Origin: Macrostomum hystrix
Lineage: Eukaryota; Animalia; Platyhelminthes
Direction: 5' to 3'
NCBI GenBank assembly: GCA_950097015.1
Contig: CATNEN010000011.1
Span: forward strand, 1,488,001 to 1,552,000
DNA: 64,000 nt
This document shows positions 1-64,000 of the stretch, piece by piece. Below the pieces are notes generated by a model, which saw nothing but the letters and a program-made list of their open reading frames with translations, was not told the origin of the DNA and made no database searches. The translations under genes were made by a program, and so were the position numbers. How positions within the stretch are numbered: position 1 is the stretch's first letter; every line of letters begins with the position of its first letter.

Positions 1-2292
1 CCTGCAGCAAGCTGGTGAAATGGGCATTATGCTCCACTGAATCTGTTTTTCCAAAGCACCTTGCTTGCACCATGTTCCAAAAAGTACATTTAATAGAGGC
101 TTTTAAAAACTTAGAAACATCGACATCGTAAACTGACGAGCTCCTCAAGCAAGACTGTCTTCTCGCGCACCAGTTTAGTGAATCCGCTGGCCGCATTAGC
201 TGCAGCTACAGCCGAAGAGTTTTGTGACATGACCAGCAGCCAACTGGTATCTCAGTGTTCAAATGAATCTAGAGATTAAAAAGTCGGAGAAGCACGTTCT
301 CAAGCAAAAATGCTTTGGTAAAAAGATTCATTCTCTACCACACTGTCTCAACAGCTAAACTAGACAGAGAGAACTGCGACCCAGCAATGCAAACTACAGT
401 CTCCATGTCAACTGCAGTGTTGTGCTGTGAGGCTTTTTCTACCCCTCTGCTCTGAGTATTATGCGTCTGGACTAGCTTGTACACTCAATACTGAACTCAA
501 TTTTTACTAAAAAGATTTTGTGCATCATATCGTGTAATTTGAGGCCGAGGCCCTACTTTGTTTCGAGTCTACACTCTTCAAGACAATGAGCTAATTTCAA
601 AGCTTATAATTGGTTACATTTTTAGTACCTTATTAGTGGATACCTCAGCAAGACAGTGGGTTTACTTTTAGAGGTTACTTTCGCACTTTTTCCTATAAAA
701 AGCCAAGAAATCAACGAAAGTGCTGATGCTAATAAAGAACTGAGAAAGTCTGCGATCAAATTTGATTTTAATTAACGTCCTTTCATGGTGAGTACGGTAT
801 TGCTATTTTGAATCTAAAGTCAAATATTTCCAACAAAAATTACTCGAGCCCAAAGATCACACGTCCACAAGATGGGAAAAACTCGAGATTCGCGACAGCG
901 CAAAAATCGGCTACTGAATTCAAAATTCAGTTCCCCACTGTGAGCTTTTCACGCACGTGGCGAAAAACGAAAGTCGCATTTTGCTCATTACCGCAATGGT
1001 AGATTGTTTAGTGATTACTCTATGGCCGAAACGAGTCCGAGAATCGCATCTCTCATTGTGCGTATATACCAAACACTAAAACTACGTATATGGCCAATCC
1101 ATAAGCGAAGGGTTCAAATAGTGCACTTTAGGGTGCGAAAAGAATTAAAATTGACTGTGTTGGGCACCTTTCAATCGATTGAATAAGGATGAAGTCCACG
1201 TATCTCGGGGAGCGAGCCTAAGATACCGATTCTCTTAGTTGCCTGGACCGCACTGTGAGAGATACAATTCAGACTACTGACAACAGTAGAAAAATAAAGA
1301 CTTGGCTGCAAAACTCTCACATAACACAAAAAAGTATCGCCATAAAATGGCAAGGTTAAAAGAGACTTCTGCGCACACTAAGAGTGGTGGGAGAGGACGG
1401 CGTGTGGCTATGGCTGACTGACGAAGGCAAACAAGCCAGAAACCGGTCTCGGTCTGCCAGAGCGAGGTTCGTTCCCCACTTTTAGTGTGTTACACGCACG
1501 AGTCGACCCTGTAGGGTCAGTAGCAGGACGCCCCGGAAAAGGCTTTCAATGGAAAGGCTTCCCCGCTCTGAGTCACTTAATTCGCAAGTAAAATCAAAAT
1601 TTACGAGGTAAATGTAAAAGCTCGTATTGTACGAGTAGTTGGCTTACGCGTTGAAACGAGGCTAAAACTAACGGCAGCCCGCCCTCTGCTGTTGTCTATG
1701 GTCGAATTCCTCGGCGCTACACGCCTCGACGTTTCAGTTCGTTTCTGCCCTCTGCAGTCTATCAATATTAGTACAAGTATATTGCACAAAGCATTACCTG
1801 GCCCGCTGGCACAACAACCTGCCTGACTATCTTAAAGCACTAAACCATACACCGAATCAACTATGAGCTGACAAAATTGATCCAGCAATCGATAGGTTTA
1901 CATTAGAAAACAGGTTCTTATTAACTAAAAATTAGGTTCCCCACCGTCCTGTTGTTGGAATATCATCATGAACAGCCTAAACTTTTTCTTTGAGTTTTGG
2001 AAATACGTTTTACGATGTAAATTAGGATGATGTAAATGTAATGATAGGTAAACGATAGGATTTATAATAAAAAAATTCCTAATAAACATCCTTTGCTTTA
2101 GTATTTACACTGTACTGCTACTATAATGTGCGAACTAAAAACAGCAATCGATAAAGACAGACAAAAGCTAAATTATTATTACTTGTTGCCTTCGAGCAGG
2201 ATAATTTTAGTACTAAAAGTTTATTTACAAATGAGGACTAATCGAGAGATAAGAGGTGGGATGCCTTAACCCTCTCCATTTCAGAAGCGAAG

Positions 2293-5200
2293 ATGACATC
2301 TAGAACACAGAGCCCGCCTAGTCTATCTCAACAGACACAGCAGGAGAGTGAGTGCACCACTCAGAAGGATGTGGAAGAAGTCTTACATGAATACCACGTC
2401 CTAACAGAGGGGCAGCAGGAGCTGTACAGTCAGCACAAGGATAAAGGAAGACTCAGACTCACGCAGGAAACCATGGAGAAGCTGAAGCCTGGTGACATCG
2501 TGCAGCTCTACTACTATAAACTGAGGCACTTGATCGTAGTTGAGAGCGTCAGGACCCGACCAGACAAGCCGCCCGACTTCATCATTATTGATGCCATTCA
2601 CTATGGAAGGTCAAGCGTACTCACGCCAAACACAGTAATGAGGGAGACATTTGAGCTGAGTCTCAACACACAAAAAAGCTGGCTGCTCGTGTTTCCACCC
2701 GCGAGCTGCTATCCAGCGCAAGCTGTGCTTCAACGAGCTCGCAACCGACTGAATGAAGAGGAGTACAACCGAATTTCAAATAATGCCTCAATGTTTGCCC
2801 TGTGGTGCAAAGTCCAGTCACCGTCGCACCGTCAGAGTTGTCATGTGCCAATCTACAAATCCGACGAACATCACACTCATGAAGTCAAAGCAGGTGACCA
2901 TGTTCGAATTTCCTGCAGCGACAGTCGTCGGATTCACGCAGAGGTGACAAATGTCGAGCCAGTCATCGAGGATGCAAGTATGGTGACTGTGGTGGCGAAA
3001 AAAGGCACGTGTTCATGCTTGCCCATTGTTCACGAGGCCGAGCATGTGTTGACGAAGCAAGTCAGAAAAATAATTTCAACGCAATGTCACAATGGAGCTG
3101 ATCTATCACGGATGAGAGAGCGGGTCCGATTCCTGAACAGGGTGGTCTATTCGAACAAGATATTGTCAAGCCTCTCAATATGCCACCTGCTCATTAGAGA
3201 TCAAGCGCTCTCAACTGACCAGTGGAAGAAAAACGCTCTAGAAGTGGAAGGACACAGTGACTGCCGAGAGCTTTGCAAAACAGTTGATCCCGAAAGTCTA
3301 AAAGCAGGAGACATGATATACCTAGACAAGGAGTACCGCTTGATCACGAATATCAGGTCACGTGAGTCAGGTACTACAGTCGTTCGAACGGTTCAGTATT
3401 GTGCAGAGAAAGACAAATGCACTGCGAATGACCTCATCGAGTTCAAGATTTGGACCCGCAAGAAAGAGAAGAGCGTCTCCTTGTGTGTGCACAACGAAGC
3501 GAAGCTGGACTGCGAGCTGTACGGTGGTGGTCGGGAAAAATCGGTCTATTCAGCAGTCAAGGTCACTGATTTGAATAATGTGAAAACTGGCAGTGTGATC
3601 AGCTTTCGGAGTCAGGAAGGCTTCAGCATGCAAATCGAACGCCTTGTCAGTTCAGCTCTCTTGAGAAAACATGCAGTTGTCATTCAAGCATTACATCAGG
3701 CTGATAGCGAGAAAAGCGACGAAAAACAAACCAAATTAATGTGCGAAGTGATGACTTACGTATTGAAACCATCACTCAGTACTCAGATGTTTGAGGTCGC
3801 ACTTCAGACCTGTGAGCTTGACATTGGAGAGGAGAGTAAGCAAGATGTGCATCTCATCACCTACAATGTTGGAGACGACAGAAAGTTTTCACCTGAGAAG
3901 GTGGTGGAGAGAGCGTTTTCCAGAAAAGGTGAGCGTGATCACAACTGGATGTGGAACAGCGATCGCGACTTTGCGAGGTGGTGCAGCATCGAGCATGGCA
4001 GCAATCGAGAGCAGTGCCGCGTTGACATCAACTCTGCAGAAGATCTGGTGAGGTTCGGAAGAGGCCACATCAAGTTTCCGAAGTTATTCGACATTTACAC
4101 TCACGATGCGATCATGAGAGAGTGCACACAATTTGAGGATTCTAATGAGATTGTAAAAGTTCATTTGTACGAGAACAACAAGCAGTTCAGATCAGTCAGA
4201 AAGGAGGAGTTGAAAATCAGTGCCGAAGAAACAATTCGCCGATTTGTGTACAATGGCTTCAGTCGATCAGATACTCGCATGGACCTTCTCGAGCAGCTAC
4301 TCGGTGTCACCTTCTTGAATACCGACGACGACAAGATGAGCTTCATTAAGTGGGCGAATCAAGGCAGCCGAGTTACGAGTCAGGACTTTTGTTACTGGCT
4401 CAAGAATAAGAACAGACAAGGCTTGAAGGATATAGAAGGGTTGTTTGGAACCCATTTGGAACGGATGCAAAAGGATCTGAGGCTTGTAAACAAATTCGGC
4501 ACTCTCAGCTCTCAGCCTGGTGAGAGTGTCTTTGTGGAAGACAATGTGAATCGCAGCAGCCTCAGGCAGTTTGATCACGTCATCCTCAAACGGAGGGTGC
4601 AAGGTAAGGTCAAGGACGTCCACTTCATTCTCGTTGAATGGGATCCCGAGTCGAGCTCAGGCTTCGGCGTGACGTACGAAGCACCAGCCGAGGAGGTGAA
4701 GATGGGAATCAACGAATTCATCGGATTCCTCCGCGTCAACGGCCCGGGCCAGCTGCAGAAAGTCGTGCACAATGCCGACCTCGATTGGGAGAGGATTGAT
4801 GCGAAATTCGATGAATGTCGAGGTGCAAGAAACTACCATCTATTTTCTAACAACTGTGAGCACTTCGTGAACTTTTTGATCTACGGTCGATTCACAAGTT
4901 TACAGCTCAGCGACTGGGCTTGGACTGCAATATCTATTTGGAACTCAGTTGAAAAATACTCTGAATTTGATAGTAAAATTCTGCGGATTTTCGCAGACAT
5001 TTCGCCAGCTGTGCCTGACGGAAGGACATCTTGGTCGGAAGGATTCAGCTTGGCGTCCGGTTTGGTCTTTGCTTTTATAGTTGCCGTTCTGGAGTTCCGC
5101 AAGGCCACTACAGGAATGCCTGAGCACGAGTACCGCTGGCGCTTTAGAAGTCTTAAGACCTCGGTGGGCTCCTCACTGGCTGGTCTGCTGATCGCTATTG

Positions 5201-5310
5201 GACTGGGCACGTCGTGGTTGCCCTGTATGGGAATCGCAGCGAGTGCCTTCGCTGTGAGCAACATTTTACCCAGAGTTCCCGCAATTTGGGATTCTATTTT
5301 TACACCATAA
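2293..5310 (+). CDS. Intronless multi-domain LRAT/PLAAT-like (permuted NlpC/P60) protein with hydrophobic C-terminus
   Basis: 1005-aa ORF. Canonical YHLFSNNCEHF at about 4834-4866. Degenerate equivalents: YNRISNNASMFALWCK (about 2764-2811) and HNWMWNSDRDFARWC (about 3940-3984). Six LRAT-type start strands (LKPGDIV, VKAGDHV, LKAGDMI, VKTGSVI, LVRFGRGHI, LRQFDHVI). Two C-terminal hydrophobic segments. tttcag acceptor 8 nt before the ATG. Confidence 0.8.
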   Translation: MTSRTQSPPSLSQQTQQESECTTQKDVEEVLHEYHVLTEGQQELYSQHKDKGRLRLTQETMEKLKPGDIVQLYYYKLRHLIVVESVRTRPDKPPDFIIIDAIHYGRSSVLTPNTVMRETFELSLNTQKSWLLVFPPASCYPAQAVLQRARNRLNEEEYNRISNNASMFALWCKVQSPSHRQSCHVPIYKSDEHHTHEVKAGDHVRISCSDSRRIHAEVTNVEPVIEDASMVTVVAKKGTCSCLPIVHEAEHVLTKQVRKIISTQCHNGADLSRMRERVRFLNRVVYSNKILSSLSICHLLIRDQALSTDQWKKNALEVEGHSDCRELCKTVDPESLKAGDMIYLDKEYRLITNIRSRESGTTVVRTVQYCAEKDKCTANDLIEFKIWTRKKEKSVSLCVHNEAKLDCELYGGGREKSVYSAVKVTDLNNVKTGSVISFRSQEGFSMQIERLVSSALLRKHAVVIQALHQADSEKSDEKQTKLMCEVMTYVLKPSLSTQMFEVALQTCELDIGEESKQDVHLITYNVGDDRKFSPEKVVERAFSRKGERDHNWMWNSDRDFARWCSIEHGSNREQCRVDINSAEDLVRFGRGHIKFPKLFDIYTHDAIMRECTQFEDSNEIVKVHLYENNKQFRSVRKEELKISAEETIRRFVYNGFSRSDTRMDLLEQLLGVTFLNTDDDKMSFIKWANQGSRVTSQDFCYWLKNKNRQGLKDIEGLFGTHLERMQKDLRLVNKFGTLSSQPGESVFVEDNVNRSSLRQFDHVILKRRVQGKVKDVHFILVEWDPESSSGFGVTYEAPAEEVKMGINEFIGFLRVNGPGQLQKVVHNADLDWERIDAKFDECRGARNYHLFSNNCEHFVNFLIYGRFTSLQLSDWAWTAISIWNSVEKYSEFDSKILRIFADISPAVPDGRTSWSEGFSLASGLVFAFIVAVLEFRKATTGMPEHEYRWRFRSLKTSVGSSLAGLLIAIGLGTSWLPCMGIAASAFAVSNILPRVPAIWDSIFTP

Positions 5311-5995
5311 ACTATGGTGCTTTTTAACGAAAAGTTTTTTAGTTTAGCAGAATTTTGCTTACAATGGTTGGCATGAAACATTTTTTTCTTGAACTCAGAA
5401 GTCAAATGTACTTTTAACATCCGCTTTTTGACACTTACATAATAGCCCCCTATTGATTTTGTTGTCTTTACCCGACTTGGCTTTGATTTCCAACCTCTAT
5501 AGTCAGTTCTCGAGCTTCCCTACCACCTACTAGGATGAGACATTCAAGGACTACTAAAGTAGACCTATCTACTACACCGTGAAGTAGGCAAAGTAGCAAG
5601 TGGTCCTTGGAAACAGTTATCTACGTTTTGCACGATATCAATAGATTCCCCCAATAACGAATTTTTTTAGGTCCACCTCCTTAAGCACAGATAAACCAGT
5701 ACTTGATAATGGCTGTGCTGCACAAACTCTCGAAATTTTACCAAAATAAAAAAAATCCACTAATTTCAGAGTACCAGCTTCTGTTAGATGCGCTTTAAAC
5801 TGTTTTTTAGATAATGGCTTTAAATATATATGCCTATAGTGGTTTAACAAATATTTTTATAACGTAAAATGAATACCACACATAAAAAACTTTCTTTGTT
5901 ATGCACTCTGCTTTATCAGTCGTGTTGCTTGGTGGCTGGCCTATGCAATATCGTAATACTTATTATGAGAATATAATTTCCTATTATAAACTATA

Positions 5996-6330
5996 GGGGT
6001 CGGTGGCAGAGCCTCTGCCTCTCACACCCTAAGTTCGATTCCGCGGCGAGGCCACATTCATTTGGGCGCCGCCGCGGAGAAATTAAGGCTTGGGGGCTTG
6101 TCGTGCAATTTACGCCCTTGAGCTGGCCAACCTCCAAGGTACAATAAAGTGTACACTTTCAAAGGATGAGAAAGTCAGGGCAGATGTACACACCTGTGTG
6201 AGTGTGAGTGTGATTTTCAGGAGTCAGCGAAATGGGCAGAATTGTCTCCTCGCTGGCTGCGGGTCTAGTGTCACCAAATGATGCGCCATTGCCGGCAGCC
6301 CTCCTGCAATTATTATTATTATTATTATTA
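5996..6330 (+). mobile_element. tRNA-derived SINE family A copy
   Basis: A/B-box-like head (GGTGGCAGAG...GTTCGATTCC), body nearly identical to 15481-15813, (ATT)n tail. Confidence 0.85.
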
Positions 6331-6432
6331 CGGTCAGTCCTGGTGGTTAATTTTTTTAGCTTTTAGCTAAATGAGCTCGAATAATCACTTACCCGAGTCA
6401 CTTATAATATATATAAAGAGTCACTTATCCGA

Positions 6433-8730
6433 GCACAGGCGAATATCGATTGCCAAAATGTTGATGGTTGCATGTTGAATGTTGAATGTTGACAGTCGAA
6501 GCTGACATCAATCGCCAAGAATTGACTGGTCGATCACCTCTCTACGTAGCATCAAAGCAAGGTCATCCGCAGATTGTAAAGACACTCCTCAGGGTCCGAG
6601 CCGACGTTAGTCTCCAGGAGAAAGTCAACGGGACCTTTGCCCTCTACATCCCTCTACATCGCAGCGCTTCAGGGACATCAACAAGTGGTCGACTTGCTGA
6701 TCAAAGCGCAAGAAGACGTCAATTGTCAAGATGCTCAGGGCCGATCATCGCTCTATATTGCGTCACAGAAAGGCTATCACCGAATCGTCGATTTACTCAT
6801 CAAAGCTCAAGCCGATGTCAACCACCGGGCCAGGAGCGGCTTCTCACCTCCCGACATCGCATCACGGATGGGTCATCAGCGTGTGGCAGAGCTAATAAAA
6901 GAAGCGCAAGCCGATCTTACCTCTCACCCAACAATTCCGTCGCGATGTGACAAGTAAAGAAACAAATTTATGTACATTAATTAATTTCGTTAAAATTTAG
7001 AATGCTTGGTTTTAAATTAATATGGCAAAAATGCAAGACACAATTAAAAAAACAGAAACACTCCGACTGCCTCTGACTCCAGCAAGCAGCTGCACTCGGC
7101 TCTCGCCCAGGCTGGATTCACTGATTCAAAAGCTGCACTCCAATGTGCAGTAGCCGCCGTACTGCAGGATATCCTAAGGAAGACGCACAGGGATTACGAC
7201 GGGGTATTTCTGATGGGCAGCTACTCAGAAGGCTGGGGCAATGATCTGAGGTCACTGGACGGTAGGACCGACATCGAGTCGGATATCGATGTCATGTGGC
7301 TGATTCAAGGCAGCTTGCACCACCTGAGAGACGTGTGTGACTGCTCTGATCCAAGTATCAAGCATGAGTACAACAATGGTCACATTGAGTGTCCTGGATT
7401 CGGTAATTTAAACTTCTGTATTCTCAACTCGTTGCATCAGTAAAGCAAAAAATAATTCGGCCAATTTCATTGCAGCATCGAATCCAGCTAGACCAGAAGG
7501 TGGATCTGATCTCAGACCGGCAGTGGACGACGTCTCCGCCAGCCGTCTGTGCCGCTATCCACCCATCGCTCCGCTCATGCCTTACAGAGTTGGCTAGCTC
7601 AAACATCCCTCAGTCTGTGCTGCGTCTCTCCAGCTGGACCTCACAGCCGCCTCATCGCCCTGTCACGTGGTGCACGCAGCCTACCTGGTCATCTGTCTGT
7701 CATCTGTCATCTGGTCTACCTGGTCGTGAAGGACACGAGCTCCGAGTGAGCACCAGCTTCCTGGAGAAGCGGATGCTGAGAAGCCTCAGCACACTGCAAG
7801 GTCAGCTGTTCGTCACGCTTAAGTACCTGATCAAGGTCATCTCCAGCAAGGACGGCTTCGACGTGCAAGGCTTGAAGCCGTATCACGCAAAGACAATCAC
7901 CTTTCGGATGGTGGAGGAAACACCACATGACCTGTGGCAGCCGCAGAATCGTGTGAGTCTCACGAGGCGGTCGCTGCAGATGCTGCTCGACAGCGTGGAG
8001 ACCAACCTCAGTCCTGACAATGCTCATGGTCGGATCATGGAGCACTTCTTCCTGAGCGATGCCGCTCTGTACATCAAGGGCGTCGATCGAAAGAAGTCAC
8101 AAGAGACCTTGAGCAGAATCGCAAGCACGCTGAGAACTGTTATGGAGAAGCTGCCGAAACTGCTGCTGCACTTTATGAGCAGTCTCAGACCATTGACTGA
8201 GTCGGGCAGACTCTGCCCGACCACCCGTTCCAAGTGCTGCCAGACATCAGGACGAACGTCCTTCAGAGGTCCAACAGCCTCGAGTACCACGAGATCTACG
8301 ACGTTGTGAGGGAGTGTCTGCCGAGTCTCTCCGACCAGGACTGCAGCGCGAGCTGTCGAGAGAGGCTGACAGAGCTGGCAGTCTGCCAGACTGCGCCTTC
8401 ACCACACGGGAGGCTCTCAGAGCGCTGGCCAGTCTCAAGTTCGACGACCGAGGGAGCGCGGTGAGAGTTTTGAGCCAGTGCGGAGGGTACTCGGTGAGCA
8501 GAGGCATCGACTGGTCGGCTGAGAAGTCGGCGACTAAAGCGACAGCGGAGTTCGTGTGGTGCCACCTGAGGAGTCACGACTCGGCGTGGAAGTTCTGCTT
8601 CGAGTTCGACAGCCGGCCGGAGCTCCAGTTCCTGACGCCAGCCCTGGCCGCCAAGTTTCCGATCCAGATTGGAAATCAAGTGCATTTCTACCTGAACTTT
8701 GACCTCTGCGCGTCGATCTACTGCGCCTAG
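6433..8730 (+). pseudogene. Ankyrin-repeat / Mab-21 (cGAS-like receptor, cGLR) nucleotidyltransferase, disrupted
   Basis: About 4 ankyrin repeats (GRSPLYVASKQGH, GTFALYIAALQGH, GRSSLYIASQKGY, GFSPPDIASRMGH). A phase-2 intron 6954-7055 joins them in frame to GSYSEGWG...ESDIDVM (7216-7296). A second intron lies at 7403-7475. Mab-21 C-terminal motifs follow (ELRVSTSFLEK, LKPYHAKTITF, MEHFFL). Lesions: 10-bp duplication at 6641-6660, in-frame TAG at 7595, frame switches near 7600, 7690, 8220 and 8400. Confidence 0.8.
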
Positions 8731-8984
8731 ACTGCAGCGATCAGCAGCACACTTTGGAGTGGATATCAGATCTTAATGAACGGATTAAGGCGAACGAAGT
8801 TCCTGACGAGCAGGAGCTGTTTGTTGGCGGAATTGTTTTATCTACTAGTAGCAGCAAATTATGAAGCCGTAGAGTTTTTTGACGTTCATAAAACGAAAGC
8901 GAAGTGTCGAGTCGGTAAGGGGGAGAGAAAAGTAGAGTAATGGAAAGAGTTGCTTCATTGGGAAGGGAGAAAAGGATGGGATGG

Positions 8985-9603
8985 GAGGAAGGGAAAGGGG
9001 AGAGTGAGGAAGGGAAAGGGGAGAGTGAGGAAGGGAAAGGGCAGAGTGAGGAAGGGAAAGGAGAGAGTGAGGAAGGGAAAGGAGAGAGTGAGGAAGGGAA
9101 AGGAGAGAGTGAGGAAGGGAAAGGGCAGAGTGAGGAAGGGAAAGGAGAGAGTGAGGAAGAGGAAGAGAGAGAGTGAGGAAGGGAAAGGGCAGAGTGAGGA
9201 AGGGAAAGGAGAGAGTGAGGAAGAGGAAGAGAGAGAGTGAGGAAGGGAAAGGAGAGAGTGAGGAAGGGAAAGGAGAGAGTGAGGAAGGGAAAGGGCAGAG
9301 TGAGGAAGGGAAAGGAGAGAGTGAGGAAGAGGAAGAGAGAGAGTGAGGAAGGGAAAGGGCAGAGTGAGGAAGGGAAAGGAGAGAGTGAGGAAGGGAAAGG
9401 AGAGAGTGAGGAAGGGAAAGGAGAGAGTGAGGAAGGGAAAGGAGAGAGTGAGGAAGGGAAAGGAGAGAGTGAGGAAGGGAAAGGAGAGAGTGAGGAAGGG
9501 AAAGGAGAGAGTGAGGAAGGGAAAGGAGAGAGTGAGGAAGGGAAAGGAGAGAGTGAGGAAGGGAAAGGAGAGAGTGAGGAAGAGGAAGAGAGAGTCAGGA
9601 GGA
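8985..9603. repeat. 21-bp purine minisatellite (GAGAGTGAGGAAGGGAAAGGA)n
   Basis: Directly visible tandem array; it explains the EEGKGES and RVRKGKE ORFs. Confidence 0.95.
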
Positions 9604-10287
9604 AGGGATTAGTTAAATATTTTACTTAAAAGCACCAGATGCACACAAATATTCTAAAAGTGAACGACCGAGTCAGTTACCATTTCGCTCACTGCTTTAT
9701 AGAATCGCTTAAGAAACAAACAATGAATACTCTTTTGTAACTCGTTCTCAGTTTAATAATTAAAATGTACCATACTAGTGGAAAAGTGCAGCTTAACAGA
9801 ATCGTTTTTTAATTGTCAGCAAAGCTTTTAAGAAATTTGGAGTCATTTTATTTGTTACTTAATCTTAAGGGAGTTCGGTGCCTTTTACTGAACCAATTTT
9901 CAACGTGACTGGTTCAAGCGATTTGTTAATTGGTTTCTTAATTGTTGACAATGAATGAATTCGAAAAATTGCTGGAAAAAATATAAAATTTTATGCATTT
10001 TTACTGCATAGAGATATTGAACAGGCGCTTTTAATAGGAAAAATACTGCAGAGACAGTTTGAAACGGACGCTACTAACAGTAGGCATATATTGATAATAT
10101 ACACAATTTAATTCTCTGAAACAATTGAATTGAACAGAGGAAAAAATGAAAACAAAAAACTCAGTTTTTCCCCCATTAAAGTTGAACACACGGACAAATA
10201 AGATAGGCATGCAATTAATATTCAATCTGAGGTTAATTGCTAATTCCTACATCGTGATTTTGTCATCTCTTAAACTGGTGATTTATA

Positions 10288-10535
10288 GGAAGTTGTAGCC
10301 CTGTGGTTAGGGGTTCGATTCCAGACTCCACTAAAACAATTTGTGTCCTGTAGAAATATGCAAAACTCTGCATTTTTCAGTTCACCCAGCTCTGAGCTGG
10401 GGTAATTAAGGGTGTTAGCGTCCTGTCCATGGACTGGACAGCTGTACGCAGCTTTCAGATGCGCCGCGCAATAGCTGCGGCTGTGCTGCCTGCTGCAGAT
10501 CTGGCCCAATTGGGGCAGCTTCAATTAATAATAAT
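10288..10535 (+). mobile_element. tRNA-derived SINE family B copy (head partly deleted)
   Basis: Homologous to 32804-33115, with an (AAT)n tail. Confidence 0.8.
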
Positions 10536-11139
10536 AGGTACTATATACTTTACATCATATTTGGTGTTTTTTAGTCCCATAAACTGGGACTCAGTCATCC
10601 CCATAGACTCCGTGATAATGCGATAATCTATTTTCAAGTGCCAACAAATCAGAAACAAAGGACGATGAATTAAAAAAGCAAGTCAATTTGATTGACCGAG
10701 CGGGCGAAACACTAAAAAGCGCTTTGAATAGAAAACTTGCATAGCAAAATAAGAAATCGAATTCGGATAAAATCCGGCTTAGCCAATGACGCAATGGTAA
10801 ATGTTTGACAGCTTTATCGAAAAAAACGACTGACATAGATTTGTTGAAAAGCATTGGAGACTTTTAGCGACACTTCTACTTAACTCACTCGGGAAAATGT
10901 TTTGTCGCACGCTTACACACACAATCGGTTAGATAGTAGTATATAGGTAAATTTTGTACGTTGGCGCTAGTTCAAATTGCGGAGAAAAGTAAAAAGATAA
11001 AAACAAAACAAAGCATTTGTGTATAGTTGTGCTGTGGCGCTTAACTCACAGGAGCTAAAACTATAGACAACAGCATAGCTGGTCAAAAAGTCGCAATTAA
11101 CAATAAAATAATTATTATTAACGAGCAACTGGAAACCTG

Positions 11140-11560
11140 GAAATACTTGGTCAGCAGAGGGGATAATTTGCAACTGAGGGATAATTAGCTTTTGAAGGGA
11201 TAATTTGCTACTGAGGGGGTAATTTTCTACTGAGGGGATAATTAGCTTTTGAGGGGATAATTTGCTACTGAGGGGATAATTAGCTTTTGAAGAGATAATT
11301 CGCTACTGACGGAATAGTTAGCTTTTGAGGGGATAATTTGCTACTGAGGGGATAATTAGCTTTTGAAGGGATAGTTTGCTACTGAGCGGATAGTTAGCTT
11401 TGAGGGGACAATTTGCTACTGAGGATATAATTTACAAGTTAGGGGATAATTTGCTACTGAGGGGATAATTTGCTTTTGGGGGGATAATTTGCTACTGAGG
11501 GGATAATTTGCTTTTGAGAAGATAATTTGCTAATGAGGAGATAATTTACAACTGAGGGCC
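11140..11560. repeat. 19-20-bp minisatellite (ACTGAGGGGATAATTTGCT / TTTGAGGGGATAATTAGCT)
   Basis: Visible tandem array of two alternating variants. Confidence 0.9.
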
Positions 11561-12099
11561 AACAACGATTTATCTGGCCAATCGATAGGCGAAGTATAAC
11601 TATAAAATGCCGTTATAAACTAATAGAATCTAAGATCTTGCTTATCTACCGAAGTATTTATCGAAGACGTTAAAATATCCGTAAAAAGTAGGTAACAGAG
11701 GAACAGTTAAAAATAGCTACATAAAGATCGAATCCAAGAGAATAGTGATGCAGAGAGACAATTGAGAAATAGACTGGGAGATTTTTGTGGGTCGACACAT
11801 GGACAGCAATAATGTTATATCTAGAGAAAAATAGTCAATAGTCCGCAGACCCAGACGCCTTCATAAAGCATTAGAAAATTCGTTAAAATGCTAAGAAAAA
11901 ATGAATGTAGAATACAAAAAACACCGTGCCGTTTTATTCTGACTAATTAAATAAAAAAGTTAATTTCATTTTGTAATAAGAGCTGCGACTGTAAAAAAAT
12001 AATTGCAGCCAGTTCTAAAATAAGCAAAAAGCAAGCGAAAATCGAGAAAATGTTATGAAAAGCGACATAATTTCATAATGTAGTTTATTACTCGAATCT

Positions 12100-12745
12100 A
12101 TCTTTGCCACCTGCTTCATTAACCTCTTTTACGTGCTTCATTATCTTCTTTTATCTGCTTCTTTATCTTATTTTACCTACTTTATCTTCTTGCACCTGCT
12201 TCATTATCTTCTTTTATCTGCTTCCTTATCTTCTTTTACCTGCTTCATTATCTTCTTTTACCTGCTTCATTATCTCATTTTACCTACTTTATCTTCTTGC
12301 ACCTGCTTCATTATCTTCTTTTATCTGCTTCCTTATCTTCTTTTACCTGCTTCATTATTTTCTTTTATCTGCTTCATTATCTTCTTTTACCTGCTTCATT
12401 ATTTTCTTTTATCTGCTTCCTTATCTTCTTTTACCTGCTTCATTATCTTATTTTACCTGCTTCATTATCTTCTTTTACCTGCTTCATTATCTTCTTTTAC
12501 CTGCTTCATTATCTCCTTTTACCTACTTTATCTTCTTGCACCTGCTTCATTATCTTCTTTTATCTGCTTCCTTATCTTCTTTTACCTACTTCATTATCTT
12601 CTTTTATCTGCTTCCTTATCTTCTTTTACCTGCTTCATTATCTCCTTTTACCTGCTTCATTATCTTCTTTTACCTGCTTCATTATCTTCTTTTACCTGCT
12701 TCATTATCTTATTTTACCTGCTTTATTAACTTCTTGCACCTGCGT
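12100..12745. repeat. Pyrimidine-rich 22-24-bp minisatellite (ACCTGCTTCATTATCTTCTTTT)n
   Basis: Visible tandem array giving open frames in all three phases. Confidence 0.9.
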
Positions 12746-12896
12746 TGATATTTTCCTAAACAATTTTATTGTATTTTATTTGTACCTACTAAACTACAAA
12801 CTTTCATCTTTCATAGTCTTCCGTTGATAATTTGTAACTAAACGATAAACGAAATAAAAAGCAAGCTAGAAGCATTCACAGATCTCCCCAGAAAAT

Positions 12897-14971
12897 TCAA
12901 GACATCGACGATGGCATGTCGGCAAATGGCGGATTCGTGAGATCGCCGTCCAATTCCTGATAGGCCTCGTTGAAGATGAGCTCACAGTGGCAGGGCGTGG
13001 CCAGGATGCACTGAAACTGGTACTTGTCGCCCCAGCCTTTGACAAATGACAGACGAATTGAGCACAGCGCCTGGGCGTGATTGAGAACCTCTCTAGGCGA
13101 ATAGGTGTGGCGAAGCTGTTGCACGCGGTCGAGAAATTTTCTCATAGAAAATATCAGAACCTTGTCACCTAGGTGGGGTAAGCCATTTGATAATTTGTAA
13201 AAAAATCCGCACTTGCCTACTCACGAGTAGCAAGTATGAAATGTAGCTAAAGTACAAATCAATGTCAATATTTAGTTAACCCCGAGCATTATATGGTTCC
13301 AGTTAATTTCAGTTTGTGTTCATAATTCGTTTGATATATGATTATAAAAATAGACTATATGCAGCAGAAAACGCGCACAACAAACAATGGTTTAGGCAGA
13401 GTTAGTATATAAGTATATTAAAGAGGGGGTAACTAGATTCTAGATGCCACAAAACAGTGGGAGTGGGGTGGGTGGCTTGAGCTCCAAGGAGGAAGAAAAA
13501 CAAACAGAAACAGCTATAGAGAAGAAAAGACAAGAGGGAAGAACGTTTATTAAAATGGCGAGAGAAATATCGAACGACAGACATGAGTCATTGAGTTTGT
13601 CGTGTCTAAAACGTGGTAGAAATGACGCAAATAAAAACCGTTATTTCATATTGCATTGGCATTATTATTTTTTGCAAAGTACAAATAGTGCGACACCCAC
13701 TGTGTGAGCGATGACAGGGTGTTGTGCAATACTCACTGACAGTTTATATAAAAAGTTCGAATTAAACTTCATTGAACAGCTGTACATAGCCTCTGAATTC
13801 TAGGACTTATCTTGTGGGGAAATTTCTATTTTTGACGTAACCCTACTAAGACCTCGTGTCTTATCTCCCCCTGTCTTATCTCCTCGTGTCTAATCTCCCA
13901 TTGTCTCATCTTTACCGTGTCTAATCTCCCCTTGTCTCATCACTAACGTGTCTTATCTCCCTTAGTCTAATCTCTACCGTGTCTAATCTCCCCGTCTCAT
14001 CTCTAACGTGTCTTATCTTCCCCTGTCTCATCTCTAACGTGTTTAATCTCCCTTAGTCTCATCTCTAACGTGTTTAATCTCCCCTTGTCTTATCTCTAAC
14101 GTGTTTTATCTCCCCCTGTCTCATCTCTAACGTGTCTTATCTCCCTTAGTCTCATCTCTACTGTGTCCAATCTCCCCTTGTCTCATCTCTAATAAAGTGT
14201 CTAATTTCCCTTTGTCTTATCTCCTCGTGTTTAATCTTCCCGTCTCATCTCGACCGTGTCTAATCTCCCTTAGTCTCATCTCCTCGTGTCTAATCCCGCT
14301 TTGTCTCATCTCCTCGTCTCTAATCTCGCTTCGTCTCATCTCTGCCGTGTCTAATCTTACCCTAACTCATCTCCTCGTGTCTAATCTCCCCATGCCTCAT
14401 ATGAGGTTATTGACCCTAATTTGAAACTGAAGCCCAAATTAGCACCAAACTCACTGTTGACATCGATTCGTTTAACAACAATTGGATCCGTATCGTAATT
14501 GATGCACGGAGCCTGAAAGAACACCGGACAGCTGGATAGATTAGTTAAAAATACTTCGCCGCTTTCGGAGTTGCGTTGTACCCGAACGCCGCGACCAATG
14601 TAACGCCTGATGCTTTCAACCTCTTTGCAGCGGTTGACATTGCTCAGAGCGCCAACTGAGAAGCGACCAGACGCCGACGGGCAGGTGTAGCCATCGATGG
14701 TGAATTCCGAGCTAGCGGCGTGATAACTTTCTCCTATTTTAGCTTTCAATTCGTAGTATTGCACACTGCACCAAGGACTATTTGATAGTGCACTAGCGGT
14801 GGTGTTGGCAGCGGCTGCTGTACCAGACGGGCCAATGTAGGCAGAGAGCGGTGCGCCAAACTCACCGCCAGGCAGGAACGCAGATACCGGAGCGTGAGTC
14901 TGCAGATGCTGCAGCGGCGGCTGCTGCTGCTGCTGCTGCTGCTGACCTTGGTTGTTAGCACCGTTGTTCAT
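12897..14971 (-). CDS. Smad family protein, MH2 domain (exons 14971-14455 and 13168-12897, 262 aa); no MH1 found
   Basis: PWCSVQYYELKAKIGE, IDGYTCPS..RFSVGALSNVNR, IRRYIGRGV and CSIRLSFVKGWG..Y..Q...TPC are MH2 motifs. C-terminal SSMS*. The phase-1 GTGAGT...CTAG intron joins the exons in frame. Confidence 0.85.
13850..14395. repeat. Degenerate ~30-bp minisatellite (GTGTCTAATCTCCCCTTGTCTCATCTCTAAC) in the Smad intron
   Basis: Visible array, related to the repeat flanking the LTR element at 48600-48748 and 53277-53385. Confidence 0.85.
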
Positions 14972-15480
14972 GCGTTCTTCGGCAGTGGCATGCAAGTGAG
15001 AATCGCTGTAAAATAATCATTTTGAAAATAAATTGGACTAATAAAACTTATGCGTTGATCATCTGAGACTTCTTTTTAAATGCGATTTCTTAGAAAGATT
15101 CCTACGAGGTTCATTAGGTTCAATAGGTTCATTACGCTATTACGTTATAATCTATAATTAAAAATTAAGAATACTCGCAATATAATATAAATAGTGACAT
15201 GGACCAACTATAATTGATACCACAACGTCTGCACCCAGTGCACCCCGCCCTCCCCTGGAGACACTTTCACACGTGTGCCAATAAGTGAGTCAGGGCGCAG
15301 ACAGGCCTAGACCAGTCCTGTCTGGTGTTGTATTTTTAGAATTCGCTGACGAAAGACGAAAACTAAATGAGAGAACTTCAGACTAGGTTATTGATTTTTA
15401 TAGGATTAAACTTGGTTTAAAATAGTTCTCTTTATTTCAAGCAAGCTCCGAGGTTTACAAATTTTATGGGTCGTATATTA

Positions 15481-15813
15481 GGGGGTCAGTGGCAGAGCGA
15501 TTATCGCGTTTGCCTCTCGCACCACGGTCCCTAAGTTCGATTCGGCGAGGCCACACTCATTTGGGGCGCAGCCGCAGAGAGAAGGCTTGGGGGCTTGTCG
15601 TGCAATTTACGCCCTTGAGGGGCCAACCTCTAAGGCACAGTGAAATGTACACTGCCTGACGATGAGAAAGTCAGGGCAGATGTACACACCTGTGTGAGCG
15701 TGTGTGCTCAGGAGTCAGCGAAATGGGCAGAACTGCCTCCCCGCTGGCTGCGGGTCTAGTGTCACCAAATGATGTGCCATTGCCTGCAGCCCTCCTGCAA
15801 TTATTATTATTAT
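15481..15813 (+). mobile_element. tRNA-derived SINE family A, near full length
   Basis: Head GGGGTCAGTGGCAGAGCG...GTTCGATTC, shared body, (ATT)n tail. Confidence 0.85.
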
Positions 15814-17159
15814 GGATCGTATTGAATCTACGGACCAAAGACAATCGACACGAATCATGAAGAAGTCTAATATAAAGCAAGCAATTTTAGGTTTGATATT
15901 TTGGTTTAATAAAGCATGCTAAATTACCAAAATAGGGAAGGAATTAAACCTAATGAACAAATCTGAGCGAGTCAAATAAGGAAACAAAAATACTGCCACA
16001 ATCTGAATATGAAAAGGAATGGACAAATTAGGAAATAGAAGCAAATTTAAACTAGATGCTTAGATTTACTATTAACCCTTAAAAGACTACAAAACACGCG
16101 CAATAAAAAAACTGCTATCATCTTAGGTGGCCCACAATGTCTACCTTGCTTTAGGGGGCATTGAATTATTTTACAGAATAGAAAAAAGAGCACTACTTTG
16201 CTGGTAAAGATTAATTACATTCAAAAGCCACCTTTAACAAATAAGTAAGCGATACGCTTTTAAATAGACTCAAAAGTTTGAGTTCAAAGTTTTCATTCTC
16301 TCTGTCTCCGAACACAAAGATGAAATGGAATGTAAGGAATGTGCGACAAAACAGATAAGATTTCAAATCAGGAAATATATAATATTCTATTTATCTAATT
16401 CCTGACAAGGTTCAGGAGCTTTGTGTCCCTGCACTAGATTAGGAAATGAAAGTGTTATTTTTTAGTATGGAATTTATTTTATACTACTCAATAAAAGAAT
16501 ATGCAATACAATTGTTTAGCCGAGAGTAGATGGAATTAATCTAATTATAATGAAACTCAGATAGAGTACCGGCATACTCAGATAGAGTACCGGCATATTT
16601 CGGCATTGCCATTAAGTTTGCAAAGCTTTGTCGCATAAGCTACTCTAGAAGAGTGTCTGCTGTCTCATAAATTTTCTCTCAACATCCATTCGCTAGTTTA
16701 ACTCGCTAATTAGCACCGCGCCGCTTAGCTATAATTCACACTTAGGCAAGTTACCATGGACACAAAAAGCGATATTTTAACAAACCGTAAACTTTTATAA
16801 ACTAGATATTCACATTTTTTCTAATTCTCTATTCTTTCTTTTCATGATACTCCAATGCAAACAATTTAACAAAGAATTTTTCTTAATAAAAGAGAATTTT
16901 TAGACCACAAAAGAAGAGAGAATATTAGTGTTTAGTGTGTTTGCAGATTGTAAAGCGCGTGGCCACACGCGAGCCCGAAAACTAATTAGGATTGGACAAG
17001 AGGGCAGGAAGGCCAAGTCTTGCTTCTTCCCCCGCAAACCGCAAAAGCTATAAGTACTCCGCAGTTTGCCGGTCCGACAAGCACTCGAAGCTAAAAATAT
17101 AATTTGGAACACAGCTCCGTAGACCTTCCAAGACGATTAAAATAAAACACGGAGTTGCC

Positions 17160-18107
17160 ATGACAACAATAAACACAGCAGTCGATTTAATGATTTCATT
17201 CGATACAACTTCGTCGATGCACACAGTGCTAGAATCGGCCCGCCGCGATCTGGGCTCCATATTGCGCTGTCTATTCAAGGCTAGCGCAAATCTGCGAGTC
17301 GGTTTAATAGTGCACGGAGACTATGGCGATGTGTATGAGACCCGGCTAGCTCAGCCTACAGACGATGCCAATAGGCTGATTAAATTCTTGGCCGATGCGC
17401 CAAACACATGCGGCTTAGACTATCCAGAGTGCTACGAATTGGTGCTGCATCAGGCCGCTACTAAAGTACATTGGCGCAAAAAACCCGGAGTGGCGCGTCT
17501 ACTCGTGTTGCTAGGCGACGCGGTGCCACACGCGCCAAACAGTAGGCGCAACAAGTACCGCCTAGATTGGCGCAAGGAGGCGCGCAGCTTGGCCGATTTG
17601 AATGTCTCAGTCTATTGCGTCGACTGCGGCGGCGTCGGCACCGGATTCTACAGCTTCGCAAATGAACTCTGCGGCATCTGCAACGGCGCCGCGGTGCCCT
17701 ATCGAGGCAGTCGGGAGCTTCGGCTACTATTGAAAGAGCTACTGCTGTTAGTTAAAGAGCAACCGAAAGGGCGCACAGCTGGCCAAGTGTCGCTGGAGCG
17801 TCGGTATCAAAGCTATCACAGCGATTCGCAGATGGCGGAGACTGTGCCAACTAGCACAACAGCCTACTCGTCAGTAGCATCAACAGACGATTCGTCAACT
17901 TCTAGTATAACAACGCTGCCAAATAGTCGATCAACGCCATCGGTCGTAAAGAAATGCGAATCAATAACGCCAAGCTGCGTAGTACTGGCGTTAGCACGCG
18001 GTGGAGGCCTGGCCATTGGCAAGACAGCGCATTGGGCCGGAAGGGCAATGCTATATTTAGCACTGATTTATCTATTGTACTGCCTGTACGTAGACGCGTG
18101 CTGGTAG
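17160..18107 (+). CDS. Intronless von Willebrand factor A (vWA) domain protein with C-terminal hydrophobic segment
   Basis: VDLMISFDTTSSM (MIDAS-like DxTxS), LRVGLIVHGDY, DYPECYELVL and LLVLLGDAVPH; Ser/Thr-rich linker; C-terminal AMLYLALIYLLYCLYV. Confidence 0.8.
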   Translation: MTTINTAVDLMISFDTTSSMHTVLESARRDLGSILRCLFKASANLRVGLIVHGDYGDVYETRLAQPTDDANRLIKFLADAPNTCGLDYPECYELVLHQAATKVHWRKKPGVARLLVLLGDAVPHAPNSRRNKYRLDWRKEARSLADLNVSVYCVDCGGVGTGFYSFANELCGICNGAAVPYRGSRELRLLLKELLLLVKEQPKGRTAGQVSLERRYQSYHSDSQMAETVPTSTTAYSSVASTDDSSTSSITTLPNSRSTPSVVKKCESITPSCVVLALARGGGLAIGKTAHWAGRAMLYLALIYLLYCLYVDACW

Positions 18108-19092
18108 AGGTGAACATTATCGCTAAGCTGCATTGCTGACTGAACAACAGAATATAATCAATTTTCAAATGCTTATAATTTCTCCACCGGTTTTACGTTA
18201 CTAATTAATTTAACAATTTTTACAGATCTACCTGTCATGCATACTTTTCCAAAGATAGCCACTTTATTATTTGCATCAACCATTAATGAAACGCACTTTC
18301 AACTAATGAAATTTATTTTTTGACTTAATAATTTACTAACTTACTGGCTGACAGCTAGAGCTAAAAATGAAGATCATATAAAAAAGAAACAGTAAATGTA
18401 AGATCATCTTTCTGAATAGTGCACTCACCAAAAATGACAATATGTACTTATCAATCTAGGAAGTTACAATTTAAAAATGTATACATACAATAAAATGACA
18501 GAAAACAAGATCAAGTGAGAGATAAGTATTAGCAGTGACAATAAAATTGGAATAGCAAGAAATATTGTCACTGCTTAAACGATTCGGATCCGTTTGAAAC
18601 TCAGAAAATAAAAAGAATTCAGGTAAATTTTTAATCAAAGAAGGAAATGATTTTAAAACACACTGTGAGAGGAACAAACTAAAACAATTAAACTACATCA
18701 AAGAGTGTCTCGAAAATCTAAAAAAAAGTTTGAATGACTCAATACGGTGAGGTCTGTTGATTTAATAATGAGTAATTCTACCTTATCTAATAATGAGTCA
18801 TTTCTTATTAAAACGAAAGAAAAAAGACTGACGTTGACAAAGGCAAAAAACTGTTTTTTTAATAACCGAAACACAAATGAACCGTTAAATTAAAGAAACT
18901 TAAAATTACATTTCGATAATAACAAGATTTTTTTCTATTGTTGACCATATTTGCCACTAAGCCTATGGATAATATACAAATATAACAAATTTGTAATTTG
19001 GTTTCCGAGGACTTCAACAGATTTTGGTGAAGAAGTTATTGTAAAAAACTTTTGAGTTGTAACAACAGTGTACGATTTATGGGGTACAACTT

Positions 19093-19165
19093 GTAGGCCC
19101 AGCGGTTAGAGCCTTGGACTTCTGACTAAAAGGTCGGGAGTTCCAATCTCGGCCTAATCGAAACT
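19093..19165 (+). mobile_element. Degenerate tRNA-like sequence (SINE head or tRNA pseudogene)
   Basis: TAGGCCCAGCGGTTAG...GACTTCTGAC...GGGAGTTCCAATCTC resembles A/B boxes; no clear acceptor stem. Confidence 0.4.
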
Positions 19166-19345
19166 ACCAGCCTGCCTAGTCCACGGACTGAAAAGCATTT
19201 TTTAAGCGCTACGACATAAACGACACTTGGCCGGACTGGTACAATAAAGAGTCAAAGGAGAAACTGACATTTTCGACATTCTGACTTCAATTTCGTTTTT
19301 TTAATTCAACGGGAAAATCACTACTTTTGATTAAAAAAGTAACGT

Positions 19346-22300
19346 TCAGGCTTTAACAATATCAACGGTTAGTGACAGAGGCATCAACGGACAGTTGGAA
19401 TCGGCTACGCGAAACAGCTGACCCCAGGTGCTGTCTGAACCTGTTTCAGCAGGCAGCTGGCGAATCTGGGCGCGCACAGACAGCCAGCGAGCACCGTCGG
19501 CCACCTCGCCAGTGTAGAAGCTCTCCTGAACAGCAACACTAGACCCAGTGTCGCTGGACAGGCAGGTCTCTATGACAACGTCACTGTGATTGGCAGCCAA
19601 AGATAGCATCAGGCGTAAATTGGCTAATCGGTAGGCGCCCCCGAAGGCAGACAGATCGATGCGCCATTCGATGCTGCCAACAACGCCGGGACCACCGCGT
19701 TCGCGACACAGGTAGCCTACCTGTGAGAGTGGGTGATGGGCGGCTGTCGGATTCTACGAGTATAATAAACTAATAATCAAAGCCAAGCCACTTTTAATGG
19801 CCTAGCCTTGATTTTAGCGATGGTTGCTCATTTGGTTGCAAATAATCTCATTTAATTGTTAACGACCTCATCTGGTTGCTAATGACCTCATTTGGCCTTG
19901 GTCGCTGATAACCTCATGTGGTAAACGGCCTTTTTGCTTATTAAAGACATAATTTGGTTGCTAATGACCTCGTTTGGTTGCTAATCACTAATTCTAGTTT
20001 CTAAAAACAATTCGAAAGCTATAATGATAAGCCAGCTCCTTTAAAAAGCAACCTTTCGTCCAGGACAGCCAGGATTATCTTCAACAACTCGTCGCAGATT
20101 GTCGCAGGCAAGGGCGCAGCTTCGCCAACCGATGCTAGCCGAATGGCCGTCCGTAGATCTGGTGTATTTGTCGCTAAAAATATCGTAGGTTAGCGACAGT
20201 TGACCGCCGGCCAGCTCGCGTTCAGTAGGAGTGATTACGTAACCGGCATTGGCGTCACCGGCTCCGCCGATAACCGAATGAGTTGAAGCGGCTTCTGTTG
20301 ATTGCTTTCGTTTCTGCTGCTCAGAGCTGGCCTGCTGCTGCTGTTCTTCTGGCAATTTCGAATCTGGATTGCTTGAGGTCGACGAGCCAGCAGCGGGTTT
20401 ATCAGCAACGGCAACGCTGGCAGAGGCAGCTGTAGCTGCTGTAGCTTCCGATTTCGATAGGTCGGGTTGAATATTGACGACCAGATTAAACGGCAGTGCG
20501 TCAGTTCTAAAATCGATTTGAATGTTTAAAAGTCAAATAAGTGAGTATATAGAGTCTCAGGATAGGCTTAGATAACCTTTGAAGTCCAAGGATTGGGATC
20601 TTCGAAGTTGTTGAATGTCAAGGTTTGAAGTCGTAGGATCGAGGATCTTGCGAGTTGTTGAATGTCAAGAAGGTGTGAAGTCGTAGGATCGAGGATCTAG
20701 TTGTTGAATGTCAAGAAGGTGTGAAGTAGTAGTATCATAGATCATCAATTTGTGCAAGGCCTAGGTGTGAAGTGTCCAGACAGATAATATTGCAAGTGTC
20801 ATATCAGTGAACATATCAGGCCCCACTAACCCATCGAGAGAACGTCGAAACAGCTGACACTTCTGCCAAGCCAAGTCGCCGCGACCGCCAGCCAATCGGA
20901 CAGTGAAACGCACAGATTTGGCAGCAGCAGCGCCAGCCAGACTAGTTTGAACAGAACATTTCTCCTCATACGATTGACTAACCAGATTATTGTCGATGTG
21001 CAATGTCCAGTGAATGACAGTGGAATTGTCAAATTTTTTCGCTTCGGCATCAATACAGACAGATGCGATGCAGAATTTACTGCCAGTTAAATCTACTAGC
21101 CAAGAAGCTTCGCCGTCAGAATCGGCCGGACAGCCTTCTTGCCGGCTTAGATATACCATCCGCCAATCGTTCTCGCGTTTCAAAGCCAATCGGTTGCACC
21201 TGTTTAGACAGGTTCGCCAACCAGGAATAAGAACTGGCGGCTTGCCGATTCCAACCTCACGCCTATATTCATCGGTTGCCGGATTATAAGCAACGCAAAT
21301 TCTTCCGGCTGATAATTCGTAATCAGTTGGTGCGAATTTGAATTCCGGCTGGCGGGAACTGGCGGAGGATTGCTGGGATGCTTCGCGGCGATTCAGGCGC
21401 CAAACTAGCGAGCCGCTCTGGCGGCCTTGCAACTCGGCGCCGGCCGACGAAGGTTTGCGAGGAGTCAGAAATTCTACAATTTCTCGGCAGCGACGTTGGC
21501 GAAGCAGGCGCTTACGCTCGACCCCCAGGTGCAGATAGTCATCCTGTGCAATTCCGCATTGCTTATAATTATAGATCGATTATGAGAGAAGAAAATTACA
21601 GCCAGTGGCGCCGCTGCTTTAGTCTATGGCTTTGAAGGTGTCGCCGCAACATTCTTAATTGCATTAGATTAGGACACTATTAGACGAATATTACATAAAT
21701 TTTTCCATCTGACTTCCGCAGTGAAAATCCGTTCATATAGAATCGTATTGCACGTGAGAAATGGGAGCATTATACGAAGCGAAGAATTAGTTTATAAAAA
21801 TTTTAACATGAAATAATGACTGTTTAATCTGCAGTTTATCTCCAGTTCTATCCAAAATAATAATTAAAAATAATTAAAATAATTATTTACACCTGCCCCA
21901 ATTGGGCCAGATGTGCAGCCGACAGCACAGTCGCAGCTAATGCGCGGCGCATCTGAAGGCTGCGTACGGCTGCTCAGTCCATGGACTGGGGGGACGCCAC
22001 ACCCACCTTTAATTATACCAGCTCGTATGAAGCAATGCAGAGTTTAGTGTCTTGCTATAGGATACAACTTGTTCCCGACAACCGAACCCTCGACCTTTAA
22101 GTCGTGAGTCCGACGCCCTAACCACTAGGCTACAACCTCTTAATCTCTATTCACAAAATAATATATTAATACCCACGCTTTAAGTGCGTCAATGGCGAAT
22201 CCTTTCCCATTCCAAACGTGCCATTAGACAGTTTTGCCTCGTAAGCCATTCCTAATGGTCCAGGCCTTTTCCGGGTGGTTAATGGCTATCAATCAATTTA

Positions 22301-25300
22301 TGGCCATTAACGGTTACGATTTTGCCCAACGGCCAAGAAAATCATGGAACAATGTCAATTAAACAGAATCTTACTTGAAGAGTTCTCTCCAAACAATCCA
22401 CCACCTGGCCCAACCAAATCTCGTTGACGCCTCGCCTATTTAACAGCGCCTTATGCTTAGCCGAATAACGCCAGGCAACATCAACCAGCTCCTCGTGCGA
22501 CATGGCGAATACAAAGCTGAGCGACTTCTTCCAGCCAGTCTCGTAGACCAGCGGCGCGTCGATTTGATTCTCGCACGGATCAACGTGCAGCCAGCGTTGC
22601 TCCAATTCACTGAATACTTCAACCCAGACGTGATCGGTGACGTCATAGACGAATCTAGTATCGAAGCCGAGAGCCCGGCAGAGCAGGTAGAAACAATTGG
22701 CCCACTCGCCGCAGCGCCCGTTGCGAGTTAGCAAAAGCTTCTCCGGATGATTGTAGCGAGGAAAACGTTCGACTCGCTGACACTGAGAGCAGTAGTGAGA
22801 CTCCACTCGAAGGGCGCCGTAGCGACGCTCCTCTTCGTTGGGCGGCAGATTGGCGTTGTTGCTGGACTGGCATTCCTGACCGCAGACGCTGCAGCTGGGA
22901 CTGTTGGTCCATTTGAAGAATTCGTTCTGCGGAATGTATTGAGGATCTTCTTAGACAGGCTAATTCTAAACACATTAATTAAGGGAAGCTTAAAGCAACG
23001 AAACTCAAAAGACAACCATACAGAACCCAGATGAGAGAATCCCTAGGGAACCCATAAAAGGAATACAAAAGCCACACACAATTGGACAAGGGAGAATCCT
23101 AAAGCTACAGAACCCACAAGAGTGAACCAAAAGTTATAGAACTCACAAAAGGGAATTCCAAAGTTACAAAAGCCACAAAAGGGAATTCCGAAGTTACAAA
23201 TGCTACAAAAGGGAATCCCAAAGTTACAAAAGCCACAAAAGGGAATCCCAAAGTTACAAAAGTCACAAAAGGGAATCCCAAAGCTACAGAAGCCGCAAAA
23301 GGGAATCCCAAAGTTACAAAAGTCACAAAAGGGAATCCCAAAGCTTCAGAAGCCACAAAAGGGAATCCCAAAGCTTCAGAAGCCACAAAAGGGAATTCCA
23401 AAGCTAAAAAAGCCACAGAAGGGAATTCAAAAATTACAAAAGCCACAAAAGGGAATCCCAAAGCTACAGAACCCACAAAATGGAATTCCGAAGTTACAAA
23501 TGCCACAAAAGGGAATTCCGAAGTTAAAAAAGCCACAAAAGAGAATCCCAAAGCTAAAAAAGCAACAGAAGGGAATTCCGAAGTTACAAAAGCCCCAAAA
23601 GGGAATTCCAAAGCTAAAAAAGCCCCAGAAGGGAATCCCAAAGCTACAGAACCCACAAAAGGGAATCCCAAAGCTACAGAACCCACCAAAGGGGAATCCA
23701 AAATTCTCTCAAACGAGAGGATGGAATTCCAAGCTAAAACAGAATCAAAGAAAATAAATTCAATAGCTTTATAAGGCATCTATGGGCTAAATCCAACAAT
23801 TATGCAACAAACCTTAAACCAAGCTGTCAGCTCGCACAGTAGCGCGTCTCTTTCAGCCGCCGGCACCTGAGCCTCAGTCAGCAGTTGTGATTGGCCGCTT
23901 TGCGACTGCAGCTGATTGCGCACTTTAGCTTCGGCAGCCTCCCGTAGGCGGGCCATCGGTACGCACTCCCGAGCTCGAGCCTTGAATTAATACACAATAG
24001 AAGTCGAATTAAAAGTTCCGAGAAGTGCTCAATAATAAAATTCTAGTTGTAACTAACCTGCAAACCGGGATCCTCATATTTAGGCATGCCGCTTAGGTGG
24101 GACATCAGACTAAACACCAGCTGGTGATTAGTAGCCCTTGGCGAGGCCAATGCCGGTATCATATTGACATAGATTCTAGGCAGATGCCGGGAATCGGTAA
24201 CTAGGCGAACTAGTTGATTGCGAATCTTGGCAACCCGTACTAGAGGACCCGGAGCCAGTTCGAAGTACTCGCCGCTATTGCTACTGCGGCCTGCGAAATT
24301 GGTGTTTTTCTAGCTGGTGAGGTTGCGGTGGCTTCAATGGTCTATAACAAAAATTATCTACTAGACACTCGCGCTGACTTTTGTTGTATGTTCAGCCCCG
24401 ATTGGGCCAGATGTGCAGTCGGCAGCACAGCCGCAGCTATTGCGCGGCGCATCTGAAGGCTGCGTACGACTGTTCAGTCCATTGACTGGGGAGACGCCAC
24501 GCCCACCTTCAATTACCCCAGCGGATGCTGGTACCCATTCAACATCTGGGTGAACTGAAGCAATAATGCAGAGTTAAGCGCCTAGCTGAAGTTCACAAGT
24601 TTTTCCAGTAGAGTCCGGAATCGAACCCCGGACCTTCAAGTCATGAGTCCGACGCCCTAACCACTAGGCTAAAACCCCAGCTTTAGACGCAGCAAACAGA
24701 TCTTCTTGGTACTTTTACTTTGAGTCGCTACTAGTCGCTTGCGGCGCTGAGTCCAACGGCGTCTAAAAAGGTAACGTAAACTAATAAAGTCCCTACCTGT
24801 CGTTCCGCTAGTATCGTCAGTAAATCCCATAGTGAATAGGCACTCAATGCCACCAGACACTGGTAGAAGCTTCTCAGACACCGTATTGCTGGACACTTTC
24901 AATCGGCGATATTTCACCTCCAACGGATGGGCCAAAATGTTGTCAGCAATGCGCAAAAGAATGTTAGCCGTTGTTCTAGCTAGGCTAGGCTCATTCTCTA
25001 GTAGAGCCGATACGCACTCGTCTAATTGCGGACGCAGCTGTTGAATTCTATTAATTAGCTCCAGCTGGTTGAAGCCGCGCTGACGCCAAACCTAAAATCA
25101 CATATTACTACTCATGAAATAGATATAGTAGTTATAGTAGGCTATGTTTACTATGGGTATGCTATAAACCATTTCTAGACGTGCGTTAAAATTCCTACAA
25201 TAAGCTCCTATTAGTATTAGCTGGAGGGCTGTGGGCAATGCAGGTTTTTTGGCGATAGTAGACCCGAAGCCTACGAGAGGCAACTCTTCTCATTCCGCTA

Positions 25301-25767
25301 ACTCCTTCACTTTCTTTCTCATTTTCTTATTAACGAGCAGAGTACTGTGCCTTGGCCATCGAGGGCGAAAATTGAGTGGCCACACCGAGAAATCGAGCTC
25401 AGGACCTTTGCGCGAGAGGCAAATGCGTTAGACCGCTCTGCGACTTCACCACACCTAAGATATGAGCAAATGTTTTCAACAAAATCGATCACGCATGTAC
25501 CTCTTGTCCATCCAGAAAGAGAATTATGGTAGGATAAGCGTTAACATCGAACGACATGGCGCACTGCTCGTTGGCCGGATTTTCGTCCACAACAAGGACG
25601 CCAAAAGAAACGTCCGATAGGCAGGAGGCCATAACATCAACTAGCGGCTTTGCTCGATTGCACGGTTGGCACCAGGAGGCGCTGAACATGATCACGACTA
25701 GGTGGCCCTGAGACTGTGTAGCTATTGTCTCTTGCAGACTAACCGAGTTTAACGGAATTAGATGCAT
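19346..25767 (-). CDS. NGLY1: Peptide:N-glycanase with Trx-PUB-transglutaminase-PAW-PAW architecture (1024 aa). Exons 25767-25501, 25091-24797, 24290-24058, 23980-23813, 22926-22375, 21561-20831, 20506-20053, 19720-19346
   Basis: All seven introns are GT-AG with matching phases; total 3075 nt open. Motifs: WCQPC (Trx), NILAHPLEVKYRRLK (PUB), two CxxC, GRCGEW / DHVWVE / HVDPCE catalytic triad, ENDWRMVYLSR...AWQKCQLFR (PAW1), VGYLCR...WGQLFR (PAW2). Confidence 0.88.
20575..20740. repeat. Short ~45-50-bp tandem repeat in an NGLY1 intron
   Basis: GAAGTCGTAGGATCGAGGATCT...GTTGTTGAATGTCAAG repeated 3-4 times. Confidence 0.75.
21887..22140 (-). mobile_element. SINE family B copy
   Basis: Reverse complement of the 32804-33115 element. 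Confidence 0.85.
23105..23700. repeat. 30-bp minisatellite (AAGTTACAAAAGCCACAAAAGGGAATCCCA)n in an NGLY1 intron
   Basis: Visible array lying between the GT donor at 23812 and the AG acceptor at 22927. Confidence 0.95.
24393..24671 (-). mobile_element. SINE family B copy
   Basis: Homologous to the other family B copies. Confidence 0.85.
25340..25445 (-). mobile_element. tRNA-like SINE head related to family A
   Basis: Minus strand GCAGAGCGGTCTAACGCATTTGCCTCTCGCGCAAAGGTCCTGAGCTCGATT resembles the head at 15491. Confidence 0.6.
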
Positions 25768-25824
25768 CTGGCGACAGGGCTGGAATCAGAAATTTTTTTG
25801 GCTTAGACAGGACTTTTTAGTTGG

Positions 25825-27690
25825 CCTCAATACATCTGTGTGAGATAGAACAGGCCTAACTATGCCTGTGTGAGATGGAACAGGCCTAACTATGCCTGTG
25901 TGAGATAGAACAGGCCTAACTATGCCTGTGTGAGATAGAACTGGCCTAACTATACCTGTGTGAGACAGAACTGGCCTAACTATACCTGTGTGAGATAGAA
26001 CTGGCCTTAATATACCTGTGTGAGACAGAACTAGCCTAGCTATACCTGTGTGAGATAGAACTGGCCTAACTATACCTGTGTGAGACAGAACTGGCCTAAC
26101 TATACCTGTGTCAGACAGAACTGGCCTAACTATACCTGTGTGAGACAGAACTGGCCTAATTATACGTGGATGAAATAGAACTGGCCTAACTATACCTGTG
26201 TGAGATAGAACTGGCCTAACTATACCTGTGTGAGATAGAACTGGCCTAACTATACCTGTGTGAGACAGAACTGTCCTTACTATACCTGTGTGAGACAGAA
26301 CTGGCCTAACTATACCTGTGTGAGACAGAACTGGCCTAACTATACCTGTGTGAGATAGAACTGGCCTTACTATACCTGTGTGAGATAGAACTGGCCTAAC
26401 TATACCTGTGTGAGATAGAACTGGACTAACTATGCATGTGTGAGATAGAACAGGCCTAACTATGCATGTGTGAGATAGAACAGGCCTAACTATACCTGTG
26501 TGAGATAGAACAGGCCTAACTATACCTGTGTGAGACAGAACTGGCCTAACTATACCTGTGTCAGACAGAACTGGCCTAACTATACCTGTGTGAGATATAA
26601 CTGTCCTTACTATACCTGTGTGAGACAGAACTGGCCTAACTATACCTGTGTGAGATAGAACTGGCCTTAATATACCTGTGTGAGACAGAACTAGCCTAGC
26701 TATACCTGTGTGAGATAGAACTGGCCTAACTATACCTGTGTGAGACAGAACTGGCCTAATTATACGTGGATGAAATAGAACTGTCCTTACTATACCTGTG
26801 TGAGATAGAACTGGCCTAACTATACCTGTGTGAGATAGAACTGGACTAACTATACCTGTGTGAGATAGAACAGGCCTAACTATGCATGTGTGAGATAGAA
26901 CAGGCCTAACTATACCTGTGTGAGATAGAACAGGCCTAACTATACCTGTGTGAGACAGAACTGGCCTAACTATACCTGTGTGAGACAGAACTGTCCTTAC
27001 TATACCTGTGTGAGACAGAACTGGCCTAACTATACCTGTGTGAGACAGAACTGGCCTAACTATACCTGTGTGAGACAGAACTGGCCTAATTATACGTGGA
27101 TGAAATAGAACTGGCCTTACTATACCTGTGTGAGATAGAACTGGCCTAACTATACCTGTGTGAGACAGAAATGGCCTAACTATACCTGTGTGAGACAGAA
27201 CTGGCCTAATTATACGTGGATGAAATAGAACTGGCCTAACTATACCTGTGTGAGACAGAACTGGCCTAACTATACCTGTGTGAGACAGAAATGGCCTAAC
27301 TATACCTGTGTGAGATAGAACTGGCCTTACTATACCTGTGTGAGATAGAACTGGACTAACTATACCTGTGTGAGATAGAACAGGCCTAACTATGCATGTG
27401 TGAGATAGAACAGGCCTAACTATACCTGTGTGAGATAGAACAGGCCTAACTATACCTGTGTGAGACAGAACTGTCCTTACTATACCTGTGTGAGACAGAA
27501 CTGGCCTAACTATACCTGTGTGAGACAGAACTGGCCTAACTATACCTGTGTGAGACAGAACTGGCCTAATTATACGTGGATGAAATAGAACTGGCCTTAC
27601 TATACCTGTGTGAGATAGAACTGGCCTAACTATACCTGTGTGAGATAGAACTGGACTAACTATACCTGTGTGAGATAGAACTGTCCTTAC
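25825..27690. repeat. 30-bp minisatellite (TATACCTGTGTGAGATAGAACTGGCCTAAC), about 62 copies
   Basis: Visible array; source of the spurious 637-aa ORF. It fills the interval between candidate donors at 27706/27690 and the acceptor just before the ATG at 25767. Confidence 0.95.
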
Positions 27691-28145
27691 TTGTTGCAAA
27701 ACCTACCTTTTGATTGCAGTTTCTAATGTAGAAAAACTTTAAATAACAAATTTCATGATTAAAAAACTTTTAAATAGAAATTTGGACGAATATAAATTTG
27801 ACAAAACATCGTAGCTCTTTTAACGCATTCACTCAGTTAAATTTAATCAAACTCCTAGTCCGTAGATGGGTAACACAATTGAAAATAATCTACAAAACAG
27901 ACATTAGCCAAATAGAAAAAATGCAGTAAAAATAGACGAAAATTCTAACGATCTAACTAAATAAATAAACGAAAGTAGATTTCATATTTATTCTAGTTCA
28001 TAGTAAACTATAGTGTTAATATCTTAATTCTTAAGCAAAACAACATAGTAAATATTCTATAACAAGACTAACTGACAATTTTAATAAACGAACATTACTA
28101 ATTGCTAATTACTTATTACTATAGTTAATAATAATAAAACAACAG

Positions 28146-29329
28146 TCAAGGCTGAACAACAATCCAGCCAGACTGCCAAGCGTAGACGCCAAACACTACG
28201 CTTGTGAAGGCTAAGAATAGACCGGCGTTCCTCAACGCTGCACTATTGTCGGACGTGCCCGAACCCGCAGTCGTTGCATCGCCGCCAACGCTGCCCGCGC
28301 CTGTCACGCTGGACGACAACTCAGGAAAATAGGCTCGCTGAATGCGCTGACAAAAATCGATGAGGTTCTTGTGCTGACGCAATTTGCGCAACAAAGCTGG
28401 GGTATCAGAGCCTGCGCCTCCGCTATGATTGGCTGACGAAGCTAGCGGAGCTTTTAACATTGGCCATAGATAGCCGAATATCATGGCGTCTAGACAGCAG
28501 GGCCCGGTGCCGGATACGAAATAGCGCGATTGATCTAGCAGGCGAGATAGCTGCTCTAAGCAATCGATACCGTTGGCTGTTACCTGGGTGTGTAACATAA
28601 TTAAGGACTAAAAAGGGCCGTTTTAACATATTCTTTCACAATAGCCATATTTAATGATTGTACCAGGTGTACAGTTAGTAGTACAAAGAAGTAGCTACAT
28701 ATGTTCAGTTATTCGACTGGAGGAATCGACAGTGATATTTCTACCCATGAAAACTGGCTCTCTAAAAAAGCGAACCCGTGACCTCGGGCCTGAACACAAA
28801 CCTGATGCAAAAGTGCCTCTTCGCTGATTCGCGCTAGATCGTAGCCGAAAGCGTTTAACAAACGCTTCCTAGTAGCGTGATGCTTATAGACAGGATAGAC
28901 TAGAGAACAGGGCAGGCCTACCGCTTGAGCGAATGCCGGCCTAGTTAATCTAGTGTATACTCGAGACTCCAGCCACCATAACTGAGCAACAGCGGGGCCT
29001 AGCCTGGCCCTAGTTGATCGCATCAGGGCAGTCATTCTTACTAACTGATCCTCACTAAAATCATATTCAACTCCGTAATTCTCTTTGCGCAAATAGGCAA
29101 ACAGGCGCTCCAGATTGGCGCCACCTTTGATACAATTGCCGGCGTGTCTAAGGCGAGGAAGCTCAGATAGGCTACTAGGCGAGCTTGTAATTGAAGTGGC
29201 CACAGATGGTCGATTGTGAACTCGAATTTGTACCGGCGCTCCGGAGAATCGAATATAGGCTAGCACCGCTAAACAATCCGGATCTATTGAGGCTGAATCC
29301 CACTGGCTTGGCCAAACTGTTAGCTCCAT
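28146..29329 (-). CDS. Metaxin (MTX1/3-like); exons 29329-28802 and 28583-28146
   Basis: SIDPDCLAVLAYIRF, LFAYLRKEN, CLEQLSRLLDQSRYF..GPCCLDAMIFGYL and a C-terminal TM segment; phase-0 intron. Confidence 0.85.
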
Positions 29330-29519
29330 TCGATGCTGAGAGGAATGAACGACTGGGAATGGCTGCAATGACGGCGTCAGACTGACATATAGAGCATTCT
29401 ACAATAAAGCAATTATCAATTATAATAAGCTGATCCTAAAGCTCGACATCAATTGACATGTTCCGCATCCTGAAGTTAGACATGTCATAAGGCCTCACTT
29501 GATCATCCAGATAGTCTTT

Positions 29520-29835
29520 ACACGTCTTTGATCATGGTAATCATTACACATCTTTGATCAGCATGATGGTCATTACACATATTTGATCACGATGGTCATT
29601 ACAAATCCTTGATCAGCATGATGGTCATTACACACCTTTAATGATGATGGTCATTACACATATTTGATGATGATGGTCATTACACATCTTTGATGATGAT
29701 GGTCATTACACATATTTGATCATGATGGTCATTACATATCTTTAATTATGATGGTCATTACAAATCTTTGATCATGATTAGGTTGGGGGAATCATGTCAT
29801 ATAACGCGTCCCTAATCATGATTGATCATTACAAA
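29520..29835. repeat. ~27-30-bp minisatellite (CATGATGGTCATTACACATATTTGAT)
   Basis: Visible tandem array. Confidence 0.85.
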
Positions 29836-30162
29836 TTCCAAACTTACAGATAACTCCGAACGAGATTAAACTCGAATTTTTCAATCGAAATAACCATGAA
29901 ACAACACATGCTATTAAAGCATTTAACAAGACTTAAAAATGTTTTTGATAACAATATATTTTAGATAAATCAATAAGAAAAATGTAAAAAAGCTTGAAAA
30001 ACGTGAAAAACAGTACTTTGATTTACTTGTTGCCGCAGATGCCTTCTGCATTTTCATCGTCCTTTTTATGCCTCTAAAAATTGTAAATTGAAATACTTAG
30101 TTAAGCATTAATACTATAATGAACTAGAGTGAAAAACAAGATAAGAAAAAAAAAGATAAAAA

Positions 30163-30232
30163 TCAGAACATTTAAATTACTTTTCTCATTTATGCAGCAT
30201 CAATGGTGTAGTATAGATTATGATTGCATCAT
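30163..30232 (-). ncRNA. C/D-box snoRNA candidate, copy 1
   Basis: Box C ATGATGC; guide TCTATACTACACCA; D' TTGA; C' TGAGA; box D CTGA 89 nt from the 3' splice site. Confidence 0.7.
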
Positions 30233-30416
30233 ATATATTCAAGCATACTAACAACTCGAAAAATAATAATTAAAACGTACCAATTCATGCTACTGCTAAC
30301 ATGTTTTCAGCAGTAGTAGAGCATGCCGAAATCTAAAATTGTAAGAATCAGTTGTACTTTTTAAATACTTATCTTCTGGTTAAAAACTCAAACAAACACG
30401 ATACAATATAAAACTG

Positions 30417-30486
30417 TCAGATACATTATTTTTATCAATTGCATATAACATCTAAGGTGTAGTATAGAAATGTTTATTAATATCAT
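30417..30486 (-). ncRNA. C/D-box snoRNA candidate, copy 2
   Basis: Box C ATGATAT; guide TCTATACTACACCT; D' TAGA; C' TGATA; box D CTGA 84 nt from the 3' splice site. Confidence 0.65.
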
Positions 30487-30681
30487 AATTAGATTTCAAC
30501 CACTCAGCAGTTGTGTAGTTTGCATAATTATGTTAAAATTGAAAATCATAAAAAGTACTACTTACTTAGCAGGCAGGAAGACTTTTCCTGTTCATTTTAA
30601 TATCTGAAAGGAAAAAGAACAATTTTTTGAGAAAAATTTGGAAAAATATTTTAATTATTCTTCAACTACGAGTATTACAGT

Positions 30682-30754
30682 TCAGATAAAAATAGCTATT
30701 ATTTCTCATTTATATATTAACGATCAATGGTGTAGTATAGAAAAATGGCATCAT
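30682..30754 (-). ncRNA. C/D-box snoRNA candidate, copy 3
   Basis: Box C ATGATGC; guide TCTATACTACACCA; D' TTGA; C' TGAGA; box D CTGA 78 nt from the 3' splice site. Confidence 0.7.
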
Positions 30755-30936
30755 GTCGGATGTCTATATTGGCAGTTCAAAGGAAGTTATACTGTTATTT
30801 TTACCTCAAAATTGATGGCTCAAGTTAAGCTTGACGTTATTTTTATGCCTGAAATAAAAATAAAAGAGTATGTTTAAAAGGTGACGACAATACGATCATC
30901 TAAAATTATAGACGTACATAGTCGAAAGCAAAAACA

Positions 30937-31011
30937 TCAGTAAATGTAAATTTTTTTCATGGTGGTGATTACCAACATCAAAGGTGTAGTATAGATAAAA
31001 AAATCCATCAT
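30937..31011 (-). ncRNA. C/D-box snoRNA candidate, copy 4
   Basis: Box C ATGATGG; guide TCTATACTACACCT; D' TTGA; C' TGAAA; box D CTGA 88 nt from the 3' splice site. Confidence 0.7.
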
Positions 31012-31061
31012 ACATTTATGCAATTAAATTATCTACTATTTAATAATTAATAATAATAATT

Positions 31062-31353
31062 GATTACACCTGCCCCAATCGGGTCAGATGTGCAGCCGAC
31101 AGCACAGCCGCAGCTAATGCGCGGCGCATCTGAAGGCTGCGTACAGCTGTTCAGTCCATGGACTGGGGGGACGCCACACCACCTTCAATTATCCCAGCTG
31201 ATGCTGGTACCCATTTAACAGCTGGGTGAACTGAAGCAATGCAGAGTTAAGTGTCTTGCTAAAGGACACAAATTGTTCCAGTGGAGACGGGAATCGAACC
31301 CCCGACCTTCAAGTCGTGAGTCCGACGCCCTAACCACTAGGCTACAACCTCTC
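31062..31353 (-). mobile_element. SINE family B, full length, inserted in a snoRNA-host intron
   Basis: tRNA-like head GGTTGTAGCCTAGTGGTTAGGGCGTCGGACTCACGAC...GGTTCGATTCCC, CORE-like domain, (ATT)n tail. Confidence 0.9.
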
Positions 31354-31526
31354 TACTATTTAAAGAACATTGAATGAAGAAACTACATCTTACCAGATGT
31401 TAAAAGTCCATGGCTGCTGTTGAAAATTATCGTCATCTTAATTTGATCTAAAACCGAAATCAATTGTGTATTAGTAAACAGAAATGTCAAAACATAATCC
31501 TAAAAAAACAATAAAAGTTACATTTC

Positions 31527-31597
31527 TCAGTGTCTTCTTTTATTTTTTGTCACTTTAATTTTTTAGATATCAGTGGTGTAGTATAGAAAAGCATCAT
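31527..31597 (-). ncRNA. C/D-box snoRNA candidate, copy 5
   Basis: Box C ATGATGC; guide TCTATACTACACCA; D' CTGA; C' TGACA; box D CTGA 79 nt from the 3' splice site. Confidence 0.72.
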
Positions 31598-31750
31598 TGT
31601 TAAAACAATATACTCTTATTAAAACTTTAAGTCTGAAAACTTACCATCTCGTTAGTAGTAGATTATTTTGATGGCTAATAACAGCTGAAAAAATGTAATA
31701 GGTCACAGATGAAAACCTCAGTTATTTTAAAACGCGCAAACGCGTCTTTT

Positions 31751-31851
31751 TCAGGTCGAGTAAACACACTTCTTTCATGCTAAAATCATTAAAAGGCGTA
31801 ACAAAATATAAAAGAAGTAGTATAACTGCTTCAACTACTTTATTATATCAT
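31751..31851 (-). ncRNA. Degenerate sixth C/D-box candidate
   Basis: ATGATAT ... TTATACTACTTC (9/12 match to the guide) ... ATGATT ... CTGA 66 nt from the 3' splice site; no recognisable D' box. Confidence 0.35.
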
Positions 31852-32117
31852 TTTAGATAGGGCAATAGAGTACAGCTCACAATGTTTATTCAAACAGTTT
31901 ATCTAAAAGAAAAAATGCGCGATTAGAGTTACAAAGAGGCGCAACAAAAGTACGCTCTTATACTACTTAGTATTTTCTGGATACAGTTAAAACAGGCGAA
32001 AATTAAAAAGCACATAGAGAGCGAAGCATTATATACTAATAAAAGTAGGAATTAGTGCTGAATAAACTCTAGTTTAGTTGTAAAAAAATAATGCACGAAA
32101 ACTAACAAGCAATAAAA

Positions 32118-33702
32118 TCAATCAGTTGAGAACACTCTAGAAGCAATATCGTCAATTAGCCAGTCGATGCCTTCTAGCAAGTTTAATCCTGTCACAGCGG
32201 AGCAGCCAAAGATTCTACTGTGATGAGTCTTGACAGAGTCCAATTCCAATGCCGAAGAGATCTGCTCGGCGGTCAAAGCGCCAGGCAGATCTTGTTTATT
32301 GGCAAACACTAGCAGGCTGGCCCCGGCTAGACGTTCTTCGACTAGCAGCTGACCGAATTCCTGAATTTGTTTGTTTTGTACTTTTATTTTAGTTTTTAAT
32401 TCAGCGTCGACAAAATAAAGTCTAAAAACTTTTGTAACCCAGTGATTGGAGCTTTTAAACGCTTTTAAGATCGCAATTACAACAGAGCAAGAAGAGGATA
32501 GAGATTCACCCGAACGCCAACAGAAAGGCTCTATAAGTTTGAAGGGAACTGGTCACTTCTCAAATCCTCGACCCATCGTTCAAGCTTCGCTGCAACATGC
32601 GGGAAGCCATCATGAAACTTGTGCAGGGCGTGTGAGACCAACCAACGGACGAAGTTCATCAGCCATCCGATTTCCTGAAGCTCAGCGTACCTGCTGCCGG
32701 TGCCACAACTCAATGTCAACTCAACTCAGGCGTCAATCAACTGTAAGCAAGACACAACATTCCTCGTACATTAATGTTGTACATCAAGTTACATGAGCAT
32801 ACTAGAGATTGTAGCCTAGTGGTTAGGGCGTCGGACTCACGACATGAAAGTCGGGGGTTCGATTCCCGACTCCACTGGAACAATTTATGCCCTATAGCAA
32901 GATACTTAACTCTGCATTGCTTCAGTTCACCCAGCTGTTAAATGGGTACCAGCATTGGCTGGGATAATTGAAGGTGGATGTGGCGTCCCCCAGTCCATGG
33001 ACTGAACAGCTGTAGGCAGCCTTCAGATGCGCCGCGCAATAGCTGCGGCTGTGCTTTCGGCTGCACATCTGACTCAATTGGGGCAGGTGTAATCAATTAT
33101 AATTATTATCAATTATTATACATTAGCATGGATCCGCAACACGAGGACACATTATAATTTGTTAAGCAGACAATGTCAGAGGACTTGTTATGCGATTCGT
33201 GTCTTTCTACCAATCACAAAATTAAGGCGTACTGGGTAAGCGTACACTCCTTGACGGTAGCAAATCAGGGCAGATGCACACGTCCCCGTGTGTGTGCATA
33301 CCTGCGTACTTATCCGTACGCATAAAAATAATGTACCAGTGCACACACACCCCTGAAAGTAAGTACAAATTATCAGTGGTGAAATGTCACCTGTTTGCAA
33401 TCAGCCATGCGCATCTGATCGGCGCTATCAACCACCCAGACTAGGCCGTCCGTGGCTTCGAAATAGTTGCGCCAATAGGAGCGCAGCGATTTCTGGCCGC
33501 CAACGTCCCACACGTTAAGCCGGAAGCCGCGATGCTCCAGAGTCTTAATTGAAAAGCCCAACGTCGGCGACACTTCGTCAATGTCGTCGCCGTTGAACTT
33601 CTTCACTAGCGTTGTCTTGCCAGCATTGTCCAGGCCGAGAATTAGGATGCGAACTTCTTTCTCTTTCTCTTTTAATTTCTTCAATATAGAATAGAAGCCC
33701 AT
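32118..33702 (-). CDS. ARL2: ADP-ribosylation factor-like protein 2; exons 33702-33391 and 32360-32118 (184 aa)
   Basis: [41 protein letters not shown]; phase-0 intron; length matches ARL2. Confidence 0.93.
32804..33115 (+). mobile_element. SINE family B, full length, in the ARL2 intron
   Basis: tRNA-like head, CORE-like block at 32897-32946, AT-rich tail. Confidence 0.9.
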
Positions 33703-34814
33703 TGCTGGAAAGCCGGTGAATACAAAGACAAATTTGGATATAAATTTGGATGGATACGGTCCTTGGACCGAACAGTTGTCCGCAGACAGGGCTACTAATG
33801 ATTTCTAAGAAACAATGGTGACGGAAACTTTTTGTGTCGTTACGCAACACAGCATAAGATATTATTACATGAAGGTAGCAGTTTATTACATTAATATTAT
33901 TATTACAAATAGCACCCTTGCATAAAATAGCATACATAAAACTATACCGACAAATATATTCATAGACAGTTTTAGTTCACCTAACATGCTGATGTTTCAA
34001 ATAAATAAATAACTAAATCTGCGAACAAAAACAGTTGGCAACAGAATAACAAAAATTAAAAAGAATACGATAACTAAGAAGACAACTAACAAAGCAAATA
34101 TAATCTCTTTCTAATCATTGGCTAAAAAGCAGAGGTAAAACTGTATTGACATATAAGCAGTAAAATATGTAGTAGCATTAGTATCAGACAAGCATTAGTA
34201 GTATGACGAGGATAGTGTCACAAAATAAAACTTACTGCGCTGTTATTTATAAACATTTTCTCAATTGAAAGAGTACTTTATTTAAAATGTCATTGACTGC
34301 TCATCAACAACTTTTACACAGAAAAAACAAAAATGAAGCTTATATCGATTAAATAATGAATTAAAAGAATATATTGCAATCCACAGCCATAATACGAAGT
34401 ATAAGTAAGGGTCAACAACAAGTATTTGACTCACTAATATTCAACAAATATACTACTTCTTCGACCAGAAAAATATACTGTTTTCGATTAAATTGAAAAA
34501 TTAAATTAAATCAAAGTAAATATTAATGAACTTTTAAACAATCTATTGTTCCTAGCTATTGTCTCGCTAGTTCATTTAAATACTGCCTACAAAGGCCCAG
34601 TCCATGTACTGGGGAGATGTCATCACTCAATTTCAGATCAGAGTTAAGTGCCATGAAAATTCAGTTACTTAAGGAAAGGTTACTTAAGAAAATGTACCCT
34701 TTTTGTTACATTTTTAAATGGCTTTTAAATAAACAAACACAGTGACCATAAAAAGGAAAGACGGCCAGCTGAGTACAAATATATCATATAGTAAATATTG
34801 AAAAGCGTTCCGCC

Positions 34815-37263
34815 TTAAGCGGGCGGACTTGGCCTCTGCTCCTGGAGTCTCTGCCAGGCTATGGATGCGGCGGCAACCATTGGCAAAGACGGAGACGGCT
34901 GAGGCGGCATAGGGAACACTGGCTGGGCCAGGGCTTCAAATATCAGGTCCGGATGGGCGCCAAGCTGCATCAGGCGCAGTCTGAGTCCGGCGCGTTGAGC
35001 ATTGGCGCCGCGCCGACGAAGCCAAGCAACAATCCTAGGCAGGATTAATCGGAGGCACATTGATTCTAGCCTGATTGGTGCACCAGGAAACCAGCAGCTG
35101 TAGAGAGCGTCTGAACGTGACAGCCTAAAATTTTTGTTGTTAGTAAATGGATAATTTAAGCTGGCGAGGCTGCTGATACGAAGCAAAAACTTCAAGAAAC
35201 TAACCGATATCTAGAAGAGACTGGTTCAAATTTTTTAGAATTATATTATAAATTACATCGTTTTATCTGATCTGACTGTACATAGTAATAATTGATTACA
35301 TCTGACCAAATAGGGCCAGATGTGCAGCCGACAGCACAGCCGCAGCTACTGCGCGGCGCATCTGAAGGCTGGGTACTGCTGTTCAGTCCATGGACTGGGG
35401 GGACGCCACACCCACATTCAATTATACCAGCTAATGCTGGTACCCATTTAACAGCTATGTGAACTGAAGCAATGCAGAGTTAAGTGTCTAGCTATAGGAA
35501 AAAAATTGTTTCGGGAATCGAACCTCCGACCTTTAAGTCGCGAGTCAGAAGCTCTAACCACTAGGCTACAACCTAGCCTAGTTAAAAAATAGTAAAAAAA
35601 CTGCAGAATTAAGAGATTCAGGACAATTAGTGGGGCTGTATTGCTCTATTATTATAAATTTACTTGCTTACCTGCTAAAAACCATATAATTATTTTTAAA
35701 ATTAATATTTTGTCTTTCATTAATTGCTTTTTGTTTTTTTTCTATGCATTTATCAAGGAAGGACTAACTCAAAGACTTAAAACATCAGCAACAAAGAATA
35801 GAAAATTGCAATTTCTATATACTGTTACCTGCCAGCTCTATCAAGAACAACACCGCCAAAGATGAACGCCTGACCAGCAGGTGTAACGGCGGCCGCGTGA
35901 AAATAAGTTGGCCTAGGCAGGCTAAATGCCGATCGATGCCAAACAGCAGTTGGCAGGTGCAGATACCAGACATCGCCTAGGGGAGAATTATCCTCTGTAC
36001 AACCGCCTGACAGCATTAGCCAATCGCCGTGCAGTAGACAGGCGTGGCACCGTCTAGCCTGCGGAATTCCGGCGCTATTCCTATTATTATCGTCGGCATT
36101 TTCATTGTCAGACGGAGTAGACGAACCGCTAGTTGCTAGCCAAGACCAGGTGTGCGTTTCTAAACAGAATACAGCCAGGCGATCTAGTTTGCAGACAGAC
36201 AACGACGTACCGCCTCCAACTATGTATAGTCGGCCGCGCCAGTGTACAGTTTCGTGTCTGTAGCGCCTACTAGGCGGACCTGTCCACCTATTGACTGCGG
36301 CATCGTTATTAGCCTCATCTGGCGGATCGTCGTAATTTTCTAGAGCCCTAGCTGGCAACGATGGTGTAGGATCCAGTGAGCGCCATTCCCAAGTGTCCGT
36401 GTTTAAGGCGTGCATTGAATTAGTGTAGACATGACCGCTTGTGCCACCGAATTGATAGATTGTACGCGATCCGTCTGGATGCTTCACTAAGGTGAACGAA
36501 TGGCCGTACACCTGTAATTGTAACCGGTTTTTTATATGTCAGGCTTACAAATTAAGGCACACTGCCTGACGATGAGAGCGAAAGTCAGAGCAGATGTACA
36601 CACCTGCGTGAGCGTGTGCATGTGTACGGTATTTGTGTCCGTGTGTGCTCAGGAGTCAGCAAAATGGGCAGAATTGCCTCCTTGCTGGTCTATTGTAACC
36701 AAATGATGTGCCATTGCCCCGCAGCCCTCCTGCAATTATTACGAGATATTAATATTATTCGGTCATAAATCACTCGTCACCTTCTTAGGCCTTCCGTCGC
36801 GTCCGCCAACGTGGGTCAGCGCCACTTCGGACCATTGCATGGTGCGCAGGCAAAGTCGATGCAATCGCCTACTGCGTCGAATGCCGAACGGCGTCGCGGT
36901 GCCGCCGTGCACCAGGAGATAGGGCGGGTCCAATAGTGCCGCGTGGGAGGCCAATTCGGCGGGCATGTCGCCGGTAGTCACTAATCGACGCCATTGGCCG
37001 CTGGCAATGTTGAATTGCCAGACCTCTTCAAATAGGCGACCGCCGACTTCATTCTCGGCTGGATGAAAGCCGCCAACAAGCCAGAGATTGTGCGCGCCAG
37101 CTAGAAGGCGATGACCGGAGCGAGCGTGCGGCCAGGCGCCAACTGGCTCATTGTCGGCCGCTCCGTCACCTTCGCAACGACCAAGAATGTCAACGTATTG
37201 CATGCGGTGCTGGCAAAACTTTTGCGGATGATGCTGCTGCTGTTGACTTTGGTGACGCTGCAT
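34815..37263 (-). CDS. KLHDC10: Kelch domain-containing protein 10 (slim-like); exons 37263-36781, 36511-35829, 35124-34815
   Basis: ARSGHR, MPAELAS, HGGTATPFG, YGH...FGGTSGHVYTN, RYRHE...GGGTS, ARRCH and TYFHAAAVTPAG are collinear with KLHDC10; intron phases 0 and 2 match. Confidence 0.88.
35293..35572 (-). mobile_element. SINE family B copy in a KLHDC10 intron
   Basis: Homologous to the other family B copies. Confidence 0.85.
36554..36741 (+). mobile_element. 5'-truncated SINE family A copy in a KLHDC10 intron
   Basis: ACACTGCCTGACGATGAG...GCAGCCCTCCTGCAATTATTA matches 15640-15813. Confidence 0.8.
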
Positions 37264-37354
37264 TTTATGTTGATGTCCGCAGTAATGGACGATTTCACTG
37301 AAAGGAAATTATAATAAATAAATAACTAAAATGTAATGCAATTTCATATAACCA

Positions 37355-38190
37355 CTACCTAGTAACCAAGATACCATCTAGAAATCTAAATATATACTAC
37401 CTAGCAACCAAGATGCCATCTAGAAATCTAAATACTACCTAGCAACCAAGATAACATCTAGAAATCTAAATACTACCTAGCAACCAAGATACCATCTAGA
37501 AATCTAAATACTACCTAGCAACCAAGATACCATCTAGAAATCTAAATACTACCTAGCAACCAAGATAACATCTAGAAATCTAAATACTACCTAGCAACCA
37601 AGATACCATCTAGAAATCTAAATACTACCTAGCAACCAAGATACCATCTAGAAATCTAAATATATACTACCTAGCAACCAAGATACCATCTAGAAATCTA
37701 AATATATACTACCTAGCAACCAAGATGCCATCTAGAAATCTAAATACTACCTAGCAACCAAGATACCATCTAGAAATCTAAATACTACCTAGCAACCAAG
37801 ATACCATCTAGAAATCTAAATACTACCTAGCAACCAAGATACCATCTAGAAATCTAAATATATACTACCTAGCAACCAAGATACCATCTAGAAATCTAAA
37901 TATATACTACCTAGCAACCAAGATGCCATCTAGAAATCTAAATACTACCTAGCAACCAAGATAACATCTAGAAATCTAAATACTACCTAGCAACCAAGAT
38001 ACCATCTAGAAATCTAAATACTACCTAGCAACCAAGATACCATCTAGAAATCTAAATACTACCTAGCAACCAAGATACCATCTAGAAATCTAGATACTAC
38101 CTAGCAACCAAGATACCATCTAGAAATCTAAATACTACCTAGCAACCAAGATACCATCTAGAAATCTAGATACTAGCTAGCAACCAAGAT
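37355..38190. repeat. 38-bp minisatellite (TACTACCTAGCAACCAAGATACCATCTAGAAATCTAAA), with 42-bp variants
   Basis: Visible head-to-tail array with no unique spacers. Confidence 0.95.
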
Positions 38191-39614
38191 CCACCTAGCA
38201 ACCTAGCTATCACTGAGATTCCACCTAGTAACATAAATAGCACATAGATAGATCCACCTAGATACCACCTTGATACATTGATACCACCTACCACATACAA
38301 TAAATGACAAACCAACACAAGCAAATAAATCTAGAAAATCAGCTTTAGTTTTTTAGTCGACTCGATAATCAACTCGAAGTCAACTGGCTATTAATAGTGG
38401 GTACAAATATATTTTAGCATATTATATAACATCAATATTCGGTAGTGAACAATTTATTAACATATGCTAAATAATATGAAACTACAAGCGCTACAATCAA
38501 GACAGCTGTTTGTGGTCTTTCGTAGGGGGGGTAAACTAAAAAGACAGAAAAAACAAGCAAAATATTTTATGATAGCACTTTTTTATTTTATAGATAATTT
38601 GAGTTAGGATTCAAATTAAGCGCGAGGAATCAAATGATTACACAACCCTACGGAATGACACCATTTGTTAATGGCAGGTTTTTAACTGGTATTTTATTAG
38701 CTAGAAACACAAGAACTTTTATAGCGGACCTATGAAAACTCAAAAATTAAAAACATTTTGCCTTCTTAGACAACTAATTCTATACTGAAAACAAAGCAGT
38801 TCTGCGTGCAATGAAAACGAAAATGGCAACTATAAGATTATAAGGAAGTCGCTGGTGGTTCGCAACTAGAGTGGATATGTCATCGGCAAGTCTCACTCAA
38901 CAGGAAACTGCTTTTAAGAAGACATGAAGACAGACAACAGACAACTTTTAAGAAGACAACAGAAACAACTAGAACCCAATTTTAATTGAAAGCATCGGAA
39001 AAACAAATAACCGAATATACATGAAAAGCATGCAATAATATATAACCGAATTGTGTGTAATTTTGTTTGCGAATAAGAAATACGAGAACGGTTATAAAAG
39101 CAAGTTTAACGGGTAGACAAAGAGAATTTTTTTACTGCTAAAATGAACCGCGAAACTGTATAAATGAGGAAGAATTGTTCGATCTAAAACAACTCAAAAA
39201 TGAAAAGAAATATTCAGAATCTCACGCCTAGTAGGTTTGTGGCAGAGTGCAAGTTTAAGATGATACCTTCTGTCTGATTTACTTTGCTCTGATCTTATTT
39301 CTCTGCAACAAGGCAAAAAAACACAAAAAATACAAAGAAACAAGTAAAACACGGACTTATAATGGTACTAAAAAGTTTGCAGTATTGAATAAGAAATCAA
39401 ACACGAGTTTTATTCTACAAAAAGCTATAATTTACATCAGAGATTGCACATATCTATTCTTGTTTAACATTGTAACATACAACACAGAGCATTTCGATTA
39501 CAGGACTGTCAATTACAGAAATTTCTACCTTACTTAGGATTTACCACCTTTCACGGTAATTTACTAACCTTTCAAGTTTTTTAAACGAACTTTTTTGTTT
39601 CGGTCTATGATGAC

Positions 39615-40007
39615 GGGCGGATAGCTCAGTCAGTAAGGTGTCGGACTCTGAATCAGATGGTCCTGGGTTCGACTCCCGACCTAGTCTAGAACTATTCGTG
39701 CAGCCTATGGCAAGCTGCTTTGCCCTGATGTGCATACAGTCTACTCAGCTGCAAATGAGTACCGACATTTCGATGGGTAATAATAATTCCGGCTGGCGTG
39801 GAATAAAGCAGTTCTGTGCGGCAATTCTGTGGGGTTTGGATGCTGCCGATATGTTTAGAAAAATAAATTTCATTGCTGACCCGCGGCTGTGAACCGGTGT
39901 CCGAGAGAGCCGGGGAGTACATTAGGTGTGCAGTCCCCACCTGCTAGTGTGCTCGACACACAACACCTGCACTGGCCCTTGGGTCTAGTGGCAATTATTA
40001 TTATTAT
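39615..40007 (+). mobile_element. tRNA-derived SINE family C
   Basis: tRNA-like head GGGCGGATAGCTCAGTCAGTAAGGTGTCGGACTCTGAATC...GGTTCGACTCCC, then GGCAAG...CAGCTGCAAATGAGTACC and an (ATT)n tail. Confidence 0.75.
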
Positions 40008-40261
40008 ACTATGATGAACAAGTACATAAAAAAATTACATCAGAAGCTTCAACAGACAAACTAGCTATAAAACTAAGTTACAACATGAAATATTTATTTT
40101 CCAGACATCTGAAAATGACAACAGCGTTCAAACTCTAATCAGGTAAATCAAGTATGCTAACTGTTTTAAATAATTTATCTAAAAAAATTTAAAACATCAG
40201 GAAACGAAACAAAACAGGCCAATCCAAATAAATTAGCGTCACTTCGCCATTGAAGGTGTCC

Positions 40262-42206
40262 TTACTGATCAAGGTTGCAGTAGGAGAGGCCAGAGCTGAC
40301 TGCCGCAGCCGAGGTGGCAGAAGCAGCAGCCACTGAATGATTATTTAGGCCGATGGTGAATTTTGGCTGAATAGGAATAGGGCCCTGCTGTAAGGAGCAT
40401 TTGACGTCTTTGACGCTGTTCCTAGCAACTACCATTCCGTCACCATTACCGTGCACTTTGGCGTGCAACTTTAAATAGCCAGCCTGATTAAACATCTTGC
40501 CGCAAACTGTGCAGGGAAAAGATTTCGGCTTGACGTGAATCTTTTTGTGCTTGTGAAATGTCGACCGATCAGTGAAGGTTTTGCCGCACACCTCGCACTG
40601 GAAAGGCTTAATGCCGTTATGTATGTTCATGTGCGTCTCTAACTGTGTCTTTTGAACAAACGCTTTGCCGCACAATTTGCATTGATAATTGCGAATGCCT
40701 GCATGGATTAACTCGTGCCGATGCAGATTCATAGGATTGGCGAACATCTTCTTGCAGATGCTGCAGGTGCGATCCGAGTCAGCATTGTACTTGTCGGATG
40801 TGTTGCATGCAGCCCGCATGTGAAGCTTATAGCGCCAGGCTAGCCTGAATGACTTGCCACAGGTAGAACAGGTGTGACTGTACGGCAGAAACCGGTTAGC
40901 GGCACCGGGCTTTGAACCTGAGTTTATGAAGACCAATAGAGCTATAGAATAAATGATACTTTAATAAATGATACATTAAAAGGAATTGAAATTTGGGCAA
41001 TGTTTATACAGCGTTTTGAGAGCGATGGGATTTCAGAGAAAAACTGATGCATATATTAAATATAAAAAGTAAAAAATAATAATAACACTCACTATCCGAA
41101 GGTGACAATCCGGCGGCATCATCCAAATTGCGTTCGCACACATCAAAGTGCCGATCTAACTGGCCAGCATCTGAGAATGTCTGATCGCAGTAGTGACAAA
41201 CGTAGGTGCTGTGAAATGCCTGATGCACTAGCATGTGACGCTGCAGAGTACAGGCGAAGCTAAAGCTTCGATCGCAGACGGTGCACTGATGAGGTCGGTC
41301 TGTACTGTGAGCTCTTTGGTGAGCATTCAAAGCGTCCAGTTCGGCGAACTCCTTACAGCAATAGTAGCAGCGCAGTCTAGTGGAATCGAATTCGCATTCC
41401 AGATGAAATCTTTCGTGTTGTTCAACATCGTCTTCGGAGCGGAAACCTAGGCCACAGTGGCTGCAACGATACGCTTCAGCGGCGGCAGCTGCGGCGGCAT
41501 CGTTGTCAAGTTCATCATCGGCTGGAATTGCAGCCTCCATTTTTAGTGCCACCTGCTCGAATTGCTGCTGCTGCTGTTCGTGCTCGCAAACGTAGTGCTC
41601 AAGATAGTCGCGCGAAGTTGCAAACATCATTGAGGGTTGGCACAAGCGGCACACGTAGACAGACGGCGGACCAGTTGAAGGCGTCGCCTTTGCGCCTGAA
41701 CCGCCGCCGCTGCTGCCTGCGGCGTTGAAATCGCCAGCGTCCGGGTCGACACCACGACCACAGCTGTCATTCTCATCTAATAGCAGGCTAATTTTGTCGC
41801 AAGTGCAATCAACGCATAAAATGACAAAATCGCATGTTTCGGCACTGCTATTAGAAGACTGTTGACCAGTTGAGGCGGCAGCGGCAGCAAATGCGGCTAA
41901 GCTTCGACTACTCCTAATGCTAGTTAGAGGCGAGCCGCAGGTTTCGCACAGGCCGAATCCATGCGAACTGGTTGCGTCCGTGGTGGACATACCGGCTGCA
42001 ACTAAGGAGGATGAGTCGGGCGCATCGATAACTAGAGAAGCAAAAGGATCAGCATCGGTGGCGAGAGTCGAGCGGTCGTCATGTCCAACTTCCGTATATG
42101 GCACTAATAGTGTCGAGTGATGATGCTGTTGGTGCAGATGAAAGCCTTGCTGCTGCTGTAAAAGTTGCTGTTGAGTAGACTGCTGCTGTTGCTGTTCGGC
42201 AATCAT
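40262..42206 (-). CDS. Multi-C2H2 zinc-finger protein; exons 42206-41093 and 40917 (or 40941)-40262
   Basis: About 10 CxxC...HxxxH fingers with TDRPH, GIRNY and GIKPF linkers; the phase-1 GTGAGT intron fits either acceptor. Confidence 0.85.
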
Positions 42207-44501
42207 GGTAACTTTTTGCGGACGGCTATTTTTACGTCGAAATTTGCGATCCGAAGTGGAATCTTCCCAGGATGAAAACTAATTTTGTAAGGATTGAAGA
42301 AAAAATAGATGTGATCATTGGTTGCAAAAGCAGAAGAAAACTAAATTACGTTAGTAACAGTCATAAACTTAAAAAATAACGATCAACAGTTTAACAAAGC
42401 TTATTATGCACTTTGAAGTAACTTTGTTAGATACCAAATGCATTATTTTCAACTACATTAAACTAGTTGAAAAACCTGAAAAAAGTAATAACTTGAAAAA
42501 TTGTCATAGTAAACAACTTTAACACAATTAAAAACATGTCAAAAACCCATACTTAGTTTAGAATTGTCTGAAAATGAAAGTGTAATGTTGATTTAATAAG
42601 TGAATATTACAATCAGAAAATTTTTTTTCATGCAGTAGTTCAAATTAAATTGATTGTTAATAAAGTTATTACTATTTATACAAAAAATAATATAATATAT
42701 GTGGTGGCTCATGACAATGGTTAAACTTTAAGGTACAAAAAGCTTGTGTTTAACAATAGATGTCTATTAATATGCTAATTCAGATATGAGCCATACTGAT
42801 TTCTGACTGCTTTAGGATTACAAAAAATTGTATCCTTACCAGCAAATATAAAATCCTACCACTTGCTCGTATAATATATGCTACATAGAACAAGTCTAAA
42901 CTACTTTTATTATTCTTGCTATATTTGGGCGAGCTTAAAACTTAGGGCATTTGCCATTCAATACAATTCACAATACACAAGACAATACACATTACTTTAA
43001 AATTAAAGAAATAAACCAAAATTACAAAATATTAACTATCTTAATAAAATTTATTACATGTTTTTGGACATAATGATTTTATATATGACTAGACCACTAA
43101 TTAGGTTTAGTCAATAGATTTGTTATTCTGTCAGTAGTCAAAAATATGGTATTGCACCACCGGGTATTGAAATGGGACTGATTTTATAACATTTTATATT
43201 TTAGAAAACCCATAGGTCAAAAAGGAAATCAAATATTAAATAAAAAATAAATACTCATAAATAAAAATGTAAAGACATGAGTATAAGACTAAAATATGGT
43301 CTGACCTAGATTAAGGTTCATAATATGTAATTTACTAAAAGTGAAAAGAGAAGCATTAAAGTGCTAGGCTAGCCAAGTCTTTTAATACAACATTTTTCAT
43401 GTATTTTAACACTTTAACTGGTTGTATTGTAATATTTCAAATTACAATGGGTAGTTGGATCTCTTGATGTCAATGAGATAGTTGTCACAAATCTCATTTA
43501 AATAATCTAAAAAAAGCTAAAAGGCATACATTAGAAAACTAAGAAAACAAGATAAGTGACTAGACCTATGCAGTAATATAGTTATATAGTTAGAGAGATG
43601 GCACATAAAAAAGTCCACACATCTAGACTATAGCTCTGACTAGTTCCAATGATAAAAGAGTCACCACATTTCCACCTTGTATATTGGCCATGATAGAGAT
43701 AAGGATTGAATAAATATATCCCAGAATTTTCTGATCAATAATTAGCATTAAAATTCATTAAATCAAAATCAAACTTTGATTCTTCTCCATTCTAGTGGAT
43801 AAGAGAATGGGGATTGGTTGTAGGCAATTTTTACAAATATTTTTACTTAAGGCTCTTTGTTTGGGGCAAAGAGCCTGCACACCTTTTTGTAAACTTAAAT
43901 AAACACGAACTTGTTAATGCAGCCAACTTGGCAACCAACTATATCATAGTATATATAAAATAGTTATATCACTTGTTACATATATTTTATATTATATAAT
44001 ATTATTATATAAAAATGTTACTTTTTTATGTTCTAGATTTTATTAAACATAAGAATATTGAATGTCAAATGTCATATCAGAATGTCAAATAATGTTCACA
44101 TTTTCTATATAGCTTTAGATAAATTTTCTTAGTCTGCTCTAATAGTATACTGTTGTGCTTCTCTTCACAAATAACTACATTATATAATATGCTTGTTGTT
44201 TTCTAGATATTTAAAAACAAAAGACGAAACTAAATTAAACTAATAATGATAGGCATCTAATCAGAAACACAAGTACTTTTTATGATATTCTTATTTCAAG
44301 TGTGTTTTCTCTGCTTCTTTGCAGAGAAATATTTTGTATAAAAAATGCATGTCACATGGATCAAGTATATGGTCACAGCACTCATTTGTTTAATGTCAAT
44401 TGTATGACAAAAGCTGCAAGGAAGCAGAGAAAGCACATTTTAGATACATTTTGTATAGGATGAGGGTTCTCAAACGTAAGTGTTTATAGTAATAGCTTTT
44501 T

Positions 44502-44918
44502 GGCAATAGTGCACTTTTGTTCGCGAAATTATTTTCAGTTTAAATTTGAAAGTTTGAAACCAGAATATACGCTTAACCCCTATTATACAAATAAACCAGA
44601 TATGCTTATATACACTTTAGTCTTAGTCTATGGTCGAAATCCTTAGGCATGCATGTGGGATGCTCTATTATTATTTTTTCATTAAATCTGTGCCATGTCT
44701 TTTTGTGCCACGCTCGAATGCTACTTGAAATGTAAGTTGTCTGTGAAATTTTTTTTAAATCGAAAAGGGGCTCAAAAATAGTAAATAGAGACACTGTGCT
44801 CTGGCACAATCATTAGAATTGTTCAAAGCATCAATTTTTGATGTTGTTATTGTTTTCTGGTTTCAAAGTTTTAGATTTAAATGAAAAATAAATTTGCGAA
44901 TGAAAGTGCACTATTGCC
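44502..44918. mobile_element. Non-autonomous DNA transposon (MITE) with ~65-bp imperfect TIRs and 7-bp flanking duplication GCTTTTT
   Basis: Left end GGCAATAGTGCACTTTTGTTCGCGAAATT...GAAACCAGAA; right end TTCTGGTTTC...GAAAGTGCACTATTGCC; GCTTTTT at 44495-44501 and 44919-44925. Confidence 0.75.
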
Positions 44919-47539
44919 GCTTTTTTATTTTTGATAATAGTAGTGCACAATAAACATACCAAATTTTATTGATTCACTTTTTCAACCAGAAAATTTGGCA
45001 ATGTCTATTTGTCCCATTTAAAGATGTTATGTTTTTTAGTCAATTGTGTGGATAAGTGCAGTAGAACATGCTAAAAAGCTAATTTAACAGTCATTACAAT
45101 TTTATTTTAATATGAATATATAATAAATAAACCTAGCATTTAAAAGAAAGCAAAAACATAATTAAAAACATAAAAATAAATACATACCTGACTATCAAAC
45201 GATAGCTCGCCATTAGAAATTTCAACTTTGCTGTGTAAACTTTGCTTTTGTTGGTGCTCCTCAATTTCAGAAAGCTTCTCTTTCTTAATGGTGAACTGAA
45301 AAACTGATTCGGAATAGTTTTGTCTGGGCTCACTAATCTGAGAAGTACTTGCGACAGATGCTGATGCAGGGTTTATCATAGTTTTATGATAGGATTCATA
45401 GGCAACCGTATGTAATACTACTTACACGTAACAATTACACTAGAAAAGCAAAAGGCTCCAAACGCATGTAGACTAGCTACTAGAAATTGGATAAGTTACT
45501 GTTCGTTTTGACCATAGCCGTTAAAAAGGGCTTACATTAACTAGACTCTATATAACGTAAAAAGGCAAAGTCTAAGTCAAAGGCTGTTTCGTCTATGTAT
45601 GATAGGCCTAAGTCGATTATAAAGATTATAAGATTAAAGATTAATCTAGGGCCTAACCCTGTTCCAGTCTCAATTTAAATTTATTGTACAGGTTTACAAA
45701 TTTTGCAGCTTTAAGTATTTAAAATATATATATTTCTTTTTCTTATATTTTATTTACAATCCTTTTTCTGTTAAACAATCTACTTTGCTGCAAATCTAAA
45801 TCGCTTTGTTTTGCATCACTGCAGTGCAGGCTTTAGTTTAGCGGCAATACGAATAGCTTACTCTATGCTATTTTTCTTCGAAGTCTTTATATCCATTCCA
45901 TCTGCGATATGATTTACTTTAGAATAATGTTCTTAGTATTTCAAATTTCCGCTTGGACGTTTATAGGGCAGTAATAAGTGTAATTCAGAAACATGATTAC
46001 TTTGATTAGCTAATCGCCCATTTTTATTTGCTTTTTGTTTCGCTTGATAGGCAAACTAAGAATGAACAGCAGGACTGCACGAGCGGTGTAGTATAGACTA
46101 TAGGCCTAACTAACTACCGAGGTGATGTCCAGTGAAACAGTAGGACTATCGGATGTTTTAAGTTTAATAATGATAAAAATACCATAATTCGTGTTATCTA
46201 AAGTAGCTTTTTACTCAGATACTATATATAAAACGCGTCTGTTTCCCTGTTTTATCCAGTACCATTTTCACACTTTGTCAATCTCATAGCTTGCTCTTGC
46301 GAACTAACTCATAACTACACTGCAGCATCCTCGTAATCTATCGGGCTGTTAAACTAGCCAATCAGGCTATGCTAGTCCGAGAATAATTAAAGCAACATTA
46401 GGCCCTATCAAGCTACATTAATTAATTATAGCCTACACATATCATGTTCTAAAGAAGTAAAAACTAATATTTGTGGATTATCACCTCATTTATTTAACTA
46501 TATAGACCCTGTTTCTTGGTTTTGGGATGACAAGCATTTTATGGAAGATTTCTTATTGTAATAACCATCATTCAAAACTTAAGCTATTCTATTTTGCTTC
46601 TAAATAAAATTGGGACCTTGTCCTTCTTCATTTTTAGTAGATAAATAGTATTTCAAATTGTCAATAAGAATGCCAACAGTAAAATAAATTATTCCAACAT
46701 TATAGCATTAACATCTCATGTCTTTTGATTTCATTTTTAGTTACTTGTATGTAATCATTTTAACTCATTTTAAATCACTTTAGGTTGACTTAAGTGACAC
46801 CCCCTCAAGTTTTTAAAGACCATCAGCTTCAATGGTAGGCCCTACAGGTGCAGCAAATTATCATCAACTGAAAGTACAATGCTTACCATTGCAAAGTATT
46901 ATATTGGTATTGAAGTTTAGGAATTTGTAGAAATTAGTTAAGTTTTTTTTCTTTATATATTGTAGTTTGGGATCACTATTAATTCTCTTAAAAAGTTGCA
47001 TTAAATGATTGCCTTCCAAAATAGCTATGGAAATGGTCTCGAATATAATTTAATATAATATATTCCCATTTAACTATTGTAAACTATGTCTAGTTCTTTT
47101 GTTTGAACTGTGATTTTTAAGTATAGCTGAAAGCCTGAAAAATTCAAAAGGTGATCTTTAACTAAAACTTGTATGTTGAATAATTATTGTCATCTAAAAG
47201 TTTGCCAATTACTTTATGGCTTTAAGTCATTTCACTTTTCAGACTTCGACTTAATAGTGATTAGATGCTTTATAGAAGTAGATAAAAAGTATTTATTCTT
47301 TATTGTCAGTGACATGTGTTAAAAAAGTAATAGGCCTATGCTAGTTGTTTTCATTTGGCATAAGGTATATGCTCAGCTTTTAATATTATTTTTTAGGATT
47401 TCATGTCTTTTAATGATTTATTTAGCAAATTATTCATAATAATAAAATTGATGATCAACTACATCTAAACAAGAAAAACCAGGATAAAATTATTTAACGA
47501 CTTTATTGAATTTCTTTTATTTTCAGCTCAGAAAGCCAC

Positions 47540-50500
47540 ATGTCTGGCAGTTCAACAGGACCAACCACGTCAGGATCTTCGTCAGTTGCATCCTCATCTG
47601 CCACTCAGGAAGCAGCAACAGCAGCGGCTTCTGTGGAGATTCGCAGGTCTCGTCGATGTCGCCGTTTGAGTCAGTTGCAGCAGCAGATTCCCAACTCGTC
47701 AGTCAATGCCACTGCAGCTGAATCTTCTACCATTGAAGAGTGTCCTTGCCCAGCGCTAAAGCGTTTTCGATGCTCTCAACCTTCAGAGCAGCAGCAGCAG
47801 TCAGACAGGCGGCCGGGCACTCCCTCTGATCGGTGCGCCATCTGCCTGTGCGAGCCAGTTGACGCGTCCTACACCTGGTCCTGCCTTCATCGGTACTGCT
47901 TCGACTGCCTACTGGAATGGGCCAAGCGGAAGCCAGAGTGCCCGCAGTGCAAGCGGCCATTCACTACTATCATTCACAATGTCCGAGCTGACAATGACTA
48001 TGAGGAATATCCTGTGCCGCAGGCGCCAGCTCTGGCGCCTCCGCCAGTTTGGGCACTAGGCGGCGCTAGCAACACTGGCGGCCATAGCACCAGCAATGTC
48101 CTGTTTACTAGCAGAGCCGGCCCATTGTATCTATATAGGACCAATCAGACTGTAGCTGCTGCTGCTGCTCGCGACTCAGACGAAGAGCATCGACAGCTGA
48201 GGTCCGCTGGTCAGCATCAGCAGCAGCAGCAGCAGCAATCGTCTAATTTGACTCGACCAAACTTCTTCTCCGGCTTACAAGTGACAGACTCACCAGTGTG
48301 GCAAAGCCACCAGCAGCACCAGTACATGAGCATATTCGATTATTATCATCAGCGGCAGCCAAATCAGGATGCCACGGATGCTAATACCAGCGGCGGCAGT
48401 AGCTCAGGTAGCATCGGCCTCGGTGGCAGAAGCTTGCAAAATCTGCTACCTTACGAAGATGCTGAAGATTCTGGTAGGTTTATGTTTTATCATTCAAACG
48501 TTCCTTTGCTAATCCAAAGCCTTTAGCCTAGTGATTAAAGCTTCAAACTCAAAACTGAGTCCTCCGAAGTTCGAATCAATTTAGACTGCCTATCTATCTA
48601 ATTTGTCTCTCCCCGTCTAATCTCTCGTGTCTCATCTCTCCCCTGTCTCCTCTCTCCCCGTCTTATCTCTCCCCTGTTTCATCTCTCCCCTGTCTCCTCT
48701 CCCCGTCTCATCTCTCCACTGTTTCATCTCTCCCCTGTCTTGTATCTCTGTAGCTGACTTGCTACAAATGTTGCTGTTAAATTTAAGAGTCGGCAAAAGC
48801 TTGAGCTTGTCTACCCAGTTTTATCGTGGGGTTACATTTAAGTCTTAACCGGGCAACTGTACCTATCGATAACAAGGGCCATAGACAAATTAGCGGTAAG
48901 GGGGGAAATAAAAGTACCATTTGAATCTTTAAATATTAAGAGCCAAAAGAAAGAAGTGAATTTGCTGCTACAAGATACTCCCCCCACCCAAAACGGAGTT
49001 TATGCAAAGGTTTTGATTGTCGTTATGAAACAGTTAGAAAACGATGCTTTTCAGTTAGGTTAATAATGGTTCAGTTGCGTAAAACAGTTTAACAGATGGT
49101 TCTGTGGAAAAACGAACGTGGGAAGCGGTTTTAGCACGTATGTTTGCTGCCGGTGGGTTTTCCGGTGTTACAGTAGTTGCTGGTGCTTTGCTAATTGGTA
49201 CCGGTGCTGGGAGTGTAGCTGGTTTCACTCGATCGATAGACACTACAGAAGGCTTGCCGTTGATTTCCAATGTGAATGTCGTTTCGTGTCTCTCCAACAC
49301 TGCATAGGGTCCCTGGTAGGGTGCTTCTAGGGGACGTCGAACTCGATCTAGTCGCAACCAGACGTGGGTGCATGCAGCCAAGTCTGCTGGCAGATGAATT
49401 CTTACCTCGCGCTTTCGTGGTTGGCGATACGGAAAAAAAAGTTGGTGCAGTCTTGTGGAAAGTTCCTTGACAGAGGAGGTGTCGGCAACTACAGGTGGGA
49501 CTAATGGTTGTTCACCGGTAACGATGGAGAATGGCGATGCACCTGTCTCGTCTGCAAAAATGCGCATTCCGAGAAGCACGATGGGTAGCTGCTGCAGCCA
49601 GTTCTTGCCACGTGCTTTCAGCCCGGACTTTAATGTTCGGTGGGTTCGCTCGACGATGCCATTTGCCCTCGGATTGTAGGCTGAAGTGCGGATGTGATGG
49701 ATTCCGAGCAGTGTAGCCAGGTTTCGCATGAGCTCCGCGCGGAACTGCGCGCCTTGATCGGTCACCAGCGTCAATGGTGGGCCAAACCGAGATATCCAGG
49801 ATTCTAGGAAGGCGCACGCGACTGAAGTGGCGGTGATGTCAATGAGAGGGGCAGCTTCAATCCAACGTGAATATGCATCGACCATTGTGAGCAAGTAGCG
49901 AGGTCTGGGACTAACGTCGGTCGACTCTGGGGGTGGCAGTGGTCCGACTAAATCGATATGGACCGTCGTGAAGCGTTGAGAGGGTGCTGGAAGCTGTTGC
50001 AACGGGCGTTGGACGTGACGACCTGTCTTGCACTGCTGGCACTGTTGACATTCGGCTACCCACCTTTGGATGTCGTTAGCCATACCTAGCCAGAAAAAAC
50101 GATAGACGATGAGTCGTTGCGTGGCTTTGCGGCCAGGATGTGCGAATGCATGCAGTGAGTCAAAAACAGCGCGTCGGAGAGTCCTAGGGATGACGGGACG
50201 TGGGTTTGTCTGCGAGATTTCGCATCGCAGTGGGAAGTCCTTGATTCCAATGTCGAAGTTGCTGAAACGGCCTGTCTGGGGTTCATCCTCCGGGTTTTCC
50301 TTCTGTGCTCGTGCAACGGCTGGCAGGTCCACACATTGAGGAAGGTCAGACAGCAGTCGAATTGTGGTTGGTGGCGGGTTCTGGGATGGGTAAACCGGTC
50401 GTGATAGCGTGTCGGCTACGATGTTGTCCTTGCCGGAAATGTGGATGATGTCGCTCACAAACTCCGTGATGACGGATAGCTGGCGTTGTTGTCGATCGGA

Positions 50501-53500
50501 AAACCGTTCTTTCTTATTTCTAAACGCTCCGCTGATGGGCTTGTGGTCGCAGAACACGGTGGTTTGTTGGCCTTGGATCATGTATTTCCATGTCTTGACC
50601 GCAGCAAAAATAGCCAGCAGTTCCCGATCAAAAGTGCTGTAAACTGCTTCCGTGTCAGAGAGCTTGCGAGAGTAGAATGCCAATGGAGAAGATTGCTCGG
50701 CTACCACCTGATGCAATGCTGCGCCGATGGCAGTGGCGCTGGCGTCGGTTGTGATTGTGAATGTGGCATTGGCTTGAGGAAAAGTCAGGGTGACTGCGTT
50801 CGCCAGACTGTCCTGGAGTTCTTTCCAAGCATCGTCGTGTCGCTTCGTCCAATTGAATGGCGCCGTGACGAGTTGTCGTAGCGGGGTGGCGATCTCAGCA
50901 TAATTAGGAATGCACCGCTGATAAAAACCGAACATGCCAAGGTAGCGCCGTAGTGATTGCATGTCAGTGGGAGCCTCGAGTTTCCGCAGTGCTTCGACTC
51001 GGTTCGGAAGCGGTCGGATGCCGTCAGCAGTGACGAAGTACCCAAGAAACTCCACTGAATCGCGAAAGAAATGGCACTTTTCAGAGTTGACGCCCAAACC
51101 TTTGTCGCTTAAACGTCGCAGCACCTCTTCGATGTGCGCCTGATGTTCTTCGCGTGACTGGCTGTGTACCAAGATGTCGTCGATGTAAGATGTTACGAAC
51201 GGGAGGTCGCTAAAGACGGAATCTACGTATCGCTGGAATGTGCTGGCGGCGTTTCTCAGGCCGAATGGCATGCGAATGTATTCGAAAGAACCGAATGGCG
51301 TGCAAATCGCTGTTTTCTCAACATCTTCGTCTGCAATCGGGATGAAGTGGTAGGCCTTAACCAGGTCAAGGGTGCTGAACACTTTCGCTCCATGTAGACG
51401 ATGGTGAAAATGATTGATGTTCGGAATAGGGTAACGGTCTGGTTTGGTTGCCGCGTTCAGTGCTCGATAATCTCCACATGGTCGCCAGGAGCCGTCCCTC
51501 TTCTTCACCATGTGAAGCGGGGAGGCCCAGGGACTGGCCGAGGGGCGAACGATACCGAAGCGGAGGAGCTTGTCGAATTCCAACTTTGCGATTTCGTACT
51601 TCGCTGGGGATAATGGGCGAGGTCGACAGAATACAGGTTCACCTGTCGTCTCGATGCGGTGTCGCACAGATGTGGCGGGTGGCGCGGTGTAGTCCGGCGC
51701 CTCCAGTAATCGCGGGAAATTTTTGAGTGGTGTGGTCGGTTCCAGTTGAGTTGTGGCGTTGATTTTGGGAAGTTGCGCACTCGATGGACTGAGGTTGGCG
51801 TAAAGAGATGTCGCTGGGTCTTGTATGCGTCGTGTGTTCAGATCGATGAGGAAGCCAAACTTGAGGAAGAAGTCGGCTCCGAGAATTGGCGCAGTGTCGG
51901 TAACGATAAATGATGCGGGGTAGGGTCTACGGAGACCAGGAATTGTAAGAGTGACGCAGCATTGGCCGAAAGTTGGGATTTCTCGACCATCGATGCTACA
52001 GAGTTTCACATGTGTGGTTGTCAACAGATTTTGAGGAGCGAATTTTAGTGGGAGCAGCGATCGCTCAGCACCGGTGTCAACTATAAAGGAAACGGGTGAA
52101 CGGAGAATTTGACACAACAGTAATAACGTGTTGGCCTGGGAGGGGTCGCGGCTCGGCCGCGGCACGTGACCCACTAGTTTGACGCCGCTGTCGGCATTGG
52201 GCTGCTTGAGCGGGATTGAGTCGGAGTAGGTTGGCGGCTGGCGAGTGTTATCGTCGGCTTCGGTCCAGGCCACTGACACCACGGTCGGCAGGTGCGAGCT
52301 TCCGCGGCGTAGTACAGGTGACCGTTGCAGATTTTAGGGCGGCGGAGAGAATTTCGGTTGGCTTGAAAATCATCGCGTCTAGCTCCTCGAAACGGACTTT
52401 TCTTGTTTCCTGCGGACAACTGGCCGGGTGCGATGGCCCGGTTGATTGGGGTGAACGGCGTTGTGCTGGCTGACACGGCCAGCATGCTGTCGGCGATTTT
52501 AGAGAAAGCATCCAGCGGCGCGTCTTCGTGTCCGACTAATGCGGAACGGATGTGGGTCGGGAGTGCCGACAGGAGCCGAGACTTGACGATGCTATCATCG
52601 ACTTGCAGACCGACTTCGCCGAACTTGCGCTTGATTTCGTTAACCAGTTGCGATGGACGGCGGTCGCCGAGTTCAACTGCAGCCAGTGCCTCTTCGATGC
52701 GCTGGTGCCGGTTTACGCGTAACGATTCGAGCACCGCCGACTTAAGTGACGCATAGTCTCCCGTATCCAGATCGATTGAGCAAGCCACGTCTTCGGGTAG
52801 AGCGGCCAGTGTGTGGTGGAACTTGGTTGTCGGATTGACGATGCCGGCTAACGTGAACTGGGCTTCTAACTGACGGAACCATATTTCTGGGAACTTGCGA
52901 TAGAACGCGGGCGGTTTGACTGCGTGCTGTGTGATTTGTCGCTCGGGCATTTGAGGCGTTTCATCGGGTTGCCGCTGTTGACGCTGGGCTTCTGTTGTGC
53001 CTGGTTCGTGTCTCCTGGTTTTTGGCATGATGAAACGCTCTGCTACCAATTTTGTAGCTGACTTGCTACAAATGTTGCTGTTAAATTTAAGAGTCGGCAA
53101 AAGCTTGAGCTTGTCTACCCAGTTTTATCGTGGGGTTACATTTAAGTCTTAACCGGGCAACTGTACCTATCGATAACAAGGGCCATAGACAAATTAGCGG
53201 TAAGGGGGGAAATAAAAGTACCATTTGAATCTTTAAATATTAAGAGCCAAAAGAAAGAAGTGAATTTGCTGCTACATCTCCTCTGTTTCATCTCTTCCCC
53301 TTCTCATTTGTCCCCCGTCTCATCTCTCCCCCTGTCTCATATCTTCACTGTCTTATCTCTCATCCGTCTCATCACTGTGGTATCTCATAATTATCATCCT
53401 CTGAGTTGATTCCTCAAATTCCTTAGTTTTATCCCCGCTCGCAGATCCCAGCCAGCCGCTTCCGTCGCCCCTGACGGGCGCCAATCGTCACCTGCTCTAC

Positions 53501-55087
53501 CTGCGCAATCTGCACCCGGTGCCAGATCCTCAAGCAGCACTTATCACTGCGGCCAGATTCTCCGAAAATGAAACTGAGCGACACCGTCTAGTACCCTTCC
53601 TGTTGAGAGAATTGCGCTGTCTCACTCGCTACGATGGCAATGCCATACAGAGAGTTGTGCATCATCTGCTAAGGCTTGTAGCCAATCATGATCTAGATTC
53701 TGCGCTATTTAGAAGCTTAGCCAAAGCCTATGTTGGCAGGCACGGCAAACTGTTCTGCATTAATTTGGCTCACTTTGCGGCCGCTGTTGATCTGCAGCCA
53801 ACCCTGGCCCAGTACGACTCAGCTGTGCAATATCAGACTGTTGATACTACTGCTAGTAATGTTAACCAGATTTTAAACGAAAATGATTCGATTCTGCGCA
53901 CAGAATTAGATAAAGTGAAACGCAACCTGCGGCCGGGTCCCACGCCGTTAGATTTCGACGACGCGCTTAGCCCAATGGAGAGAGATTTCAGTTCTTTGAC
54001 ACCGCGACAGAGGCCCATGATTCTATCTAGACTGGCCCAGGGCGACAGTGATAGCTCAGCCAGTGGCAATGGCAGCAGTGGCACTGTCATTAACTATATG
54101 CAACTCTTGCACTCTGTTGCTTGGCGCTTCTCTAACGATCTCTACGGAACTGCCGACGAATCGCAGGCGGGGCAGGCGACTGAAGCTCAGCAGCAGCAGC
54201 GACAGCCTCGTCGACCTTCCAGTCCGTGGCCTGAATCAGGCGGTGGTGCTGAGACTAGTCGCAGGACAACAGCCGGCGCCGCGGAGGACAATCGTCAAGG
54301 AGGTGGCAGCGGCGGTGACAGCAGCGAAGATTACAGCCTACTAGGGGCGGCACTTCTGGCGCCATTTGAAGCCGCCGTGGCCGCGGCAGCTGCAGCCGCC
54401 GCTGTGGCCGTGTCTGCCTCGGCGGCGGCTACTCCGCCTCTATCAACTGCGGCCGCTTCTTCCACACGATCAGCCTCATCGTCGGCCTCGTCTTCTTCGC
54501 CGATTTTAAATAGGCGATCAGGGATTTTAGCTACGCCGAAGCGCAACTCCGGTTACTATGGCAACCCGATGGCGGCCACGCCGCTGCTGTCGCATCTGTT
54601 AAACGCTACGCCATCGTCGTCTTCCGCTGATGTCGGCGAAGGCGGCGGCGTAGGGCAGCGGATCGCTTCGCTGGCTTCCGCGGATTATCGTCGCCCTAAT
54701 CCATCTTCGCCATCCACGGCTAATCCAACAGCAGCTCCTACTGACAACCTGCTGTCTCATCAGCTGGATGATTCCGCTCTGTCGCCAACCTGGCAGAGGC
54801 TGTTCAACGACGAGGAGGCCGGACGCGTCACCTGGACGGAGATGGGCATCTTGGGTCGGCGTCGTCTGTATCGCCGCCGGCTAACCCTAGTCCAGCAAGC
54901 AGCAGCTCAAGCTCAAGCTTCTCATGTTTCCGTGGCAGCCTCGGATGTCGCTAACAATCCTATTCAACCGCCGCCTCAGCCGATGCCGTCGTCCCTCTCT
55001 GGCTTGTTTGATGCTCCCGATGCTACTGCGGCTGCGGCTGCGGCAGCTACCAACGATAGCGGAGTTGGAGGATTCGGCGATGTTTGA
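47540..55087 (+). CDS. TOPORS: Topors-like RING E3 ligase; exons 47540-48473 and 53445-55087
   Basis: CAICL...[31 protein letters not shown]. The phase-1 intron joins it to ..[21 protein letters not shown], the Topors HRLVPWLxREL motif. Confidence 0.8.
49055..52282 (-). CDS. Pol polyprotein (PR-RT-RNaseH-integrase)
   Basis: IVDTGAE, YIDDIL, TTDASA, H-H-C-C zinc finger, HIDLVGP, TDQGAQF, NGIVER. It lies in the -1 frame relative to gag. Confidence 0.95.
52174..53028 (-). CDS. Gag
   Basis: First ATG after the PBS (MPKTRRH); WFRQLEAQF; CNGH-x9-C-x3-C (CHCC) motif. Confidence 0.85.
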
Positions 55088-56334
55088 CTTCACTGGCCAG
55101 TTGAACTGCTGACTAAAATTTACATTGCTGGTATTTGGACAGCACTGGTGTATGCTTTTTATGTAGTCTGTGAGTGCAGTAGGTATTTATAGTTTTGCTT
55201 TATTTTTTTTCAGTACAGAAATTGAATTGCGGAATTGCTTTTACGGACTGGTTTAAAATAAATCTATAAATAAATATTCGTAATTTATTGCCTGGGGTAA
55301 TACCACGGTCAGCATCGTCGGGATATTCATCGATTCTTGTCGAGGACCCTGGTGACAAGGATAAGTAATATTGTTCTGTATTAACTTCTGTAGGGGTCCC
55401 TATTTGTTCAGAAAAAAAATTAACAATATTATCAATCCTGAATAGTCTAAAACTGTTAAATATAGTTTTTTGAATCCTATTCTTAGACAACCTTCCGGGA
55501 ATCCCCTTTCTATCGATCCTCAACCCAAGCACGTGACTTACTTTGAAGCCAATCAGATCGGTTCTTCAACAAAGTAGTTCTGTCTCAAAGCAGATTTGCA
55601 ATTCTTAGACAACTGTTGTGACTAATTTAAAAAACTTATTCTAGTTTTCATTTGTGAGAATGCATAAGTAAAGTCTCATATATAGTATGCTTTCTCTCAT
55701 TTTGACTACTAGAAGTAGTGCGCGGCATTCTGACTCGTGGTTTGATTTTGTTTTCAAACGCACCCCATAGCACTTTCTCGCGTATATCGATTCAGCTTTC
55801 TCTGTGGATTGTCCAGTCAATTCCTATCCGCTTTTTGTTCGTTTGTTTAAAATACACTTTGATATGTAACATGGAAATTTAACTGGACTCAGTATTAATT
55901 TATATTTCATTTCCACCTTCTCTCTGAAAAGTAATTTAAAACATTTTAATTTTAAATATAAATTTGCTTTCTTTTGCTTTGAATTTCACTTGTCTTTCCC
56001 AACGTAAAAAGTTAATTTAAAAACTGTATATAATGTGACTTGCTATTATGCTTACTGCAAACCTACTCTAAGAGTAGATCTATTATTGTAATATTGGATT
56101 AATTTCGTATTCAAAACGCAAGTTTGTCATTTGCTTCACGTGTAAGACTTTTAACCAGTTTAATTTTTTTAACAAAACCATAACACTTGTTATATGTAGC
56201 TGTTAGTTTTTATATTAAGTTGTACCTTGTGTTTTTATGTAATGCAAAATCGGCGGAGGGAAAATGGAATTAGTACAATCCGAAAGGTAGAATTTAGAGA
56301 ATGAGTAGAGTGTTTTGGAAGAGGCTTGAAGATA

Positions 56335-56930
56335 AGGTAACGGGGTAGAAGATAAGGTAATGGGGTTGGAGCTAAGGGAATGGGGTAGAAGATAAGGGAA
56401 TGGGGTAGAAGATAAGGGAATTTGGGTCGAAGATAAGAGAATTTGGGTAGACGATATGGGGTAGAAGATAAGGAAATGGGGTAGAAGATAAGGGAATGGG
56501 GTAGAAGATAAGGGAATGGGGTTGGAGATAAGGGAATGGGGAAGAAGATAAGGGAATGGGGTTGGAGATAAGGGAATGGGGTAGAAGATAAGGGAATGGG
56601 GTAGAAGATATGGCAATGGGGTAGAAGATAAGGTAATGGGGTAGAAGATAAGGCAATGGGGTAGAAGATAAGGGAATGGGGTTGAAGATAAGGGAATGGG
56701 GTAGAAGATAAGGGAATGGGGTTGAAGATAAGGGAATGGGGTAGAAGATAAGGGAATGGGGTAGAAGATAAGGGAATGGGGTAGAAGATACGGGAATGGG
56801 GTAGAAGATAAGGGAATGGGGTAGAAGATACGGGAATGGGGTAGAAGATAAGGGAATGGGGTAGAAGATAAGGGAATTTGGGTCGAAGATAAGGTAATTT
56901 GGGTAGACGATATGGGGTAGAAGATTCCAT
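56335..56930. repeat. 20-bp minisatellite (GGGGTAGAAGATAAGGGAAT)n
   Basis: Visible tandem array. Confidence 0.95.
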
Positions 56931-57719
56931 ATAGAGCTAGTTTAGGGAATGAAGTTTATCTGCTATGGAGCAAATCAGCAAACAAAAAACTTAAGCAATT
57001 GTTTGTCTTTTACTAGCTACTTTTAATGGCAGATCGCGATGTTGTCACTTATTAATTACGAGCAATACATACATACATACTCGTAGCAATTTATACTATT
57101 TTTTCTTTCTCGATTTGTTTTCTCTCTCTGTCATAAAACTTGACTTACTTTAGATAATTGTTTTTGTTGTAATAGTCTAATATTTTACTATTTTCATTTC
57201 CTAAATCGTGAGTTAAATAGTCTAGTATAAAGAATTGCTTCGACTTAAAAAGTCGGTTGTATTATTTCAGTTTTAACCAATCAAAGGTACTAATAGTCGG
57301 ACTTGTTGTATAATGTAAATGCAAAATACTATTTATTACTATTGATTCCACATTTATCTTGTATTAAGTTATTAGCCTTAACTGCTTAAACTAACTTCAC
57401 AGTCGTGCGATGCGCGATTTTGACGACTAAAATAATTAACTTGTTTTTTTGCAGCTTTTTTTCACAACCGCTTGAAGAAATGCCTACAGTTTATTATCTC
57501 CAGCGCATATGTTAGTCAGTATGAGATTCATTTATTATTAATTCAAAAAACTACCCCCTACGATATTCGTGTCCCACTGTGACCAGTTGATGTTTTATCT
57601 ACGAGTTAGATTGTGAAGCATTGGTGTTTTTTTATTTTGATAATTTTTTTTAGAAAATTTCTTTATGGCTGTCTTGTAGCCAACGGTTAGTTAAGAGCCA
57701 GTAGACACGGAGTTACTGA

Positions 57720-58560
57720 GACAGTAGAAAGGTAGAGTACATAGTCACAGTAGGCAGGTAGGGTAGATAGAGACAGTAGACATACAGGTAGGGTAGATAG
57801 AGACAGTAGACATACAGGTAGGGTAGATAGAGACAGTAGACATACAGGTAGGGTAGATAGAGACATTAGACATACAGGTAGGGTAGATAGAGACATTAGA
57901 CATACAGGTAGGGTAGATAGAGACATTAGACATACAGGTAGGGTAGATAGAGACAGTAGACATACAGGTAGGGTAGATAGAGACATTAGACATACAGGTA
58001 GGGTAGATAGAGACATTAGACATACAGGTAGGGTAGATAGAGATATTAGACATACAGGTAGGGTAGATAGAGACAGTAGACATACAGGTAGGGTAGATAG
58101 AGACAGTAGACATACAGGTAGGGTAGATAGAGACATTAGACATACAGGTAGGGTAGATAGGGACAGTAGACAGGTAGGGTAAATAGTGACAGTAGACAGG
58201 TAGGGTAAATAGTGACAGTAGACAGGTAGGGTAGATAAGAGACAGTAGACAGGTAGGGTAAATAGTGACAGTAGACAGGTAGGGTAAAAAGTGACAGTAG
58301 ATAGTTAGGGTAGATAAGAGACAGTAGACATACAGGTAGGGTAGATAAGACACAGTAGACAGGTAGGGTTGATAAGAGACAGTAGACATACAGGTAGGGT
58401 AGATAAGACACAGTAGACAGGTAGGGTTGATAAGAGACAGTAGACATACAGTTAGGGTAGATAGAGACAGTAGAGAGGGTAGATAAAGATAGTAGACAGG
58501 TAGGGTGCATGGTGACAGTGTACAGGTAGGTTAGATAAAGACAGTAGACAGTAGGGTAGC
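57720..58560. repeat. 30-bp minisatellite (GTAGACATACAGGTAGGGTAGATAGAGACA)n upstream of CDK8
   Basis: Visible tandem array, degenerating towards 58560. Confidence 0.95.
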
Positions 58561-58611
58561 TAAATATGGCCAGCATCATCAACTAGCTTATTACCCGCTG
58601 TCGCAGGCGTA

Positions 58612-61168
58612 ATGCACTCGCCAGGCATTCGTCAGTCGCCACGCGCAGCAGCAGCCGGTTCAGTGGCCGGCCCGTCCGGTGTTTCTGGCCCAGGCCGGGG
58701 TCGCAGCTGGATTGACGCAGATTTTCGTCGCGACATCGCCAGGCAACGCGAGAAAGTTGAAGACGTCTTCGAATTCGAAGGCTGCAAAGTTGGTCGAGGA
58801 ACCTACGGCCACGTGTTCAAATCCAAGAAGAAATCAGGCGACGATCAAAAGGAATACGCGCTGAAGCAGATCGAAGGCTCCGGCTTATCAATGTCGGCCT
58901 GTCGCGAGATTGCTCTACTGCGCGAGCTGTGCCATCCGAATGTGATCGCTCTGCAGCGAGTGTTTCTGTCGCACGACACGCGCAAAGTTTGGCTATTATT
59001 CGACTATGCCGAACACGATCTCTGGCATATTATCAAGCATCATCGCACGGCCAAGGCTAGCAAAATGAAGGTGTTTGTGCCACGGAATATGGTTAAGAGC
59101 CTGATGTACCAGATTCTGAATGGCATTCACTATCTGCATACCAATTGGGTGCTGCATCGAGATCTCAAGGTAAATATTTTTGTGCTTTACCTCTTCTTCA
59201 AGACCGCTTCGTCCTCATCTTCAGGACCGCTTCCTTCTCATCATCAGGAACGCTTCCTCCTCATCTTCACGACCGCTTCCTCCACATCTTCACGACCGCT
59301 TCCTCCACATCTTCACGACCGCTTCCTCCTCATCTTCACGACCGCTTCCTCCACATCTTCACGACCGCTTCCTCCTCATCTTCACGACCGCTTCCTCCAC
59401 ATCTTCACGACCGCTTCCTCCTCATCTTCAGGACCGCTTCCTCCTCATCATCAGGACCGCTTCCTCCTCATCATCAGGACCGCTTCCTCCTCATCTTCAC
59501 GACCGCTTCCTCCTCATCTTCACGACCGCTTCCTCCACATCTTCACGACCGCTTCCTCCTCATCTTCACGACCGCTTCCTCCACATCTTCACGACCGCTT
59601 CCTCCTCATCTTCACGACCGCTTCCTCCACATCTTCACGACCGCTTCCTCCTCATCTTCACGACCGCTTCCTCCTCATCTTCAGGACCGCTTCCTCCACA
59701 TCTTCACGACCGCTTCCTCCTCATCTTCACGACCGCTTCCTCCTCATCTTCACGACCGCTTCCTCCTCATCTTCACGACCGCTTCCTCCACATCTTCACG
59801 ACCGCTTCCTCCTCATCTTCACGACCGCTTCCTCCACATCTTCACGACCGCTTCCTCCTCATCTTCACGACCGCTTCCTCCTCATCTTCACGACCGCTTC
59901 CTCCACATCTTCACGACCGCTTCCTCCTCATCTTCACGACCGCTTCCTCCACATCTTCACGACCGCTTCCTCCTCATCTTCACGACCGCTTCCTCCACAT
60001 CTTCACGACCGCTTCCTCCTCATCTTCACGACCGCTTCCTCCACATCTTCACGACCGCTTCCTCCTCATCTTCACGACCGCTTCCTCCACATCTTCACGA
60101 CCGCTTCCTCCTCATCTTCACGACCGCTTCCTCCTCATCTTCACGACCGCTTCCTCCTCATCTTCACGACCGCTTCCTCCTCATCTTCAGGACCGCTTCC
60201 TCCTCATCTTCAGGACCGCTTCCTCCTCATCTTCAGGACCGCTTCCTCTTCATCTTCACGACCGCTTCCTCCTCATCTTCAGGACCGCTTCCTTCTCATC
60301 TTCAGGACCGCTTCCTCATCTTCAGGACCGCTTCCTTCTCATCCTTTGTGGCGTTTCGCCTCATACTTTCATGCATTCATGCTTAGTGAATTCGTGTCCA
60401 ATCTATTTTTTTGTCTTTAATACCGCTTCCTGTATTCTCTTAGTTGAGCAATCCTGCTCATAGGCCTTGTGTTATGTATATAGCAATGCATTTTTCAGAT
60501 AGCTATGGACCTTGCGGATACAAATTATTTGTGTCTCTAAGCTGAGCACTGCAAGGCTGCTTGTTAGTCATTAATAATATTCTTGAGCTGAGGCTCCATT
60601 CTTCCGATTGCCATTTAATCCGAAGAGAAATCCTCATTCTAATCCATATGTATAGTGTATGAGGCCTCTTCAATCTTCTGCCATATGTTTAAAATCATTT
60701 CCTTCGTCCTAGGCGAGAAAATATTTTAAGATGACGTATTTCATAGTCATAGTTACTCCCGCCGTTTACCTTTTAATTTTTTTAGCCCGCGAACATCCTA
60801 GTGATGGGCAACGGTCCGGAGCGTGGCCGAGTGAAAATAGCCGACATGGGATTTGCCAGACTGTTCAATCAGCCTTTGAAACCTCTGGCAGAATTAGATC
60901 CGGTTGTGGTCACATTCTGGTACCGCGCGCCGGAATTACTACTGGGCGCCAGACACTACACTAAAGCCATCGATCTCTGGGCTATTGGCTGCATTATGGC
61001 CGAACTGCTCACCTACGAGCCGATCTTTCACTGCCGTCAGGAGGACATCAAAACTAGCCAACCGTATCATCACGATCAGTTAGATCGCATCTTTACAGTC
61101 ATGGGCTATCCCAAGGAGCAGGACTGGCGGGACATTGTGCACATGCCCGAGTATCAGCGAATGACTAG
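58612..61168 (+). CDS. CDK8: Cyclin-dependent kinase 8 (partial; exons 58612-59169 and 60786-61168; the gene continues beyond the window)
   Basis: [22 protein letters not shown]|[27 protein letters not shown]; SMSACRE and DMG are CDK8/19 signatures. Phase-0 intron 59170-60785. Confidence 0.93.
59190..60340. repeat. 23-bp minisatellite (ACCGCTTCCTCCTCATCTTCACG), about 50 copies, in CDK8 intron 1
   Basis: The 23-nt unit gives a 23-aa repeat in all three frames. Confidence 0.95.
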
Positions 61169-61254
61169 GTCTGCTATTTTCTTATTTCCAAAAAAATTGT
61201 AGTTCGTTGCTTTTTTAACTTCCGTTACTTTTAACTTCTTCGTTATTTATATTG

Positions 61255-64000
61255 ACTTGACTTATCTGCAGGGCGGTCCGACGGACGCAGCGGGGAGGCG
61301 GGAGTCGCCCATTCCGCTAATCCCTGAAAGACCCGCAATCGACCGATGGCGCGGGGCCAGTCAGGGAGGTCCGTGTTCGGTCCTTCCTGCAGCTTGTTCC
61401 TCGCTGGGGAAGAAAGAGGCTCGTCTGGTAGCCCTTAGGAACCGGACGAGCCGCGGGATGTTCTCGGATCTGCAAACATCGTCCATTGATGGGTTTGGTC
61501 CGAGGTGATTGAGCCTCTCTCTGGTGAAGAAAGGGCAGTGGCAGACGAAGTGCAGGGCATCCTCGTCCTCAAGGTTGCAGAAAGGGCACAGCTCACTCCG
61601 GAGGTCTCCACGGAGGAAACAGTGTCTGGCGTAGCAGCCATGGCCCGTGAGGGTCATGGTGAGGGCCCGGATGTCCTTCCGGGTCTGGTTCAGAAGGACC
61701 TTCCGGAGCCGAGCGGATGGCACTGGAACTGCCGCTTTGGATTGGCGGCAGTTAGTGGTGCTTCTCCACCGGGTAAGATGGAGGTTGGCGGTCCAATCAT
61801 TAATCTGACGATAAATGACGGTGCTCGGAATCGGAGCCGGGGGGGAGGGGCCCGGCGCAGAGCTGGCTCCTCCCTGCTTGGCCAGGTGGTCAGCAAGCTC
61901 GTTACCAGGGAAACCGGCGTGCCCTGGTATCCACTGAAGTCTGACGGTATTCTTACCGGCCAGGTTATTGAGCTGCCGGACGCAGTCGGAGACTGTCCGG
62001 GAGGTTGTGGTGGTGTGACAGAGGGCTTGCAGAGCAGCCTGACTGTCCGAGTGAAAGATGATAGTCCTGCCTGAGATGTTTTTCTCATTCAACTCCGCAG
62101 CGCAGGAGCTGATGGCCAGGACCTCGTTCTGGAAAACGCTCGAGGATTTTCCAGTGTGTTGGGCGTGTGTGGCGACAACACGTCCGTTGATAAGGATACA
62201 GACCCCGAAGCCAGCGGAGCCATCCTTCATGGATCCGTCCGTGTAGCAGTGGACCTCCTGGGTGTTCCAGTGGTCGCTAACTTGGTCCCTGGTGGGGATG
62301 AGAACCTTAAAGCGCTGAAGGAGGTTGAGCGAGCACGGTTCACCGTCCGTAAGGACATTGATTCCGTTGCTCGCACCCAAGTCTCTCAGGCAAAGGTCCG
62401 TGTGCGGCAGGAGCTTTCGCTTCGCTGCCGCTCGTTGGGGGACGAAGCGCACACCGGCATCAAGGAGACGCCGGGCGGTTTTTGCCGCCTCCCCGCGGAT
62501 AAAGATATCGAGCGGGAGGATGTTCAAGAAGGCGTTGAGGCCATCGAAGGGGGCGGATGGCGGGGCGCTCATGATCGTCCGACATGCGCGACCTTGCACT
62601 CTCCGAAGAGTCTCATGGCAGGTCTTAAGCTGAAGGGCGCTAGCCCAGATCAGTCCGGCGTACGAGACAGCCGGCCTGACCATAGCAGTGTAGATCCACC
62701 ATAGGCGTTTGGGGGTGAGACCCCACGTGTTGCCCACCGCCCTGCGCAGCTGCGCCAGGATCGCAAAGGCCTTTTTGGCTTTGGCATGGACATGAGGAGT
62801 CCAGCTGAGCCTGTGATCGAGCGTTATGCCCAGGCATTTAGTTTGCTTCTGGAAGGTGATGTCCTTTCCATACAGCTGGAGGGGGCGAATATGCCATTTG
62901 TTTTTGCTGGTGAACATGATCGCCGCTGTCTTAGACTCGGAGAGCTTCAGACCGCAGCGAGTTGCCCATCTTTCGGCGTTGTTGATAAAGTTTTGCAGAA
63001 GGTCTCGGAGGGCCTCTGGTACCGGGCCAGATGCCACTGCCGTAACATCATCCGCATAGCCGACCTTTAGGATGGGGTCTGGCTGAGAGTCTCGTAAGAG
63101 CTCGTCGATAACCATGTTCCAGAGAACTGGTGAGAGGACGCCGCCTTGTGGGCAACCTTTGCAGACAGTGACCGTCCGCTGGTGTCCAAGAAGGTGTGCC
63201 GTAGCAGTGCGGTGGCGGACCATGTACATGATCCACCTCCTAAGATGCGAATGCGTGTGCCGCATACGTAGGGCCCTGTCAAACGCCTCGAAGAGAACGT
63301 TGTCGAAGGCCCCGTCAATATCCAGGAAGATGCTCAGGGCAAAGCCGTTCCCGAGGACGGCCTTTTCCAGAGCGTCCACCAGAGCGTGGAGAGCGCTTTC
63401 GGTGGAACGTCCCGACCGAAAGGCGTGTTGATTGCCGCTTAGTGGCATATTTTTCAGCTCCACAGAGAGGAGGCGCCAGAGCACCAATCTCTCCATCAGT
63501 TTGACCATGGTGGAGGTAAGGCTAATTGGCCGAAACGATTTAATGGAATGGTAGTCCGGGCGGCCTGGCTTGGGGATAAAAACCACCCTCGCCTCGGTCC
63601 ATGCCTTCGGAACATACCCAAGCACAATGCAAGCCTTAAGGAGCTTGCAAAGATTTGTGAGGAAGCCATGGCATTTTACCGCCTCGCGGATGAAGGCTGG
63701 TATAATGCCGTCCGGCCCCGGGGATTTGAAGGGTTTGAAAGACTGGGCTGCCTTGGTAACCCGGTCTTCAGTAATGATGGACGTCGCAAGGATATGACCT
63801 CCCTCGGTGTGATCCGGGGGGTCTGTCCCTGCTGGCACGCTGGGGAAAAAGGCTGTGAGCATAGTGTCGAGCGTTTCCCCAGGGTTCTCGGTGGGTCGGC
63901 CATCGGCCTTCCTCACCGTCGAAAGCTTGGACATTTTGTCCAGCGTGAGGGCTTTGACAATTCTGGAGGTGGGGCGAGTGCCCTCAAGCTCCTCACAGTA
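61255..64000 (-). mobile_element. Non-LTR retrotransposon (LINE) with RT + RNase H + CCHC (LOA/Lian-like, I group), antisense in a CDK8 intron; 5' part outside the window
   Basis: ORF open from 64000 to 61361: SPGPDGI, VVFIPKPGR...FRPISLTS, QHAFR, PQGGVLSP, YADD; RNaseH YTDGS / SDSQAAL / WIPGH..GNELAD; CPFC..EDALHFVCHC. Confidence 0.92.

Follow-up and report, generated by a model that had tools for sequence, protein, structure and literature searches.

A tandem array of putative box C/D snoRNA genes between ARL2 and metaxin in Macrostomum hystrix, with a shared guide predicted to target 28S rRNA

The spacer between ARL2 and metaxin in the flatworm Macrostomum hystrix raises the question of what a series of diverged repeats, lying between two protein-coding genes, may encode. 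GC content in this interval is 31.8%, compared with 43.6% for the window, that is, the whole stretch of 64,000 nucleotides analysed here, and the minus strand of the spacer carries five diverged copies of one box C/D element of 70-75 nt each. We propose that the interval very probably holds, in tandem, five paralogous genes for box C/D snoRNAs, whose D' guides would direct methylation of G2778 in 28S rRNA. Their expression, their assembly into RNPs, this methylation and the kind of transcript that would host them are inferred from the sequence.

Arrangement of the elements

ARL2, the array and metaxin share one strand (Table 1). Two AATAAA signals, at 31890 and 31844, follow the last coding exon of ARL2, and a gap of ~700 nt with a minisatellite inside it separates the array from metaxin, whose protein is 83% identical to the metaxin of Macrostomum lignano. 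On its minus strand the interval has the 13-mer TCTATACTACACC at five places (30205, 30456, 30729, 30983 and 31575), against a chance expectation of 0.06. The start-to-start distances are 251, 273, 254 and 592 bp, the last of them being long because of a tRNA-derived SINE, which extends intron 2 to ~545 nt and leaves the spacing between box D and the 3' splice site unaltered. A sixth 13-mer in the window, isolated at 46085-46097, is without C/D boxes. A decayed sixth unit had been suspected upstream of the array (31810-31860) and is supported neither by the alignment nor by the array model.

Table 1. Features of the ARL2-metaxin interval, by position in the window and in the order of minus-strand reading
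Feature	Position	Strand	Length (nt)	Description
ARL2 last coding exon	32118..32309	-		directly upstream of the array
Candidate exon 1	31645..31684	-	40	pyrimidine-rich AG acceptor at start; donor GTAAGT
Putative snoRNA copy 1	31527..31597	-	71	C ATGATGC; guide TCTATACTACACC+A; D' CTGA; D CTGA; 38.9 bits
Candidate exon 2	31394..31447	-	54	donor GTAAGA
tRNA-derived SINE	~31060..31350	-		insertion in intron 2, 5' of copy 2
Putative snoRNA copy 2	30937..31011	-	75	C ATGATGG; guide+T; D' TTGA; D CTGA; 43.1 bits
Candidate exon 3	30805..30848	-	44	donor GTAAAA; stops in three frames
Putative snoRNA copy 3	30682..30754	-	73	C ATGATGC; D' TTGA; C' TGAGA; D CTGA; 45.8 bits
Candidate exon 4	30566..30603	-	38	donor GTAAGT; stops in three frames
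Putative snoRNA copy 4	30417..30486	-	70	C ATGATAT; D' TAGA; C' TGATA; D CTGA; 35.9 bits
Candidate exon 5	30281..30332	-	52	donor GTACGT; stops in three frames
Putative snoRNA copy 5	30163..30232	-	70	C ATGATGC; D' TTGA; C' TGAGA; D CTGA; 42.4 bits
Candidate exon 6	30027..30073	-	47	followed by donor GTAAAT
Metaxin first coding exon	28797..29329	-		ATG at 29329; downstream of the array

Box C/D snoRNAs are marked by a C box (RUGAUGA) towards the 5' end and a D box (CUGA) towards the 3' end, which can form a kink-turn, with a terminal stem of 4-5 bp joining the two boxes; the guide, of at least 10 nt, lies directly 5' of D or D', and the target nucleotide is opposite its position 5. Every copy of the array follows one order, namely C box, spacer, 13-mer plus one nucleotide, D', a C'-like TGA(N)A and D box. 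All five copies have CUGA as D box and four have AUGAUG(C/G) as C box, the AUGAUAU of copy 4 being the weakest; at the last C-box position the copies have C, G or U as against the A of the consensus. The D' boxes (CUGA in one copy, UUGA in three and UAGA in one) and the C'-like boxes (UGAGA, UGAUA, UGAAA or GUGAC) are degenerate, as internal boxes commonly are. The flank duplexes corresponding to the terminal stem are weak, ranging from +0.2 to -4.6 kcal/mol, and convincing in copy 2 only. The array combines C and D boxes, D'/C' boxes, a guide above the 10-nt minimum and conservation in a related species. The initial annotation had read the locus as five paralogous C/D RNAs of intronic type with one invariant guide, and the anatomy of boxes and guide bears this out in five of five copies; the distance of 78-89 nt that it gave between box D and the 3' splice site was confirmed, on re-measurement, in all five.

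The guide and its predicted 28S rRNA target

Mean column identity is 48% over the units and 62-67% over the snoRNA bodies, and the 13-mer is invariant in the five copies. This D' guide had been matched to a consensus of the LSU rRNA; the 28S of M. hystrix itself gives a better match, since it reads GAGAGGUGUAGUAUAGGUGGGAG, an exact 12-nt complement of the guide, with 13 pairs at LSU 2775-2787 when one G.U is counted. The segment GGTGTAGTATAG (LSU 2775-2786) is found once per 28S in the rDNA unit, on the sense strand. The guide-28S pairing comprises at least 12 Watson-Crick pairs and one G.U, and is longest in copy 2, where it covers 20 positions (15 Watson-Crick and five G.U). Shuffled guides equal the observed 28S score in 0-1 of 200 trials, and at U2782 and G2786, the two positions where this 28S departs from the eukaryote consensus of Rfam, the guide matches the bases of the species.

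Guide position 5 stands opposite 28S G2778 in all copies, which is the G of GGU[G]UAG to which the D'+5 rule had previously pointed, and the register is one and the same in 11/11 copies from the two Macrostomum species. This geometry predicts a Gm2778 site in H76, the 28S helix of the L1-stalk base. The equivalent nucleotide is absent from the lists of Nm sites of human (PMC11550049) and Drosophila (PMC11014333), and methylation at this position would therefore be without precedent; the earlier remark that the site was not recognised as a vertebrate one agrees with the human list. The guides 5' of box D have drifted, with complementarity not above that of shuffled controls; they are unconstrained and probably non-functional.

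In the mechanism that we propose, splicing or debranching would free each copy from a Pol II pre-RNA, exonucleases would trim it, and it would join Snu13, Nop56, Nop58 and fibrillarin. The D' guide (5'-UCUAUACUACACC-3') would then pair with nucleotides 2775-2787 of 28S rRNA, allowing fibrillarin to 2'-O-methylate G2778, the fourth base of GGUGUAG.

The comparison with M. lignano, whose ARL2-metaxin spacer has two copies of the guide RNA on each of three homeologous contigs (NIVC01000434, NIVC01000080 and NIVC01003691), provides real comparative support for a guide RNA family. The guide is identical there or, in one copy, has an A-to-G change with the pairing kept as G.U, and, coding exons and a SINE apart, only the segment from C box through guide to D' aligns between the two species. 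The array copy nearest to M. lignano copy A is copy 5 (86% over 42 nt); copy A has UUGA at the position of box D, and CGGA is an example of a D' box in that species. When nine sequences of the two species are compared, the only columns without variation are those of the guide, the GAT of D' and the TGA of box D.

A search of the whole genome with the array model returned these five copies only, at 35.9-45.8 bits, the next match having 20 bits and an E value of 0.14. Further sites of the twelve-mer in the genome are in rDNA, in a satellite of 66 bp on C5, or at single places with no boxes. Searching Rfam at the gathering threshold and at E<=10 placed no snoRNA family on the elements, and returned the tRNA-like SINE and noise only. 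The putative snoRNA family of the array is without an Rfam counterpart and apparently lineage-restricted. Scanning metagenomes for a C box with guide and D' gave two contigs with an unrelated repeat and no D box, which we judged to be chance matches. A search for recorded contigs that encode an ARL2 ORF of the window returned none.

The host transcript and alternative readings

The six candidate exons all show GT donors and pyrimidine-rich AG acceptors, with one snoRNA per intron, and exon 6 is similar to exon 3, its paralogue in repeat family D2. The initial annotation had described candidate exons of 38-54 nt with good splice signals; at the level of sequence all six segments stand, being short and bounded by consensus splice sites, as those of a snoRNA host gene would be. 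Taking the exons singly, the stops in all frames of exons 3, 4 and 5 mean that none of the frames crosses them, and a spliced RNA would be without protein-coding potential. These segments do not align to M. lignano. The host could be an independent non-coding gene, a 3' extension of ARL2, the 5' UTR of metaxin or the spacer of an operon processed by spliced-leader (SL) trans-splicing.

The strongest competitor of an independent host is that the array belongs to a polycistronic ARL2-metaxin unit, as operon spacer or outron, or to introns of an extended ARL2 3' UTR or metaxin 5' UTR, the snoRNAs being by-products of a pre-mRNA; this concerns the host only and leaves the function of the snoRNAs unaffected. 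ARL2, the array, metaxin and PNGase follow each other on the minus strand, and their order and strand are the same in M. lignano. The acceptor of candidate exon 1, ~160-205 nt past the AATAAA signals of ARL2, has no evident cis donor upstream of it and, by inference from PMC8629364, may be an SL trans-splice acceptor, and the exact spliced leader of M. lignano is found in the M. hystrix genome. Exon 1's acceptor, the same-strand neighbours and the leader in the genome are the reasons why operon or UTR hosts keep a probability that we place only a little short of even. Furthermore, exon 6 closes with a donor, acceptors occur just 5' of the metaxin ATG, and the candidate donors drawn in the M. 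lignano locus L040 are absent from its homeologs L041 and L042. Against these points, GT donors and pyrimidine-AG acceptors are retained in six segments despite the divergence of the units to ~48% identity, which suggests that the cis-splicing of a multi-exon RNA is under selection; nine ATGs across the micro-exons would burden any metaxin 5' UTR, and the minisatellite stands in the gap between array and metaxin.

Considerably less probable, and in our opinion unlikely, is a combined proposal: that Gm at G2778 (approximately human G3937, old numbering) would be specific to flatworms or to Macrostomum, with the guide tuned to lineage-specific rRNA bases, and that ARL2 and metaxin would at the same time form an SL-trans-spliced operon with the array in its spacer, operon processing doubling as snoRNA biogenesis in place of a classical host gene.

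That the array is a functionless, decaying tandem repeat or a captured antisense piece of rDNA, with C/D-like words arising by chance, we regard as very improbable. TGA, CTGA and ATGAT are indeed frequent in an AT-rich interval, and the weak terminal stems and the stray 13-mer at 46085 would be in keeping with such an origin. However, identity to rDNA ends after 12 nt on either side, and therefore the array is not an rDNA fragment; the guide is invariant while its flanks drift, contrary to both neutral decay and gene conversion; the same RNA is retained at the syntenic site of M. lignano, where the remaining spacer does not align; and a dispersed repeat family is disfavoured for this genome by the whole-genome model search. 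Slighter still is the chance that the elements are box C/D scaRNAs aimed at the branch-point recognition region of U2 and not at rRNA: the guide core AUACUACAC is complementary to the usual metazoan U2 sequence, GUGUAGUAU, to which the initial annotation had pointed, but the three U2 genes read in the genome all carry AAGUGUAGUUUCUG, the 9-bp match claimed earlier shrinks to 7 contiguous bp on the species' own GUGUAGUUU, short of the 10 bp or more looked for, and the best U2 score of the D' guide is never above that of 28S, with its 12-15 Watson-Crick pairs.

Relation to known snoRNA systems

With the array read as box C/D snoRNA genes, its family would be a further example of a well-known RNA class, ordinary but well supported, and it leaves the understanding of the general C/D snoRNA mechanism unchanged. 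It adds an apparently lineage-restricted family to a clade of regeneration models, and we found no rRNA modification map for that clade. The locus also offers a test case for snoRNA production amid spliced-leader trans-splicing and operons. The predicted 2'-O-methylation would be new in the L1-stalk helix of 28S, adjoining but distinct from vertebrate Gm3923, which is developmentally variable.

The nearest known guide is SNORD111 (HBII-82, RF00611), a box C/D snoRNA located in an intron of SF3B3, whose 5' (D') guide serves human 28S Gm3923, or Gm3944 in the newer numbering (PMC1636440). The array shares with it the box C/D class, the use of a D' guide and a target in H76, the helix of the L1-stalk base. 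Human sites were placed by means of the SNORD111 consensus and published site lists: the consensus guide, CAUGUCUCUUCU followed by CUGA, pairs with GAA[G]AGACAUG at position 2446 of the Rfam LSU model, 14 nt upstream of the G targeted by the array (model position 2460). The RF00611 model has no match on the array. A whole-genome search for SNORD111 gave two sub-threshold matches elsewhere, one of them overlapping a tRNA.

Non-coding snoRNA hosts include the Uhg genes of Drosophila and vertebrate GAS5, UHG/SNHG1 and SNHG5, and often belong to the 5'TOP class. As in these hosts, the array has several paralogous putative C/D snoRNAs, one per short candidate intron, and its candidate exons are short, non-coding and unconserved. 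Sets of isoforms, a-d, for single sites are listed for Drosophila (Table 1 of PMC11014333). Unlike the Uhg, GAS5, UHG and SNHG5 hosts, the array repeats a single common guide in its five copies, and its candidate host may belong to an SL-trans-spliced operon.

Architecture of the array

The 13-mer TCTATACTACACC occurs five times on the minus strand between 30163 and 31597 of the window, where 0.06 occurrences are expected by chance and where none of 100 shuffles reached the observed number. The start-to-start distances are 251, 273, 254 and 592 bp, the fourth being long because a tRNA-derived SINE was inserted 5' of copy 2. All five copies share the same order, formed by a C box, a spacer of 4-12 nt, the 13-mer with one additional nucleotide, a D' box, an internal C'-like box TGA(N)A, an AT-rich stretch of drifting sequence and a D box CTGA, with 70-75 nt from C to D. 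The final A of the C box is missing in all copies (ATGATGC in three copies, ATGATGG in one and ATGATAT, AUGAUAU in the RNA, in copy 4), the D' boxes are degenerate (TTGA in three copies, CTGA and TAGA in one each) and the terminal stems are weak. The GC content of the interval is 31.8% vs 43.6% for the window. The initial annotation had described five 13-mers in a C/D layout with spliced-looking flanks inside an AT-rich interval, and this description proved accurate on re-reading.

Coordinates of the array and associated features (window positions unless a contig is named)
Feature	Position	Strand	Remarks
Array copy 1	31527..31597	minus	
Array copy 5	30163..30232	minus	
Candidate exon 1	31645..31684	minus	
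Candidate exon 6	30027..30073	minus	
ARL2 end	32118	minus	AATAAA signals at 31890 and 31844
Metaxin start	29329	minus	
Isolated exact 13-mer TCTATACTACACC	46085-46097	minus	no C/D boxes; 11.8 bits with the family model
tRNA-derived SINE family	~31060-31350; 24609-24678	minus	
tRNA-derived SINE family	about 32774-33100; about 35290-35560		
~30-bp minisatellite	29520-29820	minus	GTGTAATGACCATCATGATCAAAGAT-like units; between snoRNA array and metaxin start
30-nt tandem repeat	25786-27699		between metaxin and PNGase; spurious 637-aa open frame, SHTGIVRPVL units
66-bp satellite	G000:C5:3311453-3311596 (this genome, contig C5)		units contain CTATACTACACC by coincidence

A search of the array elements against Rfam matched no family, even at E<=10. 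Using a family sequence model built from nine copies, only the five array members were recovered genome-wide among the best candidates (35.9-45.8 bits, followed by ~20 bits with E 0.14-0.2); only these candidates were scored, and weak diverged copies could escape. The isolated sixth 13-mer is probably unrelated to the array, given its missing boxes and its low score. The remaining genomic 12-mer matches comprise one in rDNA-like sequence on contig C1, three in the C5 satellite and others that are isolated and without boxes.

Predicted target in the 28S rRNA

The exact guide complement GGTGTAGTATAG recurs in the genome roughly every 11.7 kb along contigs C15, C17 and C42, in units that Rfam identifies as rDNA; at one locus read (L032) the SSU, the 5.8S and a complete LSU were recognised. 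The match lies on the 28S sense strand at LSU nt 2775-2786, within ...GAGACAUGAGAGGUGUAGUAUAGGUGGGAGC..., and a further G.U pair joins G2787 to the 5'-terminal U of the 13-mer. At position 1, copies 2 and 4 gain an A-U pair, and the pairing of copy 2 can be extended to 20 positions including wobbles. Scores as high as those observed were obtained with shuffled guides in 0-1 of 200 trials. Inside the duplex the 28S of this species differs from the Rfam consensus at U2782 and G2786, and the guide fits the species' base at both. Five nucleotides upstream of D', every copy has a C opposite G2778, and the array is therefore predicted to direct Gm2778, at the bracketed G of GGU[G]UAG. This nucleotide is position 2460 of the Rfam LSU alignment, on the 5' strand of the long helix preceding GUGAAAUACCAC, which we take to be H76, at the L1 stalk base.

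Upstream of box D each copy has a different sequence, and the complementarity of these stretches to 28S, 18S, 5.8S and U2 did not exceed that of shuffled controls; the array members are putative single-guide snoRNAs. A weaker match to U2, also raised in the initial annotation, was not borne out: the three U2 genes read (L033:1501-1570, L034 and L035; 147, 147 and 146.5 bits) all carry AAGUGUAGUUUCUG, which allows just 7 contiguous pairs, and U2 was thus rejected as a very unlikely target. The same sequence gives the three genes the branch-point recognition sequence GUAGUU vs the usual GUAGUA. The snoRNA identity and LSU rRNA target proposed initially are strongly supported, and we consider them very probably correct.

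Conservation and host transcript

The metaxin exon beside the array has a single strong database match, a Macrostomum lignano protein (83% identity). In that species ARL2, a 3.1-kb spacer, metaxin and PNGase lie on one strand in the order found here, and the spacer contains a pair of C/D-like elements in coding-strand orientation, again present on two other homeologous contigs. The sequence of copy A is ATGATGC-N8-TCTATACTACACC-A-TTGA..., with a non-canonical UUGA at the expected box D site, and that of copy B is GTGATGT...TCTATACTACACC-T-CGGA...CTGA; on one of the contigs an A-to-G change in copy B turns an A-U pair into G.U, leaving the target unchanged. BLASTN of the whole interval aligns only two coding exons (73-75% identity), the SINE family (~82%, at non-orthologous positions) and the C-box-guide-D' segment (86% over 42 nt between copy 5 and copy A). 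In the nine-sequence alignment invariance is confined to the guide, the GAT of D' and the TGA of box D, a pattern which indicates purifying selection on a guide RNA and which neither neutral decay, gene conversion nor a repeat family fits.

The elements are flanked by six segments (40, 54, 44, 38, 52 and 47 nt) that begin after a pyrimidine-rich AG and end, in order, before GTAAGT, GTAAGA, GTAAAA, GTAAGT, GTACGT and GTAAAT; box D is separated from the following acceptor by 79, 88, 78, 84-85 and 89 nt. Despite divergence of the units to ~48% identity, every candidate donor and acceptor is retained, which favours real cis-splicing as far as sequence can indicate. Candidate exons 3, 4 and 5 each contain stops in all three frames and thus no protein is readable across the chain. 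The independent non-coding host gene of the initial annotation is plausible; the host could also be an ARL2 extension, a long metaxin 5' UTR or part of an operon resolved by a spliced leader, since exon 1 opens at an acceptor with no evident donor upstream and M. lignano uses trans-splicing (~30% of genes) and operons (~15%, with spacers near 100 bp; PMC8629364). The candidate exons gave no BLASTN alignment with the M. lignano interval, and donors drawn on one of its contigs are gone from the two others; thus, the layout of one snoRNA per intron is not confirmed there.

This genome contains an exact match to the 35-nt spliced leader of M. lignano (PMC8629364) at G000:C15:9730-9764 (minus), repeated at 11.7-kb intervals along C15, C17 and C42, and at L031:6731, with 149 matches genome-wide at <=3 mismatches. 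It is present once per rDNA unit, on the strand of the rRNAs and ~2.3 kb upstream of 18S, so that the SL RNA gene seems linked to the rDNA spacer.

Relation to known guides

The human equivalent of the array target would be about G3937 in the older numbering and about G3958 in the newer. To our knowledge yeast has no Nm at the equivalent position, presumably about G2454, and we assume that the Drosophila interval between Gm2774 and Gm3152 spans the target region. Neither the human catalogue (PMC11550049), with no entry between Gm3944 (SNORD111) and Gm4042, nor the Drosophila map (PMC11014333), with none between Gm2774 and Gm3152, offers a precedent for methylation at this nucleotide. Among known guides the nearest is SNORD111, which has been assigned to human 28S Gm3923 through a 16-nt 5' guide and is hosted by SF3B3 (PMC1636440); its target is placed in the same helix because the Gm3923 assay primer anneals to AAUAAGUGGGAGG... 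(PMC6124571). The RF00611 consensus guide ...CAUGUCUCUUCU|CUGA pairs with GAA[G]AGACAUG at model position 2446, 14 nt upstream of the array target, and the two nucleotides are therefore different. The array is a new member of a very well-known snoRNA class and apparently lineage-restricted.
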